Shown in pieces: positions 1 through 64,000 of a stretch of DNA of 64,000 nucleotides (positions are counted from its first letter, which is position 1; every line of letters begins with the position of its first letter). Under the pieces are notes generated by a model. That model was not told the origin of the DNA. It saw only the letters and a program-made list of their open reading frames with translations, and searched no databases. The DNA comes from an uncultured Bacteroidales bacterium (GTDB lineage Bacteria > Bacteroidota > Bacteroidia > Bacteroidales > UBA4417): positions 1,807 through 65,806 of the forward strand of contig CAJAXK010000057.1 of assembly GCA_903946925.1 (NCBI GenBank). Direction: 5' to 3'. Both the position numbers and the translations under genes were made by a program.

Positions 1-901
1 TTTTGATCATCACATTAAACGTATCAACAGTATTTTGAATGGTGTTATCCTTTTTGGAGAATAAGCCTACCTGCGCCACGATGCTAAAAACCCCATTTGG
101 CGGCAGGTCTTTGATAGCCCTGTAACTTATGTCTTGAAATTCTATTTCAAAGTGGCCAGAGTTTTCAAAGTAATTAACCTGGTAACCAGGGCCAAAAGCT
201 GCATTAAAGTTGTACGAATTGAGAGTAGTTAAGCCTTTAGCTTGTTGCATCTGCCTTGCGTATTCATAGTCGAATACAAAATTTTGGGCTGTTGTTTTTA
301 TAAACTCCACAGTTTTTACGATATAATTATCGTCCTTATAGCTCACATTCAATACTAAAGGAAGGACCTTTTTACTAAGTATGTCATAGTCGTACCCAAA
401 TTTGTAGTCCATTTCGTAAGGAACATCAATGCTCTTTCCCTCACCAGTAAAAGAGGCCTCCATTTTATCACCTTTGTTGTAGGCAACTATTTTCCCGGTA
501 ACTTTTGGAAGGCCTTTTTCGGCAAAAAACCTGCCCGATATTTCCAAAGTCAAGTTCCATTGCGTATCAAGTTTTTCTTTTTCATAAATCAGTATAATCC
601 CATTGCCTTTGGCTGCCAAACCATCCGTTCTGAGGTCAAATTTACCTTCGGCCTTGCCAGTAAGAAGCATATAATTGGTTTCCTTGGTTTTTGCGTCCCT
701 GATCTCGATGTCGAGGACAACCTCTATTTCACCTTCGGTATTCAAGGAAAGGGTAAACATTTTATCACCAGTCTCCTTGTAAATAAAACTGCCCGGATCG
801 CTTACAAACTTGAAATGGCATTGGTATTCGTTTGACAAAATCTGTGCATTAGTCAGCAAACTACTGACAACCAATAGAATTGATAGTATTGATTTTTTCA
901 T
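1..901 (-). CDS. hypothetical secreted protein (partial; C-terminus lies beyond the window edge)
   Basis: The minus-strand frame is open from the window edge to the ATG at 899-901 (rc). It gives MKKSILSILLVVSSLLTNAQILSNEYQCHF..., a Sec-type signal peptide. It is absent from the ORF track because it has no stop inside the window. No family recognised. Confidence 0.6.
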   Translation of the reverse strand, partial: MKKSILSILLVVSSLLTNAQILSNEYQCHFKFVSDPGSFIYKETGDKMFTLSLNTEGEIEVVLDIEIRDAKTKETNYMLLTGKAEGKFDLRTDGLAAKGNGIILIYEKEKLDTQWNLTLEISGRFFAEKGLPKVTGKIVAYNKGDKMEASFTGEGKSIDVPYEMDYKFGYDYDILSKKVLPLVLNVSYKDDNYIVKTVEFIKTTAQNFVFDYEYARQMQQAKGLTTLNSYNFNAAFGPGYQVNYFENSGHFEIEFQDISYRAIKDLPPNGVFSIVAQVGLFSKKDNTIQNTVDTFNVMIK

Positions 902-1188
902 TTCTGCTAATTTTTGGGATTTGTATTATGCTATTATTCATAATAATATTCTTGCAAGCACATTTAAAAAACCAAATCCTTCAAACGTCTCTGATTTATC
1001 CCTTTATAGAACCTCACTTTTTCTTTGTGAAAATTTTAGCCGGATTCTACATTTATGAATAAAGGAATATCAAAAAAAAGATGGATTTAAAAGCTAAAGT
1101 ATGGAATTATGGAACATTAAGGAAGAGTATTGCAAAAAAAATGGCTGCTTTAGCAGCAACCATTTTTTTATGTGATTTCCGGAAAAAA

Positions 1189-4100
1189 TCAAGGCTTTTT
1201 CACCACCACAAACCCGGCAGCATTGTTGTCGGCCATAACAAGGTCGAAAGCATCCACAATTCCATCGCCATTTACGTCGGTGGTGAGATATCCTATTGTA
1301 AAACCTACGGCAGTGGTTTGTATGGATGTTTGGTCAAGGGCATTTACAGCACCATCCTGATTAACATCCCCACAATAAATTAGAAAAACTGTTCCTTTTT
1401 GTTTCAGGTTGTTTCCATAGGCCGCTGTAACAGTTGTACTAAAATTGTAGCTTACTGTACTACCGGCAAAAGAAACCGGTGCTGCCGACCAGGTTTGTAT
1501 GCTGTTGCGGTGTTTTACCACAATATAATAGTTTGCGCTTAATGTACCTGGTATGCTTAAAGATGCAGTTCCATCGGTATTCAAGTTAGCAATATATGGA
1601 CCACCGGCAAGTGCATAAGGCGTGGTTGAGTTGTGCAATTCCACAGTAATTTGGTCAGCAATGGTACCTGAATATTGGTTGCCAACCCCATTTTGGGCTT
1701 TATTCATTGTACTTCCGGCGGTTACAGGGTACAATCCTTCGAGGAATACGTTAAGGTTAAGCGTTTTGGTAGGTAGGGCTGTAACGGTAATAGTATAATC
1801 TTCCACTTCTCCCCATACAGCAGTGCCACAAGGCGAAGTGGCTTCATTGGTATAATGAATCCGAATCCTCATCCTTTTTGAGCCAATAGATGCATTTGCA
1901 GGGCAAGCAATTGTTGCCGAAAAAGGTCCAGGGGTTCCTGTAACAACAATTGCCTGATCGTCTGAAAAATCACCATTGCTGTTCCAGTCCACCCAAATAC
2001 CACAGCGGTCTCCTGTATAAAGTATCCCATTTGAAACAGTAATAGGTACCGATGCCCCTTGTACAATACTTGTTAACAAACTTGTGTAATTAGCATAACC
2101 GCCGGATGAACAAGTGCTAGAATTACTAATTGTACCAATCACAACGTCAGAAATATATTCGTCACAAGTAATTCCATTAGCGGAACAATAGCTAACCAAT
2201 ATTTGTCTATTCCCGGCAGGATTGGTAACCGTCGGCGTTTTAGCTGTTCCCACAGTTAACGAGGTGCATTGTGCATCCAAAGAGTTGTTTAAAACAGCAC
2301 TTTCTGGTACATCATAAGCCAGCCAAAAATAATTTGTCCCACCACTCAAAATCTGGGTTCCTGTAATGGTGAAAGTGCCATTGGGTGAAACAGAAGTGGC
2401 TCCAAATTGAGTTGTAGTAGCAAAAGCATTGCTAGTTCCTGTAAAATACAATTTTGAATTTGTAATATCGGTTACAGGACTTGTAGAGCCAGTTGTATTA
2501 AAAGTAAATGAAGTAGCACTTAAAGGTGTCAAATCACCATTTGTAACAATTTGGATACTAATAATTTCTTGGTTTACCTGATTTGGGGCAACAGATGAAA
2601 TATTGTTTTGGGTTACCGTACTCGAAACATAAGTCATTGCCGTTGACGAATAATAGACAAGAGATTCCCAAAGGCCCCTGCCGAAAGTTGCAGCCCTTAA
2701 CTTGCTTTGTTGAGGATTTGATGCATAATAGATTTCCAATTCGCCTATTTGGACATTAGGTAAACCCGTGTTATAAGCAGCCCAATTATCAGTGCCCTTT
2801 TTAAAATATACACCTAATTCGGTTCCAACATACAATTGTACTTCGGAAGCCGATTGTTTGTTTTGCACAATAGTATAAGCCGGAAGCTGCGGTAAACCTG
2901 CAGAAATATTTGTCCAAGAAGTGCCAGCGTTTATTGATTGATAAACCGTTGAAGCAGAATAACCACTTAAGGTTACCCAAAGTGTATTTGCATCATTGTT
3001 TTTTACAGCAATGTAGGTAATGCTGCCTGAACCTACTGGTAAACTGCCAGTTATAATGGACCAAGAAGCACCTCCATTCGTAGTTTTCCATATTGTTGAT
3101 TGATCAGCTACATAGATTACTTGTGTATTTGAAGGCGCAATTGCCATTGAACGGATTAAATTTGATGTGTTCATGGTGGAAATTTGTGTCCAGTTAGTTC
3201 CCCTGTCAACAGTTTTCCACACATTGGCATATCCGGCATATAATATCATTGGATTGGTAGGATCAATTATGTATGGTGTTACCCATGCACCACTGCCAGC
3301 ACCGGATGGCTCAATTGCAGAAGAAGAAGCCCAATGATTTGTAGTTATATCAATTTGGCCGTTTGTATAAGTTCCATATTGAATATTTACATTCGTATAG
3401 TCAATCAAACATTCCATGCCATCGCCACCTTTCACGTCAGACCAGGTTCCTCCCGAAATAAGTTTGGTGCCGTTATCCTGCAAGCCAGTAATAACCTCAT
3501 TGGAAACTGTTTGCGAAACACCCAGCTTGTACATCTGACTGATAACCATTCCATTGGTTTTGTCAGTCCAGCTTGTTCCGTTGTTGGTCGAAATATAAAC
3601 GCCCCCATCGTTACATTCGAATAAATCGCCATTGTTTCTATAATTTAAGCTATGTTTATCGGCGTGAACCGCTTGGGCACCATAACCACCATACCAGTGG
3701 TTTACCAAAGCCCAACTTGTTCCACCATTAGTCGAACGCCAGGTATTTACACCACCAACCAAAAGGGTATTAGCATTTGATGGTGAAGCGGCAAGGCTCA
3801 AATCGTACCAGCCTTGTCCCCCATCATCACTTCCTGGAATACCATCGTACCATCCCAATAAATTTTTGGTAGTCCCAGCAAAAATTTGCGAATATGAAGA
3901 ACCACTGTTTATTGATTTATAAATCCCGTAAAGCCCACTAACTGAATTAACGGCCAGTGCATAAACCCAGGTTGGTTGATTTGCCGAAACAGCCAGTTCA
4001 ATTCTATAGGCATTTGCATCTATAAATGTCTGTGTCCAGGAAGTTCCGCCATTTGTTGACAAATAAATTGATCCACTTGTTGTTGATCCATAAAGAGTAT

Positions 4101-4962
4101 TAAAATCGCCAGGTTTGTATTCCATGTCGATAAAACTGGTAGTTGTCAATTGTGTGCTCCAGGTAGTTCCACCATTTGTGGTTTTATACACGCCGTTTGA
4201 TGTGGCTGCAATAAGGGTCTGGTTGTTCGATGGATCCAATAGGAGTCTGTAAACCATATTCCAACCCGATAGAGCATAACTTAGCCCTGTAGTATTCCAT
4301 GTAACACCGCCATCAGTTGACTTTAAAACACCAATACTGTTATTGTCCCAATGATCTTTATCGCCTGTTGCAATATAAATTGTGTTTGATGTAGCGAAAT
4401 CGGAAGGGATAACAATATCGCTTACAGCCAGAACTCCATTATTGTCGGTTAAACAGGTCCAGCTTGTGCCATTATTTGTTGTAACCCATAAACCGCCTGA
4501 AGCAGCTCCAACCCAATAGGTATTTGTGTTTGTTGGGTGATAAGCAATACAATTCAAACGGCCAACCCCGGCGTAACCACCAGTAGAACTGCTTGTGCCC
4601 AATGATGACCAACTTGCCGCTGCCGCAGCTTTTGATTGTGGGTTTGTTTTTAAATATCCTTCGTAAATTTCCGCTGCCGTTTTCACTGGGAATTCGCCAG
4701 AAGCTGGATCTATTTTACTTTCCATATCGTATTCCCAGCGCTTAAATTGCTTCCAACCAATTGCTTTTTTCTTTACCCCATTTTCAATATAAAAACCTCT
4801 TTCAACATTATAAGGTTCCCAATACTGATCAAAAGCAGTTTTATAATCAAAAAAAGTCAATTGGCTTTTCGATTTTTGTTGGGGCAAATTTTTTAGCCAG
4901 GCTTGTGAAAACAACATTGATGTTATAAACATCATTACGGATAACAAGTAGATTTTTTTCAT
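1189..4962 (-). CDS. giant secreted protein: BNR/Asp-box beta-propeller region + GEVED domain + C-terminal LEGLY/dockerin-like module
   Basis: 1257-aa ORF with signal peptide MKKIYLLSVMMFITSMLFSQ. About 10 blades carry S/T-x-N/D-G-G-x-S/T-W motifs (TNNGTSW, STDGGVTW, TTNGGTTW...), as in sortilin/VPS10- or GH74-like propellers. WGEVEDYTITV matches the GEVED motif. The last ~190 aa hold two dockerin-type Ca loops, DVNQDGAVNALD and DVNGDGIVDAFD. Confidence 0.85.
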   Translation of the reverse strand: MKKIYLLSVMMFITSMLFSQAWLKNLPQQKSKSQLTFFDYKTAFDQYWEPYNVERGFYIENGVKKKAIGWKQFKRWEYDMESKIDPASGEFPVKTAAEIYEGYLKTNPQSKAAAAASWSSLGTSSSTGGYAGVGRLNCIAYHPTNTNTYWVGAASGGLWVTTNNGTSWTCLTDNNGVLAVSDIVIPSDFATSNTIYIATGDKDHWDNNSIGVLKSTDGGVTWNTTGLSYALSGWNMVYRLLLDPSNNQTLIAATSNGVYKTTNGGTTWSTQLTTTSFIDMEYKPGDFNTLYGSTTSGSIYLSTNGGTSWTQTFIDANAYRIELAVSANQPTWVYALAVNSVSGLYGIYKSINSGSSYSQIFAGTTKNLLGWYDGIPGSDDGGQGWYDLSLAASPSNANTLLVGGVNTWRSTNGGTSWALVNHWYGGYGAQAVHADKHSLNYRNNGDLFECNDGGVYISTNNGTSWTDKTNGMVISQMYKLGVSQTVSNEVITGLQDNGTKLISGGTWSDVKGGDGMECLIDYTNVNIQYGTYTNGQIDITTNHWASSSAIEPSGAGSGAWVTPYIIDPTNPMILYAGYANVWKTVDRGTNWTQISTMNTSNLIRSMAIAPSNTQVIYVADQSTIWKTTNGGASWSIITGSLPVGSGSITYIAVKNNDANTLWVTLSGYSASTVYQSINAGTSWTNISAGLPQLPAYTIVQNKQSASEVQLYVGTELGVYFKKGTDNWAAYNTGLPNVQIGELEIYYASNPQQSKLRAATFGRGLWESLVYYSSTAMTYVSSTVTQNNISSVAPNQVNQEIISIQIVTNGDLTPLSATSFTFNTTGSTSPVTDITNSKLYFTGTSNAFATTTQFGATSVSPNGTFTITGTQILSGGTNYFWLAYDVPESAVLNNSLDAQCTSLTVGTAKTPTVTNPAGNRQILVSYCSANGITCDEYISDVVIGTISNSSTCSSGGYANYTSLLTSIVQGASVPITVSNGILYTGDRCGIWVDWNSNGDFSDDQAIVVTGTPGPFSATIACPANASIGSKRMRIRIHYTNEATSPCGTAVWGEVEDYTITVTALPTKTLNLNVFLEGLYPVTAGSTMNKAQNGVGNQYSGTIADQITVELHNSTTPYALAGGPYIANLNTDGTASLSIPGTLSANYYIVVKHRNSIQTWSAAPVSFAGSTVSYNFSTTVTAAYGNNLKQKGTVFLIYCGDVNQDGAVNALDQTSIQTTAVGFTIGYLTTDVNGDGIVDAFDLVMADNNAAGFVVVKKP

Positions 4963-5161
4963 TGGTTTCAGGGTGATAAAAAGGGTTAATTATTTGCTTG
5001 CTTTTGGATGGAAGGCTTTATTCCCAATTTAACTAATTGGCAATAACGCAATTTTAAAAAACCGCTAAATTATATCATATTGCGATTTATCACAACAGGA
5101 TAAAATAGTGAAGGCCACCAAGAAAAAGGCAGCCTTCAAACATTAGTAGGTTAAAGTCATT

Positions 5162-8100
5162 TCACGGCTTTTTCACCATTATGAAAGCAGCTGCGTTATT
5201 GTCGGTCAATATCAAATCCAAAGCATCAACCACAGCATCGCCATTCACATCCTGCTCAATATATCCTGAACCAAACGACGAGGATTGGCTTTCGCACGAA
5301 TCCATATCAAGTATGTTAACAAACCCATCTTGGTTTATATCGCCACCATAAACGACATATTGACCTGCAGCCATAGTTTTCAGGTTGCTTCCGTAAGCCT
5401 TGGCAGGGTTATCGAAGTAATAATCAATTGTTGCAGCCGAAAACGAAACAGGGTTTGCCGATGTAGTCTCAATACTGTTCCTGTGTTTTATAGTTATATA
5501 ATAAGAGCCATTGTAATTTCCTGGAACCGTAATTGTTGCCTGTCCGTTGGTAAGCAGATCAACACTGCTGGCAGTATAAACAATTTGGCTATAGTTGGTT
5601 GCACTGTGCAATTCCACATCAATATGGTCGGCGATACCGACACCAAAATGTGGCCCGTTTGCATCCTTTGCCTGTTGCATTGCGTTTGGGCCATCATACA
5701 ATCCTTCGAGCAAAACTTTGATATTGAGAGTATGTGGAACCGAAGCAACCGCTACCGTAATAAGGTCGGATCCTGAACAAACATTATTACCTGTAACTGT
5801 CAAAGTGTAAGTTGTTGTTTCTGTAGGGGAGGCAAGTGGATTTGAAATTGCAGGATTATTTAAACCGGCTGAAGGGGTCCACAAATAAGTGTAAGGAGTG
5901 CTTCCACCAGTTGCCGTCCCATTTAATTGAACCGAACTCCCTGGAGACATATTCAAATCTGTTCCGGCATCAACAATCAGTGCATTGGCAACAACCGAAA
6001 TGTTGGAATTAACATAAAATGAGGTTATTACAGCACCAGAAACATCGCTATATTCGCAGGCGCCAGTTGTTTGTGTGTCCCAGCTCAAGCTTGCCGAAAT
6101 TCCAGAAATGGCTTTAAACCTATATTGAATCAAGACTCCGTTTCCTAAGTTTGCGGCGGTTGTTGAAGCCCAAGTTAGATAAACTTTGTTGGCTGAACGG
6201 TTCACAACAAGCAATCCTCCTGTAAGCGCGGCATTGGGAGATTGATATCCATCAAAAACCATTTTGGTTGTGTCGAAAACCATAGTCAGCGAAATACTTC
6301 CTACATTGCTACCGTTTGTAACATTTATTGGCACAAGCAAATTACCTGTACAGGAGTTTGAAATAGTTCCCGAAGTGGTTGTAATGGCTGCCTGTGTAAC
6401 CGTTAATTGTGAGGTGTTTGAAATTACCGATGGGGTGCAAGTTCCGGAAACCACACATTGGTATAAATAACCATTCATTCCAACAGCCGCAGGATTTATG
6501 CCAAGTGAGGCAGAGTTTACACCCGAATAAGGAGATACATTGGTAAGGTTTGACCAATTTGTGCCTCCATTGGTGCTAACCTGCCACTGATAACTTACCG
6601 AAGTTCCTGTGGCTGCAACCGAAAAACTTGTACTTCCACCTGCATAAATGCTTTGGTTTACAGGCTGGTTGGTTAGGGCAGGAGGTTGGTTTATGGTAAT
6701 GTTCCCATTGGTCCAGGTCGAGAAAATAACCAAACCATTGATGTCGCTGTATTCGCAGTTGCCTGTTGTTTGCGTGTCCCAGGTTAAACTGCTTGTTCCG
6801 GGTATTCCAGTAAATTTCAACTCAACAAGCAAACCGGCAGTGGCGATTGTCGCTGCCGAGTTATTTGACCATGTAAGATAAACTTTGCCTCCAACAGCGT
6901 TTACGTTAATCATGCCACCGGTTATTGCAGCATTCAAATTCTGATAGCCGGTATAAATCAACACCGATGGGTTGTAGTTCAACGCAAGCGAAAAGGAAGC
7001 TACACCAATAAAATCGGTTACATTTATGGGAACAATAACTTGTCCGGGACATACAGTTGCCGTTCCGCAGGTGGTGAGAATATTGGGTAAAACTGTAAGA
7101 ACCGCTGGGTTGGAATATACAATTGGGGTACATGTTCCACTAATTTTGCATCGGTATTGGTAAGTGCTTATCGAAAGCTGGGCATTTGTTATGCCAAGAG
7201 TAGCTGTGGTAACATTGGAATACGTGGCTGTATTGCTCAAATCGGTAAAAGTTGAACCACCGTCGGAGCTAACCTGCCAAAGATATCCAATCCCCGATGC
7301 CGTTGCAGTAACACTAAAACTGGTATTCTGCCCTTTTGCTATTATTTTATCGGTTGGATGTGCGGTAACTACTGGTACGCCATAAATGGTTTCATTTCCA
7401 TTAACAAAATCTGTTGCTATTGCTAACCCATTGCTATCGGAATATTCGCAGTTGCCCGAGGTTGCCAGATCCCATGTAAGTCCGCTTGAGCCTGTGGCAG
7501 CGGTAAACAGTAGTTTTACCAAAGTATCGTTAGTAAATGTTGCTGAGGCTGTCGCTGACCAGGTCATATAAACCATACCATTATTGGCATTCGCAACAAA
7601 ATTGCCTCCCGACAAGGCTCCGTTCAGGTTTTGAAATCCTGTATAGGTAAGCACGCTTGGGTTATAGGCAAATGCCAGCGAAAAAGAAGCAACACCTGTA
7701 AAATTGGTAACCTTAACCGGAACAACAATATTTCCAGGACAAAAACTACCTGTTGGCAAAGTGCTTGTTATTGGGTTTACGACAGAAAGTGTAACCATAT
7801 TTGAATAAATCACAGGAGTACAAGTTCCGGTGAGCCGGCACTTGTATTTGTATCCGTTATAACCTAACAAGCAGTTGGTAATGCCCAAAGTTGGGGTGGT
7901 AACACCCGTATAGGTTGCATTGTTGGCTAAATCGGCCCATGTATTCCCTCCATTGGTGCTGTATTGCCAAAGATACGCTATGGATGTTCCTGTGGCGGAA
8001 ACGCTGAACGAGGTATTTTGTCCAACCAAAACCGATTTATCCAAAGGCTCTGCACCTATAATTGGCGGCTGGTTTATGGTTTCAGTTCCATTAACGAAAG

Positions 8101-8536
8101 TGGCTGCAAGGGCAACGCCGTTTACATCGCTGTATTCGCAGTTTCCCGGCGTCTGTGTGTCCCAAACAAGCGAAGTGATACTTGGCAAAGCATTGAACCT
8201 TAATTCAACCAATGTGCCGTTTCCAAGGTTAGCGGCGGTTGTCCTGGCCCAGCCTATCACGACCTGGTTGCCGGAAGAATAAATTGTCATCAGCCCCCCG
8301 TTCAATTCAGGGTTTAGGTTCTGGTAACCTGAATAGGTCAATTTGGTGTTGTCGAAATTCAGCAGCAGCGAAATAGCACCGATACCATTGCAATTGGCAA
8401 CAGTTATAGGAACCACAATTTCGCCCGGACAGCTTGTGACCGATCCTGCGGTTGTGCTTATCGTTTGGGCATTAATGAAACCCGCCCAAATTATCAGCAA
8501 CAGCAGTGGTATTCGATGTAAAATCAGAGTTTTCAT
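5162..8536 (-). CDS. secreted scaffold-like protein: 4 cohesin-like modules alternating with Ig-like modules + C-terminal LEGLY/dockerin-like module
   Basis: 1124-aa ORF with a signal peptide. Four ~130-aa units fit the cohesin pattern (PGEIVVPITVANCNGIGAISLLLNFDNTKLTYSGY...LVELRFNAL...CEYSD). The first three are each followed by a ~95-aa Ig-like unit (SFSVSATGTSIAYLWQYSTNGGNTW...YKYKCRLTG). The C-terminus carries DINQDGFVNILD and DVNGDAVVDALD and ends ...FIMVKKP. Confidence 0.8.
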   Translation of the reverse strand: MKTLILHRIPLLLLIIWAGFINAQTISTTAGSVTSCPGEIVVPITVANCNGIGAISLLLNFDNTKLTYSGYQNLNPELNGGLMTIYSSGNQVVIGWARTTAANLGNGTLVELRFNALPSITSLVWDTQTPGNCEYSDVNGVALAATFVNGTETINQPPIIGAEPLDKSVLVGQNTSFSVSATGTSIAYLWQYSTNGGNTWADLANNATYTGVTTPTLGITNCLLGYNGYKYKCRLTGTCTPVIYSNMVTLSVVNPITSTLPTGSFCPGNIVVPVKVTNFTGVASFSLAFAYNPSVLTYTGFQNLNGALSGGNFVANANNGMVYMTWSATASATFTNDTLVKLLFTAATGSSGLTWDLATSGNCEYSDSNGLAIATDFVNGNETIYGVPVVTAHPTDKIIAKGQNTSFSVTATASGIGYLWQVSSDGGSTFTDLSNTATYSNVTTATLGITNAQLSISTYQYRCKISGTCTPIVYSNPAVLTVLPNILTTCGTATVCPGQVIVPINVTDFIGVASFSLALNYNPSVLIYTGYQNLNAAITGGMINVNAVGGKVYLTWSNNSAATIATAGLLVELKFTGIPGTSSLTWDTQTTGNCEYSDINGLVIFSTWTNGNITINQPPALTNQPVNQSIYAGGSTSFSVAATGTSVSYQWQVSTNGGTNWSNLTNVSPYSGVNSASLGINPAAVGMNGYLYQCVVSGTCTPSVISNTSQLTVTQAAITTTSGTISNSCTGNLLVPINVTNGSNVGSISLTMVFDTTKMVFDGYQSPNAALTGGLLVVNRSANKVYLTWASTTAANLGNGVLIQYRFKAISGISASLSWDTQTTGACEYSDVSGAVITSFYVNSNISVVANALIVDAGTDLNMSPGSSVQLNGTATGGSTPYTYLWTPSAGLNNPAISNPLASPTETTTYTLTVTGNNVCSGSDLITVAVASVPHTLNIKVLLEGLYDGPNAMQQAKDANGPHFGVGIADHIDVELHSATNYSQIVYTASSVDLLTNGQATITVPGNYNGSYYITIKHRNSIETTSANPVSFSAATIDYYFDNPAKAYGSNLKTMAAGQYVVYGGDINQDGFVNILDMDSCESQSSSFGSGYIEQDVNGDAVVDALDLILTDNNAAAFIMVKKP

Positions 8537-8549
8537 AACGAAATGATTT

Positions 8550-11500
8550 TTAGTTTGATACCACTACCTTTATCATGTCGGAACTGTATTGTCCGTTGCT
8601 GGTGATTTCTATTTTTAATAAATATATGCCTGGTTTGAGGTTTGAAGCATCTAAAGCAACTTTATGGTTTCCTGAAGCAAGCTCAGTATTTTTGAGGTCT
8701 TTAACAAATGTACCGGCACTGTTTAACAGGGAAATATGAACATTTCCTTCTTTTTCGAGTGAAAATTCGATTACCGATTTAAGGGTAATCGGGTTAGGAT
8801 ATACTGATAATCCAACAAGTTTGCTGCCATCGTCAATCCCTATTGCTTTGGCATTGATGGTAGGTATTGAAACTATTTGCCAATTGTTTGGAGTTGCCAA
8901 GCCGTCAGCAAACTCACAATCCTCATACATTTCCAATTCAATACCAACATTTAGGTTCGAAAGGTCTTTAGCTTTCATCCGGAGTATTACCACAATTTCG
9001 TCATCGTTTACATCCAATGTATTCCTGTCGCACCATCCCATTTTAAATAATCCATCCACAGCAGTCCACGAAAAATCATTGTAACCATTAGCTAGTTTAG
9101 CCCCGACAATTTCGAGATATTGTTCAGGATAATAGAACCCTAAGGATATGGCACCAACCTGCATTCCAGTTTTCAGCCTTACCGGAAATTCAAATTCTGT
9201 ATTCGATTCCACTTGCAACGTACCTTCGAGAACCAATCCTGATGATAGTGCACTTTTTGAGGCCGGGGCATACGATGCATTTACATCGCCAAAGCAAAGC
9301 ACTTCGATATTTCCGGTAACGTTGCTTCCGTTTATAATCACAGTATCGTAATTGTAGAGGTAATCGCCGGCTGGGAAAGTACTGATTTGGTTTGCAAAAC
9401 GTTTCAACACCAAAAGGGCATCGGTACCGTTCACGCTGTGGCTGAAGTTAACATCTGCAGCAGCCAGTTTTATTCCTGAAATCGGGATTGTTTGAGCAAA
9501 ATGGTTCAGTATTGCCAAAGCGTCAGTTGAGTTTACACCACCCCATACAGTAGGTGTTACCGTCATTTTGTAATTACCCGAAGCCATGGAAGGCAAGGTA
9601 TAAACACCTGAACCATTTGCTGTGGTGGAATTGATAGTTGCATTGCCAAAATCTTTGACCACCAAGCCGGCATTCATCATTGGGTAAGCACTGGCACTGG
9701 AATATTTTACCGTTCCACCCATTATTGTGGCAGAAGTAAAAAGTGAAGGCACTTGTGCGAAAGGACCAATATAAACCCTTCCTTTTGCGGCATTATCTGA
9801 TTTGTCGTAAATCCGGTACATTGCCATGGTGGAGTCACCGGTTCCCCAAAAGTTGTAACGCGCGTCTATAGTGTTGGCCGTATTGTTGTACAGGTCGTAA
9901 GAACCATAATTGTTCAGGAAGTTGTTGGTGTAAGCCGAGGTGTTTCCCAAGGTTGGTGTACTGCTTCCATCCAAATAAATCCCATAAGCGGTGTTGTAAT
10001 CAAAAGTAGAATTCCTAATTGCCGGGGAAGAATTCACAATATTTAAACCGTTACCGACTGCTTGATTAATGTTACAATATTGAATGGTTGGCTGTGTGGT
10101 ATTTTCGGCAAGCACATTGTAAATATTCCCTTTTCTTATGTTGCTGTATTTTAGGGAACTAACAGCACCACCATAATCACTCAGATCGTGAAAATAGATT
10201 CCATTCCAATCCCCGGCAATACCGGTGTACGGTGCGTAGGTAATTGTACTATCGGCTTTTCCAACCGACCATAATTCGCCTCCATAAGGATATCCGGCAG
10301 CATAGCCAACCTGTATATTTTTTCCTGATGCGAAATTTAAAGTATTGCCAGGTTCAACGGTTAGCCTACACACCGAATAATATTTCCCAATGGTAATATT
10401 TCCCAACACCAGATAATCGGCATTATCCTTCAATAAAGTCCTGTTTTCGGAATAGGTTCCGCCCGACAAGGCCAACATATTCAGAACATTTCCCGAAAAA
10501 GTATTGTACTTGTGGTAAGGTGCCGATGTCCAATCGAGGAAATTTACAGGATATCTGCCATTGTTGCTAAACGTACAATTGGTAAAAGACCCGCTACTTG
10601 CATTGTATCTAAGTCCATCGGTAACGGCGTTGGAGAAGGTACAATTGTCTAAAGTTACACTGCTGGTATTTTCGCAAAGTATATTGTAGGCATTCGCTTT
10701 TTGAACTATGCAATATTTCAATTGATTGGTGGCTCCACTAAAATCGCTAAAATCGTGAAAGTATATACCGTTCCAATCCCCGGCAATTCCACTGTAGGGT
10801 GTAAATGTTATAATGCTGTCAGCCTTCCCAATAGCGTACAATTCGCCTCCGAAAGGATAACCATCAGGATAGCCAACCTGAATTTTTTTACCTGGTGCAA
10901 ACGAAAGTGTTAAGCCCGGTTCAATGGTTAACCGACAGAAAGTATAGTATTTACCAACCATGATGTTATCTAAGATATGGTATCCGATACCATCATTCTG
11001 AAGGGTGCGGCTATCAGTCATACTTCCACCACTAAAACCAATCATATTGATTCCGTTTCCCGAATAGGTGTTGCCACTCAAAACCGGAAATGTGTGTACT
11101 TCAGAAAAATAAAGGGGATACCTTCCGTTATTTGCAACTGTAGAATTTGTAAGGGCATTGTAAGCTCCGTAAAATTTAATCCCATCCTGAACAGCATTCC
11201 TTATGGTGCAATGGTTAATGCTTGGTTGATTTGTATTTTCTATATACAAATTGTATGCGTTGGCTTTTTCTACCACGCAATAGTACAGAACAGATGTTGA
11301 GGTGTAAGAATCGCTCAGATCATTAAAATACAGTCCTTCCCAACCTCCTGCCGTACCATTGAACGAAGTAAAAGTTATCAAACTATCGGCACCGCCAATG
11401 GCATACAATTCGCCGCTGTAAGGATAACCCGCATAGAAACCTATTTGTATATTTTTTCCCGCAAGCATTTTTATAGTGTTTCCTGGCTCAATCGTGAGGC

Positions 11501-13715
11501 GGCAAGAAGAGTAGTATTTCCCAACCCTTAAGTTGTTTGTTATGATTATGGGAAATGAAAGGGAATTCCAACGGTAGTTACTCTCCACGTCGCCTCCCGG
11601 CAAACAAACACCGTTGTAGGTGTTGTTTGTTAAGGTAAGTGTTCCAAGATGCTCGGTGAGCGTAATACTTACTGTTGGATAAAATAAGGCATACAGGTTA
11701 TTGGAAATGGTAGTGTTACTATAATTAGGCAACGAAGTGGCAGACGAAAGATAAACTCCTGCGTTTGTATTGTTGGTAATCGTACTGTTTATCAATGAAG
11801 GATTTGAGTTGTAAAGATACAAACCGTTTCCTGTACCGTTTTGTATTTTTGAGTTCTGGATTACAAGATTAGATGTCTCCAGGCGTATTCCTGTACCTTC
11901 GGCCCGGTTTATGTTGCAGTTCGACAAAAGAGGTTCGTTTGTTTGGTCGCAAAACAAGTTGGCATCATTAGATCCAAACCCTGCATTGGAAATTACTGTG
12001 TAATTAAATTGGGAAGAAACGCTTACATCGCTCTCGGGCGCAAAATAAATTCCATCCCATTTCCCAACTTCGCTGTTGTAGCTCAGGAATTTAACTGAAT
12101 CAACCGCTGTGCCATTACAAACTACATTGGCTTGACCAACATTAAGTCCTGTTTCGGGCAGGAATAAAATGGTGGATCCGGCTTGGAAGGTATGCGTTCC
12201 ACCGGTAAACGAAATATCTGATGTGGCCCAATAAGGACTAGCCGCTTTTGTAAACGTAAGCGTGGAGTTGAGGTTTCCGCTAAGCTGTGTGCCCTGAGTG
12301 GTCAATTTCATTTCGTTAAACGTTGAGTTAAACGTAGTTGAACCAGTCAAAATAGCGGCATATTGAAGGTATTGCTTGGTAATGCCTAAAATTATGGGCG
12401 ATGCCGTAACCAAAGAAGTCCAGTTACCCCAAATCCCATCGCTGCCAGCGGTGCGATACGTTACCTGTAAATTTGCCGGGGCAGTAAACGCTTTTTTGAA
12501 GGCTATAGAATCAATAATCCTTTCGCCTCCAAGCTCAAAAAATGGATTGGAGACAAAAACCCCATGGTTTACAAAATTGGAAGTCATTGCTAAATTTGCA
12601 TACCTACAGTTAAAAATGGGGGTGCCCGAAAGGTTGGCCCCACCAGCATAATATAATTGTCCGTTTCCGCTAAAAGCTGAACCATCTTTGGTATAATCGT
12701 ACAACACATTGGCGGATGTTGACCACGCCAGGGAAACGGCATCGGCATTGGCAAAATAAACAGTGTTACTCAGTGTTGCTCCAACAGCACCGGCCATAAC
12801 CGTTATCAAGCCATTTGTAACTACCGACGAATGGTTGCTTATGGCCACAGGCAAGTTTGTTCCTGTACTCCACGCGCCCGTTGAACCATCCAAACCTGGC
12901 GTAGCAATATACACCGTATTTACTTTTGTGCCTGAGTTGTTGTAACCGCCAAGCACATAAAGTTTACTGTTGTAGGTTAAGGCACTATGTCGGTTACAAG
13001 CTGTTGGCAGACTTGTTCCGGAAACAAAAGCCGATAGTGTGTTCAGCGCATTAACTTTTGCATAATAAACTGTGTTCAAAGCCGTGTTCTCTGTCAATGA
13101 ACTTGAACCTCCAATCACATAAATGGCTCCCATCATGTACGTTGCGGTATGCCCCCAAAGGTTTACGGGAAGTGTTACGGATGAGGTTTGCCATGCCCCT
13201 ATTGTACCATCGGTATTAATTGCCGCATAGTAAATGGTATTAAATACCTGTGTATCGTTTTTCCCACCAATTACATAAATTGTGTTGGTTCCAATTACTA
13301 CCGCTGGATCGCGCAAAGCAGTTGGCAGGGCATTTAGTGCCGTCCAACCTGTAATTCCTCCCGACTGTATGGTTGCAACATAAACCGTGTTTACATAGCT
13401 GGTATTGTTAAAACCCCCAACCATGTACACATACCTGTCGTTCCATGAAACGGTTTTATGCCCGGCCAAAGTTTGGGGCAAAACCGTAGCGGTAAGCCAA
13501 CTACCGACATCGGTAGCTGAATTTTGAAGGTAAACATTGTCGCTTGCAGCCACAACGTTGTTAAACACGCCTTTGTTAAAATCGGCATTCAGGGTTTGTG
13601 TAAAATTAACCTGAGCCATAAGGCTCGTAATTCCCATTGCTAAAATGGAAACAAATCCCATGAAAAGAGTTTTTAGCGTAAGCCGGTTAGTCGTAAAACG
13701 TAAATTGTTTTTCAT
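8550..13715 (-). CDS. giant T9SS-sorted surface protein: Kelch blades + triplicated beta-helix modules + dockerin-like pair + one cohesin-like module + T9SS type-A CTD
   Basis: 1721-aa ORF with a signal peptide. Kelch-type strands are present (YVYMVGG, IYVIGG, LYVLGG). Three ~190-aa repeats each contain NNGRYP(L/V). A dockerin-like pair is GGVNSTDALAILNHF / SVNGTDALLVLKRF. One cohesin-like unit reads FEFPVRLKTGMQVGAISLGFYYPEQYLEIVG. The terminal ~85 aa (LSVYPNPITLKSVIEF...GIYLLKIEI...VVVSN) fit the Por secretion tail. Confidence 0.85.
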   Translation of the reverse strand: MKNNLRFTTNRLTLKTLFMGFVSILAMGITSLMAQVNFTQTLNADFNKGVFNNVVAASDNVYLQNSATDVGSWLTATVLPQTLAGHKTVSWNDRYVYMVGGFNNTSYVNTVYVATIQSGGITGWTALNALPTALRDPAVVIGTNTIYVIGGKNDTQVFNTIYYAAINTDGTIGAWQTSSVTLPVNLWGHTATYMMGAIYVIGGSSSLTENTALNTVYYAKVNALNTLSAFVSGTSLPTACNRHSALTYNSKLYVLGGYNNSGTKVNTVYIATPGLDGSTGAWSTGTNLPVAISNHSSVVTNGLITVMAGAVGATLSNTVYFANADAVSLAWSTSANVLYDYTKDGSAFSGNGQLYYAGGANLSGTPIFNCRYANLAMTSNFVNHGVFVSNPFFELGGERIIDSIAFKKAFTAPANLQVTYRTAGSDGIWGNWTSLVTASPIILGITKQYLQYAAILTGSTTFNSTFNEMKLTTQGTQLSGNLNSTLTFTKAASPYWATSDISFTGGTHTFQAGSTILFLPETGLNVGQANVVCNGTAVDSVKFLSYNSEVGKWDGIYFAPESDVSVSSQFNYTVISNAGFGSNDANLFCDQTNEPLLSNCNINRAEGTGIRLETSNLVIQNSKIQNGTGNGLYLYNSNPSLINSTITNNTNAGVYLSSATSLPNYSNTTISNNLYALFYPTVSITLTEHLGTLTLTNNTYNGVCLPGGDVESNYRWNSLSFPIIITNNLRVGKYYSSCRLTIEPGNTIKMLAGKNIQIGFYAGYPYSGELYAIGGADSLITFTSFNGTAGGWEGLYFNDLSDSYTSTSVLYYCVVEKANAYNLYIENTNQPSINHCTIRNAVQDGIKFYGAYNALTNSTVANNGRYPLYFSEVHTFPVLSGNTYSGNGINMIGFSGGSMTDSRTLQNDGIGYHILDNIMVGKYYTFCRLTIEPGLTLSFAPGKKIQVGYPDGYPFGGELYAIGKADSIITFTPYSGIAGDWNGIYFHDFSDFSGATNQLKYCIVQKANAYNILCENTSSVTLDNCTFSNAVTDGLRYNASSGSFTNCTFSNNGRYPVNFLDWTSAPYHKYNTFSGNVLNMLALSGGTYSENRTLLKDNADYLVLGNITIGKYYSVCRLTVEPGNTLNFASGKNIQVGYAAGYPYGGELWSVGKADSTITYAPYTGIAGDWNGIYFHDLSDYGGAVSSLKYSNIRKGNIYNVLAENTTQPTIQYCNINQAVGNGLNIVNSSPAIRNSTFDYNTAYGIYLDGSSTPTLGNTSAYTNNFLNNYGSYDLYNNTANTIDARYNFWGTGDSTMAMYRIYDKSDNAAKGRVYIGPFAQVPSLFTSATIMGGTVKYSSASAYPMMNAGLVVKDFGNATINSTTANGSGVYTLPSMASGNYKMTVTPTVWGGVNSTDALAILNHFAQTIPISGIKLAAADVNFSHSVNGTDALLVLKRFANQISTFPAGDYLYNYDTVIINGSNVTGNIEVLCFGDVNASYAPASKSALSSGLVLEGTLQVESNTEFEFPVRLKTGMQVGAISLGFYYPEQYLEIVGAKLANGYNDFSWTAVDGLFKMGWCDRNTLDVNDDEIVVILRMKAKDLSNLNVGIELEMYEDCEFADGLATPNNWQIVSIPTINAKAIGIDDGSKLVGLSVYPNPITLKSVIEFSLEKEGNVHISLLNSAGTFVKDLKNTELASGNHKVALDASNLKPGIYLLKIEITSNGQYSSDMIKVVVSN

Positions 13716-13897
13716 ATTGCTGGTTTTTGATTAGGTTTCTGGAAATAAAGTCAAGGTTTGGAAGTAAAGTATGGAGTTGAACGATTCGCACAAGACAAAA
13801 AAGAATGGAACCTGCAGCGATTAAAAAGAATTCAAAAGCTTGAATGGCACAGTGTTCTGAATGGTTCCCCAATAGTATTACAAAATTGAACCGAAGT

Positions 13898-13931
13898 TAA
13901 ACAATCTGCAATAGCCTAATCAGGTCATTTT
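13898..13931 (-). promoter_or_regulatory. conserved intergenic motif, copy 1 (minus-strand reading AAAATGACCTGATTAGGCTATTGCAG...)
   Basis: Near-identical to 14368..14403 and similar to 19656..19680. Lies ~180 nt upstream of the 13715 start codon. Confidence 0.5.
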
Positions 13932-14241
13932 GCGTTGTTGATACGCGCTCTCAGAATAAGGAATTTTTGCACCAATTAAGTTTTTGGAGAAATGTTTGCC
14001 AAGCTGGCAGGGGATTGAAAAAAGCTTATCTGAATATTAGAGTCTGCTTAACTAAAAGAGGGATTGGCAATCAATAAAACACATACAGAAAAAGACCGGT
14101 ATGAACTGTAGGTATAATAAAACCAGGTCTAATGATTTACACAGATCGAAAGGCAATGGCATTGAGGCTGCAAGACTTTGGTTTTTGATGTAGATGTGGT
14201 ATTTTATTCTAAGCCAATCCAGGATAAATAAAAATAAAAAT

Positions 14242-14340
14242 GCTACCTCCAAAAACAAAAAATGATGTCAAAATTTTGGGATCAATATCTTAAAGCAATA
14301 CATAGAAAGCATATCAGAATCTATTGTTTTCGGAGGTAGC
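14242..14340. repeat. 17-bp inverted repeat (GCTACCTCCAAAAACAA / TTGTTTTCGGAGGTAGC) with a 65-nt loop
   Basis: The arms at 14242..14258 and 14324..14340 are reverse complements with one mismatch. The element sits in the 920-bp gap between two giant-protein genes. Confidence 0.6.
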
Positions 14341-14367
14341 CTTTTGTTGTGCAAACATGAGGGAATG

Positions 14368-14403
14368 TAAATAATACTGCAATAGCCTAATCAGGTCATT
14401 TTT
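14368..14403 (-). promoter_or_regulatory. conserved intergenic motif, copy 2
   Basis: taaataatactgcaatagcctaatcaggtcattttt compared with copy 1 taaacaatctgcaatagcctaatcaggtcatttt: two mismatches in 34 nt. Confidence 0.5.
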
Positions 14404-14634
14404 GTGTGCTAAACAAATAAGACCAATCGTAACGGATTTAATGAAATTAACAGACGGGAAACCGAATACGGAAAACGGGGTAAAAGGGAATTTGCAGTAA
14501 ATATTCTGTTAAAAAAGTTTCATTCGTAGATAAGTTGGTTGAATGTTAGCTGTTAAGCATAAAAATCTCAGATGGGAATTCCGGACTCCCGGAAATCTTA
14601 TTCAACACACGAAATGAATAGCCGGAACAGTTGC

Positions 14635-16110
14635 TTATGGCAAAATTACCGTTACAAACGCAGCTGCATTGTTATCCAAAAGTATCATATCCAGGGCATC
14701 CACAATTCCATCGCCATTTATGTCCTCCGAAATATAATCTATGCCAAAAGAGTCTGCATGGTTTTTAACATCCAGCATATCAAGAGCATTTACAACACCA
14801 TCCTGATTGGAATCTCCGCCAAATAGAGCATACTGCCCATCGGCAAGTAGTTTCAAGTTGTTTCCAAAAACCAATTCCGGCTGTGTAAAACTGTAATTTA
14901 TAGTGCTTGCAGCAAAGGAAACAGGCAGTTTGGTGGTTACCGATACACTGTTGCGGTGTTTTACCGTAACATAAAATGAACCGCTATGTGTAGCAGGAAT
15001 ACTAATTGAAGCTGACCCGTTGGTAAGGAGGTTTACATTATTGTCGGTGTAAGCAACAGTATTGTAATTTGAGTTTTGGTGAAGCTCAATTGACAACTTG
15101 TCGGCAATATTACCTGTAAACTGATCCCCCGAACCGCTCTGCGCTTTGTTCATCTGGCCTCCACCTGCATAAAGTCCTTCGAGATAGAGATTTAGGTTCA
15201 GAATTTTGTTAACCAATGCCTGTAAACCAGTAAATGTACCGAAGGTGGTAAGACCGGTAGCGGCAAACTGGTGGAGGTTGGAGTTTACTGGTGTAAAATA
15301 TACAGCAGGCACTGGCAAAACCTGGGCTCCACTGATACTGTTTTCATCGCCTACAACATCGGAATCAACATATTGGAAAACAGCATTGCATTGTGGATTT
15401 GTGATTCCATTCTGTCTTAATTCCCAGTACCTGCTTAAGTAATTTCCTGATGAACCGGGAAAAGCGGAATTTGCGAGTTTCACGCCTAAATAATTTTCTG
15501 AGCTAAAAGTACCTCCAGCAAAAGTTATAGTTACAGGCGTATAATCGGGTGTTCCGGAATTATCGCCCACGGGAAAAGTGAAAGTACCAACACCTGAAAA
15601 ACTTTTTCGCAATTCGCCGGTACCAGTGGCAACAACCATTGCAGAAGAAGATGGCGTTCCGGAAACCGAAGCAGTGCTACCCAGTATAAGGTTATTTGAT
15701 CCAAGCCTGATATGGCCGCCTTGAAGAGAAAGCGCAGTATTTACAGCAGTATTCCCATTGAGGTCGATTCCTGCCGGATTATTCACAACCAATGTGCCAA
15801 TTGTATTTTGGCCGGTAGCACTTTGGGCAGTTGTTCCAGAAAACTCAATTGTACCATTGCCCAAATTTCCGAAAGGATTTTGGTTGACAAGATTTTTCTT
15901 GAGGATAAGGGTGCCATCCACAGTAAGCCCGCCTCCATTTTGAACGGCCAGGTTTTGCAATGAAGTTACAACGGTTCCAGAACTTATTTTGATATTCGTC
16001 CCGCTCAAAACAGTGTTCTGTGAAATTACCGGATCAAACAGAAGGTTTGTGGCAAGGATAACTACTACAACTATTGCCAATTTATCGGGAAACAATTTAA
16101 GAAACAACAT
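14635..16110 (-). CDS. secreted protein with a beta-solenoid-like N-terminal part and the C-terminal LEGLY/dockerin-like module
   Basis: 491-aa ORF with a hydrophobic N-terminus. The C-terminal 190 aa (LNLNLYLEGLY...VTVKHRNSVSV...DSNQDGVVNALD...DINGDGIVDALD...FVTVILP) are homologous to the tails of 1189..4962 and 5162..8536. Confidence 0.8.
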   Translation of the reverse strand: MLFLKLFPDKLAIVVVVILATNLLFDPVISQNTVLSGTNIKISSGTVVTSLQNLAVQNGGGLTVDGTLILKKNLVNQNPFGNLGNGTIEFSGTTAQSATGQNTIGTLVVNNPAGIDLNGNTAVNTALSLQGGHIRLGSNNLILGSTASVSGTPSSSAMVVATGTGELRKSFSGVGTFTFPVGDNSGTPDYTPVTITFAGGTFSSENYLGVKLANSAFPGSSGNYLSRYWELRQNGITNPQCNAVFQYVDSDVVGDENSISGAQVLPVPAVYFTPVNSNLHQFAATGLTTFGTFTGLQALVNKILNLNLYLEGLYAGGGQMNKAQSGSGDQFTGNIADKLSIELHQNSNYNTVAYTDNNVNLLTNGSASISIPATHSGSFYVTVKHRNSVSVTTKLPVSFAASTINYSFTQPELVFGNNLKLLADGQYALFGGDSNQDGVVNALDMLDVKNHADSFGIDYISEDINGDGIVDALDMILLDNNAAAFVTVILP

Positions 16111-16130
16111 ACTTTTCTGTTATAATTTTA

Positions 16131-19100
16131 TTAAAAAGCCCTGATTGCACGTACGAGTGATCCATCATGCTTATAGCCATCTCCTGTATAATTTAAATAA
16201 AAGATATGGAAATATGCACGTTGAGAATTTAACTGAGACGAACTCCAGTACATAGCACTTCCAAAACCTCCGATTGCAGTTCTTTGTTGATACATCTGAA
16301 GTAGTTCATTTAATGAAGGTAAAAACCAATCATTATATCCATTCAATACTAGCTCATCACAAACTCGGGCGGCAGTTCCAGCTTCAGCGCATCCGGCCAA
16401 AATTGCATTCGTATTAGCTTGCCCTGTGCCAAAAGCTGGGGAGGTTCCAATTGAAGTATTTGTACAACCCCAGGGTACATATACTGCAGTTTGATCGGTT
16501 GTAGCTGAAATAAGTCCGTGCTGGCCTGTGCCATCGATATAAAAGATTATTCCTCCTTGGTAACTCTGTCCAATTGCAAGTGCTACATTGGTGCTAAAAG
16601 TTACTTCGTTGCCATAAGCCGTACCTGAGCTGTTTGTGGCATAAGCTCTGACATAGTAGGGTGTATTTGGTGTAAGACCACTAAGTTGGCTTACAAATGC
16701 ACCTGTTCCGCTTCCATCCGAGGTATGACTCTCAGTTATAGTAGGATTTGCAGTAGTACTCCAACAAACTCCCCGAGCGGTAACAGATCCGCCACCGTCT
16801 GAAGTTATGTTCCCACCACCGGTGGCGTTGGTTTGACCTGTGTTTGTAATAGTTGAAGTGGTAACAGTAGGGATTGTGGATGAGCTACCGGCATCTTTTA
16901 AACAACGGACCGCGATGCCATACGATTTAGAATGGTACGTTAAATTGCAGTAAATAAAATAGGAATAAAGGAATAAACCGTCGGAAACATTGCTTTGTGT
17001 GCTTGACCATAACAAAGCTTCCTGCCCGCGACCGATAAGGTTTGCAAATTCATTATGAATGGCTCCGGCAGCATGTATTTTTAAATCAGAGTTCCACGAA
17101 CCGCTCCAGTTTGTCCAGCCCCCATTAGCGTCAACATTGAACCATTCTTGATAAGTTGGAATGCGCCATCCGGAACCTAACTCTAAAGAGCAGGGGTCAT
17201 TGGCTGCAATCCAATTAGAAGGTTCTTCTATCCAAGTTATCCAAGTTGTGTTGGGTGTACGCGTTGTACCATCATGTTTAAACCCTTGTATTCTGTTAAA
17301 TTGCCAGTACCAGCCTGCAGATTCTTCGGATACATCGCTAACGTATGTTGCCTGGTGATCGGCACCAAGGTTACTGGTTATCCAACATTTAGTTGGTTCC
17401 CCGAGTATGCCCGTAACCGTACCATAAGCTACGGTTTTTGTAACAGGTGCGACTGATCCGGTTACATGATTGATGGTGAGTGTATTGCCGCAAGCAAATG
17501 CACATGCTGAAGTGGTTTGCATGAGTGTAACAGGAGTAGAATTGCCACAGGCACTATAAGCCCAAGCATATCTTGTGTATACCGTATTACAGATTAGGGA
17601 TGTTTCGGTTTTGGTTGTGGTTGTGGTCATATCTATAGCCGAACTATAATCATTGCTGGTATTCCATTTGTAACCAGTGGCTCCTGAAACTACATTCCAG
17701 TTCCAGACAACCTGAGTTGCTGACGGCACATGGGTTCCGGCAGGTGGGGTTGCAGGTGGATTTAAGGATGTGGTTTGGGTAAGTGTGATGGGAGTAGAAT
17801 TGACACAGGCACTGTAAGCCCAGACATATCTGGTATATGCTGTATTGCAGATTAGGGATGTTTCCGTTTTGGTTAGGGCAGTAGCCATATCGGTGGCCGA
17901 AGCATAATCATTGGTGGTATTCCATTTATAACCTGTTGCACCTGCAACAACATTCCAGTTCCATACAATTTGGGTTGCAGATGGAACATGTGTTCCGGCT
18001 GTGGGTGTTGCTGGCGGATTTAAAGAGGTGGTTTGGGTAAGAGTAACTGCTGTAGAATTTCCGCAAGCACTATATGCCCAGGCATATCTTGTATAAGCCG
18101 TGTTGCAGATTAACGATGTTTCCGTTTTTGTTAGGGCAGTAGCCATATCGGTGGCCGAAGAATAATCATTGGTGGTATTCCATTTATATCCTGTTGCCCC
18201 TGTAACTACATTCCAGTTCCAAACTATTTGGGTTGCTGATGAAATATGTGTGCCAGTAGTTGGTGTTGCTGGAGGGTTTAAAGAAGTGGTTTGGTTAAGG
18301 TTTACTGGCGAAGAATTGCCGCAGACACTATAAGCCCAGGCATATCTGGTATATGCCGTATTACAGATTAAGGAAGTTTCCGTTTTGGTTAGGGCGGTGG
18401 CCATGTCGGTGGCCGAAGCATAGTCATTGGTGGTATTCCATTTGTATCCTGTTGCCCCTGCAACTGCATTCCAGTTCCAAACTATTTGGGTTGCTGATGG
18501 AATATGTGTGCCAGTAGTTGGTGTTGCTGGTGGGTTTAAAGAGGTAGTTTGAGATAAGGTAACAGGATCTGATAAACCACAGTCGCCATAAGCCCATACA
18601 TAACGTGTGTATGTTGTATTGCAAGTAAGCCCGAACTCTTGATTCATGGTACTTGTTCCCAAATCGGTAGCTGATCCATAATCATTCGAGGTATTCCATT
18701 TGTAACCAGTTGCACCTAAAGCCGCATTCCAATTCCAAGTAATCATCTGTGGCATTGAGAAATGAGTGCCAGAGGTTGGGGATGCTGGTGGGTTTTCTGG
18801 TGTGCTCTGGGTCAGTAGCTCTGGTGTGGAATTGCCACATGCGCTGTAAGCCCATACATAACGTGTGTAGGGAGTATTGCAGGTAAGGCCAAACTCTTGG
18901 TTCGTGGTGTTTGTCCCCATGTCGGTAGCCGATGTGTAATCATTAGTGGTATTCCATTTATAACCTGTGGCACCCGAAACTGTGCTCCAGTTCCACATAA
19001 TCATTTGTGGCATGGCTATATGGCTTCCTTGGGTTGGGGCAAACAAAACATCACCTGCGGTAGTATGTGTTAAAACTGTTGCGGTTGAAGCTCCGCAGGA

Positions 19101-19595
19101 ACTAAAAGCCCAAATATATCTTGTGTAAGGTGTTAAGCAATCAAGATTTGTTTCTGTATAAAAAGTACTTGTCCCAACATCAAATGCGGTTGATATATCA
19201 TTTGTAGTGTTCCATTTGTATCCTAATGCATTTGTAACCATATTCCAATTCCACTCAATTTGAGATGAGGTAGCTGTATGGCTTCCTGATGTAGGAGATA
19301 AAGGTCCCAAGCAGTTAGCACTTAATGTGTACCATTCGCCCGAAATAAACAACGATAAAGCACCGGTCCCATTTGCACAATCGGTACAATAAACCATCAA
19401 CCCATCAGCAGGATTTGGTATAGCACCCATTTCTGCCCTTGTCATCCGAGGGATCAACAAACCTTTGTTAGTGGATTTAACATCCAGCATTGCTGAATTG
19501 TCGGGATTAGTACCATCAATATTTATGGAAACCTGTGAAAAGAGCACGCCATTGATGAACAAAATCAGTATCAGGGAAAAAAGATTTTTCTTCAT
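16131..19595 (-). CDS. secreted protein: 7 tandem FN3-like repeats + Fibrobacter-paralogous (FISUMP)-like domain + FN3-like + DUF1566-like lectin-fold domain
   Basis: I moved the start to the ATG at 19595 (MKKNLFSLILILFINGVLFSQ, a signal peptide). The track ORF begins at an upstream GTG at 19658 that overlaps the conserved motif. There are seven 86-aa repeats (WNWN..GATGYKWNTTNDY..TRY.WAYS.CG). CWITSNLGA...DPC..LGSGWRIPTYQEW is FISUMP-like. GGIIFYIDGTGQHGLIS...NGYNDWFLPSLNEL...YWSS...VRAIRAF is DUF1566-like. Confidence 0.8.
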   Translation of the reverse strand: MKKNLFSLILILFINGVLFSQVSINIDGTNPDNSAMLDVKSTNKGLLIPRMTRAEMGAIPNPADGLMVYCTDCANGTGALSLFISGEWYTLSANCLGPLSPTSGSHTATSSQIEWNWNMVTNALGYKWNTTNDISTAFDVGTSTFYTETNLDCLTPYTRYIWAFSSCGASTATVLTHTTAGDVLFAPTQGSHIAMPQMIMWNWSTVSGATGYKWNTTNDYTSATDMGTNTTNQEFGLTCNTPYTRYVWAYSACGNSTPELLTQSTPENPPASPTSGTHFSMPQMITWNWNAALGATGYKWNTSNDYGSATDLGTSTMNQEFGLTCNTTYTRYVWAYGDCGLSDPVTLSQTTSLNPPATPTTGTHIPSATQIVWNWNAVAGATGYKWNTTNDYASATDMATALTKTETSLICNTAYTRYAWAYSVCGNSSPVNLNQTTSLNPPATPTTGTHISSATQIVWNWNVVTGATGYKWNTTNDYSSATDMATALTKTETSLICNTAYTRYAWAYSACGNSTAVTLTQTTSLNPPATPTAGTHVPSATQIVWNWNVVAGATGYKWNTTNDYASATDMATALTKTETSLICNTAYTRYVWAYSACVNSTPITLTQTTSLNPPATPPAGTHVPSATQVVWNWNVVSGATGYKWNTSNDYSSAIDMTTTTTKTETSLICNTVYTRYAWAYSACGNSTPVTLMQTTSACAFACGNTLTINHVTGSVAPVTKTVAYGTVTGILGEPTKCWITSNLGADHQATYVSDVSEESAGWYWQFNRIQGFKHDGTTRTPNTTWITWIEEPSNWIAANDPCSLELGSGWRIPTYQEWFNVDANGGWTNWSGSWNSDLKIHAAGAIHNEFANLIGRGQEALLWSSTQSNVSDGLFLYSYFIYCNLTYHSKSYGIAVRCLKDAGSSSTIPTVTTSTITNTGQTNATGGGNITSDGGGSVTARGVCWSTTANPTITESHTSDGSGTGAFVSQLSGLTPNTPYYVRAYATNSSGTAYGNEVTFSTNVALAIGQSYQGGIIFYIDGTGQHGLISATTDQTAVYVPWGCTNTSIGTSPAFGTGQANTNAILAGCAEAGTAARVCDELVLNGYNDWFLPSLNELLQMYQQRTAIGGFGSAMYWSSSQLNSQRAYFHIFYLNYTGDGYKHDGSLVRAIRAF

Positions 19596-19655
19596 AGTAC
19601 TATCATTAAAAAAGTTGGGGATGTGGAAGTAAAAGTAGAACAGTTGAAAGTCTAT

Positions 19656-19680
19656 CACAATAGCCCAATCGGGTCATTTT
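19656..19680 (-). promoter_or_regulatory. conserved intergenic motif, copy 3 (AAAATGACCCGATTGGGCTATTGTG on the minus strand)
   Basis: Lies between the response-regulator stop (19686) and the 19595 start. It differs from copies 1 and 2 at two positions that keep CCY...RGG complementary. Confidence 0.5.
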
Positions 19681-19685
19681 TATAC

Positions 19686-20315
19686 TTAAACCAATTTATC
19701 TTTATATGCTTTTACCACAACTTGTGCCCTTGAGTGAACATGTAATTTTTCGTAAATATTTTTAATATGATTGCGCACGGTTTGCACGCTTATAAACAAA
19801 GCACCCGCAATAATTTCATTCGTCATCCCTTGTGCAATAAGCACAAGTATTTCCTTTTCGCGAACAGTAAGATTAGATGAAGTGCCTGGATTTGCTAACT
19901 GAGGTTTCAAAAATGCCATCACCTGCTTGGCTACCATGGGCGTGAGGGCAGCACCTCCTTCATAAACCTGCTGTATAGATTCAAGTATTTTACTTGGGCT
20001 TGATTTTTTGAGAATATAACCATCAGCTCCATTTTTAATGGCTTCGAAAATATGATATTCGTCTTCGTTTATAGTAAGCATCACAATTTTCTGAGTGCGG
20101 CTTTTTTGCTTGAACAAATTGATTGCTTCCAATCCCGATAAGCCTGGTAAATTGATATCCAATAACATAACATCAGTTTCGGTATAATCCGCTAAGGCTT
20201 CTTCAACCGATGGGTACGACCATGAAACTGTATAATCAGTAAAGGACGAAATAAGATACACTAGGCTCTGCCTGAACTCTGTGTGATCTTCAACTATCCC
20301 AATTGAAATTGCCAT
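19686..20315 (-). CDS. response regulator, NarL/LuxR family (REC + LuxR-type HTH)
   Basis: 209 aa. Receiver motifs are DVMLLDINLPGLSG and a conserved K region. The C-terminal LTVREKEILVLIAQGMTNEIIAGALFISVQTVRNHIKNIYEKL is a LuxR HTH. It sits 57 nt downstream of the kinase gene. Confidence 0.9.
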   Translation of the reverse strand: MAISIGIVEDHTEFRQSLVYLISSFTDYTVSWSYPSVEEALADYTETDVMLLDINLPGLSGLEAINLFKQKSRTQKIVMLTINEDEYHIFEAIKNGADGYILKKSSPSKILESIQQVYEGGAALTPMVAKQVMAFLKPQLANPGTSSNLTVREKEILVLIAQGMTNEIIAGALFISVQTVRNHIKNIYEKLHVHSRAQVVVKAYKDKLV

Positions 20316-20372
20316 GTTATTTTTTTTGTAAAAGTAATGCCGAAAAAAGGTGTGGTCAATAGCCTTAAAAGG

Positions 20373-23300
20373 TCATATTTTGAAATGCAGCCTAATTTCA
20401 ACCCCACTATTTTGGGCAGGTAGTATTGAAAAATTAATGCCCGATTCCTGTGCCCTTCTCCGCATGTTTACCAATCCGTTGCCATGCGATCCTTTTTTTA
20501 AGGCTGCGTTTTCGCTCATACCTACACCATCGTCGGTAAGTAAAATAGTACAATGGTTATCAATAAGTTCAGCTTTAAACGCCACATTTTTGGCTCCCGA
20601 ATGGCGGATAATATTGTGCAAACCTTCTTTCAATATCAAAAAAGCATCGTTCCTGATTTTTTCTTTAAGTACAATAGGTTCATCAGGGATATCAAGGCTT
20701 GACCGGAAATTTATGTTGTTATCGGTAAGTATTTCGAACATATAATTGTTCGTTTTCGATACAAGGCTCTGCAAGGTATCGTTCCTGGGCGAGGTCATCC
20801 AAATAATATCACTTATGGATTGTAGCGCCGACTGGTTAAGTGCCGCTATTTTTGCCGAAAGTTTTTTAAAATCGTGTCTTTCGGGTTCGTTCATGCCCTT
20901 AAGGGTTTCGGCATAAATGGAAATGCTGCCAAGGGTGGAAGCAAGGTCATCGTGCAGGTCGCGCGACAGTTTTTCGCGCAATTCATGCTTTTCTTTTTGT
21001 GCCAACCTTCGCATCAATATCCTTCCGATAAACAAATGCAGCATTACAAGCAGGCCTATAGCGATAGAAGGCGCGATAAAAAACAACACCGAAGGCCATT
21101 CGAATAATAAAAACTGGTTTGTAAAAATAAAAATTATAAAAATAAAACCTGTTGCTAACCAAGTGTTTACTGCAAAATTCCACTTGCTTTGATGTAGTTT
21201 CAGATTATAAAAAACAATCAACAATAGGATGAGGATATACTTCACTATCTCCGGTTGATTTTCTTGATCAATGAAAAAATGCACAAAACGTTTCCTGCTT
21301 TGCTCATATAGGGCGGCAAGCCCTTCCAACTCATAAATTTCCTTTATGTTGCCAGCAACCAAATTATATAACCTAAGTGTGTCATCTGATGAAGGGAATT
21401 TAACCAACGCATAATAGTTTGCTCCTTTTTCTATACCAAAAATCATTTCCTTTGCCGAAATAGATGCATAGCCGTTGCCTCCGTTTATTTCGCGGTAACC
21501 AGCTAAAACGCCCTTTTTGCTTATTTCAAGAGTTTTATATAGCCATACTTTTGCCCCAATAGCATCTTTGTTCGACAAAACCCCATAAAGTTTTAATTTA
21601 ACAAAACTCTTTTTTTCAGTAATGTTCAAAAACAAACTGCTGTTCCCATTTATATAATTGGCAACATATAAATCAGGGTCTCCATCGTTATCCACATCGC
21701 CAGTGGCGCAACCGGTACAATAGCCGCTCAATTCGGCACCAAATTGCGAGGTAACATCCTGAAAACACTTGCCGCCCATGTTTTTATACAATACGTTGTC
21801 GCCTACATTTGTGATATACAAATCCTGAAAACCATCCAAATCAAAATCGGCAAAAACTGCACCATTGGTCATAAAGTTTTCATTATCAAAATATTCATTG
21901 GTTTTATCCGTAAATATCCCATCGCCATTGTTCAAATACAGTTTGTTCGGAATATTTCTGTTTGCTATAAAAAGATCGGTGAAACCATCGTTGTTAATAT
22001 CTGCAAAAGCCACAGCATTGCTTTTTGATGGCGTTGCTTTGGAAATATCGGTCAATTTGGTAATATCGCGGAAATATATATGTCCATTTTGGGTCGCATT
22101 TATATATAACTTATTTGTTGGATACCAAAAGGATACACACAAATCGGGTAAACCATCGTTGTTTACATCGGCAAAGGAAGCACACATGCCGCCACCAACC
22201 GAACTTAGTCCTGAAGTTTTAGTAATATCAGTAAAATGGCCGGTTCCGTTATTTTCGTATAGCCTGTTAGTGCCCTGCTCGTTGGCAACAAACATATCGA
22301 GATCAACATCTATATCAACATCGGCAAATACTACCGAATTGGAACGCTTCATATTTTCACAAGCACGATATTTTTGCTCCGATACATTCCTAAAATATCC
22401 CCTGCCATTGTTAATCAGCATTTTATTCAGGCTGTTGAGATAACACAGATAAATGTCCTGATCGCCATCGTTATCCAAATCAGCAACGCTTATGCCTAAT
22501 TTAAGCTCATTTTGCGCTTTGTTGTTCCGTGGGCTGATAACCCCGTTTGCATTCCTTTTCACGGATTCCTCAGCAAAACCAAATTCGCCAGTTAACTTGT
22601 TCGATTCAGCTAGATTATTGATATACAATCTATTTTGCTCATAAATCCTAACTGCATATATATCTGTTTTGCTGTCGCCATTAAAATCGGCCATGGCTAC
22701 ACCGTACTCATCGTCGGTATTTATACCGTATGTAATAAGTTTATGCGTCGAAAAACCTTCATTTCCCTGAGTGTCATCAGCATAATTGTGTTTTCCACTA
22801 AAAAGCATGCTTCCATTGCGCCCCACAATCCAAATATCGTTGTATCCAGTTCCGTTTATATCAATCAGATCATCGGTACAGGTGGTTTTTATGCGTTTCA
22901 ATTTCCCGTTCCGAAAGCTTAAAACCAATCCCTTTTCACCACAAAAAAGTAGGGTGCGATCCTTCAACAATATCATCCTGCTTACCTTCGAAAAGTCAGT
23001 ACTGCCGCAAATATATTTTATCCCTGTTGGCGATATGCTGTACAAACTATCCTCTGATAGGAAAAAACCATCGTTCATATCGGCAAAACAAAAATCTTTC
23101 ACTACTTTATTGTAAGGCAGTCTTTTATAAATGCCATTGCTGTAAAGCATAAGCTCGCCCAAGCCAGAAAGTGCCCAAAAACTTGAACAATCCTTACTGT
23201 ATAATTTCGATATGCTTGAATTTGTTGGAGCAGGAGGCAATATTTTGAAAAGACCCTTTTCGTAAACTGCAATATCAGCAAAACCGGCAAATACGGCAGA

Positions 23301-23690
23301 GTGTGCTGAGGTAAAATACATGCTACTTATAATGTTTGCAAAAGGCGAACGTATATTTTCGGTAATACCGTCGTGGGAATGATACAGAACAGAAATGCTG
23401 GTTATCTGGTTTATTGTAAACCAAATATCGTTTGTAGATAATGCGTAAAACAAAGAAATTTTTCCATCAGTAGGAAAATCCAGTTTGGTTGTCTTATTAT
23501 CTTTGAAAGAAAAAATTTTATTGGTAAGGAAAAAAACTTCCTGTTGCTGTGTTTGGGTAATTTTAATGATATCGGCTTTTGTGCCTGAATTTATTTTCTT
23601 GAATATCAATGGCTGACAAACACTATCAGCACCAATTACAAATAGTGCTAAAATTATACGCAAACGAAAATTACCGAAAAACGAATTCAA
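20373..23690 (-). CDS. sensor histidine kinase (HisKA_3 + HATPase_c) with a large FG-GAP/VCBS + ASPIC/UnbV-like extracytoplasmic domain
   Basis: 1105 aa with a signal/TM N-terminus. At least 7 FG-GAP-type Ca loops are present (DFNGDSKTDIY, DLDNDGDQDIY, DVNNDGLPDL, DINNDGFTDLF, DFDLDGFQDLY, DVDNDGDPDLY). An ASPIC/UnbV-like segment reads KDAIGAKVWLY...EINGGNGYASISAKE. A TM block follows, then the H-box LSRDLHDDLASTLGSI and the ATPase motifs DDGVGM and GHGLVNMRRRA. Confidence 0.85.
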   Translation of the reverse strand: MNSFFGNFRLRIILALFVIGADSVCQPLIFKKINSGTKADIIKITQTQQQEVFFLTNKIFSFKDNKTTKLDFPTDGKISLFYALSTNDIWFTINQITSISVLYHSHDGITENIRSPFANIISSMYFTSAHSAVFAGFADIAVYEKGLFKILPPAPTNSSISKLYSKDCSSFWALSGLGELMLYSNGIYKRLPYNKVVKDFCFADMNDGFFLSEDSLYSISPTGIKYICGSTDFSKVSRMILLKDRTLLFCGEKGLVLSFRNGKLKRIKTTCTDDLIDINGTGYNDIWIVGRNGSMLFSGKHNYADDTQGNEGFSTHKLITYGINTDDEYGVAMADFNGDSKTDIYAVRIYEQNRLYINNLAESNKLTGEFGFAEESVKRNANGVISPRNNKAQNELKLGISVADLDNDGDQDIYLCYLNSLNKMLINNGRGYFRNVSEQKYRACENMKRSNSVVFADVDIDVDLDMFVANEQGTNRLYENNGTGHFTDITKTSGLSSVGGGMCASFADVNNDGLPDLCVSFWYPTNKLYINATQNGHIYFRDITKLTDISKATPSKSNAVAFADINNDGFTDLFIANRNIPNKLYLNNGDGIFTDKTNEYFDNENFMTNGAVFADFDLDGFQDLYITNVGDNVLYKNMGGKCFQDVTSQFGAELSGYCTGCATGDVDNDGDPDLYVANYINGNSSLFLNITEKKSFVKLKLYGVLSNKDAIGAKVWLYKTLEISKKGVLAGYREINGGNGYASISAKEMIFGIEKGANYYALVKFPSSDDTLRLYNLVAGNIKEIYELEGLAALYEQSRKRFVHFFIDQENQPEIVKYILILLLIVFYNLKLHQSKWNFAVNTWLATGFIFIIFIFTNQFLLFEWPSVLFFIAPSIAIGLLVMLHLFIGRILMRRLAQKEKHELREKLSRDLHDDLASTLGSISIYAETLKGMNEPERHDFKKLSAKIAALNQSALQSISDIIWMTSPRNDTLQSLVSKTNNYMFEILTDNNINFRSSLDIPDEPIVLKEKIRNDAFLILKEGLHNIIRHSGAKNVAFKAELIDNHCTILLTDDGVGMSENAALKKGSHGNGLVNMRRRAQESGINFSILPAQNSGVEIRLHFKI

Positions 23691-23804
23691 GGCTTGGCTT
23701 TTTGCAGATATGCAAATCTACAAAACAAAAATATATAAAAATATGGATGTGTGTTCTTTAAGCCAGGCTTTCATCCATTAATAAAAACATACAAACACAG
23801 TTTA

Positions 23805-25328
23805 CTACTCTTCGAACGCCGGCTTAATAACTATTCCATCATAGCGTTTTTCTACATCTCCACGATATGTAATTATGAGGAACGGACTTCCATCTTCGTT
23901 AAATGTAACCCAATCGCCTTCGCGGCTACCGTTTATATAATTGCCTTGATCTTTAAGTTTGCCTATTGGCCAATACCAGTTTATTTTTCCGTTAAGGTTA
24001 TCGTCAATATATTCGCCTTCAAATTTCAGTGTACCATCGGCATAATACGATTTCCATTTGCCAAAACGCGCGCCTGCTTTGTAGCTTCCAAGTTCGCGGT
24101 AATTGCCAAAATCGAATACCCAATCACCTTCTTCCAAACCTTCAACAAACTGTCCCTTAACTATTTGCCTAGCTGTTTCGTCGTGTTCTTCATATTCGCC
24201 ATCTTCCATACCGGCGATATACGATTGCACACGCCTTATGCTTCCATCTTCAAAATACCAGCGCCAGGTTCCATCCAACAAGCCTGTTTTTGTATATTTT
24301 CCTTCTGATTCGAGTTTACCATTTTCGAAGTAATATTTCCAGTTACCTACTGGTTTTCCATTGGTGTATGCGCCTATGCTGCGCAAAGTGCCATCGGTGT
24401 AATATTCCTTCCAATCGCCTTGTTTGTTGCCTTCTTCGTCCACAATGCCTTCGCCGGTTAGGGCACCCTTAGTAAAAATATAGCCGGCTTTTATTTTTCC
24501 ATCCTCGCTATACTCACGGCGAACACCTTCGGCAACATCGCCATTGTAGCTTGCAACTGTTTTTACTTGACCGTTTGGATAATAATCGGTTTTTAATTTC
24601 AGGCTTGTAAGTTCTTGCGCTTCAATTTGTTCTACATCATTAATAAATTTCTTTACCGATAGTAGGCTTCCGTTTTCATCATAATCTTTAAAATAACCAT
24701 TCTTTTTATCGTCTTTGTAAACACCTTCGAGCTTAAGGTTGAAATTATCGTAAAAATATTTCCAACGGCCTTGTTTCAATCCTTTACTATCCTTACGGTT
24801 TATCCGCTCACGGCTAACCAGGAAACCTTTTTTATACTCCATGTAAGTAATTACGCTTCCATCAGGCGCAAGTTCGCGGGCAACCCCGTTTTCGAGACCT
24901 GAAACAAAATTTATAATTAAACGCACTTTTCCGTCAGGGTAGTAATAGGTTGTTGGTCCTTGCTTTACATCGTTAACAAAATTTTCGGAAACAATTTCAC
25001 CTTCACGGTAAGTGGTCTTTAAACCATTCTTTTTATCAGCCAAATAGGTTATTGAAACCAAAAGCCTGGCCGAATCGTCGTAAAATTTCCAAACGCTATC
25101 CAATAAAAAAAACTTCCGGTTTCCTTCCGATTTCAGGAAACCTTTTTCGTTATAGGTTTTCCAATATCCATCAGGTTTTCCATCGCGCATTGTTCCTTCA
25201 CTCGACAATTGCCCGTTAGGATAATAAAACTTTGTGATGCTATCTCCATTAGGCAAAGCAGATTCTTGTGCCTTTATATTGGCAACAAAAACAAAGCATA
25301 GCAGTATAAAAACTAATGATCTCGACAT
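23805..25328 (-). CDS. secreted MORN-variant repeat protein
   Basis: 507 aa with a signal peptide. It has many copies of the YYPNGQLxSEGxxxxGKxDGxWKxYxExG-type repeat (MORN_2 / YwqK-like). Confidence 0.8.
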   Translation of the reverse strand: MSRSLVFILLCFVFVANIKAQESALPNGDSITKFYYPNGQLSSEGTMRDGKPDGYWKTYNEKGFLKSEGNRKFFLLDSVWKFYDDSARLLVSITYLADKKNGLKTTYREGEIVSENFVNDVKQGPTTYYYPDGKVRLIINFVSGLENGVARELAPDGSVITYMEYKKGFLVSRERINRKDSKGLKQGRWKYFYDNFNLKLEGVYKDDKKNGYFKDYDENGSLLSVKKFINDVEQIEAQELTSLKLKTDYYPNGQVKTVASYNGDVAEGVRREYSEDGKIKAGYIFTKGALTGEGIVDEEGNKQGDWKEYYTDGTLRSIGAYTNGKPVGNWKYYFENGKLESEGKYTKTGLLDGTWRWYFEDGSIRRVQSYIAGMEDGEYEEHDETARQIVKGQFVEGLEEGDWVFDFGNYRELGSYKAGARFGKWKSYYADGTLKFEGEYIDDNLNGKINWYWPIGKLKDQGNYINGSREGDWVTFNEDGSPFLIITYRGDVEKRYDGIVIKPAFEE

Positions 25329-25341
25329 GGTATTCTTTTAT

Positions 25342-25447
25342 GTTATTGGTTAATAGTTATTGGTTATTGACTTCAAGCAAAAACTTCTATTAACTATTTA
25401 CTATACTCTATTTTCCATTAACTATTAACCAATCAACCATTAACTAT
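25342..25447. repeat. word-repeat hairpin element (TTGGTTAATAGTTA arm / CCATTAAC-word arm)
   Basis: The left arm gttattggttaatagttattggttattg (25342..25369) and right arm ccattaactattaaccaatcaaccattaactat (25415..25447) share a perfect 14-nt complement. The element lies downstream of the nadA stop. Confidence 0.6.
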
Positions 25448-25450
25448 TTC

Positions 25451-26383
25451 CTATCGTACCGACAACTCCAGCATCCTCAAAATCGGCTTCCGGGCTTTTT
25501 CTATTATTTCATCCGATAAAGTAATTTCGGGAGTTTGGTTAAGGAGGCAAAGGTAGAGTTTCTCCAGCGTATTCAACTTCATATACGGACAATCGTTGCA
25601 CGAACATGTTTCGTCTGAAGGAACTACAATAAACTCCTTTTCAGGTGAAAGTTTTTGCATTTGATGGATTATGCCTGTTTCGGTGGCAACAATAAACTTT
25701 TGGCTGCTGTCCTTGGCAGTAAAATCGAGCATTGCAGCTGTTGAACCAATAAAATCGGCCAAAATCAATACCGGCTGTTTACATTCAGGATGTGCAATAA
25801 GTTTGGCATCAGGGTTTTGGAGTTTAAGCTGCAAAATACTTTCTGTCCTAATGGTTTCGTGAACTTCGCAAGCACCGTCCCAAAGCAACATATTCCTGCC
25901 AGTCAATCCATTAATGTAAGCACCCAGGTTTTTATCAGGCGCAAAAATCAGTTTCTGGTATTTGGGGAACGATTCTACAATTTTCACCGCATTGCTCGAA
26001 GTAACAATTACATCGGACCAGGTTTTAACAGCGGCAGAGCAATTAATATAAGTAACTACTTTATGATCAGGATGTTGCTTTACAAAGTCGGAAAATTCTT
26101 TTTCGGGCGCGCTCGAAGCCAAGGAACAACCTGCTTCCAAATCGGGCAAAAGAACTACTTTTGATGGCGAAAGTATTTTCGCGGTTTCGGCCATAAAATG
26201 AACACCGGCAAAAACAATAATGTCGGCATCAGTTTCGGCTGCACGTTGCGAAAGCTGCAAACTATCGCCAACAAAATCGGCAATATCCTGTATTTCGGCC
26301 ACCTGATAATAATGCGCAAGTATTACCGCGTTCTTTTTCTTCTTGATTTCCTCAATTAATTTTACAAGTTTATCTTTTTCCAT
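25451..26383 (-). CDS. nadA: quinolinate synthase
   Basis: 310 aa. ILAHYYQ, DIADFVGDSLQLS and FAGVHFMAETAKIL are typical NadA motifs. Confidence 0.93.
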   Translation of the reverse strand: MEKDKLVKLIEEIKKKKNAVILAHYYQVAEIQDIADFVGDSLQLSQRAAETDADIIVFAGVHFMAETAKILSPSKVVLLPDLEAGCSLASSAPEKEFSDFVKQHPDHKVVTYINCSAAVKTWSDVIVTSSNAVKIVESFPKYQKLIFAPDKNLGAYINGLTGRNMLLWDGACEVHETIRTESILQLKLQNPDAKLIAHPECKQPVLILADFIGSTAAMLDFTAKDSSQKFIVATETGIIHQMQKLSPEKEFIVVPSDETCSCNDCPYMKLNTLEKLYLCLLNQTPEITLSDEIIEKARKPILRMLELSVR

Positions 26384-26927
26384 TTTTGCAAACTTTCGTA
26401 AAAGCCATTATTATATGTTTATTTTAATTTATAATTATAGTATTATTATATCGCTGTTCATAGTGTTGAAAATTTACTTAATTTTTTCTTTCCGCATAAG
26501 CAAACAGTAGTTTATCCACACTTTATTAACAGTAGTTTATGTGTTTAAGTTTTGACAGTTACCATTTTATGCAGTTATCAACAGAGTGTTAGTACAGCGG
26601 CGAGTAACAAGTGTGCAAGGTTACAAACAGGTGCAATGTGTTGATATCTTGTTGCTAAAAAACTCATAACTAAACCAAACTTTTTAGCGCGCCTTTCAAA
26701 TTGCTTACCTGTGAAATTAATGTTAACAGCAACTATATTCTGTTCACATTTTAGTAACAAAAGTAATCACTTATTAACAATAAATTGTTTAATAATTCTA
26801 TTGTGTTGATTATGAAACACCTGATTTTTGGACGTACTTTTGCACTTTGTTGTAAGTGCTTTATACGAAAGCAAATGGGCAACAAAGCTTGGATCAATTA
26901 ATACACCGAAAAAATAACTTATTAACA

Positions 26928-27371
26928 ATGCTTGATAAAACAAAAACTTTAGCTTTGGGCTGCGACCAAGGTGGGTTTGAATTAAAAGAATTTTTAAAGA
27001 TAAAGCTCGCTGAATCAGGATATTCGGTACGCGATTTTGGTACATATTCTGCCGAAAGCATGGACTATCCCGATGTTGCCCACCCAGTTGCTTCGGCTGT
27101 GGAAAATGGCCTTTTTCCGATGGCAATTTTAATCTGCGGCAGCGGAAACGGCATTTGCATGACAGCAAACAAGCATCAAAATATCCGGGCTGCTTTATGC
27201 TGGACAACCGAAATAGCCCGCCTGGCCCGTTCGCACAACGATGCCAATATTTTATGTTTGCCCGGAAGGTTTATCTCCGAAAAAGAAGCTTTAAACGCAA
27301 CAATGGCATTCCTGAAAACAGATTTTGAAGCTGGCAGGCACCAATTACGGATAGAAAAAATACCTTTGTAG
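26928..27371 (+). CDS. rpiB: ribose-5-phosphate isomerase B (RpiB/LacA/LacB family)
   Basis: LALGCDQGGFELK, ILICGSGNGICMTANKHQNIRAA and ARSHNDANILCLPGRF are RpiB motifs. I chose the ATG at 26928 (MLDKTKTLALGCD) over the longer track ORF that starts at 26856. Confidence 0.88.
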   Translation: MLDKTKTLALGCDQGGFELKEFLKIKLAESGYSVRDFGTYSAESMDYPDVAHPVASAVENGLFPMAILICGSGNGICMTANKHQNIRAALCWTTEIARLARSHNDANILCLPGRFISEKEALNATMAFLKTDFEAGRHQLRIEKIPL

Positions 27372-27465
27372 AATACTTTTAAGCAAAATTCACATGTTTT
27401 TGTAGCTATTCAAAGCTGGATTTCCGGAAGCCAATAGCAATTGACATTAATGTAAACGAATTCCC

Positions 27466-28851
27466 ATGAGCGATTCATACCATAAATTTGTTGCCGACAG
27501 CGAGAAAAAAGCTTTCGACAAAACCCATAGGGCCACGGTGGCTTTCAACATTTCGCGTTACGATGCCGCAGTGGTGCGGGGCAAGGAGCAATATTGCAAC
27601 CTCGAACTGGCGAAAGAACGCGGCGCGCATATCAAGAACAAGGTAATTACCGATATGGCAAAATACCTCACCGATTTTGAATCCGCCTTCCAATCGCGTG
27701 GCGGTAAGGTGCTTTGGGCTTTAGATGGTGCCGAAGCCGTGGCCGAAGTGTTGAAAATTGTAAAAAAACAACAGGCAAAGCGTGTTGTGAAAAGCAAAAC
27801 CATGGTAACTGAGGAAATTTCGCTTAACGAAAACCTCGAAAAAGCAGGCATCGAATCGCTTGAAACCGATTTAGGTGAATACATCGTACAACTGGCTGGC
27901 GAAAAACCTTACCATATTGTTACACCGGCCATGCACAAATCGAAAGAGGAGGTGGCCGAACTTTTCAACCAAAAGTTTGGTATGGCTGCCAACAGCACAC
28001 CCGAACAAATTACGGCTTATGTGCGCGGATTGTTGCGCGAAAAATTTGTGCAAGCTGATATTGGAATAACAGGAGCAAACTTTTTAGTCGCCGATATTGG
28101 AGCTATTTGCCTTACCGAAAACGAGGGCAATGCCTTGATGACCATGTCGTTCCCGAAAGTACATATAGTAATAGCGGGCATCGAAAAACTAATCCCTAAA
28201 ATGCGCGACCTCGACCTTTTCTGGCCGTTGTTAGCCACGCACGGAACAGGTCAGAACATTACGGTTTACAATTCGATAGTTACCGGGCCCCGGCAGGATG
28301 GCGAAACCGACGGCCCCGAAGAAATGTACGTAATCCTTCTCGACAACAACCGCACCGAGATACTTGCCCATAAAAACCAACGCCGCTCCCTGGCCTGCAT
28401 ACGTTGCGGCGCATGCCTCAATGTTTGCCCGGTTTACAAAAGCATTGGCGGCCATGCTTACGGAACTACTTACAGCGGCCCGATTGGCTCGGTAATAACA
28501 CCTTGGATGCGCGGGATGAAAGATTTTAAACATCTTAGTTTCGCCTCCTCACTCTGCGGAAGTTGTACCGAAGTTTGCCCTGTAAAAATAAACCTCCACG
28601 AACTGCTCCTCTACAACCGCAACGATTCGGTGAAGGATGGCTATGCCAACCGTTTCGATAAAACCTTGATGTTTGCCTATAAAACCGCCATGGGCAAGCG
28701 AAAATACTTAGATATGCTCAGCGGGAAAAGCAAACAAAACATGATGAAAAAATTCTTCGCCAAAAGCTGGGGGCCAAGGCGCGAACTGCCCGATGTGGCC
28801 GCCAAAAGCTTTAAGGAACTTTGGGAAGAACGGCGGGAAGGAAAGAAATAG
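27466..28851 (+). CDS. lutB: LutB/LldF-type iron-sulfur lactate-utilisation protein
   Basis: 461 aa. Two ferredoxin-type Cys clusters are present: CIRCGACLNVCPVY and CGSCTEVCPV. The N-terminal part has the DUF162/LUD-like pattern. Confidence 0.8.
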   Translation: MSDSYHKFVADSEKKAFDKTHRATVAFNISRYDAAVVRGKEQYCNLELAKERGAHIKNKVITDMAKYLTDFESAFQSRGGKVLWALDGAEAVAEVLKIVKKQQAKRVVKSKTMVTEEISLNENLEKAGIESLETDLGEYIVQLAGEKPYHIVTPAMHKSKEEVAELFNQKFGMAANSTPEQITAYVRGLLREKFVQADIGITGANFLVADIGAICLTENEGNALMTMSFPKVHIVIAGIEKLIPKMRDLDLFWPLLATHGTGQNITVYNSIVTGPRQDGETDGPEEMYVILLDNNRTEILAHKNQRRSLACIRCGACLNVCPVYKSIGGHAYGTTYSGPIGSVITPWMRGMKDFKHLSFASSLCGSCTEVCPVKINLHELLLYNRNDSVKDGYANRFDKTLMFAYKTAMGKRKYLDMLSGKSKQNMMKKFFAKSWGPRRELPDVAAKSFKELWEERREGKK

Positions 28852-29158
28852 GGGAGGGGATTGATTTTAAAAGTTTGTTACGAACGGAGCAGAAAAAAAA
28901 ATCCTGCTGCAGGTAATTTTAGCGACTATTAGTGTTAAACCAAACAAACACATCAACCTGCCATGTTAAACCTTTTATTTAGCCTTTTTAACCTACCACT
29001 TCCCAATAATCAAATGAAAATTAGCTTATAATACCTTTTTATACCTTGGTTAGAAGTATATAAAACACACATTCTTACAACTTCGTACCAATAAAAACAA
29101 GTCCCATTAATTTTATGGTAAGGTGAGAACGAAAAAGAACTTTTTAAAAAACCACTCT

Positions 29159-29326
29159 TTACGAGAGCACAATTTCTTTCCGGTTAATCCTGGATAAATA
29201 CCGTTGCCTTGCATCATCGGCATTTGCATCCATTGCAATATAAATGGTTGTTTTGTTGTCAATTACAACAGCCTGCATCTTGTTCACATTGGGTGATTCG
29301 TAATTGACTCCCTTTTTTTCACTCAT
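29159..29326 (-). CDS. possible small protein (55 aa), unknown function
   Basis: Hand translation gives MSEKKGVNYESPNVNKMQAVVIDNKTTIYIAMDANADDARQRYLSRINRKEIVLS*. It falls below the ORF-track cutoff and sits alone in a 950-bp gap. Confidence 0.25.
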   Translation of the reverse strand: MSEKKGVNYESPNVNKMQAVVIDNKTTIYIAMDANADDARQRYLSRINRKEIVLS

Positions 29327-29800
29327 TATCTAAGGTTTTTATGGGCGTGAAATAATGCCCTGTACATCAAAAGGCACAAGGTAATACTTTTTTTCGAGCT
29401 AACCGAATTTATTTTAAATTTAGCCTAAAACTATATGTGAAGAATTATATTGTACGGAGTTATAGTGCAGCAAAACAACTATTTACACCACTGCCTCGTG
29501 TTCGTAACTGAGCAGGGTTGAAAAAGTTATAAAAACAGAAAATTTGAAAGCACAAATGGTTTTCGCCAACTGTTCAGATGTACCTTTTTTGTGCCCTCGC
29601 CTAGCAGATTATTAAAAGGGTTGCCACGTTTAAAGGGAAAATAGTATCAGATAAATTGAGCCCACTCCGAAAACATAAAAATGAAGAGACATTTCTAAAC
29701 GATATGCCTAGTGTAGCACTTTGTGGTAAAAAACAGCATTTCGAGTATGACTCAAAGAGTAGATGTTTACTCTATTTATCTTTCTTCCTTAAAACCGGAT

Positions 29801-32800
29801 TTAATTTACGAACAACATTTTTGAGCTAAACACGCCTGAATGGCATTTGACTTTAATCAAATAATACCCAGCAGGGCTGTTTAGGTCGATCCTCGTTTTA
29901 TCAACTTTAATTTGATTGCAGAATATTTGCTGACCTAACAGGTTGTAGATACTCAACTCGTATCCTTGTGTGGCATCCCCCATGGTTTCAACGTAAATGG
30001 ACTTTCCTGAAACAGAGCAATGAAACATGGGTTCATCCTTATTTTCCTCTATTCCGAAAGCCCTACCGAAATGAACAGCAAACCGATCAGAATTATCAGT
30101 AGCATGCGAGGAGAAATTATAAATTGGATTTAAACGCAAATCCTGCTTGATATTCAGTTTTCTATCTTCGAGCAAAATCGAAACATCCGGATCAAAACTT
30201 TCTAACCCTTCAGCTTTTAAATTATAAATAGTTGATGAACCCGCTTTAAAACCATAATAAACAATTTTATTATTCTCGGCATAAGGCAAAGTGTTTGTTG
30301 ATAGAAAAGCTTTTTTTTGTGCTATTGAATACAATTCGGGAGCCTGATCAATACCTGCCAGAAAATAACTGTCGCACGCAAGATCAAACCCAGAGGTAGA
30401 ATTAGCATTAAACTGCACCACGGATCTCTGGTTTGTATTATTTTCTGTTGAATAAGCTGTGATCTGAAGTCTGTCGGCAATAGCGTTTTCTGATTTTTTA
30501 TACCAATTTGTTGTTACATCATGAACCCTGGTTGCCAAAGGGATTCTTATTGTATTGAAGTTTTCACTTACCCATATCATAAAACCATTCATTGCCGGGA
30601 TATTCTCATTAGGATTAACATCAAGATAAGTTCCACCGTTTTCGGACCAAACTTTACAAATTCCGGCTACGTTGCTCAGGTTCCAGGATCCATCATTCCA
30701 TTTTACAGCCGAAGGGAAAGGATTTCCCAACAAGTGCCAGCCTCGGTATTCTTGCGATGGTGTGTATGACAGATTTGCAAAATCGATATCTAGGTTGTTA
30801 AGGGAGCCGGAAAATATTTTAAGTTGATTTGTTGTGTTGTATTCAACCAAATAACCCTCTCCGGGCATAAATACGTTAATATTGTTTTCAGGCACTTTTT
30901 GGTTTAACCAAAGGGTGGTTGTCTCGTCCCATTTGAAGAAGTCGTAATTTTCGGGTGTTGGATCTATAAAAGATGGAACAATAATCTGGTTGTTTATGGG
31001 TGATGATAGAAAATGCCAGCCATCCGTTGGTCCTGTCCAGTTTTCGATGTACCTCTGAACATCAACTGAACCCAATCCAGAATAAAAAATATTTCCATTT
31101 GTAATGAGCGATGCTGATGCTCCGTGAGTTAAAGGAGATGTAAGAACAACACAATTAGGGCTGGTAAGATTAACAGGGCCGTTAACTGTTAAGGTTTTAC
31201 CAGCTTCCATCTCAAGTTTTGAAAAAGGGTTTACAAAAAGAAATCCATTCACTGTCATATCCTCAATATATGTAAGTGTACCTGATGTACTCACAGTTAG
31301 ATTTTGTAAGGTTTTGGGTGGCGTTGTTGGAAGAAAATTTGTCGTTTTTATAACAAGAGGTTCCATGCAGTTAAACTCATAATCGGTGAATGCCGAAATT
31401 GTTTTTGTACCGCTTACCTGTATATTTCCTGTTACTCCATTTACATGTCCTATTCCTAATTTCGATCCTGGAAAGGTTTGGAATGAGCCAATATTTGAAA
31501 TTACAAATGCCGATAAATTCAGGTATCCATAAACGGAAGCAGTGCCAAACAATTTCAAATTATTGTTAAGTGTAACGCCATTGCTGTTGAGAATGGTTAA
31601 ATTATTTAAATTATTTACACTTGTTGGAATTGATACCCCGGAAGAACTGCCTCCAAAACTTAGGGAGGATAAAGAAGTCGTTTGTAGTAAGGTGGGTGTG
31701 CCGCTGATAGCACTTCCGTTGAGCGAAAGTGTTACATTGTCATTGATAATAAATGATCCTTTGGAAAGTGTAAGTGTGCCATTTATAGTCCGGTCGGCAG
31801 TCAGCGATACTGAAACCGTGTTATCTGATGTAAGATTGTACGGTCCGTTAGTTATAGGAAATTCGGAAGCCGAGGTTACTTGAGCTAAACTGCCGTTGTA
31901 TAATAATGTTCCGGATGTTCCATACGAAAAAGTTTTACCGTTTAGTGTGAGTGAACCGGCAGTTAGTGTGAAAGTTCCATCAACATTTACATTTCCTGCA
32001 AACCTTATGCCACTGTTGGGTCTGTTTAATGATATATTATTAAGTGAAACAGCCGGTAAATCTATGGCAGTAAGACTTAAACCACCAATAGATAAGTTGG
32101 ATGATCCTCCTCCTGCCAAAGTTCCGGATGAAATATTTGTCGCCCCGTTGAGGGTAAGGGTATTCGCTCCAATCGAAAATTGGCCGGCACTAAAAGTAAG
32201 AGTACCATCTATTCCCCTGCTGGCATGTAAACTTACATTGTTGTCAATAAAAAGATTGTATGGTCCCGATGCGGCAGGAAATTCGCTATTGGAGGTAGAA
32301 TATGCTCCAGTATATTTTAATGTTCCCGCCGAACCATACGATAATGTTCCGCCACCGAGCGAAAATGTTCCTGCCGCCATAGTCATGGTTCCGTAAACAG
32401 TTACATTGCCGGTAAGACTTATGGTTGCACTTGAACGGTTGATAGTAAGATTGTTAAGTCCGTTTAATACAGATGGAAGGCTCGTGCTTCCGCTACCGCC
32501 AAAAAGTATATTTGAAGTATGGGTTAAATAACCGGTCAGGCTGCCCGAAGTTACAGAAATAGTTCCATTCACCGTCAGTGTGTTGTTGTCGCCTATTGAT
32601 AAAGCACCGGAATAAAGGTTCAGGTTTGTGCCAATCGTTTTGCCTGAGTTTAGTGTAACCCCGGCGGAATTGTTGATCTTCAGGTTAGGTACTGTGTTCG
32701 ATGGCCATTCGTTGTTTCCGGTTACTTGTGCCGATGTTCCCCAGTATTCAAGTATTGCCGATGATCCGTAACTTATATTCGATGTGGCAACGGTGCCTTT

Positions 32801-34039
32801 GATAATGATGAGTGAATTGTTAATCGCCGTTGAGTTGGTAAAACTCAGGTTGGTTGTATTGATTGACGACCCTATTGTAACCATACCTGATAAGGGTGTT
32901 GATAAACCATTTCCGGTTGACTGGCTTCCGCTTGCATAAAACGTATAATTTGCACCTGATGAATAGGTTCTGGTTCCAGTAACCTGAACACAGCCACTTG
33001 AGCCACTTAACGCAATCCCGTTCGCATTTGCTGTCATTAAACCTGCACCGGAGCTTAAAGTAAATGTTCCCGAAGTGTATAGAAAGTTTCCGAGTACTCC
33101 GGTTCCTATATCCAGTGTGGAATTACTGTTCACTTGGAAGTTCAGTTTGTTGGAAAGTGCATCCTGTGCGGCCGGCGATATGAAAGTTTGAATGCCATTT
33201 TTGTTAAAAACTAAAGTTGTACTGCCTGATCCACTGGGAGGTCCCCCAAGCTTCCCGCCAGTCATGTTAAAATTGCCTCCAATGTAAAGGATATCATCTG
33301 CCGAACCGTTTGATGGAAAGAAATTCCCGCCTTGCTGAATATAATCTCCATAGATATACATATTCGTATTTGTAGAAGATGACAAAGTAAGGGAAGCTGA
33401 TGACCCTGTGCTGATTATGGAAAAATTGCCATAAACAATAGGAATAGTGCTCAGATTTGGCGTTGAAGTCTGACCGGTACAATTCCATGTAAAGTTTCCG
33501 AAATTTTGATCCAGATTAGAAGGGTTACTGCCTACATAACCAGTTATTTCACAGGTTGAGTTGGTTGACCAAGAGGCATCCTCCACGGTTCCGCCATCCT
33601 GAGCGTGTTTATAAAAGGAGTTGTCATAATAGTTTATAACACCATCGGTTTTCGACAAGGTTCCTTGATTGATAATAGTGCCATAAACATACAAATAGGC
33701 TAAATTTGATGATGTATTATCAACGGATACATCCGTTAATGATCCATTGTTTATGGTGAGTATAATACCAGAATTTAATGTCAGGTATCCTTTTACATTC
33801 ACCTGATCGACAGTAACCGCGGCAGTAATGGTAACCGAATGGTCCTCAAGTATCGTAATATCTTCATCATTGTAGGTAGGAATCCAGGTGGCATTTACCC
33901 ATGTGGAACCATTGTCCATTTGCCAAGTGGAAAGCGAATTCCAGTCTCCATTCGCTTTGGTCTTAAAATCTCTGTAAGCAGCCCATGTTTGAACAAGGGC
34001 TAAAAAAAGGAAAATGACGGAAAGGAAAAATTTTTTCAT
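29801..34039 (-). CDS. giant T9SS-sorted adhesin-like protein with degenerate beta-solenoid repeats
   Basis: 1412 aa with signal peptide MKKFFLSVIFLFLALVQTWA. It has repeated ...GTLT(L/F)S.G.F.I..N.LTLNG... units. The C-terminal YELSIYNLLGQQIF...GYYLIKVKCHSGVFSSKMLFVN fits the Por secretion tail. Confidence 0.8.
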   Translation of the reverse strand: MKKFFLSVIFLFLALVQTWAAYRDFKTKANGDWNSLSTWQMDNGSTWVNATWIPTYNDEDITILEDHSVTITAAVTVDQVNVKGYLTLNSGIILTINNGSLTDVSVDNTSSNLAYLYVYGTIINQGTLSKTDGVINYYDNSFYKHAQDGGTVEDASWSTNSTCEITGYVGSNPSNLDQNFGNFTWNCTGQTSTPNLSTIPIVYGNFSIISTGSSASLTLSSSTNTNMYIYGDYIQQGGNFFPSNGSADDILYIGGNFNMTGGKLGGPPSGSGSTTLVFNKNGIQTFISPAAQDALSNKLNFQVNSNSTLDIGTGVLGNFLYTSGTFTLSSGAGLMTANANGIALSGSSGCVQVTGTRTYSSGANYTFYASGSQSTGNGLSTPLSGMVTIGSSINTTNLSFTNSTAINNSLIIIKGTVATSNISYGSSAILEYWGTSAQVTGNNEWPSNTVPNLKINNSAGVTLNSGKTIGTNLNLYSGALSIGDNNTLTVNGTISVTSGSLTGYLTHTSNILFGGSGSTSLPSVLNGLNNLTINRSSATISLTGNVTVYGTMTMAAGTFSLGGGTLSYGSAGTLKYTGAYSTSNSEFPAASGPYNLFIDNNVSLHASRGIDGTLTFSAGQFSIGANTLTLNGATNISSGTLAGGGSSNLSIGGLSLTAIDLPAVSLNNISLNRPNSGIRFAGNVNVDGTFTLTAGSLTLNGKTFSYGTSGTLLYNGSLAQVTSASEFPITNGPYNLTSDNTVSVSLTADRTINGTLTLSKGSFIINDNVTLSLNGSAISGTPTLLQTTSLSSLSFGGSSSGVSIPTSVNNLNNLTILNSNGVTLNNNLKLFGTASVYGYLNLSAFVISNIGSFQTFPGSKLGIGHVNGVTGNIQVSGTKTISAFTDYEFNCMEPLVIKTTNFLPTTPPKTLQNLTVSTSGTLTYIEDMTVNGFLFVNPFSKLEMEAGKTLTVNGPVNLTSPNCVVLTSPLTHGASASLITNGNIFYSGLGSVDVQRYIENWTGPTDGWHFLSSPINNQIIVPSFIDPTPENYDFFKWDETTTLWLNQKVPENNINVFMPGEGYLVEYNTTNQLKIFSGSLNNLDIDFANLSYTPSQEYRGWHLLGNPFPSAVKWNDGSWNLSNVAGICKVWSENGGTYLDVNPNENIPAMNGFMIWVSENFNTIRIPLATRVHDVTTNWYKKSENAIADRLQITAYSTENNTNQRSVVQFNANSTSGFDLACDSYFLAGIDQAPELYSIAQKKAFLSTNTLPYAENNKIVYYGFKAGSSTIYNLKAEGLESFDPDVSILLEDRKLNIKQDLRLNPIYNFSSHATDNSDRFAVHFGRAFGIEENKDEPMFHCSVSGKSIYVETMGDATQGYELSIYNLLGQQIFCNQIKVDKTRIDLNSPAGYYLIKVKCHSGVFSSKMLFVN

Positions 34040-34618
34040 GGCACTTTTGATTAGAAGGTTAAACTATATGTTTGTTCGACTTGTCAATTGTACACGAAGA
34101 AAAATTCAAGCAATCTCGAGTAAGGTTTCTAACAGGAGTTTATCATTGACTTTTTTTATGGATAATTCAGTATGAAAAATACGGTTAAACAGGCATGTAA
34201 ATATACACTATTTTTTTATGGAAAGCAAGGAAATTTTTTTGCGCGAATACGATATGCTGAGGTTAAACGCCCCTTCTCCAGTTTGTTACGTTTTTGATGC
34301 AACCCTTCCTACTATAAACTGCAAATTTGGTAACAGCACGAGTCGGAAGCAAAGGTTTTGTATTAGACAGATGCAAAAAGAAAACACTTATAGGAAATTA
34401 AAAATTAAAATAATAATCACGACACAATATTCAAAAGCATTTTCATCACCCGTTTAAAACTGATTTCGGATGTGTAAAAGCACACCTTATCAAATTGCAA
34501 ACTTGGAGCTTGGACTAGAAGGAAAATGATATTAAATCGGTATTGGCTATTTTTTGTTGAGGGGTTTACTTGTTTTATAAATTAATTTAAACGCAAATTG
34601 ATTACAATTTCCCGGAGT

Positions 34619-35857
34619 TTACCTTGGTTTCCGAGCGGTGTTCCCAGGCTTTTTCCCACCTTTTCTTTTTCCACCAAACCCACGTTTTTCGCTTTTACGC
34701 CTGAGGGTTGGGTTATATACAGGCGTTTCACCATACTGTTCGGGAACAGGCGATTTTTCTATTTCGCGTTCGAGCAGGTTTTCTATGGCACCAAAGCGTT
34801 GCTGGTCGCGTTCGTTTATAAATGTTACTGCCGTACCTTCGGCCGAAGCGCGGGCTGTGCGGCCAATACGGTGTATATAATCTTCACCATCGTGCGGTAC
34901 ATCGTAGTTTATCACCATGTCAATATCTTCGATATCAATGCCGCGCGAAACAATATCGGTTGCCACTAACACAGGGATATCACCGCTTTTAAAACGGATA
35001 ATCACAGTCTCGCGTGTAGTTTGTTCAAGGGTGGAATGTATTTCTTCGGCTTTGATACCTGCACGTTTAAGTTCCTGATAAACTTGCCGTGTTTTTTCTT
35101 TTGTGGAACAAAAAACCAGCACACGCTTCATTTCGGTTTCCTTCAAAAGCATTTTTATAAGCGGGATTTTTTGAGCATCGTAAACCACAAAAGCCTTTTG
35201 CACAATCTTTTCCGCCGGTTTCGACATGGCGATATTTATCTCAAAAGGATTGTGTAGGATTTGTTTTGCCAAATGCCTTATCTTGGATGGCATGGTGGCC
35301 GAAAACATCAGGTTTTGCCGTTGCTTGGGCAGGAAGGAGATAATTTTGAGTATATCTTCATGGAAACCCATATCCAGCATACGGTCAGCTTCGTCGAGGA
35401 TAAGGAATTTGAGTTCCGGGAATTTGATATATCCCATGTTTATATGCGCCATCAACCTCCCGGGCGTACAAACAATCAGGTCGGCGCCTTCGGTCAGGGC
35501 TTGTTTTTCGCGCGAAAACACGGTTCCATCCGTACCTCCATAAATGGCAATGGAGCTAACGTGGGTATAATACGAAAAACCTTCCATCTGCTGATCAATT
35601 TGTAGGGCAAGTTCGCGGGTTGGCACTATTACCATGGCTTTCACCTGGTTGTCGTGCGGCATGGCCATAAGTTTTTCGATAACCGGCAGTAAAAATGCTG
35701 CGGTTTTTCCAGTGCCGGTCTGGGCCGAAGCTATTAAATCGCGGCCTTCGAGAATTACCGGAATAGCCGATTCCTGCACGGGTGTTGCGTTTTCGTATCC
35801 TATTGCTTCTATGCCTTCCATTATCGAAGGACTGAAGCCAAATGTTGAGAAGTTCAA
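34619..35857 (-). CDS. DEAD-box ATP-dependent RNA helicase (RhlE-like)
   Basis: AQTGTGKTAAF (motif I), DEAD, SAT and HRIGRTAR motifs, plus a basic C-terminal tail. Confidence 0.92.
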   Translation of the reverse strand: MNFSTFGFSPSIMEGIEAIGYENATPVQESAIPVILEGRDLIASAQTGTGKTAAFLLPVIEKLMAMPHDNQVKAMVIVPTRELALQIDQQMEGFSYYTHVSSIAIYGGTDGTVFSREKQALTEGADLIVCTPGRLMAHINMGYIKFPELKFLILDEADRMLDMGFHEDILKIISFLPKQRQNLMFSATMPSKIRHLAKQILHNPFEINIAMSKPAEKIVQKAFVVYDAQKIPLIKMLLKETEMKRVLVFCSTKEKTRQVYQELKRAGIKAEEIHSTLEQTTRETVIIRFKSGDIPVLVATDIVSRGIDIEDIDMVINYDVPHDGEDYIHRIGRTARASAEGTAVTFINERDQQRFGAIENLLEREIEKSPVPEQYGETPVYNPTLRRKSEKRGFGGKRKGGKKPGNTARKPR

Positions 35858-35910
35858 TGTTGTTAAGTTAAATTGTTGTTTTTATGGTGAAATGAGAAGG
35901 GAGAAATTTT

Positions 35911-35941
35911 GAGGGGAGACAAGGTGAGGGGAGACAAGGTG
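35911..35941. repeat. tandem 15-mer GAGGGGAGACAAGGT x2 (purine-rich arm)
   Basis: Direct tandem copy read in the sequence. Its complement-type partner lies at 37951..38005. Confidence 0.6.
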
Positions 35942-35957
35942 TCTGTGCTAAAAGGGT

Positions 35958-36806
35958 TTAATCATCAATTTCCTTGATTTTGGATTGCATCAACGATTTT
36001 GCATTTTTTGATGTTACCACTTTTTTGCCTGTGGTGCTTTCCAATTGCACCCTGGCGGCTTTGGCAACTTCGCCACCTTTTTGTGCCACTTTTTTGTTTT
36101 CGTTGAAGGTTTTTGGTTTTTTATCTTTCGATATTTCGGTTGTGGAGGCTTCGGCTAACATGTTAAGCACCAATTCGAGGTTGGTCATGTTGTCGCGGAG
36201 GTTTTCTTTTTTCAGGTCTTTATGGTTTTTATACTCCTTTACGCTCAACCCGCTCCAGGTTTTTGTAATTTCGTCGGTAAGTATGGCAAATTCCGGACCT
36301 TTTTTAACCCCACGCGTATCCCATTCATCGGTAAGTTCTTTACGTATTTCAATACTTTTCAGCCTTTGGTTTACCCATTCCTTGCTGTAACCTTTGCGGA
36401 GATAGGTTTCCATCAAGCGGTCGAAACCCAATTCGGGATCTTCTATTTCATCTATCCGTTCACGGCCGGCTTTGGCAAGCCATGTTTTAAAAGGCTCTGC
36501 TTTTGGCGAAGGGATGGATTGGATAAGGCGGAAAAGCTGCTCGGTATCGGCGACATCGGTTTCCCTTAATTTACCATCTTCAGCCTCCATCTTCAACCGG
36601 TTACAATTTGTAACCGTTTCGTTTCCCTCTTTTAGCAATCTGCTTTTCAGCACTTTCCAATAGTTTCTGGCACCTTGATGGTTAGGTTGGTCGGTAAGTG
36701 TTTCAACCACATCAACAACAGAAAAATACCATTTTTCGGCATTATCATCCCAAACCGAACGGATTTGTTTGGTTTCAAAAAGTTTTATGGCTGTGTCCTT
36801 GTTCAT
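35958..36806 (-). CDS. Bro-N domain protein (DinD / phage antirepressor-like)
   Basis: 282 aa. The N-terminal IRSVWDDNAEKWYFSVVDVVETLT fits the Bro-N pattern. The overall architecture resembles DNA-damage-inducible protein D. Confidence 0.6.
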   Translation of the reverse strand: MNKDTAIKLFETKQIRSVWDDNAEKWYFSVVDVVETLTDQPNHQGARNYWKVLKSRLLKEGNETVTNCNRLKMEAEDGKLRETDVADTEQLFRLIQSIPSPKAEPFKTWLAKAGRERIDEIEDPELGFDRLMETYLRKGYSKEWVNQRLKSIEIRKELTDEWDTRGVKKGPEFAILTDEITKTWSGLSVKEYKNHKDLKKENLRDNMTNLELVLNMLAEASTTEISKDKKPKTFNENKKVAQKGGEVAKAARVQLESTTGKKVVTSKNAKSLMQSKIKEIDD

Positions 36807-36955
36807 AGTTGAATACAGATTTTAATGTCGGGATAAAGGCATTAAAATTAGAGTAATTGGAATTTTTTTTGCAAAAACGCAGGAGTAAGTTAGTTTCAGA
36901 TTTATGGTTTCACTAAACAATTTGGTTTTATGATATTTCCAAACCCCGAAATTAC

Positions 36956-37834
36956 TTAAAAATGCCGGATAATGCGCAAAACCTGTGCGGCATAGCTGCC
37001 ACCAAACAAATTTACATGTACCAAAAGTGGATAAAGGTTGAAAATATCTGTTCTTTTCTGCCAATCTTTTTCCAGTGGAAAGGTTTCATTATAAGCATGA
37101 TAAAACTCCGGCGAAAATCCCCCAAACAATTGCGTCATTGCAATATCGGCTTCCCGGTGCCCATAATAAACGGCAGGGTCAAAAATGCAAGGTGCGCCCA
37201 TTGCATTTACCATGAAATTACCACTCCAAAGGTCGCCATGCAACAAAGCCGGTTTTTCAATTGGAATAATACTGTTCAGCCTGTTGAAAAGCGAATCAAA
37301 ATATCGAGTATCGCCTTGGTTTAAAGCACCTTGGTTTCTGGCAATTTTTAATTGGGGTTCAAGGCGTTGTGAGATAAAGAAACTGATAAAATCGAGGTGT
37401 TGTTTATTTTCCTGAACAAGTGAACCTATATAATTGTCATGCGATAAACCAAAATTATCGGATGTATTTCGGTGTAAACCAGATAACAATGTGCCGAAAT
37501 TGTACCAAAAATCATTTTTTTGCCTTCCTGTTTCAATAAACTGGAGCAAGAGGTAAGCGTGTTTTCCTGTTTCGCTTGCACAAATTACTTCAGGGACAGA
37601 AATCGTATTTGTATCAGCCAAAATTCTTAACCCGGCAGCCTCCTTTTCGAACATTCTGGGAAATGCTCCGGTAGAATTGAACTTTACGAAATACTTTCCC
37701 GCATTGGTTTTTAAAGAATATGCTTCATTAATACAGCCACCGCCAATTGAACTGGTTTCGGTAATTTGAACCACTTTCCCTATTTGGGTACTTAACGTGT
37801 TTTCTATAGATTTTTTCAGTTCGTTTGGAAACAT
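36956..37834 (-). CDS. fructosamine/ketosamine-3-kinase family protein
   Basis: 292 aa. GGGCINEAY, LLHGDLWSGNFM and FDPAVYYGHREADIAMTQLFGGF are family motifs. Confidence 0.88.
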   Translation of the reverse strand: MFPNELKKSIENTLSTQIGKVVQITETSSIGGGCINEAYSLKTNAGKYFVKFNSTGAFPRMFEKEAAGLRILADTNTISVPEVICASETGKHAYLLLQFIETGRQKNDFWYNFGTLLSGLHRNTSDNFGLSHDNYIGSLVQENKQHLDFISFFISQRLEPQLKIARNQGALNQGDTRYFDSLFNRLNSIIPIEKPALLHGDLWSGNFMVNAMGAPCIFDPAVYYGHREADIAMTQLFGGFSPEFYHAYNETFPLEKDWQKRTDIFNLYPLLVHVNLFGGSYAAQVLRIIRHF

Positions 37835-37950
37835 TTAATAAAATCAAGTTTGGGTTTAGAGGTAAAAAAAAAATCATTTTGCCCATGTCGGCAAAATGAT
37901 TTTTTGTAAGTGTCAACAATTCAATGTCAACTTATAAATATTTTTTTGAT

Positions 37951-38005
37951 AGTCTCCTTGTCTCCTCTCTCCTTGTCACCCCCCGCCATGTCACCCCTCG
38001 CTCTC
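37951..38005. repeat. pyrimidine-rich word repeat (CTCCTTGTC / CATGTCACC words)
   Basis: agtctccttgtctcctctctccttgtcaccccccgccatgtcacccctcgctctc contains CCTTGTCTCCTCTC. That segment pairs over 14 nt (one G:T) with GAGGGGAGACAAGG at 35911. Confidence 0.55.
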
Positions 38006-38023
38006 AATAAATAATACGGAGAA

Positions 38024-38458
38024 CTAACGCTTTGCAGGATCAACCTGTGGCCGGCGGCTAATAACCTGATCGAAAACAGAAACCAATAAGATAGCAATAG
38101 AAACCGGGACAAAATAGGCATATTTGCCAAGTGCCCCAATTTTTCCAAACAATTGGCCTACAGTTACAACTGCCTCTGAAAGCAAGTTGCCGGCCATTTG
38201 GGCTGCGGAAGTTCCGGCCATCTGTACATCGAAATCAAAAACAGTCCAGGCAGGGAAAACCAGCATTAAAATTGCAATACCGGCAGCAACGGCAAGTATG
38301 CCATATTGATAGGCGATCATCCATTTCTTAACAGGTTCGGGTTGTACGAGCAGGCGATCCATGATACGCGCGGTAAAACCTTCCGATGGCTTGTCGAGCC
38401 TTGTGCGGCTAACAATGCGGCGGATGGCTTCGTCGTGGTTGTTTTTATCAGTTGTCAT
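38024..38458 (-). CDS. putative anti-sigma factor / membrane protein
   Basis: 144 aa, 36 nt downstream of the ECF sigma gene. It has a cytoplasmic N-terminus followed by TM helices. The call rests on position only. Confidence 0.5.
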   Translation of the reverse strand: MTTDKNNHDEAIRRIVSRTRLDKPSEGFTARIMDRLLVQPEPVKKWMIAYQYGILAVAAGIAILMLVFPAWTVFDFDVQMAGTSAAQMAGNLLSEAVVTVGQLFGKIGALGKYAYFVPVSIAILLVSVFDQVISRRPQVDPAKR

Positions 38459-38494
38459 GGTTCATTTTATTTCAAGGTTCAAAAGTACATTTTT

Positions 38495-39058
38495 TTAAGC
38501 TACGGTTTCAAATTTCATCTGCAATTGATCGTGAAGTTTTTTGCGGATGCGGAACAATTTCACTTTTACGTTCGAAACGCTTAAGCCTGTAATCTGGCTA
38601 ATATCGTCAATGCTGTTTTCTTTCAGATAAAAGAGAGTAACAATGGCGCTTTCGTCGGCGGGCAGGCTGTTTATGGCTTCGTTTACTAACTTCGACTGTA
38701 ATTCGGTATCAAGCGAGTCGAGGTTTTCAAAAATTTCGTCTTCGGTTGTGTCGCTCATTACCCTTTCGTCCAATTGGGTGAAATCTTGTTTTTTGCGCCT
38801 GGTGTGCGATATAGCTGCATTATAAACTATCCGGTAAAGCCAGGTGCTGAATTTCGAGTCTCCTTTAAAATACCGCAAGGATTGGTATGCTTTAATGAAG
38901 GAATCCTGTGCAATTTCTTCTGCATCCTCGCGGTTGCGGACAATTTTATTGGCAATGGTGAACGCCATATCGCTGTGCTTTTCGACCAAAAAGGCGAATG
39001 CTGCGGTATTGCCCGCAAGCACCTTTTGCACGTGAAAAATGTCGTCCTGTTCTTTCAT
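38495..39058 (-). CDS. ECF-type RNA polymerase sigma-70 family factor
   Basis: 187 aa. Region 2 reads FSTWLYRIVYNAAISHTRRKK. The region 4 HTH reads NSIDDISQITGLSVSNVKVKLFRIRKKL. Confidence 0.9.
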   Translation of the reverse strand: MKEQDDIFHVQKVLAGNTAAFAFLVEKHSDMAFTIANKIVRNREDAEEIAQDSFIKAYQSLRYFKGDSKFSTWLYRIVYNAAISHTRRKKQDFTQLDERVMSDTTEDEIFENLDSLDTELQSKLVNEAINSLPADESAIVTLFYLKENSIDDISQITGLSVSNVKVKLFRIRKKLHDQLQMKFETVA

Positions 39059-39115
39059 GTGGTAGTATGACGCCGGATGTGGGATAAGGTTACAAGGAGT
39101 AAAATTTGTTTAAGG

Positions 39116-39329
39116 GTTCAATGCTTAGCGTTCAAATGTTCAAATGTTCAAATGTTCGTTTGTTCAAATGTTCGCATGTTCAAATGTTCAAATGTTCAAA
39201 TGTTCGCTTGTTCAAATGTTCGCTTGTTCAAATGTTCAAGGTTCAATTGGCTTCGCCGTTCAAATGTTCAAATGTTCGCTTGTTCAAATGTTCAAGGTTC
39301 AATTGGCTTCGCCGTTCAAATGTTCAAAG
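39116..39329. repeat. tandem array of 21 eight-bp units (GTTCAAAT and variants) with a 56-bp higher-order duplication
   Basis: Units counted by hand from 39130. Two 16-nt inserts ttcaattggcttcgcc lie at 39242..39257 and 39298..39313. The array sits in the divergent region between the sigma gene and 39493. Confidence 0.9.
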
Positions 39330-39492
39330 GAACGGCCATTGGGCTTATCGAAGTACAAATATTCCATGTTCCGGGAGCTGCAAATACTTTTGTGTAAAAT
39401 TACAATATAAATCCCCCTTTTTGTAACCTGTTATTAAATATTTCGTCATAAGGGACAGAAAACAAAAATCATAAACCTTAAAACTTATTGAT

Positions 39493-39837
39493 ATGAATAG
39501 CGCTGAATTTTTAATCCCGATTTCATTTTTTGCGATGATACTTGGCATTGTTTATATGTCGTACCGTAAAAAAGAACGTATGGCACTAATCCAAAGCGGC
39601 CGCGATGCCTCTGTTTTAAAGGATGATGGCCGCTGTTATTCCTCGCTTAAATGGGGATTATTGCTCTTTGGTGTTGGACTTGGATTGCTCATTGCCGAAT
39701 TTATGGCAAAATACCAGGTTATGTCGCCCGAAGCCGCCTATTTTTCAATGGCTGCCATTTTTGGCGGCATGGCTTTGATAATTGATTTCTTTATCGAAAA
39801 ACACAGGAAAGAAATCAATACAGATACTGAAAAGTAA
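39493..39837 (+). CDS. small membrane protein, unknown function
   Basis: 114 aa with three predicted hydrophobic helices. It is divergent from the ECF sigma gene. Confidence 0.6.
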   Translation: MNSAEFLIPISFFAMILGIVYMSYRKKERMALIQSGRDASVLKDDGRCYSSLKWGLLLFGVGLGLLIAEFMAKYQVMSPEAAYFSMAAIFGGMALIIDFFIEKHRKEINTDTEK

Positions 39838-39861
39838 AACTGGATTTTTTTAAAAAACAGA

Positions 39862-39893
39862 AGCCTTTCGTAAATTGTTACGAAAGGCTTTTT
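39862..39893 (+). terminator. rho-independent terminator (potentially bidirectional)
   Basis: agcctttcgtaa-attg-ttacgaaaggct forms a 12-bp stem followed by tttt. It lies between convergent genes. Confidence 0.75.
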
Positions 39894-39972
39894 GCATCTG
39901 TATAATTTGCTAATTGATTGATCTGTTGATATGAATTTCAGGTTAGCAGAATTAGAACTGACTCGGGCTATT

Positions 39973-40698
39973 TTAAGGTAGATCCTTTTTTAATTGTTTT
40001 ACAACCTCTTCTTTTTCAATAAACCCTGTATTTGCCCAAACGAGTGTTTTGTTTTTGTAAATCTGTAAAACGGGTATGGCTTCAATTTTCAGTTCTTTGC
40101 AAAGTGCCCGGCTATCGTCAGCATTAATTCGGACTACCACTACTTTATCGGCCATTTCATTAGAAATTTCATCCAGATAAGGCTTCATTTTTTTGCAGGG
40201 GGCGCACCAATCGGCATAAAAATCTATCAACACTATTTTATCTGTAACAAGCAGGTTATCAAATTGTTGTTTACTAATTCCTGTTGAAGCAGCAGCAACT
40301 TCGGTAGTTTCGGGAAGGTTGGCAGCCCTCCATTTCATCATGCCGCCGTTTAACTCATAAACCTGTTGAAAACCGTTGGATTGCATATACTTAAGGGCGT
40401 ATGTGCTCCTGCTGCCGGTAAGGCAATAAACTAAAATAGGTTTCGATTTGTCGAGCGAGGCGATTTGGTTTACAAATTCGCTAGTGCTTATATCGTAGTT
40501 TAAAGCGTTTTTTATGTGTCCTTGCGAAAATTCCCCAGGAGTCCTAACATCAATAAGAGGAGCATTAGGGAGTTCGGTTATTTTTTTCGAAAACTCGACT
40601 GCCGAAACAGAAGGATTGCCAGGTGTTGATTGGCCATTAGAGCAACTGTTGAATAGGAGTGTGACTATGGCCAAACTGATTGAAAGGTACTTCATCAT
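39973..40698 (-). CDS. lipoprotein with fused rhodanese and thioredoxin domains
   Basis: 241 aa with lipobox LLFNSC. The rhodanese part reads IDVRTPGEFSQGHIKNA...LVYCLTGSRS. The thioredoxin part reads FYADWCAPCKKM. Confidence 0.85.
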   Translation of the reverse strand: MMKYLSISLAIVTLLFNSCSNGQSTPGNPSVSAVEFSKKITELPNAPLIDVRTPGEFSQGHIKNALNYDISTSEFVNQIASLDKSKPILVYCLTGSRSTYALKYMQSNGFQQVYELNGGMMKWRAANLPETTEVAAASTGISKQQFDNLLVTDKIVLIDFYADWCAPCKKMKPYLDEISNEMADKVVVVRINADDSRALCKELKIEAIPVLQIYKNKTLVWANTGFIEKEEVVKQLKKDLP

Positions 40699-40702
40699 TT
40701 TA

Positions 40703-40951
40703 TTATTTTGTTTTTATTTCTTTAAAAGTTTCATCGTCTATAGTAGTTTGTTTTGGTTCTGCTGAACAGTTTCCGCCTACGCAATTTCCTGATGCACAGC
40801 CAAAAGCGAAAAACCCCATGGCGGCAAAATATCCACCGAAGGCAATACCAAACCACTGTTGTACCATAAATGACTGAACGATAACAAATATCCCCATAAT
40901 GAGATAAAATGCCCGTGTAAAAGTCCAGTTTGTTAAAATTCTTTCCTTCAT
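40703..40951 (-). CDS. small membrane protein with a Cys-rich tail (CASGNCVGGNC)
   Basis: 82 aa with two hydrophobic helices. Its start overlaps the upstream stop by 1 nt (TAATG). Confidence 0.55.
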   Translation of the reverse strand: MKERILTNWTFTRAFYLIMGIFVIVQSFMVQQWFGIAFGGYFAAMGFFAFGCASGNCVGGNCSAEPKQTTIDDETFKEIKTK

Positions 40952-41262
40952 TATAATTTGTTTTGCAAGCGGTTAATACTGCCTCCGTTGTAAACTACAG
41001 TATAGCCGTTCGATTTCAGGATATTTTTTGCTGCCGCACTTCTCATCCCTGATTCGCAGTAGGTTATAATAGGTTTGGATTTGCTTTTCAACTTGTGAAG
41101 ATTGCTGCTAAGCTGCTCAACGGCAATATTGATAGAGCCTTTTATGTGCCCACCAGCATATTCCCCTTTGCTGCGGACATCTAAAATAATTGCACCTTCT
41201 TTTACAAGTTGTGCATAGTCGGTTTTTTCCTTAGCGAATAATCGTAATATCGATTCGAACAT
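40951..41262 (-). CDS. single-domain rhodanese-like sulfurtransferase
   Basis: 103 aa. ILDVRSKGEYAGGHIKGSINI and the ITYCESGMRS active-site loop. Confidence 0.85.
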   Translation of the reverse strand: MFESILRLFAKEKTDYAQLVKEGAIILDVRSKGEYAGGHIKGSINIAVEQLSSNLHKLKSKSKPIITYCESGMRSAAAKNILKSNGYTVVYNGGSINRLQNKL

Positions 41263-41282
41263 TTTCTATCTGAATTTTAGTT

Positions 41283-41489
41283 TTACTTCTTTTTCTTTAG
41301 GGTTGACAAACCGATAGGCATATACAAAGGGCAAAAACCCAATAAACTTGTAAGGATAAAAACACCTGCCAGAACTAAAAGCACTATGGCAACAGTTCCC
41401 GAAATTACATTTGCGAAATATAAGACAGCGATTGCAACGGCTATCAGAATTCTTACCACTTTATCTGTGGTTCCCATGTTTTGCTTCAT
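41283..41489 (-). CDS. DUF2892 (YgaP C-terminal-like) membrane protein
   Basis: 68 aa. GTTDKVVRILIAVAI...LLGFCPLYMPIG is the family pattern. Confidence 0.8.
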   Translation of the reverse strand: MKQNMGTTDKVVRILIAVAIAVLYFANVISGTVAIVLLVLAGVFILTSLLGFCPLYMPIGLSTLKKKK

Positions 41490-41566
41490 TTAGTACGAAT
41501 TTTAAATGTGAAAAAAAATTTCACTGCAAAAGTCAAACATTTCAAATTGCCTCACAGCAACGTTTG

Positions 41567-42187
41567 TTACATAAGGGAAATCTTATTTCTGCCTAATTTT
41601 ACCAGACCCACATCTTCCATTTGTTTCAGCAGGCGCGAAACTACCACACGGGCCGTTCCCAACTCATTGGCAAGTTGTTCGTGGGTTACGCTTAAGGTGT
41701 TGGTGTTCATTAGTTCGCATTTCTTTTTTATAAAATTGAATAAGCGTTCATCTAACTTTTTGAATGCAATTGCGTTCACGGCATCCAATAATTCTTCGAA
41801 GCGCTCGTGGTATAAGCGGAAGATATAATCTAACCATTCGGGAAATTCTTTAATGAGCAAGCCAACCTTGTCAATAGGGATAAACAATATTTGTGTTTCT
41901 TCTTCGGCAATGGCTTTTACTTTGCTTGTATCGTGGTGCAAGCCACCTAAAAAGGACATAACACAACTTTCGCCCGCTTTGATATAATATAGCAAGATTT
42001 CCCGGCCCTCTTCGTCGGTCCGCATCACCCTTACGCTTCCCACGGTTACAATTGGGATAGCTTTTATGTAAGCATTTTCATTGAGTATAACTTCCCCTTC
42101 TTTAAATGTTTTTGGAAACCCGGAGTCAATCAGCCGCTTGATTATCAGCGGAGAGGATTTGAATTCAATGATCTCGTTCAGTTTCAT
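41567..42187 (-). CDS. Crp/Fnr family transcriptional regulator
   Basis: 206 aa with a cNMP-binding-like barrel and the C-terminal HTH THEQLANELGTARVVVSRLLKQMEDVGLV. Confidence 0.88.
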   Translation of the reverse strand: MKLNEIIEFKSSPLIIKRLIDSGFPKTFKEGEVILNENAYIKAIPIVTVGSVRVMRTDEEGREILLYYIKAGESCVMSFLGGLHHDTSKVKAIAEEETQILFIPIDKVGLLIKEFPEWLDYIFRLYHERFEELLDAVNAIAFKKLDERLFNFIKKKCELMNTNTLSVTHEQLANELGTARVVVSRLLKQMEDVGLVKLGRNKISLM

Positions 42188-42274
42188 AACACAAAGGTAA
42201 GATTTATAGCGTGGCGATTGGTTTTTTGTATCTTTAACAAAACAGAAATTGTACGGTAAATATTGTTAAACTGA

Positions 42275-42410
42275 ATAATTCATCACTTGATGGAATTGAA
42301 CACGGATGACACAGATCCAACTGATTTGCACGGATTTTTATCTTCATCAGTGTTAATCAGTAACATCAGTGTTATCTGTGTTCTATAAAATTTGTGAATA
42401 AATCAGGTTA
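42275..42410. repeat. 136-bp intergenic foldback element, copy A (CACGGAT / ATCAGTG words)
   Basis: By hand alignment it differs from copy B (60874..61010) by 10 substitutions and 1 indel. Its two halves are imperfect reverse complements. Confidence 0.85.
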
Positions 42411-42490
42411 ATACTTGTATTTCAAAGTATTGAAACCTAAATGAGAAATCATGTGGTGATAGCATAAGTTGATTGTCCCTTTCCGGGATT

Positions 42491-43048
42491 TTAAACGAGT
42501 TGGATTGAAAACACTTTCACATACAATGGACCTTCGCGGCGGAGTATGCTTTCGTAGAGTATGATTTCGGAAACACTTTCTTCCTGAATTTCAACCGTAT
42601 TGTATTTTCCGATGATTTGTTGAAAAAGCTGTTTGTCCTTCAGTTCTTTTATACGGCCAATGGTTAAATGAGGGACGAAATTCTGGCGGTCGCGCGGGTA
42701 TCCGCATGTTACGAGACGGGCAAACAGATTATTGGCCAACATTTCCAGTTCTTGGTTTTTTTCGATTCCAAACCACACCACTTTTGGGTCGTAACGGCTC
42801 CCGAAAATGCCGGTATTTGAAATATTAAGTGAAAAGGGCTTCGATTTTTTCAGCGATTCTTCCGTCGCCAACTTAATAGCAGGGATTAAATTTTCATCTG
42901 TTTCACCAAAAAATTTCAGTGTAAGGTGCATGTTTTCGGGTTCCACCCATTTGATACGCTCATGGCGTAGTGAAGAGGAAATTTCGTTGAATAGGCTGAT
43001 ATACCGGGCAGTGGGGTGGATTTTAATGGCTGCGAACAAACGTTTCAT
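42491..43048 (-). CDS. thpR: RNA 2',3'-cyclic phosphodiesterase (2H family, LigT/ThpR)
   Basis: 185 aa with two H-x-T/S-x motifs: HLTLKFFG and HLTIGR. Confidence 0.88.
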   Translation of the reverse strand: MKRLFAAIKIHPTARYISLFNEISSSLRHERIKWVEPENMHLTLKFFGETDENLIPAIKLATEESLKKSKPFSLNISNTGIFGSRYDPKVVWFGIEKNQELEMLANNLFARLVTCGYPRDRQNFVPHLTIGRIKELKDKQLFQQIIGKYNTVEIQEESVSEIILYESILRREGPLYVKVFSIQLV

Positions 43049-43107
43049 AAAAAATAAAGTTTTTTGGGTAAAATTACGAAAGTTTCTTACTTTTGCGGCA
43101 CTGTAGC

Positions 43108-43181
43108 GGGGCGTTAGCTCAGTTGGCTAGAGTGTCAGACTGGCAGTCTGAAGGTCATGGGTTCGACTCCCATACGCTCCA
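43108..43181 (+). tRNA. tRNA-Ala (anticodon GGC)
   Basis: Hand-folded cloverleaf. Acceptor GGGGCGT/ACGCTCC has the G3:U70 Ala identity pair. D-stem is GCTC/GAGT. Anticodon stem TCAGA/TCTGA carries the loop CT-GGC-AG. T-arm is ATGGG-TTCGACT-CCCAT. Discriminator is A. CCA is not encoded. Confidence 0.92.
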
Positions 43182-43193
43182 CAACCAAGAAAG

Positions 43194-43235
43194 ATAAAGC
43201 ACTGTATATTAATAATATATGGTGCTTTATTTTTT
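43194..43235 (+). terminator. hairpin + T-tract after the tRNA
   Basis: ataaagcac ... gtgctttat forms a 9-bp stem with an AT-rich palindromic loop, followed by ttttt. Confidence 0.6.
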
Positions 43236-43543
43236 ATATACACACACTAATACACACACTCTTTCTTTATAGTAAATACCAACAGGTATATTGAAATTGG
43301 TAATGCTGTAACCGGTAAACTATGTAAAATTTTGTCACTTATATAAAATAGACATGTGAAGCAAAGAATAACCACTTTTACCAAACTGTGGTTAAAACAG
43401 TGCCTCTCTTAAATCGTGGTGGATTTAGGTCAAATTAGAAGTGGATCTGGGTTGACTTATGGGTATAATTATAAGTTATTTCGCAGTTTAATTACTAAAA
43501 TTGTAAAATAAAAAAATGCAAATGTGCTAACAGACGTGGTGAT

Positions 43544-44245
43544 TTAAACAGAGATTACTTTATGTCCCTGTTCGTCAATGATGATTTTTTTTCCATCTAA
43601 CTGTGTAACCAGTGCAAAGCCATTGTAAAAAGGTTCAACTGCTAAATATCTTTGTTGGTAAATTTCGTTTCCGCTTATATCAATGTGATGCCAACCATAT
43701 TTATCCAAAGCAGTTGCAAAGTTTTTGTGAAAAACCCCAAGATCCAAAAAAGCTTTATTATTTAGAAAACTCCCCTTTGTGTCAATATGCCTGTATAGTC
43801 CGTCGTCTGCTTTTGCACAGGCATTACCATCTTTGAAATCGCCACAATAGATAAAACTGCCTGTGTATATTCTTTTTCCATCAAGGTCAATATGAAAATA
43901 CTTGTTGTCGTTGCCCCTTACTGAACATAGGTTTTCCTGATAATTGCCTGTCCAATTATATGATTGGTCATAAGCCTTTAAGCCTTTGTCTGTCAAGTGA
44001 AACCAATTGTCGGCTTTAACAACCGTAGCCCTGCTGCAATAATAGCCAAAAGTCCGAGTGAACCTTTCATCGTAAAGTTGATTACCAATACTGTTAATGT
44101 GATATGAACCGCTTTCATCTTTTACAGGAGCAAGTCCTGGCGAATGAAATTTTAAAACTTCAATAAACACACTTCCGAAAAGCGGTTGTTCATTAAATAG
44201 AAAATGTGTCTTGTCTGCTGATACTTTTATGTCTTGCCAATTCAT
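43544..44245 (-). CDS. WG-containing repeat protein
   Basis: 233 aa. Repeats are of the type YHINSIGNQLYDERF, YFHIDLDGKRIYTGSF, LYRHIDTKGSFLNNKAF and GWHHIDISGNEIYQQRY. A 4-nt overlap (ATGA) joins it to the upstream gene. Confidence 0.65.
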   Translation of the reverse strand: MNWQDIKVSADKTHFLFNEQPLFGSVFIEVLKFHSPGLAPVKDESGSYHINSIGNQLYDERFTRTFGYYCSRATVVKADNWFHLTDKGLKAYDQSYNWTGNYQENLCSVRGNDNKYFHIDLDGKRIYTGSFIYCGDFKDGNACAKADDGLYRHIDTKGSFLNNKAFLDLGVFHKNFATALDKYGWHHIDISGNEIYQQRYLAVEPFYNGFALVTQLDGKKIIIDEQGHKVISV

Positions 44246-45207
44246 TTTTTGAAAATTAGAATGGTTTGTAATTGATTTAACTTTTTGTCTTCTTGAAAAT
44301 TAAAACCGAATTCTTCACATAGTTTAATGTATTCAGTGGAACTGCGCTCAAAACTTTGGCACATTACAGCCATATTCAATGACAATAACCATAATTTGAT
44401 ATTAATTTTATCTGTGCAATTCTCAATAACATATAAAGTTCCATTAGAAGGTAATGCATGGAAGCAATTTTTAAGAATAAGTTTCGCTTTTTTATTATTC
44501 CAGTCGTGCAAAACTCTGGAAAGAATTATCGCTTCTGAACACTTGGGGATTCCCTCAAAGAAATTCCCACCTATTCTTTCAATAGTTTTGTATGAAACTT
44601 GTTTAATTACTTTATCTAAATCGAAAAGTACGCATCTTGCAGTATGATTTTTTTCTTTAATCAGATTTAACGCAGCACCATAGCCACCGCCAACGTCCAT
44701 TATTGACTGGTGAATGCTAAAATCGATAATGTTAGGAAGTTCTTTATAATCATCTATTGCATATTCTGACATTGCTTTATGATAATTCTTTAGTTTTTCA
44801 GGATTATCATTCAAATACTCGAAGTATGTTTTTTGGTAAATCTGTTCAAATGAGCTTTTACCTGATTGAATCGAACATTTAAGATGTTGCCATGCTATAA
44901 GGTGTTCGCCAGACCAATTTAAGCAAGCATAATACAGCCCCCCTTTATTTTCTTTTCTTAGGAGATTTCCCCTTTCTGTAAGCGTGTAATTATTATTTCC
45001 CAATTCGTTTATATAGTTATTTTCTGTTAGAAATTCGAGCAAATTCAACAAACTTTTTAAATCCCACTTGTTATTTTGTAATAATTTATCCAAACTGTTT
45101 TGCCCTTCAAATATTTTATCAAATAATTGTAACTGGCAAGCCGCATTTACAGCCAGGTATTTCCAATGTTCTGTGAACAAAGATTTTAGTTCTTTTTTCG
45201 CTTCCAT
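44242..45207 (-). CDS. class I SAM-dependent O-methyltransferase (COMT/Methyltransf_2 type with N-terminal dimerisation domain)
   Basis: 321 aa. Motif I is MDVGGGYGAALNL; also FDLDKVI and ILSRVLHDWNNKKAKLILKNCFHALPSNGTLYVIE. Confidence 0.85.
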   Translation of the reverse strand: MEAKKELKSLFTEHWKYLAVNAACQLQLFDKIFEGQNSLDKLLQNNKWDLKSLLNLLEFLTENNYINELGNNNYTLTERGNLLRKENKGGLYYACLNWSGEHLIAWQHLKCSIQSGKSSFEQIYQKTYFEYLNDNPEKLKNYHKAMSEYAIDDYKELPNIIDFSIHQSIMDVGGGYGAALNLIKEKNHTARCVLFDLDKVIKQVSYKTIERIGGNFFEGIPKCSEAIILSRVLHDWNNKKAKLILKNCFHALPSNGTLYVIENCTDKINIKLWLLSLNMAVMCQSFERSSTEYIKLCEEFGFNFQEDKKLNQLQTILIFKK

Positions 45208-45209
45208 GA

Positions 45210-46643
45210 TTAATCGAGTAATTTGTTTTTAAGAGATTCTATTTGACTCGCTGAAAGCCCACACCATTGCAAATAATTTTCAATCCCTCCTTTTTCCTTG
45301 ACGATGTCAAGAACCAAATTCAAACGATAAAGCTTTACGTCTACTTCACTTACCAGGTAATCTACTTGAATATCAGTGAGTGGTGTATCGGCAAGCAAAT
45401 GAAGCAGTGAAATAAAAATTCCTGTTCTGTCTTTTCCAGCAAAGCAATGAATGGCTACAGAACCGTTGCGCTCATTTAATATGGCTTCCATTGCAGTTTT
45501 GATTTTGTCCTTACACCCAATTGCAAAAAAGCGGTATGCGATTTCTTCATTTGTCCCTTGATGATGATTTTGTTTGAACCAATCGGGTTGGTTCCAGGGA
45601 TCGAGTTGTGCTTTTACATAGTTGAACTTAGATAGCGTTCGATCTAAATACGGCATTTCTTTAATTTCTTTTTCTGCTCTTAAATCAATTATTGTTTTTA
45701 TTCTTTTTTCTCTCAGCAATTTTTCAAAGTGAGATTCATCTTGAAAAAGAGTCAATGTTGCAGTTCTATATATTTTTCCGCTTTTTATTCTAGGATTGTG
45801 CGTGCAGATGTCTCGAAAGTTCCAAAAATAATCTCTGTCAAAAATCCATTCGCAAAACTGTTTTAGTTCAATAAACTTTTCATAGCTCACCAATGGTTGA
45901 ATTGCAATATAAAAGAAATCTAGTAATTTTCTTTTTTGCTGATTGGCTTCAGGCAAAAAAAGGGTTCCTTTTAAACCATAAAAAGAGTCTTGTTCTTCCT
46001 TGTTAATAACATTTGGAATAAAATATTTAGGCAAATAATGAAATTTGGTGTGTCCTTTTGAAGAATGTTTCAACTGAATGGCAACTTGTAAAGCAATGTT
46101 GTAGAAAAAATAAAATTGGTAACCATCACTTCTGCGGTGCATTCCCGAGCAACTTTCAAATTCGTATATGAATTTGTCAATCAATTCAGCAATTCCTTTT
46201 TCATTTTGGTGAGGAGTTTTATTTAGGTTATAATCTCTAACATGTTGATAGAGATAAGTTCCAATATTATACTTTGCTGGTCGTTTTTCAAATAGAATAG
46301 TGTCGGCTATGTTTGATATTTCAGAACTCAAATAATTTCTGTTAATCTCTGAAATGTGATTGCAAACAGCGAATTCTATTTTTGGTTGTGCTTTGAAATA
46401 AGCCACAACTTTATTTCGCAATGCAACCTCACGAATATCAACAAGTTCTTGCTGAAATTCATTTCGCAACGCTTCATTCAGAAATTTGGATTCAAATTCA
46501 CCATCAACCAAAAGTTGAATATCAATGTCTGAATTCGGCGTTGCCTCATTTCTTCCAAATGAACCATACAGAAGTGCAACATCTATACCTTTCACTTGCG
46601 GAAATAATTTTTGGAGCAGTACTATTGTTTGTAATTGTTTCAT
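45210..46643 (-). CDS. fusion protein: Pol-beta-superfamily (GlnD/GlnE-like) nucleotidyltransferase + tyrosine-phosphatase-family domain
   Basis: 477 aa. The N-terminal LLYGSFGRNEATPNSDIDIQLLV matches the G-S/G-x-G-R-x-E-x3-5-SDIDL NTase signature. The C-terminal NFRDI...YRTATL...IIDLRAEKE and AIHCFAGKDRTGIF fit the CX5R loop of the Y_phosphatase3 pattern. Confidence 0.8.
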   Translation of the reverse strand: MKQLQTIVLLQKLFPQVKGIDVALLYGSFGRNEATPNSDIDIQLLVDGEFESKFLNEALRNEFQQELVDIREVALRNKVVAYFKAQPKIEFAVCNHISEINRNYLSSEISNIADTILFEKRPAKYNIGTYLYQHVRDYNLNKTPHQNEKGIAELIDKFIYEFESCSGMHRRSDGYQFYFFYNIALQVAIQLKHSSKGHTKFHYLPKYFIPNVINKEEQDSFYGLKGTLFLPEANQQKRKLLDFFYIAIQPLVSYEKFIELKQFCEWIFDRDYFWNFRDICTHNPRIKSGKIYRTATLTLFQDESHFEKLLREKRIKTIIDLRAEKEIKEMPYLDRTLSKFNYVKAQLDPWNQPDWFKQNHHQGTNEEIAYRFFAIGCKDKIKTAMEAILNERNGSVAIHCFAGKDRTGIFISLLHLLADTPLTDIQVDYLVSEVDVKLYRLNLVLDIVKEKGGIENYLQWCGLSASQIESLKNKLLD

Positions 46644-48997
46644 AAAGATATTGGTTTGCGCATGTTACATGTTTTACATATTGGTTTCATTTTATATTTG
46701 CTTACCAGTTCCATATAAACAAAACCTTTTAAAACATCTTCAATCGATGTGGTTGAAATGTTTCCAAAGTCGCCTAAAGACTTTCTCAAATTGTCAGGCG
46801 CACAACATGGCGAGATATTCCCTGTTGCTGAAACCCAAAGTTCTTTTGTCAGAAAAGGGCACTCATATTCTTCGGGAAGTTCTTTAGTTTCATTGTCGTG
46901 AAGCGGAATAATGTTTTCTAAGATTACTTTTTCGCCGTTTGGTTTTCTAAATTTTTCCTGTGCATCAATAGCTTGCTTTACAAATACATTCCATTGCATT
47001 ACACTCTCTTGATTTGCTTTCATTGAGAGGTTTTTGATTTCCTCAAAATGTGCCCAAAGCTGATGTCCTTTTACCCTGTCAACACCAAGTGAAGCAGCCA
47101 ATTTTATAATCTCAGCCAACTCGTGCATGTTGTTTTGCATAAAAGTTAATTGAAATGTAACTCTACAGAAATATCCTGTTTTGGCAAAATGCTCATCACG
47201 GAATTTTATGAATGACTTAACATTTTCGATGGCTTGGTTAAAGTCAATTCCAATCATCACTTTTTGGGCTGTTTCTTCTGTTGCTCCGTTCCAGCTTATT
47301 TTTATATCTATAGTGTTTGGCACTATCAACTTTGCCCATTCTTGTACAGTTTTTTTAGGAAATGTCCCATTGGTAGTGAGATTGATTTTAATTTTTGTTT
47401 GCTCAGCCAATTCAAAAATTTTGTCAAACTCTTTGTATAGTAAGGGTTCTCCCATTGTGGAAGGTATGATTTCCTTTACTCCCAATTTTTCTGCCTGGTG
47501 AAAAACCTCTTCCACATCTGCAAATTTCATCCGTCTGCGTTTTACTCCGGTTTCCTTGAAAAGAGATGGAATAAATTTGCTGTATGGGCTGTGCTCCTCA
47601 CACATCACACATTTGAGGTTACAATCTTCCGGATTGGTATCAATGGTAATACGCCAGAGATTTTTTGAAGGGATAAATTGACGATATATTTTCTCCAATT
47701 CTTTGCAATGGTTATGAATATCAGGCACATTGCCATCTTCTGAATACAAATATCCTCTTTGCCCCAACCCTTTCATCAGGTTAGGGTTTTCAACAGCAAA
47801 CCTTAACTGCTCAGCCAAAGAATAGATGTTTCGATGTTCAAATAATAATCCGTTCAAATGGTGTTGAACATATTCTTTCATTCCTCCAAAATCAGCTGTT
47901 ATTACAGGCACTCTGCACGACTGTGCTTCATGAATTACCAATGGAGAGTTTTCGCCCCAAATGGAAGGAACCACTATGCAATCTACTTGTGAAAAAACTT
48001 CATCTGCTAAATTCTTGTTAATGTATTCCCCCTTGAACTGTATTGATAAATTGTATTCTCCGGCTATTTCCATCAGTGCTATAGTGCTTTGTTGAGCTTT
48101 TGATCCCCAAATTAAAAGTTCTGCATCACCCTCTAACTTTTTAAAAGCTTCAATCAATAAGTTGATTCCTTTGGATGGGACATGAGTGCCAATATATCCG
48201 AAGGTAAAATGTTTATTTCTTTTTCTGTTATAGGTTGGTGTCAAGTAATGGGTAGGGAAACCATAATCTAAATAGGTCAGTTTATTTTCTGGAACGTTAA
48301 ATTCTGCAATAAATCGATTTCTTAAATAGTGCGAAGGAGCAATGAACGCATCTACTTTATTTATTACTGACCGGGTTTCATCCATTCTGGCATCAATCCA
48401 ATTCTCCCAATATTGCTGATCATTTAATACATCTTTTCTACAAGGAATTTTATGCTCAAATTCATAGGAAAGCATATTATCAAAAGATGATGTATAACCG
48501 GAATGCAAAGGTTTATAACAAATACTTGCACATTTGCAGTTTTCCTGTTTATCACATAATTGCCAGACCTTTTCTCCATCCGAATTACGCTGTAAGAACT
48601 GGCCCCGTGGGCACATCAACCAAAAGTCATGAAGTGTAAATACAACCGGAATCTGCTTTCTGTTTAACTCATCAATAATACCAGTTGAAAGATGATTCAA
48701 ATGGCCAATATGGGCTATATCTGGTTTAATATTATCGAGTAGTTCAGCAAATTGACTGTCAATTTCCCTATGTCTGAAACCATCTTTGCCTTGGGCCATA
48801 TTCACAAAAAACAGAGTTAAATTCTCTTTTAATTTTTGTGTTCTGATTGTAAAATCAGGGGCATAAGGGTTCTCTTCGCGAGTAAAAACAAAAACTTCAT
48901 TTTCTTTTGATAATTCTTCGCAAATGGATTGGGTGTAAACTTCCGAACCAGCATTGTAGTTTGGTGGATAGCCGTGAATGATTTTGAGAATACGCAT
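46640..48997 (-). CDS. fusion protein: GT4-type glycosyltransferase + radical SAM/SPASM domain
   Basis: 785 aa. The N-terminal half (MRILKIIHGYPPNYNAGSEVY...; ENSPLVIHEAQSCRVPVITADFGGMKEYV) is GT-B / Glycos_transf_1-like. The C-terminal half has CNLKCVMC (CxxxCxxC), GEPLL, and a SPASM-like tail CPFLTKELWVSATGNISPCCAP...CKTCNM. A 4-nt overlap joins it to the downstream gene. Confidence 0.85.
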   Translation of the reverse strand: MRILKIIHGYPPNYNAGSEVYTQSICEELSKENEVFVFTREENPYAPDFTIRTQKLKENLTLFFVNMAQGKDGFRHREIDSQFAELLDNIKPDIAHIGHLNHLSTGIIDELNRKQIPVVFTLHDFWLMCPRGQFLQRNSDGEKVWQLCDKQENCKCASICYKPLHSGYTSSFDNMLSYEFEHKIPCRKDVLNDQQYWENWIDARMDETRSVINKVDAFIAPSHYLRNRFIAEFNVPENKLTYLDYGFPTHYLTPTYNRKRNKHFTFGYIGTHVPSKGINLLIEAFKKLEGDAELLIWGSKAQQSTIALMEIAGEYNLSIQFKGEYINKNLADEVFSQVDCIVVPSIWGENSPLVIHEAQSCRVPVITADFGGMKEYVQHHLNGLLFEHRNIYSLAEQLRFAVENPNLMKGLGQRGYLYSEDGNVPDIHNHCKELEKIYRQFIPSKNLWRITIDTNPEDCNLKCVMCEEHSPYSKFIPSLFKETGVKRRRMKFADVEEVFHQAEKLGVKEIIPSTMGEPLLYKEFDKIFELAEQTKIKINLTTNGTFPKKTVQEWAKLIVPNTIDIKISWNGATEETAQKVMIGIDFNQAIENVKSFIKFRDEHFAKTGYFCRVTFQLTFMQNNMHELAEIIKLAASLGVDRVKGHQLWAHFEEIKNLSMKANQESVMQWNVFVKQAIDAQEKFRKPNGEKVILENIIPLHDNETKELPEEYECPFLTKELWVSATGNISPCCAPDNLRKSLGDFGNISTTSIEDVLKGFVYMELVSKYKMKPICKTCNMRKPISL

Positions 48998-49026
48998 TTA
49001 GTTATGAATTATTTGTTTTTGGAAAG

Positions 49027-49048
49027 GGTTGGGGAGCGATCCCCAACC
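49027..49048 (-). promoter_or_regulatory. perfect 9-bp stem / 4-nt loop hairpin between the micro-ORF and the GT-rSAM gene
   Basis: ggttgggga-gcga-tccccaacc. It lies 2 nt after the micro-ORF stop and 29 nt before the 48997 start. No U-tract follows on the coding strand. Confidence 0.7.
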
Positions 49049-49050
49049 AA

Positions 49051-49146
49051 TTACTTCTTAGGTTTCGGAGGATTATTACCTCTACCACCGCCGGATGGTT
49101 TGCCAGTTGTGCTTGGAGCGTTTACTGGTTTCGTTGTTTTAGACAT
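49051..49146 (-). CDS. micro-ORF, 31 aa (candidate precursor peptide)
   Basis: Hand translation gives MSKTTKPVNAPSTTGKPSGGGRGNNPPKPKK*. The ATG is 3 nt after the stop of the preceding micro-ORF. It lies directly upstream of the rSAM/SPASM gene. Confidence 0.4.
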   Translation of the reverse strand: MSKTTKPVNAPSTTGKPSGGGRGNNPPKPKK

Positions 49147-49149
49147 TGA

Positions 49150-49227
49150 TTATCTATTATTGTGATGCCTCCTTTTTTGCGTTTCGGCTGCCGCACTATA
49201 AGTTTTATGGACTTCCAGTTGATCCAT
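49150..49227 (-). CDS. micro-ORF, 25 aa (candidate peptide)
   Basis: Hand translation gives MDQLEVHKTYSAAAETQKRRHHNNR*. The ATG is 1 nt after the TAG of 49229..49531. Confidence 0.3.
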   Translation of the reverse strand: MDQLEVHKTYSAAAETQKRRHHNNR

Positions 49228-49228
49228 T

Positions 49229-49531
49229 CTAATTAAGTATTTGGATAAAATAATTCTGTTTTTTTATAATATGAGTAAGTACATTTGAGAAAAATGCTCT
49301 TATAAGTTTACCGTTCTTCACGGTTAGACACAAGTTGGGCAGTTCCATGTTTTCGGGAAACGAAATTTTATTTCGTTTCATCCATTCATATCTTGCAATA
49401 ATGACAATGCTTTTTTGAAGATGTTTCTTCTTTGCAGAAGCCAATGCAACTTTGATTGCTTTTTGGTCGGGTGAAAACTTAACAGCTTTACATTCATTGT
49501 TTGAACTAATTGAAAATTTTGTTGTGTCCAT
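49229..49531 (-). CDS. hypothetical 100-aa protein (paralogue of 49639..49941)
   Basis: ORF-track entry. Its C-terminal NLCLTVKNGKLIRAFF...YFIQILN resembles ETCLVLIVKKNLILRGYW...HFQILYK in the neighbour. No family recognised. Confidence 0.55.
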   Translation of the reverse strand: MDTTKFSISSNNECKAVKFSPDQKAIKVALASAKKKHLQKSIVIIARYEWMKRNKISFPENMELPNLCLTVKNGKLIRAFFSNVLTHIIKKQNYFIQILN

Positions 49532-49638
49532 TTTGATTTGATCTTTGATTGATTTTATTATTAGAAATGAAGTTTTAGTATTCGTATTAAATTATAGCAC
49601 CTGACTTAAAAAATTAACTTATCAAGGATACTGTTTTT

Positions 49639-49941
49639 TCATTTGTACAAGATTTGAAAGTGAGCATTCTTTTCCTTGCTGAACAAATAGCTGATATGGT
49701 CGCACCAGTAGCCTCTTAGAATCAGATTCTTCTTAACGATAAGGACTAGACAAGTTTCATCATCCCTGGCCACCCCTTTCCTTTTCAAGAAGGAAGGCAA
49801 CACAAGCACAATATCTTTTTCGCATTCGGAGCATTCTACATATGGTAGGATTTTGTTGAGTATTTGGTCGTCAATACTTCTATCCCATTGGCTAAACATA
49901 AAGTGGGTTGTTTTCCTAAACTCTAAAATCTGTTTATTCAT
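49639..49941 (-). CDS. hypothetical 100-aa protein, first gene of the divergent operon
   Basis: ORF-track entry. The TTHFMFSQWDRSIDDQILNKIL segment is loosely reminiscent of DUF4258/RelE-like small proteins; I am not confident in that resemblance. Confidence 0.55.
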   Translation of the reverse strand: MNKQILEFRKTTHFMFSQWDRSIDDQILNKILPYVECSECEKDIVLVLPSFLKRKGVARDDETCLVLIVKKNLILRGYWCDHISYLFSKEKNAHFQILYK

Positions 49942-49965
49942 TTTCTTTAAATTTTAATTATGCTT

Positions 49966-49983
49966 AGACATAAAGTGTGCCAA
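49966..49983 (-). promoter_or_regulatory. candidate sigma54 (-24/-12) promoter, strong -24 and weak -12
   Basis: The minus strand reads TTGGCAC-ACTTT-ATGTC. The -24 TTGGCAC is perfect, but -12 is ATGT instead of TTGC. It lies ~25 nt upstream of the 49941 ATG, facing away from the sigma54-activator gene. Confidence 0.35.
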
Positions 49984-50079
49984 AATACTAAAAATAGTTT
50001 AACAACTTGAATATCAGTACCATAAATAAATTATTATAAATAAATAAAATACCTATAAGTAAATTAATACCTTTACAAT

Positions 50080-51906
50080 ATGAAAAATATTTATATAACC
50101 TGGCATTATACAACCCACGGTGTTGCATACTTAAAGCACATTCTTAGCCAATTCTACCTAATTCGAGAACTTCCAATTGAAATTAATTTTAGTCAGTTAG
50201 AGCAAGAAGAACTTAATTCAACTTTTAACAGTCCTAAATCAACAGGATTTCTTTTTGACGAGATAATTTATCTAACTGCACCACAAAAGGCATTTGATGG
50301 AGTTTCAAGCAGGAGATTCAGTCATAGAACAACTGTTTTGGATGATCCTGAAATTAAAAAAAGTAAATTGGGAATAGTATATCATGAACTTATCGAAATT
50401 TATCCAGAACATAAGCTGTCTGAGGAAATCAGTTTTATAGAAAACAACTATCCCGACCTGCTATCAGAGTACAAAGAATTGGTGTGGCGTAACATTCAGC
50501 ATTATCCAGTTGAAGAACAGATTAAGTGGTTAACAGAATATTCAAACTTTAAAAATGTATATTCTAATAAATTTAAGGTTGTTGAATTAAAGATTGATGA
50601 CTTTAGAAATGAAAAGCAAATTTCAGATGTAATAAGTAGATGGATTAGACATTACTTTTTCAGGCAAAAGAATTGTCGGCCAATAATTAATGTTTCACTT
50701 GGAAGTAATGAAACGCAAGTGGTATGGCATATACTGGCAGAAGCAGGCCAGTTGCCTGACACTACAAGATTTATTAAAACATATGATGATAAAAATGATA
50801 AGCCTGAAAAACGATTTAAGCAATTTTCAATTCAAGAAATTGCAACTAATCTAATTTCTACGATTGGAGCTGAGTTCAAGATATACGATGACACAAAATC
50901 ACCTTCTCGGGCTTTGGCTAATAAAAAAATGGAAACCTATCTTAAATTGGGTTTTTCGATTTTGCTAATTGGGGAAAGAGGAATCGGAAAATCAAAAATT
51001 GCTAGCGAAGCAAAGCAAAAGTTTGATCCCCAAAGTCCTTTCGTAGAAGCAAATTGCGCCTCATTTGATGAAGATAGTAAAGCAGAATCGGAGTTGTTTG
51101 GGTATGAAAAAGGAGCATTTACCGGAGCTAACGCTGTAAAAATAGGTCTTTTAGAAGCAGCAAATGGCGGTATTCTGTTTCTTGATGAAATTCATCATTT
51201 ATCAAAGCTTGTTCAGGCTAAACTAATGAAGGCATTGCAGACTGATAAGAAAAACAAAATGGCCATCCGGAGAATAGGCAGTAATAAAGAGATCAAAGTT
51301 GAATGCCGATTAATTTTTGCAACTAATAAAAGTATTGTTGAATTAAGAAATGAATTACTGCCCGATTTTTACGATAGAATTGTACAGTATGTTGTAAACA
51401 TCCCACCGATAAGAAACAATATTAAAGATAGGCCGTCTGATTGGGAAAAAGTTTGGAGTGATTTGAATTTAAAAGGGATGGATGGAAAATGGCTACGAGA
51501 ACCTCCTGATGATGAAAAATTGAATGAATGGCTATTAACTCTCCCATTGTATGGGAATTACAGAGATTTGCAAAAAATAGCCATCAGTTATCATGCTTTT
51601 AATCATTTTGACATGGAAACAAAGGGTATGTTGATTGAGGCCAATGCTTTCCAGTATGCAAAAAATGAATTTGAAAAATATCACTCACTTGTAGTCCAAC
51701 CTGAAAATGAGAAATTCAATTTCAATAACAGCCAAACAACAAAAGAAATGTTAGCTGACTATTTATTTGAATTGCAAAATTGGGCTGTGTTGAATTATAA
51801 ATCACGAAAAGCTGCAATAGAACATTTTCGGTTATTGGGAGATACAGTTGCTCCTGAAACCTTTAATAACTGGAAGAATAGGGATTCTGTAAAAAAGAAA
51901 AAATAG
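50080..51906 (+). CDS. sigma54-dependent transcriptional activator with an RtcR-like (CARF-like) N-terminal domain
   Basis: 608 aa. The AAA+ core has LLIGERGIGKS (Walker A), FGYEKGAFTGA (the GAFTGA sigma54-contact loop) and GGILFLDEIHHL (Walker B). The ~290-aa N-domain contains INVSLGSNETQVVWHILAEAGQLP, which parallels IHITTGTHVAQICWFLLAEARYLP of E. coli RtcR as I recall it. Confidence 0.75.
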   Translation: MKNIYITWHYTTHGVAYLKHILSQFYLIRELPIEINFSQLEQEELNSTFNSPKSTGFLFDEIIYLTAPQKAFDGVSSRRFSHRTTVLDDPEIKKSKLGIVYHELIEIYPEHKLSEEISFIENNYPDLLSEYKELVWRNIQHYPVEEQIKWLTEYSNFKNVYSNKFKVVELKIDDFRNEKQISDVISRWIRHYFFRQKNCRPIINVSLGSNETQVVWHILAEAGQLPDTTRFIKTYDDKNDKPEKRFKQFSIQEIATNLISTIGAEFKIYDDTKSPSRALANKKMETYLKLGFSILLIGERGIGKSKIASEAKQKFDPQSPFVEANCASFDEDSKAESELFGYEKGAFTGANAVKIGLLEAANGGILFLDEIHHLSKLVQAKLMKALQTDKKNKMAIRRIGSNKEIKVECRLIFATNKSIVELRNELLPDFYDRIVQYVVNIPPIRNNIKDRPSDWEKVWSDLNLKGMDGKWLREPPDDEKLNEWLLTLPLYGNYRDLQKIAISYHAFNHFDMETKGMLIEANAFQYAKNEFEKYHSLVVQPENEKFNFNNSQTTKEMLADYLFELQNWAVLNYKSRKAAIEHFRLLGDTVAPETFNNWKNRDSVKKKK

Positions 51907-52240
51907 CCTAGTTGTCGTATTAGTTGCGGTAGGGTAAAATGTAAATGTAGTTTGGGTCAACCTTAGTATTGGTAGAGCAACTCTTTTTATTTTTAAAATG
52001 TTTGCCAAATGACTTTCCGATCTTTTCTTTTTGTCAGGCGACATACCCAAAGATTGAATAATGAGCAGTTTTCAACCATTACTAATACCGCCCATAAATA
52101 CTCATCCAACCTCCAAAACACTGCTGTTTCAAATGCTCATAAACCATATTGGTTTTAACATTAACATCATTGGTTCGATAGGTAGGATAGCACTTCCTAT
52201 TGCCCGATTTAATAGTACAACAACATCTACAAGTTCACAA

Positions 52241-52270
52241 AAAAAGCTGTCTCTTTCGGGACAGCTTTTT
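52241..52270 (-). terminator. rho-independent terminator for 52287..52829
   Basis: aaaagctgtc-tctttcgg-gacagctttt forms the stem, with A/T tracts on both sides. It lies 17 nt downstream of the stop. Confidence 0.75.
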
Positions 52271-52286
52271 GTATTAGCAAATGAAG

Positions 52287-52829
52287 TTATTTTTTCTTGG
52301 TTTCAGTAGTGGGTGCTTTTTCGGCAGGAGTTTGTGCGGGTGTTGGCGTTTTTAAAACTGTTTTGTTGGCTGGAGTAGAAGGAGCAGCCTTTTTTTCAAC
52401 CGGTTTTCCGTTTGCATCCAAAAAAATTGGAGCTGGTTTTGTTGTGGTTCCTTGTGCAGCCAGTTTTACAGGAGCTGGTTTTGCCTGGTTAATAACAGGT
52501 TTTGCAGATTCTGCTGCTGAATGAACTGTTGATTTCACTGCCGATTTTGTTGAAGGTGCGGTATTCGCATTGGTTTTTGCCCCTTTTCCAGTTGATTCTT
52601 TGTAGCCTCCACTTTTGTATTCATTAGCTCTTTTCTTCGCTTCAGCGGCTTGTTCGGGGGTTAATGAATTGTATTTCTTTTTCAGTTCAGCCTGACGGGC
52701 TTTGTTTTTTTCGAGGTTTTCCTGTTTTTGTTTGTCGGCAGCTATTCCACTCGATTGGGCTTTGATTTCTGTACAGAACATAAAAGTTGCCACGACCAAA
52801 AACGATACAAATAATTTTGAAGTTTTCAT
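52287..52829 (-). CDS. secreted low-complexity Lys/Ala/Pro-rich protein
   Basis: 180 aa with a signal peptide ending ...EIKAQ. No family recognised. Confidence 0.6.
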   Translation of the reverse strand: MKTSKLFVSFLVVATFMFCTEIKAQSSGIAADKQKQENLEKNKARQAELKKKYNSLTPEQAAEAKKRANEYKSGGYKESTGKGAKTNANTAPSTKSAVKSTVHSAAESAKPVINQAKPAPVKLAAQGTTTKPAPIFLDANGKPVEKKAAPSTPANKTVLKTPTPAQTPAEKAPTTETKKK

Positions 52830-52887
52830 TTTTATAATTTTGAATTTAGCTTAAGCAAAAATTGATCCAAACAATTTATTGCCTCAT

Positions 52888-54072
52888 TTATTTGAATGGT
52901 TTATACCAAATCTGTGCTCCTTCGGAAGAAACCCTGTTAAGAAAAACATAGCTTCCATTAGTATTTGATAGTCCGGTAATGCAAAAATCGCCATTACTCA
53001 TTTCCACAATGCCAAAACCCTGATCTTCGCTTTCGCCTCCATACGTGGTGGTAGAACCTATCAGTGCGCCATTTGCATCGGTACGAATCAGATAAACGTC
53101 CTGTGTTCCTTTACTATCAGTTATTCCCGTAATTGCAAAGCCGCCAGTTGAAGCTTCCACCATTGAAGCACCATACTCATACCCGGTACCGCCAAAGGTT
53201 TTCATTGGCCAAAGCAAATTACCTGCTGTATCTGTTTTAATAAGGAAAACATCCTGGCTTGCCCCTTCCTGTAGCGAACCACTGATGGCTATAGAATTGT
53301 CCTTGGTAAGGATTAACGAATAGCCGACTCCGGTGTTATAGGTTTTGGTCCACAAACTATCGCCTTTAGCCGAAACCTTCATAAGGAACACTTTTCCACA
53401 GCAGGAACTATAACCCCTTATGGAACCAGTAAGGAAATAACCTCCATCGGGTGCGCCAATTACGCAATATGCTGCATCATTTACCGTATCGGAATTAACC
53501 TGATTTTTGGAGCCATATCTCTTTTCCCACAAAGAAACACCTGCATTGTTAATTCTTACGAGATACAAATCGCGGTCGGCATAGGTTGAATTTTGTATGT
53601 ATCCTGAAACCAAATATCCGCTGTCGGGATTAGCATGACGTAAAACATTAAAACCCTGGGAATAATTCGAGCCTCCGAATTTCCCCGAATTTACAAGTTT
53701 GCCGTTTGCATCGGTAATAACCACGTACATAGCCGGGGAATTTGAAGATGACTTATTACTAAACCCTGTAGCAATAAACCCTCCGGCATTTGATTTGGCT
53801 ACATTGTAAAACGCATCGGAATAAGAACTCCCAAATTTTTTGGACCAAAGCGTGTCGCCCGCCGAATTTGTTTTTATTAATGCGGCATCATACCCGGTCG
53901 AGCTTGATGTATTATAGCCGGCAATGATCAAATTTCCGTTATCATCGGCCATTGCAAGGCTGTTCCCACTGCGCAAATATGCTTCGGGAACGGTTTCTTC
54001 TTTTTTGCACGACGAGGCTAAACTAAGTAGGAATGCAGAAAAGAGTATGGTTTTAAAAAAGGTAATTTTCAT
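52888..54072 (-). CDS. lipoprotein with ~6 degenerate beta-propeller-like repeats
   Basis: 394 aa with lipobox LASSC. The repeated pattern is G(D/N).LW.K.(F/Y)G......(D/A)..........GG(F/Y).(I/L)TG. Confidence 0.65.
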   Translation of the reverse strand: MKITFFKTILFSAFLLSLASSCKKEETVPEAYLRSGNSLAMADDNGNLIIAGYNTSSSTGYDAALIKTNSAGDTLWSKKFGSSYSDAFYNVAKSNAGGFIATGFSNKSSSNSPAMYVVITDANGKLVNSGKFGGSNYSQGFNVLRHANPDSGYLVSGYIQNSTYADRDLYLVRINNAGVSLWEKRYGSKNQVNSDTVNDAAYCVIGAPDGGYFLTGSIRGYSSCCGKVFLMKVSAKGDSLWTKTYNTGVGYSLILTKDNSIAISGSLQEGASQDVFLIKTDTAGNLLWPMKTFGGTGYEYGASMVEASTGGFAITGITDSKGTQDVYLIRTDANGALIGSTTTYGGESEDQGFGIVEMSNGDFCITGLSNTNGSYVFLNRVSSEGAQIWYKPFK

Positions 54073-54390
54073 GTTAATGTTAAATTGTTGAAATGTTTAT
54101 TGTTAGTTAATCAGAGTTTGTTTTAAGCTGTTCGATCCTAAAATTTGCTATTTACGATTTGTTTTCAGCGAGTTATTAGTAACATCCTTCAATCCAGTGC
54201 GTTGAAAATAATCGGAAGTATTAGAACCCAGCTTTATTCACAGACTTTATTTAGTGTATGTTTTTCGACTTGGTTAAATTCAAAATGTACGAATTGCAAT
54301 GTACGATTGATTTATTTTCAGCGAGTTATAATCGTCAATCGCAATCCGTACATCGTAAATAAAAGTAAAACCCGAATTTATGGACAGGCC

Positions 54391-56544
54391 CTAATTACGT
54401 ATGTCTAGTTCTTTGATTAGGTTGGTGGCCCCGGCGTATTTTTCGATTACGAAAAGCACATAGCGTATGTCAACACAAATGGTTCGTTGCAATTGTGGTT
54501 CAAAAGCATAGTTGCCGCTCATAGCTTCCCAATTCCCATCAAATGCCAGTCCGGTAAGTTCGCCATTTCCATTAAGCACCGGGCTACCTGAGTTGCCTCC
54601 GGTGATATCGTTATTGGTAATAAAACCTATTACCATTTTCCCGTTTTCACCGTAATTTCCATAATCTTTGTCCTTGTAAAGCTGCTTGAGTTTTGCCGGC
54701 ACCGTGAATTCCAAACTTGTAGGATCTTCTTTAGCCATCAAGCCATCGAGCGTGGTAACATAATCGAAATTAACAGCATCGGCAGGGCTGTAATCAAGAA
54801 CTTTGCCATAAGTTACGCGCATGGTACTGTTTGCATCAGGATAAAAGTTCTTGTCGGACTGCATTTCGCGCAATCCCTTTACAAATAAGCGGCGGCCTTT
54901 GGCAAGCATTTCATTAGCTGGCTTTACTACTAAATCAATTTTAGCGGCATTTTCGGCAAAAGCTTCCTGTAAAGGCCATATTGGGTCTTTTTGTAAAGTT
55001 TTGAGTTTGGCATCCACAAGAAAAAGATCAACCTTCGATTGGCTGCCAAAAATGGTTTTGCTGAAAACTGCTTTGGCATATTCCTCGAAATTGCCTTTAT
55101 ATTTTGAATGGATTTTTTCGAGGTAAGCGGGCTGCATTTGTTTTGGAACATCGTTGTAATACAGTTCAAGCATGGCTGCCAGCATTTTAACATCGGTAGC
55201 CATATTGTAGTTTTTAAAATATTGCTTTGATGCCTCGTTGGCCTGATCGGTATATTTGCGGATTAATTGCTTGTCGGGGGCTGGTTTTGCCAATTCCTCG
55301 GCCAGTTTATTGAAATTTCGCGAAAAGGCAATAATCTCGCAGCCGCGTACAATGGCTTCGGAATTATAACGCACAGCAGCTTCGTATTTGTTTATGGTTT
55401 CGTAAGCATTTGAAATATTGAGCAATGCATCGCGGTATTTCAAACTGCGATCCTTGTCAGCACTAAACCATTTAGCAAATTGTTCTTCTATTTCGCGTTT
55501 CCTGTCGTAAACGCCTAAACGTTTCAGGCCTTTATTCTGACCGATAAAAAATTTCCAATAATTAGCGGAACCAGCGTATTTCGAAGCATATTTAATCCTT
55601 ACTTCGGCATCAGCAGCCATATCCTCACGAAGTATTTCCAGTTTTTTAGTCCTGATTTTAACTACCATTGGGTTGTTTTTCTCTAATGCCCAATTGATGG
55701 TATAAGAAGTAGCATATCGGTCGGTAGTACCTGGATAGCCCATAATCATTTGAAAATCACCTATTTTCTTTTCTTTTATCGAAATAGGAAGGAATTGTTT
55801 GGGTTTCATTGGAACATTGTTGGCTGCATATTCGGCAGGCTGGTTCTCTTTGTTGGCATATACCCTGAAAACCGAAAAATCACCTGTATGCCTTGGCCAC
55901 ATCCAATTGTCGGTATCGGCACCAAATTTTCCAATTGACGATGGCGGGGCGCCAACAAGCCTAACGTCTTTATATACTTCGTACAGGAAAAGATAGTATT
56001 CGTTTCCGTTAAAGAACGAAACAGTACGTGCATCGTATTGGGTTCCTTTGGTATTGGTAAATTCAATATTTTTCGAGTTTTCTTTTATTTTTTCAAGCCT
56101 TTCGGTCTCGGTCATATTGTCCTTTACACCGGCCAATACTGCACCGGTTACATCCTGTATGCTTACAAGGAAACGTGCTGTGAGGCCTGGTGTTGGCAGT
56201 TCCTCTTCGTAACGTGTTGCCCAGAAACCATCGCTTAAATAATCGTGGTCAACGGTGCTGTGCGATTGGATTGAGCCGTAGCCGCAATGATGGTTGGTGA
56301 ATATTAATCCGTTTGGCGAAACTATTTCGCCGGTGCAACCACCACCGAACATGATTATGGCATCCTTAAGGCTACTATGGTTTATGCTGTAAATTTCTTC
56401 AGCGGTAAGATGCAAACCTTCTTTTTGCATATCAACATAATTGAGTCGCTGAATAAATAGCGGCAGCCACATACCCTCATCGGCGCGGCTTTGGGTTGAA
56501 ATTACTGACAAAAGTAAAGCCAGTGCAATTGTAATTTTTTTCAT
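54391..56544 (-). CDS. S46 family dipeptidyl-peptidase (DPP7/DPP11-like)
   Basis: ADEGMWLP follows the signal peptide. The catalytic His context is IFTNHHCG and the catalytic Ser context is TGGNSGSPVLN. I moved the start to the ATG at 56544 (MKKITIALALLL) from the track start at 56616. Confidence 0.9.
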   Translation of the reverse strand: MKKITIALALLLSVISTQSRADEGMWLPLFIQRLNYVDMQKEGLHLTAEEIYSINHSSLKDAIIMFGGGCTGEIVSPNGLIFTNHHCGYGSIQSHSTVDHDYLSDGFWATRYEEELPTPGLTARFLVSIQDVTGAVLAGVKDNMTETERLEKIKENSKNIEFTNTKGTQYDARTVSFFNGNEYYLFLYEVYKDVRLVGAPPSSIGKFGADTDNWMWPRHTGDFSVFRVYANKENQPAEYAANNVPMKPKQFLPISIKEKKIGDFQMIMGYPGTTDRYATSYTINWALEKNNPMVVKIRTKKLEILREDMAADAEVRIKYASKYAGSANYWKFFIGQNKGLKRLGVYDRKREIEEQFAKWFSADKDRSLKYRDALLNISNAYETINKYEAAVRYNSEAIVRGCEIIAFSRNFNKLAEELAKPAPDKQLIRKYTDQANEASKQYFKNYNMATDVKMLAAMLELYYNDVPKQMQPAYLEKIHSKYKGNFEEYAKAVFSKTIFGSQSKVDLFLVDAKLKTLQKDPIWPLQEAFAENAAKIDLVVKPANEMLAKGRRLFVKGLREMQSDKNFYPDANSTMRVTYGKVLDYSPADAVNFDYVTTLDGLMAKEDPTSLEFTVPAKLKQLYKDKDYGNYGENGKMVIGFITNNDITGGNSGSPVLNGNGELTGLAFDGNWEAMSGNYAFEPQLQRTICVDIRYVLFVIEKYAGATNLIKELDIRN

Positions 56545-56697
56545 CTGTTTGTTTTTTATTTTTTTACGGGTCAGATGGAATACGCCATGAGAATAATCAT
56601 TTCGGTTGGTGACCAAATTTTCTGCTCATGGCTATTTCATACTATTTCTATTTCGTTTTTCTAATTCGTGTTGTGATTTATAAAGAGGGATGGAACA

Positions 56698-56732
56698 ACA
56701 ATTGTCAATTATCAATTGTCAATTGTCAATTA
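56698..56732. repeat. tandem 7-mer array CAATTGT/CAATTAT x5
   Basis: acaattgtcaattatcaattgtcaattgtcaatta read directly from the sequence. Confidence 0.8.
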
Positions 56733-56757
56733 AGCACCCCCATGCAAATAAATTCGG

Positions 56758-57849
56758 TTAAACGAATGCTTCCCCTTTTTCGAGGCGCACTGCATCCACA
56801 TATCCACGTATGTTTTGTTCGTCGCTACGTTTGCAAATCAGCATTATACCGTTGTCTTCCACCACAATACAATCATCAACACCCTGAATAACAGCAACCA
56901 TGCCCGATGGTAGGTTAATTATATTGTTGTGTGTATTGTATGTGAGGGGTTTTGCACCGATAATTGCGTTTCCATTCCCATCTTTATCGGAAGTATCGTA
57001 TAGTGAACCCCAGGTCCCCAAATCGCTCCATCCAATGTCGGCGGCCAGAACAAAAACATTGTCTGCTTTTTCCATTATACCATAGTCGATGGAAATGCTT
57101 TTACAAACTGTGTAGGCTTTTTCGATATATGCAGGTTCGTTTTCGGTGAAGTATTGGTCGGAACCATCCATGAAAAGGGTGTTCAATTCTGGAAGGTGTT
57201 TCTCGAAAGCGTGAAGAATGCTTTTAATTGACCAGATAAAAATCCCTGCATTCCACAGAAAATCACCACTTTGCAGGAATGAAACTGCCAGTTCGTGATG
57301 CGGTTTTTCGGTAAATGTTTTCACCTTTCGCACTTTACAGTCGGCCTGATAATTATTCGAGTCGTCGAATTGAATATAGCCGTAGCCTGTATCGGGCCTA
57401 CTGGGAGTAATGCCAAGGGTAAGCAACCAGTTGTTTTGTTCGGCCGATTTTAAAGCACAAAGCAGGGTTTGTGTAAAAACATCTTCCTTCAAAATAATAT
57501 GATCCGATGGAGCCACCACAATACAGGCGTTCGGGTTGAGCTTGTTAATTTTATGTGTAGCGTAAGCAATACAGGGAGCAGTGTTCCGCCTCATGGGTTC
57601 GCACAATACATGTTCGGGCACAATGGCAGGAAGTTGTTCAACCACCTGATCGAAGTACTGGAGATGTGTTACAACAAAAATATTTTCGGGCGGGCAAATG
57701 GTGGTAAGCCGCCTAAAGGTTTGCTGTATTAGGGTTTCGCCGGTCCCTAATATGTCGATAAACTGTTTTGGGCGCGAATTGCGGCTTAAGGGCCAAAAAC
57801 GCGCACCAACGCCACCAGCCATAATAACACAGTAATAGTTCTTGTTCAT
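56758..57849 (-). CDS. mannose-1-phosphate guanylyltransferase (NTP_transferase family)
   Basis: 363 aa. The N-terminal VIMAGGVGARFWPLSRNSRPKQF is the signature of the ManC/CpsB-type nucleotidyl-transferase domain. Confidence 0.85.
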   Translation of the reverse strand: MNKNYYCVIMAGGVGARFWPLSRNSRPKQFIDILGTGETLIQQTFRRLTTICPPENIFVVTHLQYFDQVVEQLPAIVPEHVLCEPMRRNTAPCIAYATHKINKLNPNACIVVAPSDHIILKEDVFTQTLLCALKSAEQNNWLLTLGITPSRPDTGYGYIQFDDSNNYQADCKVRKVKTFTEKPHHELAVSFLQSGDFLWNAGIFIWSIKSILHAFEKHLPELNTLFMDGSDQYFTENEPAYIEKAYTVCKSISIDYGIMEKADNVFVLAADIGWSDLGTWGSLYDTSDKDGNGNAIIGAKPLTYNTHNNIINLPSGMVAVIQGVDDCIVVEDNGIMLICKRSDEQNIRGYVDAVRLEKGEAFV

Positions 57850-58046
57850 GTGGTTGAGTATTTAGTATAACAAATTAGATTACAACATTTTGAGTACATT
57901 TTTATTGTTGCAAAGGTAATAAATCTGTTATCAGATTTACATTATGCAGTAGGAAAATTCTGTTATAAGATTAGGCACAGTTGAAAAAGTAGAAAGGCAA
58001 AAATTTTAAGCAAGAATCAGCTCCATTAACCCTAAAAAAGGTAAAA

Positions 58047-58137
58047 CCACGGAGGCGCAGAGGGCACAGAGGTACACAGAGTATTGTTAATCTGAACTAT
58101 AGCCTTAGTGAATCTTAAAGGCTTTGTGCCTTTGTGG
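58047..58137 (+). repeat. word-repeat hairpin (CACAGAG words) that pairs fully only as plus-strand RNA
   Basis: ccacggaggcgcagag (58047..58062) pairs over all 16 nt with ctttgtgcctttgtgg (58122..58137) if 4 G:U pairs are allowed. Confidence 0.6.
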
Positions 58138-58250
58138 CGAAAAAAGACTTTTCGGAGTGGTCTCAAACAAGCACTATTTTTATTTCTCCTTTTATACAAC
58201 ACCTTCGAAGATAAAAAACCCGAAACCCGAAAGCCTAAATCCTTATTCGA

Positions 58251-58323
58251 CATTTTCCATTAACCAACAACCAGCAACCATTAACCATTTTCCATTAACC
58301 AACAACCATTTTCCATTAACTAT
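58251..58323. repeat. direct repeats of cattttccattaaccaacaacc (CCATTAAC word family)
   Basis: Copies lie at 58251..58272 and 58286..58307, with a partial copy at 58308..58320. It shares attttccattaactat with 25409..25424 and overlaps the stop of 58316..58939. Confidence 0.75.
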
Positions 58324-58939
58324 CCCCCAATCCCACCACTTGCGCCGAGCGCGAAACAAGATAATATTTTCGTGTTTCGGGACAAAAACACTTGTAGCGG
58401 GTGCGCAGTTTTTCTATTTTCACAAATTTGCGGCCGCTCGATAAGGTAAAACTGCTATTTAAAGGTATATCGTGTACGGTTACAATAGCCTTGCCACCCT
58501 CTAAGGATGCCAAAGTGTTGATTAGCCGGGTATCGCGATGAAAAGTAGCCGGGGTATTTATAAAGTACCTGCGTAATTCAACAGCAAGTACCGGAGGGAA
58601 AATGCCCTGTTCGAAGTAGGGTTGAACCGTTTCACGGTAAGTTTCTTTCCACTCAGCACCGTGCGGTTTGGCTTTCCTACCATAGCGTTTCATTACTTTT
58701 AGATGTGCAAGCTCATGCAAAAAAACGAGCAGGAAGGAGTATTGACCAAGGTCCGAATTTATTTGTATTACTGGCGTTCCACCATTTCTAACACCTTTAA
58801 AACTGCCGAGGCGCGTTTGCCGTGGGGTAGTTATCCTGAAAATAAAATGATAATCATTGAATAGTGGGGCGGTTAGTTGTCGGGCCTGCTCCGGAAAACG
58901 CAAAAGTACATCTGCTAAAGTTTCAGGCTTGTACCGCAT
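58316..58939 (-). CDS. SprT-like zinc-metalloprotease-domain protein
   Basis: 207 aa. VFLHELAHL (HExxH) is followed by HGAEWKETY, as in SprT-like domains. Confidence 0.6.
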   Translation of the reverse strand: MRYKPETLADVLLRFPEQARQLTAPLFNDYHFIFRITTPRQTRLGSFKGVRNGGTPVIQINSDLGQYSFLLVFLHELAHLKVMKRYGRKAKPHGAEWKETYRETVQPYFEQGIFPPVLAVELRRYFINTPATFHRDTRLINTLASLEGGKAIVTVHDIPLNSSFTLSSGRKFVKIEKLRTRYKCFCPETRKYYLVSRSAQVVGLGDS

Positions 58940-59174
58940 ATTCAGTCTGCTGGTACAGTTTTAAGGCAGGATTGCTTATTGGTTTTAGCAGGCAGCCGCA
59001 GCGGTTGTGGCCTGTTGATGCGGGCGAACGGTACCAATTGTTGCGTTGACTATTGTAACCGCTTGATGTACAAGCCGTAAACATTGTTAATAACACAGCC
59101 AAAGCCATAACAAGAGCTGGCCGGACAGGTAGAAAGCTAAACGTATTTTTAATTTTTTTTTGTATCATTTCCAT
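58923..59174 (-). CDS. possible small lipoprotein
   Basis: 83-aa ORF. Its hydrophobic segment ends in the lipobox-like LTMFTAC. It overlaps the next gene by 17 nt. Confidence 0.35.
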   Translation of the reverse strand: MEMIQKKIKNTFSFLPVRPALVMALAVLLTMFTACTSSGYNSQRNNWYRSPASTGHNRCGCLLKPISNPALKLYQQTEYAVQA

Positions 59175-59306
59175 GCTAAAACGTTATTAAAACAGCCATT
59201 TTCACTTGCATTCCTATCGCTATTTCATCGAACTTGTTCTATAAAAACAAAACATTAGGTGCCAGTCTCAAAATTTACGCTAATTTAGCACTTATTATTG
59301 TACGAA

Positions 59307-60047
59307 ATGAAATTTTTATTCCACTTTGGGCGTTACCTCACCTTATTGCGCCAATCTTTTCAACGCCCTGAAAAGCAGTCTATTTACTTCAGGCAGGTTC
59401 TGGTGGAGATGGATAAACTTGGCTTAGCCTCTTTGGGGATTGTTGCCATTATATCGGTTTTTATGGGTGCGGTTGTAGCAATACAAATGGCATTTAACAT
59501 CGATACACCGCTAATCCCAAGATACACTATAGGATTTGTAACCCGTCAAAGCGTAATTTTAGAATTTTCGCCAACAATTATAAGCCTGATTTTGGCCGGA
59601 AAAGTTGGCTCTCGGATTGCCTCGGAAATTGGCACCATGCGTGTAACCGAGCAGATTGACGCACTCGAAATAATGGGCATCAACCCCGCCACATTCCTGA
59701 TACTTCCCAAAATAATTGCTTCCATGCTCATAAACCCCTTCCTGATCGGCATGAGCATGATACTGTCAATTGGTGGCGGCTGGCTTGCTGGCGTAACCAC
59801 CGGGCTTTTCCCTTCGGCAGATTATATTTATGGTTTACAGTCGTTTTTCCACATGTACGATATTTCGTATGCTTTTATCAAAACAATAGTTTTTGCATTT
59901 ATAATTGCCTCGGTATCGGCGTACAATGGGTTTTATACCAAAGGGGGCGCTTTAGAAGTTGGCGAGGCCAGCACAAATGGCGTGGTTTATAGCAGTATAG
60001 GAATTATTTTTGTGAACCTTATTCTTACACAAATCCTGTTGGCATGA
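59307..60047 (+). CDS. mlaE: MlaE-family ABC transporter permease
   Basis: MRVTEQIDALEIMGINP is the MlaE signature. I preferred the ATG at 59307 over the TTG at 59298. Confidence 0.8.
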   Translation: MKFLFHFGRYLTLLRQSFQRPEKQSIYFRQVLVEMDKLGLASLGIVAIISVFMGAVVAIQMAFNIDTPLIPRYTIGFVTRQSVILEFSPTIISLILAGKVGSRIASEIGTMRVTEQIDALEIMGINPATFLILPKIIASMLINPFLIGMSMILSIGGGWLAGVTTGLFPSADYIYGLQSFFHMYDISYAFIKTIVFAFIIASVSAYNGFYTKGGALEVGEASTNGVVYSSIGIIFVNLILTQILLA

Positions 60048-60802
60048 TAGAAGGGAAAAACATAAGCAAGAGTTTTGGCGACCGTTTGGTGCTCGACAAC
60101 ATTTCGGTTTGTATGGAGAAAGGGAAAACCAACCTTATTATCGGCCAAAGCGGCATGGGGAAAACAGTGCTGCTTAAATGCCTGGTAGGTTTGGTGAAAG
60201 CAGACAAAGGGCAAGTGTTTTATGATGGAAGGGCTTTTTCAAAAATGTCGTTTAACGAAATGAAAGAAATCCGGCAGGAAATTGGTATGCTTTTTCAGGG
60301 AGGGGCTTTGTTCGATTCGCTGACTGTTGAGCAAAATGTAATTTTCCCGCTTACCATGTTTACCGAACAAAACCCAGCCCAAAAACTTGAAAGGGCAAAT
60401 TTTTGCCTTTCGAGGGTAAACCTTACGAATGCCAACAAATTATACCCATCGGAGTTGAGTGGGGGAATGAAAAAACGTGTTGCTATTGCACGCGCCATTT
60501 CCATGAACCCACGTTATCTTTTCTGCGACGAACCCAATTCGGGGCTTGATCCCCAAACTGCGCACCTTATCGACGAGCTAATCAAAGAAATAACATTGGA
60601 ATACGATATGACTACCGTTGTGGTAACCCACGATATGAATTCTGTTCTCGAAATAGGCGAAAAAATTTATTTCCTTTATCAGGGAAAACTTTGGTGGGAA
60701 GGTACAAAAAACAATATCCTTCATACTGATAATGCTGAACTACAAGAATTTGTGTTTACTTCGGAACTTACCAAAAGGCTTAGGCCGGCGAAAGGGATTT
60801 AG
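60044..60802 (+). CDS. mlaF: MlaF-like ABC transporter ATP-binding protein
   Basis: Walker A is GQSGMGKT, the signature is LSGGMKKRVAIARA and Walker B is YLFCDEP. A 4-nt overlap joins it to the permease gene. Confidence 0.85.
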   Translation: MIEGKNISKSFGDRLVLDNISVCMEKGKTNLIIGQSGMGKTVLLKCLVGLVKADKGQVFYDGRAFSKMSFNEMKEIRQEIGMLFQGGALFDSLTVEQNVIFPLTMFTEQNPAQKLERANFCLSRVNLTNANKLYPSELSGGMKKRVAIARAISMNPRYLFCDEPNSGLDPQTAHLIDELIKEITLEYDMTTVVVTHDMNSVLEIGEKIYFLYQGKLWWEGTKNNILHTDNAELQEFVFTSELTKRLRPAKGI

Positions 60803-60873
60803 GATTTAGGATGTCGGATGTTGGATGTTGATTCTTCTGGCATACAAAATTATTCTACGTTGTCTTCGCTTGT

Positions 60874-61010
60874 ATAATTCATCACTTGAAGGTAATTGAA
60901 CACGGATGATACGGATCCAACTGATTTGCACGGATTTTTGTCTTTATCAGTGTTAATCTGTAACATCAGTGTTATCAGTGTTCTATAAAGTTTTTAAATA
61001 AATCAGGTTA
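60874..61010. repeat. 137-bp intergenic foldback element, copy B
   Basis: See copy A at 42275..42410. Confidence 0.85.
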
Positions 61011-61041
61011 GCACCTTAAACATTAAGCGCCAAAAATCAAA

Positions 61042-61578
61042 ATGTCAACATTAGATATAATCCTTGCCCTTTTTCTGTCGTATTTTGCCTTTAAGGGTTT
61101 TAGCAATGGTTTTATTGTGAGCATTGCCACTTTAATTGGTTTGGTTATTGGGTTTTATGCTGCAACACATTTTTCGGAATTTACCGCCAACTGGTTGAAA
61201 AGCGATTTGGGTTTGGAGAGCAGCAACATCAAACTTATTGCTTACATAGTAACGTTTGCCATAGTTGTAGTCCTGATCTTTTTGCTTGGCCGTTTCCTTA
61301 CGGGTGTGGTTAAAACGGTGGGACTCGGAATTGTTAACCGTTTGGCCGGAGCCATATTTGGGATTGCAAAAGGGGCGCTTATTGTTAGTTTTTTATTTAT
61401 GTTCCTTTCACGTATCGACAGCCAGGGCAGTCTCTTGTCGGCAGAACAAAAAAATGGCTCTGTTTTGTATAAACCAGTTTCCATGGTTGCTCCGGCAACT
61501 ATACCTTTGGTGAAAAAATACACTACCCAGGTTGAAGAACTTATTCAGGACAAGGGATCGGAAGCAATTTCGAAATAA
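61042..61578 (+). CDS. cvpA: CvpA family membrane protein
   Basis: 178 aa. The N-terminal LDIILALFLSYFAFKGFSNGFI and four TM helices are typical of the colicin V production protein family. Confidence 0.8.
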   Translation: MSTLDIILALFLSYFAFKGFSNGFIVSIATLIGLVIGFYAATHFSEFTANWLKSDLGLESSNIKLIAYIVTFAIVVVLIFLLGRFLTGVVKTVGLGIVNRLAGAIFGIAKGALIVSFLFMFLSRIDSQGSLLSAEQKNGSVLYKPVSMVAPATIPLVKKYTTQVEELIQDKGSEAISK

Positions 61579-61902
61579 ACAAAACCTTTTGTAACACCAT
61601 AAATCAGACAAAAATTTGGTTCATAGCTTAATTCTCGGGTAAAAAGCTTATAAAAGCTGTTCGGAAAATGGGAGGCGGAAAGTATCCATGATGTATATTC
61701 CGTTGCAATTGGCAGATTGAAGGACAATTAGTTTTTCAAACCAATGTACCAAGGGGAAAATACAACAACAATTGCACTCAAAGTGTAGCTATCGGTTCCC
61801 CCAAAAGAAATCTCAGATTGTTTGTTTTGAATCAAGATAGTTTATGCTTGTGAAGCCAAACTATTTATTTTTTGAATTGTTGGTTTTAAAACATCGTAAT
61901 AA

Positions 61903-64000
61903 ATGCAAAAAAAGCACCTGAAAATTATAACAATCATACTCTCTGCAATTGCAGTTTTAGTAATTGCTTTATTTTTTTCCATTTCGCCTCTGGCAAAATA
62001 TTTCATAGAGAAAAACAGCGAGGAGTGGACCGGGCGCAAAATCACCATGAACCACCTTTTCATTAACCTTTGGGATTGGAACCTTACCGTGAAAGGACTG
62101 AAAGTTTATGAGAACAAAAGCGATTCGGTTTTTTTTAGTGCCTCAAAAATACATACAGCAATAAGTGTACTTCAGCTTTTAAAAAGTGAGTATAAAATCC
62201 TGGTTTTTCAGGTCGAGAAACCTGCTATTGTTGTTGAACAGACCGGCGAACATTTTAATTTCGATGATCTGATAACAAAGTTTACGGCTCCTGATACCAC
62301 CCAAAAGGCAACCGAACAGCCCTCAGAACCTGTAAAATATAAAATAGAAAATATTCAAATTACTGATGGCACAATTACTTACCGTGATAAAACCATGAAC
62401 CTGGAAGCAGTGATGCAACAATTTAAAATGGGTTGTCCTTCACTTTCGTGGGATTCGCCCATGCTGAATACCGCAACTTCCTTTTCACTCAAATCAGGTG
62501 GCAGAGCCGATGCCCGTCTAGCCCTCAACCTCGATTCCTTAACTTATATAATCAGTGCAAAACTTTCGCAGTTCAACATGCAACTGTTGATGCCTTACAT
62601 GAAAGATTATCTGAAGACCTCATACACATCAGGGCTTTTGAGCAGCGATCTCATAATCAAAGGTGATTTCGATGTGCCTGAAGCGGTTGCAGTTAAAGGA
62701 GATGTTTCCCTTGCCGATTTCAGGATTGACGATGAAACCAAAAACACTGTTGCCTCGTGGAACAACCTGGCGATCCAGATAGATTCGCTTGATGTGGCTG
62801 CCAATATGTACAATTTTGGTGAAATTATACTCGACAAACCTTACCTGCTTTTTGAAATGTATGAGAAAAGCGATAATTTTAGCAGGATGATGGTCAGCAC
62901 CGGCACGGAAACGGTTGATACTGCCACTGTAGTTGACGAAGTTGATTATTCAAACCCATTTACTATAATGGCTGACTATGTTAAACAAATCAGCAAGGAC
63001 TATATCATCAGCAACTATACCGCCAAAGATGTTATGCTGCACAACGGACAAATTGTGTACAGGGATTTTACCCTTGAGGACAAATTTGTTTACAACCTCG
63101 AAAATCTCGAACTAAGTTCGGGGCGCATTGATTCAAAAAGCGACAGTATAACTTTCGACATGAAATGTTTGGCCAACCGTTCCGGAATTCTCAATGCACA
63201 TCTCGCCTTCGACCCACGCGATTATATGAATATGGCGATAAATTATACTATTGACAATATGCGGATTTCCGATTTTAACCCGTACTCTAAATTTTATGTT
63301 GCACATGCATTTGTCGAAGGATTGCTGTTTTATAAAAGCACCAACACCATACGCAATGGCAAACTTGTAAGCAGCAATGTGTTGAATATTAAGAAGATAG
63401 AAGTAGGCCGCAAATTAAAAGGGATTGGGTTATTTGAAGTTCCGCTGCGTTTGGCTATTGCTATTCTGCGCGACAGAAAAGGTGATATAAATATTGATAT
63501 TCCGGTAGAAGGTGATCTGAAAGACCCAAACTACAAAGTGGGGAAAATGATCTGGCAGATAGTGAAAAACCTCATAGTGAAAGCAGCGACTGCCCCTTTC
63601 GACTTGCTGGCAAAGGCATTCGGCGGGAATGAAGAGGAGATTAAGGTGATCCGTTTTGAGTACCTTCAGCAGCAATTTGTACCTCGACAGATGAAAAGCC
63701 TTGATATTATCAGCAATGCGTTAAGTGAAAAGCCTGAGCTCAAAGTTTCGCTCGTTCAGGTTGCCAGCCGCGAAAGCGAGAAAGAACTTTTGGCTTTGTC
63801 GCTAGCAAAACAAGTGTATTATCGTAAGCAAATCCTGCAACCAGCCAAGGACAGCCTCGATGCAAAAGAAATCAGCGCTGCTGTAGAAATCCCAAACAAA
63901 GATTCATTGTTCAATATGTGGCTGAACCAACAATTGTTGCCTGAGGATGTTTCGGTACTGCCAAGCCAGTTGAAATGCCGCAAACTTATGGGAGAAGCCT
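61903..64000 (+). CDS. DUF748/AsmA-like membrane-anchored protein (partial; continues beyond the window)
   Basis: The ATG at 61903 gives MQKKHLKIITIILSAIAVLVIALFF..., an N-terminal anchor. I spot-checked the frame as open through 62.4-62.9 kb. It is absent from the ORF track because it has no stop in the window. Confidence 0.65.
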   Translation, partial: MQKKHLKIITIILSAIAVLVIALFFSISPLAKYFIEKNSEEWTGRKITMNHLFINLWDWNLTVKGLKVYENKSDSVFFSASKIHTAISVLQLLKSEYKILVFQVEKPAIVVEQTGEHFNFDDLITKFTAPDTTQKATEQPSEPVKYKIENIQITDGTITYRDKTMNLEAVMQQFKMGCPSLSWDSPMLNTATSFSLKSGGRADARLALNLDSLTYIISAKLSQFNMQLLMPYMKDYLKTSYTSGLLSSDLIIKGDFDVPEAVAVKGDVSLADFRIDDETKNTVASWNNLAIQIDSLDVAANMYNFGEIILDKPYLLFEMYEKSDNFSRMMVSTGTETVDTATVVDEVDYSNPFTIMADYVKQISKDYIISNYTAKDVMLHNGQIVYRDFTLEDKFVYNLENLELSSGRIDSKSDSITFDMKCLANRSGILNAHLAFDPRDYMNMAINYTIDNMRISDFNPYSKFYVAHAFVEGLLFYKSTNTIRNGKLVSSNVLNIKKIEVGRKLKGIGLFEVPLRLAIAILRDRKGDINIDIPVEGDLKDPNYKVGKMIWQIVKNLIVKAATAPFDLLAKAFGGNEEEIKVIRFEYLQQQFVPRQMKSLDIISNALSEKPELKVSLVQVASRESEKELLALSLAKQVYYRKQILQPAKDSLDAKEISAAVEIPNKDSLFNMWLNQQLLPEDVSVLPSQLKCRKLMGEA

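What the first reader, a model, noticed from the sequence alone, without database searches (positions are those of the whole stretch)
49027..49227. Two chained micro-ORFs plus a hairpin immediately upstream of the radical SAM/SPASM gene: candidate precursor peptides
Seen in sequence (below the ORF-track cutoff):
- 49227..49150 encodes MDQLEVHKTYSAAAETQKRRHHNNR. Its ATG is 1 nt after the TAG of the upstream gene.
- 49146..49051 encodes MSKTTKPVNAPSTTGKPSGGGRGNNPPKPKK. Its ATG is 3 nt after the first micro-ORF's TAA.
- Two nt later comes a perfect 9-bp hairpin (49027..49048) with no U-tract, then 29 nt to the GT-rSAM start.

Established: SPASM-type radical SAM maturases (PqqE, MftC, AlbA-type) act on short peptides that are often encoded just upstream. 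A hairpin between the precursor and enzyme genes is a common device to raise the precursor-to-enzyme ratio. The mycofactocin pathway likewise combines a ~30-aa peptide with an rSAM/SPASM enzyme, a glycosyltransferase and a methyltransferase.

Inference: one or both micro-ORFs are substrates.

Caveats:
- Neither peptide has Cys.
- The 31-mer has no aromatic residue.
- The 25-mer's LEVHKTY only loosely recalls the E-x3-Y core of PqqA, and the spacing differs.
Basis: partly seen in the sequence, partly recalled or inferred. Interest (0 to 1): 0.72.

Follow-up and report, generated by a model that had tools for sequence, protein, structure and literature searches.

The report
Micro-protein gene with structured RNA leader
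Only the 31-codon ORF is a real gene, a member of a widespread, unnamed micro-protein family; the 25-codon "ORF" is a folded RNA leader and the hairpin is the small gene's own terminator, so nothing here points to precursor peptides for the neighbouring radical SAM enzyme.

Summary

- **31-mer (49146..49051, minus strand):** a real gene. Its 19-residue core, N-x-PSTTGKPSGGGRGNNPP, is nearly invariant in several hundred small proteins. These come from contigs of 23-67% GC and from phage contigs. Third codon positions vary freely.
- **25-mer:** not a gene. It overlaps a conserved, covarying RNA of about 68 nt (49230..49163). The 3' half of homologous copies matches Rfam DUF805b. The 25-mer's ATG is one arm of a pseudoknot stem. 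Relatives lose the ATG or shift the frame.
- **Hairpin:** it follows micro-protein genes of this family in every kind of genomic context, so it is their terminator.
- **Linkage to the enzyme:** weak in both directions. About 23 of 80 orthologous glycosyltransferase-radical SAM loci carry such a micro-gene. Only 1 of 36 micro-gene loci with 2.5 kb or more of downstream sequence carries that enzyme.
- **Other partners:** the leader-plus-micro-gene cassette also sits next to true prokaryotic viperins and next to an NYN/DnaJ/vWA cluster.
- **Recognition domain:** neither 100-aa protein shows an RRE-like fold.

The precursor-peptide reading is therefore not supported. The micro-protein's function is unknown.

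The parts
49163..49230 (-). Structured 5' leader RNA of about 68 nt. It overlaps the whole 25-codon ORF, which is not a gene. Proposed helices in window coordinates: pseudoknot A, 49227-49224 (AUGG) with 49210-49207 (CCAU); P1, 49218-49212 with 49202-49196; P2, 49195-49192 (UGCG) with 49181-49178 (CGCA); pseudoknot B, 49188-49186 (GCC) with 49169-49167 (GGC).
   Evidence: An nhmmer model built without the window sequence finds one hit in the 64 kb: 49228-49164 (-), E = 1.9e-11. Covariance model R1 scores 69.6 bits at 49163-49230. On 17 distinct sequences, 84.5% of cells pair, against 20-40% when the partners are slid. Twelve of 18 pairs carry compensatory changes, and 0 of 500 shuffles reach this. 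RNAalifold recovers both pseudoknot helices independently. The 3' half of homologous copies hits Rfam RF02914 DUF805b: L092 41.4 bits (gathering score 35.6), L040 35.4, L042 and L091 34.5. The window copy itself is not reported by Rfam.
49150..49227 (-). The 25-codon ORF (MDQLEVHKTYSAAAETQKRRHHNNR). Judged not to be a gene.
   Evidence: Its ATG is the 5' arm of pseudoknot A. In homologous elements the ATG is replaced by ACG, CTG or TTG (L107, L091, L104). The frame from that ATG ends after 7-34 codons, and the peptides fall into unrelated frames. No tblastn hit outside the window.
49051..49146 (-). The 31-codon micro-protein gene (MSKTTKPVNAPSTTGKPSGGGRGNNPPKPKK), here called micA. It belongs to a family with the invariant core N-x-PS-T-TG-K-PSG-G-GRGNNPP.
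   Evidence: 530 proteins at E <= 1 in the 5.8-billion-sequence set. 258 clusters at 50% identity with E <= 0.001 among 1.84 billion representatives. More than 433 metagenome hits. 84 distinct DNA sequences encode the core, with entropy of 0.26, 0.25 and 1.61 bits at codon positions 1, 2 and 3. Synonymous changes outnumber non-synonymous ones against same-length orthologues. No match in Pfam, NCBIfam or the PDB. No gene with exactly this product is on record in the public collection searched.
49027..49048 (-). Perfect 9-bp stem with a 4-nt loop, 2 nt after the micA stop codon. The micro-gene's own terminator or attenuator.
   Evidence: Orthologues have hairpins of different sequence at the same place, mostly followed by T runs.
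49229..49531 (-). 100-aa protein 'P100A'. Context gene, not an RRE.
   Evidence: AlphaFold2 pLDDT 81.6. Topology H-E-H-E-E-H-E. No PDB fold match with E < 0.1. No Pfam or NCBIfam hit.
49639..49941 (-). 100-aa protein 'P100B'. Context gene with the same predicted topology as P100A. Its N-terminal motif resembles that of a 96-aa protein, found in the same slot in other loci, that scores weakly on DUF4258.
   Evidence: pLDDT 82.5, no PDB match. hhalign of P100B against P100A gives E = 0.057 over the C-terminal 56 columns. The 96-aa analogue in the same slot in Algibacter loci hits DUF4258 at E = 0.002, below the curated cut-off. The motif resemblance itself is by eye.
46640..48997 (-). 785-aa fusion of a GT4 glycosyltransferase with a radical SAM domain and a truncated SPASM/twitch-type C-terminus.
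   Evidence: Pfam Glycos_transf_1, Glyco_transf_4, Radical_SAM and SPASM, with a weak GT4-conflict hit. All NCBIfam hits fall far below their cut-offs. Weak pVip hit at E = 9e-9.
50080..51906 (+). Divergently encoded sigma-54 activator related to RtcR, probably the operon's regulator. The N-terminal CARF domain is implied only by the name of the matching PADLOC model.
   Evidence: PADLOC model RtcR_PspF1--CARF_AAA_HTH, E = 1.2e-76. Pfam Sigma54_activat, E = 4.7e-39. Found upstream in about half of the 80 loci.
43544..46643 (-). Rest of the operon: nucleotidyltransferase + tyrosine-phosphatase fusion (45210-46643), O-methyltransferase (44242-45207) and WG-repeat protein (43544-44245).
   Evidence: The WG-repeat gene accompanies the GT-rSAM gene in nearly all loci that extend far enough downstream; the other two are optional.

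Best explanation
The 200 bases are a self-contained small-gene cassette with three parts.
1. A structured 5' leader RNA of about 68 nt, with two short helices and two pseudoknot contacts. The 3' half of homologous copies matches the Rfam DUF805b class.
2. A 31-codon gene for a basic micro-protein rich in Gly, Pro and Asn.
3. That gene's own stem-loop terminator.

**Shown**
- The 25-codon ORF is only a frame running through the leader.
- The micro-protein belongs to a large, unannotated family with a nearly invariant 19-residue core.
- That core is encoded alone, in tandem, or as the C-terminal tail of other domains, in many phyla and in phage contigs.
- The leader accompanies the micro-gene in a subset of contexts. 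In every case where the downstream sequence was examined, the cassette sits beside a GT-rSAM gene, a true viperin, or an NYN/DnaJ/vWA cluster.

**Inferred**
- In this window the cassette is an accessory module inserted between a 100-aa gene and the GT-rSAM gene, in an operon controlled by an RtcR-like sigma-54 activator.
- The leader controls translation or stability of the micro-protein mRNA in response to an unknown signal.
- The terminator lets only part of the transcripts continue into the enzyme genes.
- The peptide acts in trans, through its invariant core, on a cellular component conserved across phyla. The translation apparatus or nucleic acid is my guess.
- The peptide is not matured into a natural product by the neighbouring enzyme.
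For: **Coding status of the 31-mer**
- synonymous changes dominate, including AGG/CGT arginine swaps in the related micB genes.
- The family is large, and the core is invariant across contigs of 23-67% GC.

**Non-coding status of the 25-mer:**

**Leader**
- Found by a model that excludes the window.
- Covariation is shown.
- Each strong hit is the only one in its locus and lies directly 5' of micA or micB.

**Terminator:**

**Independence from the GT-rSAM gene**
- About 23 of 80 GT-rSAM loci carry micA or micB.
- Only 1 of 36 micA loci has the enzyme.
- The next downstream gene is co-directional in 25 loci and convergent in 22.

**Other partners of the same cassette**
- Viperins in L104 and L158: NCBIfam viperin_w_prok at 325 and 324 bits, cut-off 180.
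- An NYN/DnaJ/vWA cluster in L103, read by eye from the translations.

**Core as a C-terminal tail**
- After an alanine-rich segment that matches Pfam Ifi-6-16 and, weakly, SMP; after beta-grasp-like and other domains; and in tandem.
Against: - No expression data of any kind are available.
- The window's own leader copy is not reported by Rfam DUF805b. Membership of that family rests on homologous copies.
- The helices are short (3-7 bp). The middle of P1 pairs poorly in many sequences: 69% of cells.
- The peptide's target is a guess.
- micA or micB lie directly upstream of GT-rSAM in about a quarter of orthologous loci, far above chance. Some functional tie to the enzyme, including modification, therefore remains possible.
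- The metagenome sample was the 80 best hits to a profile, so it is not an unbiased census.
- The window hairpin lacks a proper U tract on the coding strand.
Confidence: 0.6

Rival explanations
1. The 31-mer, or the unrelated micB peptide in other loci, is a ribosomally made substrate of the adjacent GT4-radical SAM enzyme. It would be glycosylated on the PSTTG serine or threonines, or modified by the radical SAM domain. The hairpin would raise the peptide-to-enzyme ratio.
For: - micA or micB lie immediately 5' of the enzyme gene in about 23 of 80 loci, each followed by a hairpin.
- The core carries invariant Ser and Thr residues.
- The enzyme has the CX3CX2C motif and a SPASM-type C-terminus.
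- Radical SAM epimerases show that Cys or aromatic residues are not required (general knowledge).
Against: - About 57 of 80 enzyme loci have no such gene within the fetched flanks.
- 35 of 36 micA loci lack the enzyme.
- The identical core occurs in phage contigs, beside type I restriction-modification genes, beside viperins, and as a tail on other domains.
- micA and micB, which occupy the same slot, are not detectably homologous: hhalign E = 0.19.
- No RRE fold was found in either 100-aa protein, and the enzyme's N-terminus is a GT4 domain.
- The operon has no protease or exporter.
- The radical SAM domain's nearest families include enzymes that act on nucleotides (MoaA, viperin), and all hits are far below cut-off.
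Confidence: 0.12
2. In this operon the micro-ORF acts mainly in cis as a sensor upstream ORF. The terminator stem starts 2 nt after the stop codon. A ribosome that pauses at the Pro- and Lys-rich end of the ORF, or at its stop codon, would block the stem and allow read-through into the GT-rSAM genes when translation is disturbed.
For: - In leader-type loci the hairpin begins 1-7 nt after the stop codon: window 2, L087 3, L107 2, L104 2, L158 1.
- The peptide sequence is conserved across phyla, as expected for something that interacts with the ribosome.
- The operon is controlled by an RtcR-like regulator, a class tied to RNA and translation damage (general knowledge).
Against: - In half of the family's loci the next gene is convergent, so there is nothing downstream to regulate.
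- The core also ends larger proteins and occurs in tandem.
- A terminator close to the stop codon is common for any small gene.
- There is no stalling evidence.
Confidence: 0.13
3. The micro-protein is a small stress hydrophilin of the LEA or seed-maturation-protein type. It would protect macromolecules non-specifically and would be co-induced with the operon.
For: - The same slot in L063 holds a 50-aa protein that matches Pfam SMP at E = 2.9e-7, above the gathering score.
- Several family members carry the core after an alanine-rich N-terminal segment. That segment matches Pfam Ifi-6-16 above threshold and SMP only weakly, E = 0.26.
- The composition is fully hydrophilic.
Against: - Bulk protectants do not usually keep a 19-residue sequence invariant across phyla.
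- The occurrence in phage contigs and defence islands is not explained.
Confidence: 0.12

Closest known systems
Rfam RF02914, DUF805b RNA motif (clan CL00115), a candidate cis-regulatory RNA of Bacteroidota with unknown function
   Same: - A short stem of 3-4 bp enclosing a conserved 12-nt loop, GGAAGCCGAAAA, followed by AGAGUAGGC.
- Homologous copies score 41.4, 35.4, 34.5 and 34.5 bits against a gathering score of 35.6.
- The element lies 5' of a gene on the same strand.
   Different: - The element here has an additional 5' domain: a covarying hairpin whose conserved loop pairs with an upstream AUGG.
- It also has a covarying 3-bp contact between the DUF805b loop (GCC) and the downstream GGC, which the Rfam model does not annotate.
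- The gene it precedes is an unannotated micro-ORF, not a DUF805 membrane protein.
- The window copy is diverged and is not reported by Rfam.
RiPP precursor plus radical SAM/SPASM maturase systems (PqqA/PqqE, MftA/MftC, sactipeptides, YydF/YydG)
   Same: A short ORF directly upstream of a radical SAM enzyme with a SPASM-type C-terminus, with a hairpin between them.
   Different: - Peptide and enzyme do not reliably co-occur.
- No RRE, protease or transporter is present.
- The peptide has no Cys or aromatic residue.
- The peptide is conserved across phyla and contexts.
- The SPASM motif is truncated: CX12GX4C followed by CX2C only, read from the translation.
Prokaryotic viperin (pVip) antiviral operons
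   Same: - The same cassette of 100-aa protein, leader and micA flanks true viperins in L104 and L158.
- The window enzyme's radical SAM domain gives a weak pVip match, E = 9e-9.
- The gene set has a defence-like flavour: GT4-conflict, nucleotidyltransferase and phosphatase domains.
   Different: - The window enzyme does not reach any viperin family threshold.
- It is fused to a glycosyltransferase and ends in a SPASM-type region.
- No antiviral role has been tested.
RtcR-controlled RNA-repair operons (rtcBA)
   Same: A divergent sigma-54 activator that matches RtcR-type models whose names include a CARF domain.
   Different: - No RtcA or RtcB is present. The cargo is the GT-rSAM enzyme, a WG-repeat protein, a nucleotidyltransferase-phosphatase and a methyltransferase.
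- The regulator scores far below the RtcR equivalog cut-off: 145 against 650 bits.

Membership tests
RiPP precursor / radical SAM-SPASM maturase pair | The precursor gene consistently accompanies the maturase gene | tested here: not met
   micA or micB occur in about 23 of 80 GT-rSAM loci. GT-rSAM occurs in 1 of 36 micA loci with 2.5 kb or more downstream.
RiPP precursor / radical SAM-SPASM maturase pair | An RRE (PqqD-like) peptide-recognition domain, in the enzyme or as a separate small protein | tested here: not met
   The enzyme's N-terminus is a GT4 domain. The P100A and P100B models (pLDDT 81.6 and 82.5) have H-E-H-E-E-H-E topology and no PDB match better than E = 0.14. The WG-repeat protein was not modelled.
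RiPP precursor / radical SAM-SPASM maturase pair | A full seven-Cys SPASM motif binding two auxiliary clusters | tested here: inconclusive
   Pfam SPASM hit at E = 1.2e-8. The sequence shows CX12GX4C followed only by CX2C before the protein ends, which looks like a twitch or partial SPASM.
RiPP precursor / radical SAM-SPASM maturase pair | A leader/core layout with a processing protease or exporter in the cluster | tested here: not met
   No peptidase or transporter domain in the operon. Conservation covers the whole C-terminal two thirds of the peptide.
PQQ (PqqA) and mycofactocin (MftA) precursors | The E-x3-Y core (PqqA) or a C-terminal Gly-Val-Tyr (MftA) | tested here: not met
   The LEVHKTY string lies in the non-coding 25-mer frame and is not conserved. 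The 31-mer has no Tyr.
Rfam DUF805b RNA (RF02914) | Score at or above the curated gathering score of 35.6 bits | tested here: inconclusive
   The window copy is not reported, even at E <= 10 on a 101-nt stretch. Homologous copies score 41.4 (L092), 35.4 (L040), 34.5, 34.5, 30.3 and 30.1 bits. The window copy is tied to these by nhmmer at E = 1.9e-11.
Rfam DUF805b RNA (RF02914) | A short stem closing a conserved purine-rich loop containing GCCGAAA, then a conserved AG(A)GUAGGC | tested here: met
   The window has UGCG / GCAGCCGAAA / CGCA and then AAGGAGGC. The stem pairs in 87% of cells, with one compensatory pair.
Intrinsic (Rho-independent) terminator | A GC-rich stem-loop followed by a U tract on the transcribed strand | tested here: inconclusive
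   The stem has 9 bp, 6 of them G-C. On the minus strand the tail is CUUUCC, and the scan scored the site on the plus strand only. Orthologues have T5-T6 tails. A T-rich tail occurs in 42 of 79 family loci against 16 of 415 controls.
micA micro-protein family (defined here) | The core N-x-P-S-[TQK]-T-G-x-P-S-G-x-G-R-G-N-N-P-P near the C-terminus, followed by a Lys/Arg-rich end | tested here: met
   The window peptide carries every invariant residue of alignment A2. It scores E = 6.8e-17 against the family profile, which includes the window sequence itself.
Prokaryotic viperin (for the 785-aa enzyme) | Score above the NCBIfam viperin_w_prok cut-off of 180 bits | tested here: not met
   No viperin family appears among the 25 best NCBIfam hits shown (53 families matched in all). 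PADLOC pVip scores only 33 bits. The L104 and L158 neighbours score 325 and 324 bits.

The most novel reading that the evidence does not exclude
The leader-plus-micro-gene cassette may be a previously undescribed regulatory or effector module of anti-phage and stress operons built around radical SAM enzymes (viperins and the GT-rSAM fusion).
- The extended DUF805b-type RNA would be a ligand- or protein-responsive switch, possibly sensing the enzyme's nucleotide-derived product.
- The micro-protein's invariant 19-residue core would be a portable C-terminal module that docks onto a universally conserved target such as the ribosome or nucleic acid.
- Bacteria and phages alike would use this module, alone or fused to beta-grasp-like and other domains.
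Probability: 0.2. Interest if true: 0.8.

Novelty: new variant of a known kind. Interest (0 to 1): 0.55.

Why it matters
- **Annotation.** It removes a tempting but unsupported natural-product annotation.
- **A missed protein family.** It points to a micro-protein family of several hundred members. Pfam, NCBIfam and the PDB give no match, and no gene with exactly the window's product is on record in the public collection searched. The core sequence is unusually invariant across phyla and in phage contigs.
- **A first genetic context for DUF805b.** The motif has no known function. Here it gains a concrete setting: it heads a micro-gene inside operons that carry viperins or a related radical SAM fusion. 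It also appears to have extra structure, a 5' domain and a loop-to-3' contact.
- **Testability.** Both the peptide and the RNA are small, and both could be studied directly by experiment.

Tried and rejected
- **Canonical sigma-54 promoter in the leader.** The GG-N10-GC spacing is present, but the flanks do not fit TGGCAC-N5-TTGC. A promoter would not show compensatory changes. Rejected.
- **Known RNA families.** A gathering-threshold scan of the whole window found only tRNA-Ala. Permissive scans of the window region gave only noise.
- **Family libraries.** Pfam, NCBIfam and PADLOC gave nothing for either micro-ORF or either 100-aa protein.
- **PDB sequence search with the peptide profile.** Only a chance hit at E = 0.42.
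- **tblastn of the peptide against plasmid and phage records.** No match, probably because of the low-complexity filter. A pattern-based scan of viral contigs did find 11 loci.
- **Literature.** Searches for the motif strings, DUF805b, RtcR with radical SAM, and viperin with RtcR returned nothing relevant.
- **Homology of micA and micB.** Not supported: hhalign E = 0.19.
- **Homology of P100A and P100B.** Only weak: E = 0.057, with the same predicted topology.
- **General role as a regulatory upstream ORF.** Rejected as the family-wide function, because downstream genes are convergent in about half of the loci.
- **Exact-sequence look-up of the 31-mer.** No gene with exactly this product is on record.
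Full report
**1. The observation**

On the minus strand the sequence reads as follows:
- TAG, the stop of a 100-aa gene;
- 1 nt;
- ATG of a 25-codon ORF (49227..49150);
- TAA, then 3 nt;
- ATG of a 31-codon ORF (49146..49051);
- TAA, then 2 nt;
- a perfect 9-bp hairpin (49048..49027);
- 29 nt;
- ATG of a 785-aa gene (48997..46640).

Short ORFs are common here: 24 ORFs of 20 aa or more overlap 1.2 kb. Only comparison with other sequences can tell which ones are real.

**2. Surroundings**

- The 785-aa protein is a GT4 glycosyltransferase fused to a radical SAM domain with a SPASM-type end. All curated family hits fall far below their cut-offs.
- Downstream lie three genes: a nucleotidyltransferase + tyrosine-phosphatase fusion, an O-methyltransferase and a WG-repeat protein.
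- Upstream lie two 100-aa proteins, here called P100A and P100B.
- Divergently encoded is a sigma-54 activator related to RtcR (PADLOC RtcR_PspF1--CARF_AAA_HTH, E = 1.2e-76).

**3. Orthologous loci**

A scan of one genome per species returned 80 loci with orthologues of the fusion enzyme (49-75% identity), mostly Bacteroidota.
- The WG-repeat gene accompanies the enzyme in nearly all loci that extend far enough downstream. The nucleotidyltransferase-phosphatase and the methyltransferase come and go.
- The slot just upstream of the enzyme is variable. It can hold:
  - P100A;
  - P100B;
  - a 96-aa protein with a weak DUF4258 match (E = 0.002);
  - a 50-aa protein matching Pfam SMP (E = 2.9e-7);
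  - one of two micro-ORF types.
- Type 'micA' resembles the window's 31-mer (...GxxGNNPPKPKK). Type 'micB' is a 42-47-aa peptide (...DKNQGNRGKQLNPNQ...).
- Together they occur in about 23 of the 80 loci.
- They are not detectably homologous to each other (hhalign E = 0.19).

**4. The 31-mer is a real gene of a large family**

- A profile of six micA peptides found 530 proteins at E <= 1 among 5.8 billion. Most are 29-45 aa, and none has a Pfam domain or an informative name.
- An exhaustive profile search of 1.84 billion cluster representatives gave 258 clusters at E <= 0.001. The match lies at or near the C-terminal end of nearly every protein.
- The core N-[AG]-P-S-T-T-G-K-P-S-G-G-G-R-G-N-N-P-P is almost invariant.
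- A metagenome scan found more than 433 relatives. The 80 that were fetched come from contigs of 23% to 67% GC and carry the same core.
- Over 84 distinct DNA versions of the core, entropy is 0.26, 0.25 and 1.61 bits at codon positions 1, 2 and 3. These instances were selected by a peptide pattern, so positions 1 and 2 are constrained by the selection. The free third position is the informative part.
- Six same-length orthologues differ from the window gene at 17-29 of 96 nt. They show 10-15 synonymous against 4-7 non-synonymous codon changes.
- No gene with exactly this product is on record in the public collection searched.

**5. The 25-mer is not a gene but part of a structured RNA**

- The DNA under the 25-mer is conserved at the nucleotide level in 27 loci. 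It always lies directly 5' of micA or micB.
- A model built without the window sequence finds exactly one hit in the 64-kb window: 49228-49164, E = 1.9e-11.
- From the homologous ATG, the frame closes after 7 to 34 codons, and the peptides fall into different frames. Three full-length copies have ACG, CTG or TTG in place of ATG.

On 17 distinct sequences I propose four helices:

| Helix | Columns of alignment A3 | Window sequence or coordinates |
|---|---|---|
| Pseudoknot A | 5-8 with 22-25 | AUGG / CCAU; the ATG is one arm |
| P1 | 14-20 with 32-38 | 49218-49212 with 49202-49196 |
| P2 | 39-42 with 54-57 | UGCG / CGCA |
| Pseudoknot B | 47-49 with 69-71 | GCC / GGC |

- 84.5% of cells pair, against 20-40% when the 3' partners are slid by 1-3 columns.
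- Twelve of 18 pairs show a change on both sides.
- None of 500 shuffles reaches the observed values for four of the five measures; 41 of 500 reach the count of further pair types.
- Pseudoknot B pairs in 100% of cells, with GUC/GAC, ACU/GGU and GCU/AGC variants.
- RNAalifold recovers both pseudoknot helices on its own.
- P1 is the weakest helix, with 69% of cells paired.

The 3' half (P2, its loop and the following AGAGUAGGC) matches Rfam RF02914 DUF805b in homologous copies. Scores are 41.4 bits in L092, above the gathering score of 35.6; 35.4 in L040; 34.5 in L042 and L091; about 30 in L103 and L087. The window's diverged copy is not reported by Rfam.

A covariance model of the whole element gave strong hits (59-83 bits) in 23 loci. 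Each was the only strong hit in its locus and lay 5' of a micro-gene: 15 among the window plus the 80 enzyme loci, and 8 among the 94 other loci. A few scattered weak hits (14-24 bits) also appeared. Many of these sequences were used to build the model, so their scores are partly by construction.

**6. The hairpin belongs to the micro-gene**

- Hairpins of different sequence lie just after the stop codon in orthologues, usually with a T run.
- Across the family, 63 of 79 loci have a stem of 6 bp or more within 70 nt of the stop codon, against 82 of 415 random positions.
- 42 of 79 have a T-rich tail, against 16 of 415.
- In the window the tail on the coding strand is only CUUUCC. Termination may therefore be partial.

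**7. The peptide is not tied to the enzyme**

- Of 36 micA loci with at least 2.5 kb downstream, one carries the GT-rSAM gene.
- Three further loci on long contigs show none.
- The next downstream gene is co-directional in 25 loci and convergent in 22. The micro-gene is therefore a unit of its own, not generally an upstream ORF of something else.
- The core also occurs in these forms:
  - in tandem;
  - after Gly-rich stretches;
  - after an alanine-rich segment that matches Pfam Ifi-6-16 and, weakly, SMP;
  - after an 84-aa domain;
  - after one or two beta-grasp-like domains ending ...ATGSVKGN.
- In phage contigs the beta-grasp forms sit beside proteins that look, by eye, like E1/ThiF-type enzymes.
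- Some copies lie in what look like defence islands: GmrSD by Pfam and, by eye, type I restriction-modification genes.

**8. The cassette has other partners**

- In L104 and L158 the same P100 + leader + micA cassette flanks true prokaryotic viperins: NCBIfam viperin_w_prok at 325 and 324 bits (cut-off 180), and PADLOC pVip-kinase at E = 1e-134 and 4e-199.
- In L103 the leader and micA precede a cluster that reads by eye as an NYN-domain protein, a J-domain protein and a vWA-like protein.
- The leader is thus seen beside several different enzyme types, while micA itself ranges much further.

**9. Test of the RRE idea**

- P100B (pLDDT 82.5) and P100A (pLDDT 81.6) fold into the same helix-strand-helix-strand-strand-helix-strand pattern.
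- Neither has a PDB match better than E = 0.14, and nothing resembles PqqD.
- Their profiles align weakly over the C-terminal half (E = 0.057).
- By eye, P100B shares an N-terminal H-F-x6-R-x-I-D motif with the 96-aa protein that scores weakly on DUF4258.

**10. Conclusion**

- The finding is a three-part cassette: a leader RNA (DUF805b class with extra structure), a 31-codon micro-protein gene, and a terminator.
- The cassette sits in an operon controlled by an RtcR-like activator. The operon's enzymes look more like those of nucleotide-directed defence systems than like peptide maturases. That last point is inference, based on the viperin-linked sister cassettes and on weak MoaA and viperin similarity.
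- The precursor-peptide reading is not supported. Modification of the peptide by the enzyme cannot be excluded without mass spectrometry.
- What the micro-protein does is unknown. Invariance across phyla and phages suggests a specific, conserved binding partner.

Noticed in passing
L104:981-1889 and L158:1599-2990: True prokaryotic viperins (one fused to a kinase) lie next to the same cassette of 100-aa protein, leader RNA and micA. L104 also has a second P100B-like 108-aa gene at 1896-2222.
   Followed up: partly
L164-L168 (viral contigs), around 3500-4100: Phage contigs carry several beta-grasp-like small proteins ending ...ATGSVKGN. One per locus carries the micA core as a C-terminal extension. 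They lie next to a protein that looks by eye like an E1/ThiF-type enzyme (IGVGATGSWVG...).
   Followed up: partly
window 49966-49983 (minus strand), between the RtcR-like gene and P100B: A TTGGCAC motif, like a sigma-54 -24 element, lies about 45 nt upstream of the P100B start codon. GGCAC recurs at a similar place in at least 12 orthologous loci. The -12 element is not canonical.
   Followed up: partly
window 49229-49531 and 49639-49941: The two 100-aa proteins have no BLAST similarity. They share a predicted topology and a C-terminal (Y/H)-(F/Y)-x-Q-I-L-(N/Y) ending. In many loci their stop codon overlaps the GT-rSAM start codon.
   Followed up: partly
L016:7789-7989 and L076 (66-aa ORF after micB); L081:5826-5960: Very acidic small ORFs (for example ...DDELDDFYYQQDL...FEFDNFD) lie next to the basic micro-genes in some loci. 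They may be partner proteins.
   Followed up: no
L106, L108, L111, L120, L126, L130, L137, L141, L148, L160, L161: In contigs of about 50% GC, micA is convergent with an uncharacterised 418-434-aa protein that ends 12 nt away and shares the hairpin. In four of these loci what look by eye like type I restriction-modification genes are nearby. The 433-aa representative has no NCBIfam hit.
   Followed up: partly
L121, L131, L143: micB-like and micA genes occur in tandem, outside any visible GT-rSAM context.
   Followed up: no
L047:7840-7998: A 52-aa ORF (MNPNNNKPEQQKMLDNRAEQLNPTCEKYWLARGF...) lies between a micA-like gene with its hairpin and the GT-rSAM gene. It shares the N-R-x-x-Q-L-N-P string with micB.
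   Followed up: no
window 43108-43182 (+): tRNA-Ala (GGC) on the opposite strand. It separates the WG-repeat gene from a 185-aa ORF (42491-43048) that looks by eye like a 2'-5' RNA ligase (LigT); the one library tried on it, PADLOC, gave no hit.
   Followed up: no
L104:5249-5339 (-): TPP riboswitch, 70.1 bits. Unrelated to the finding.
   Followed up: no
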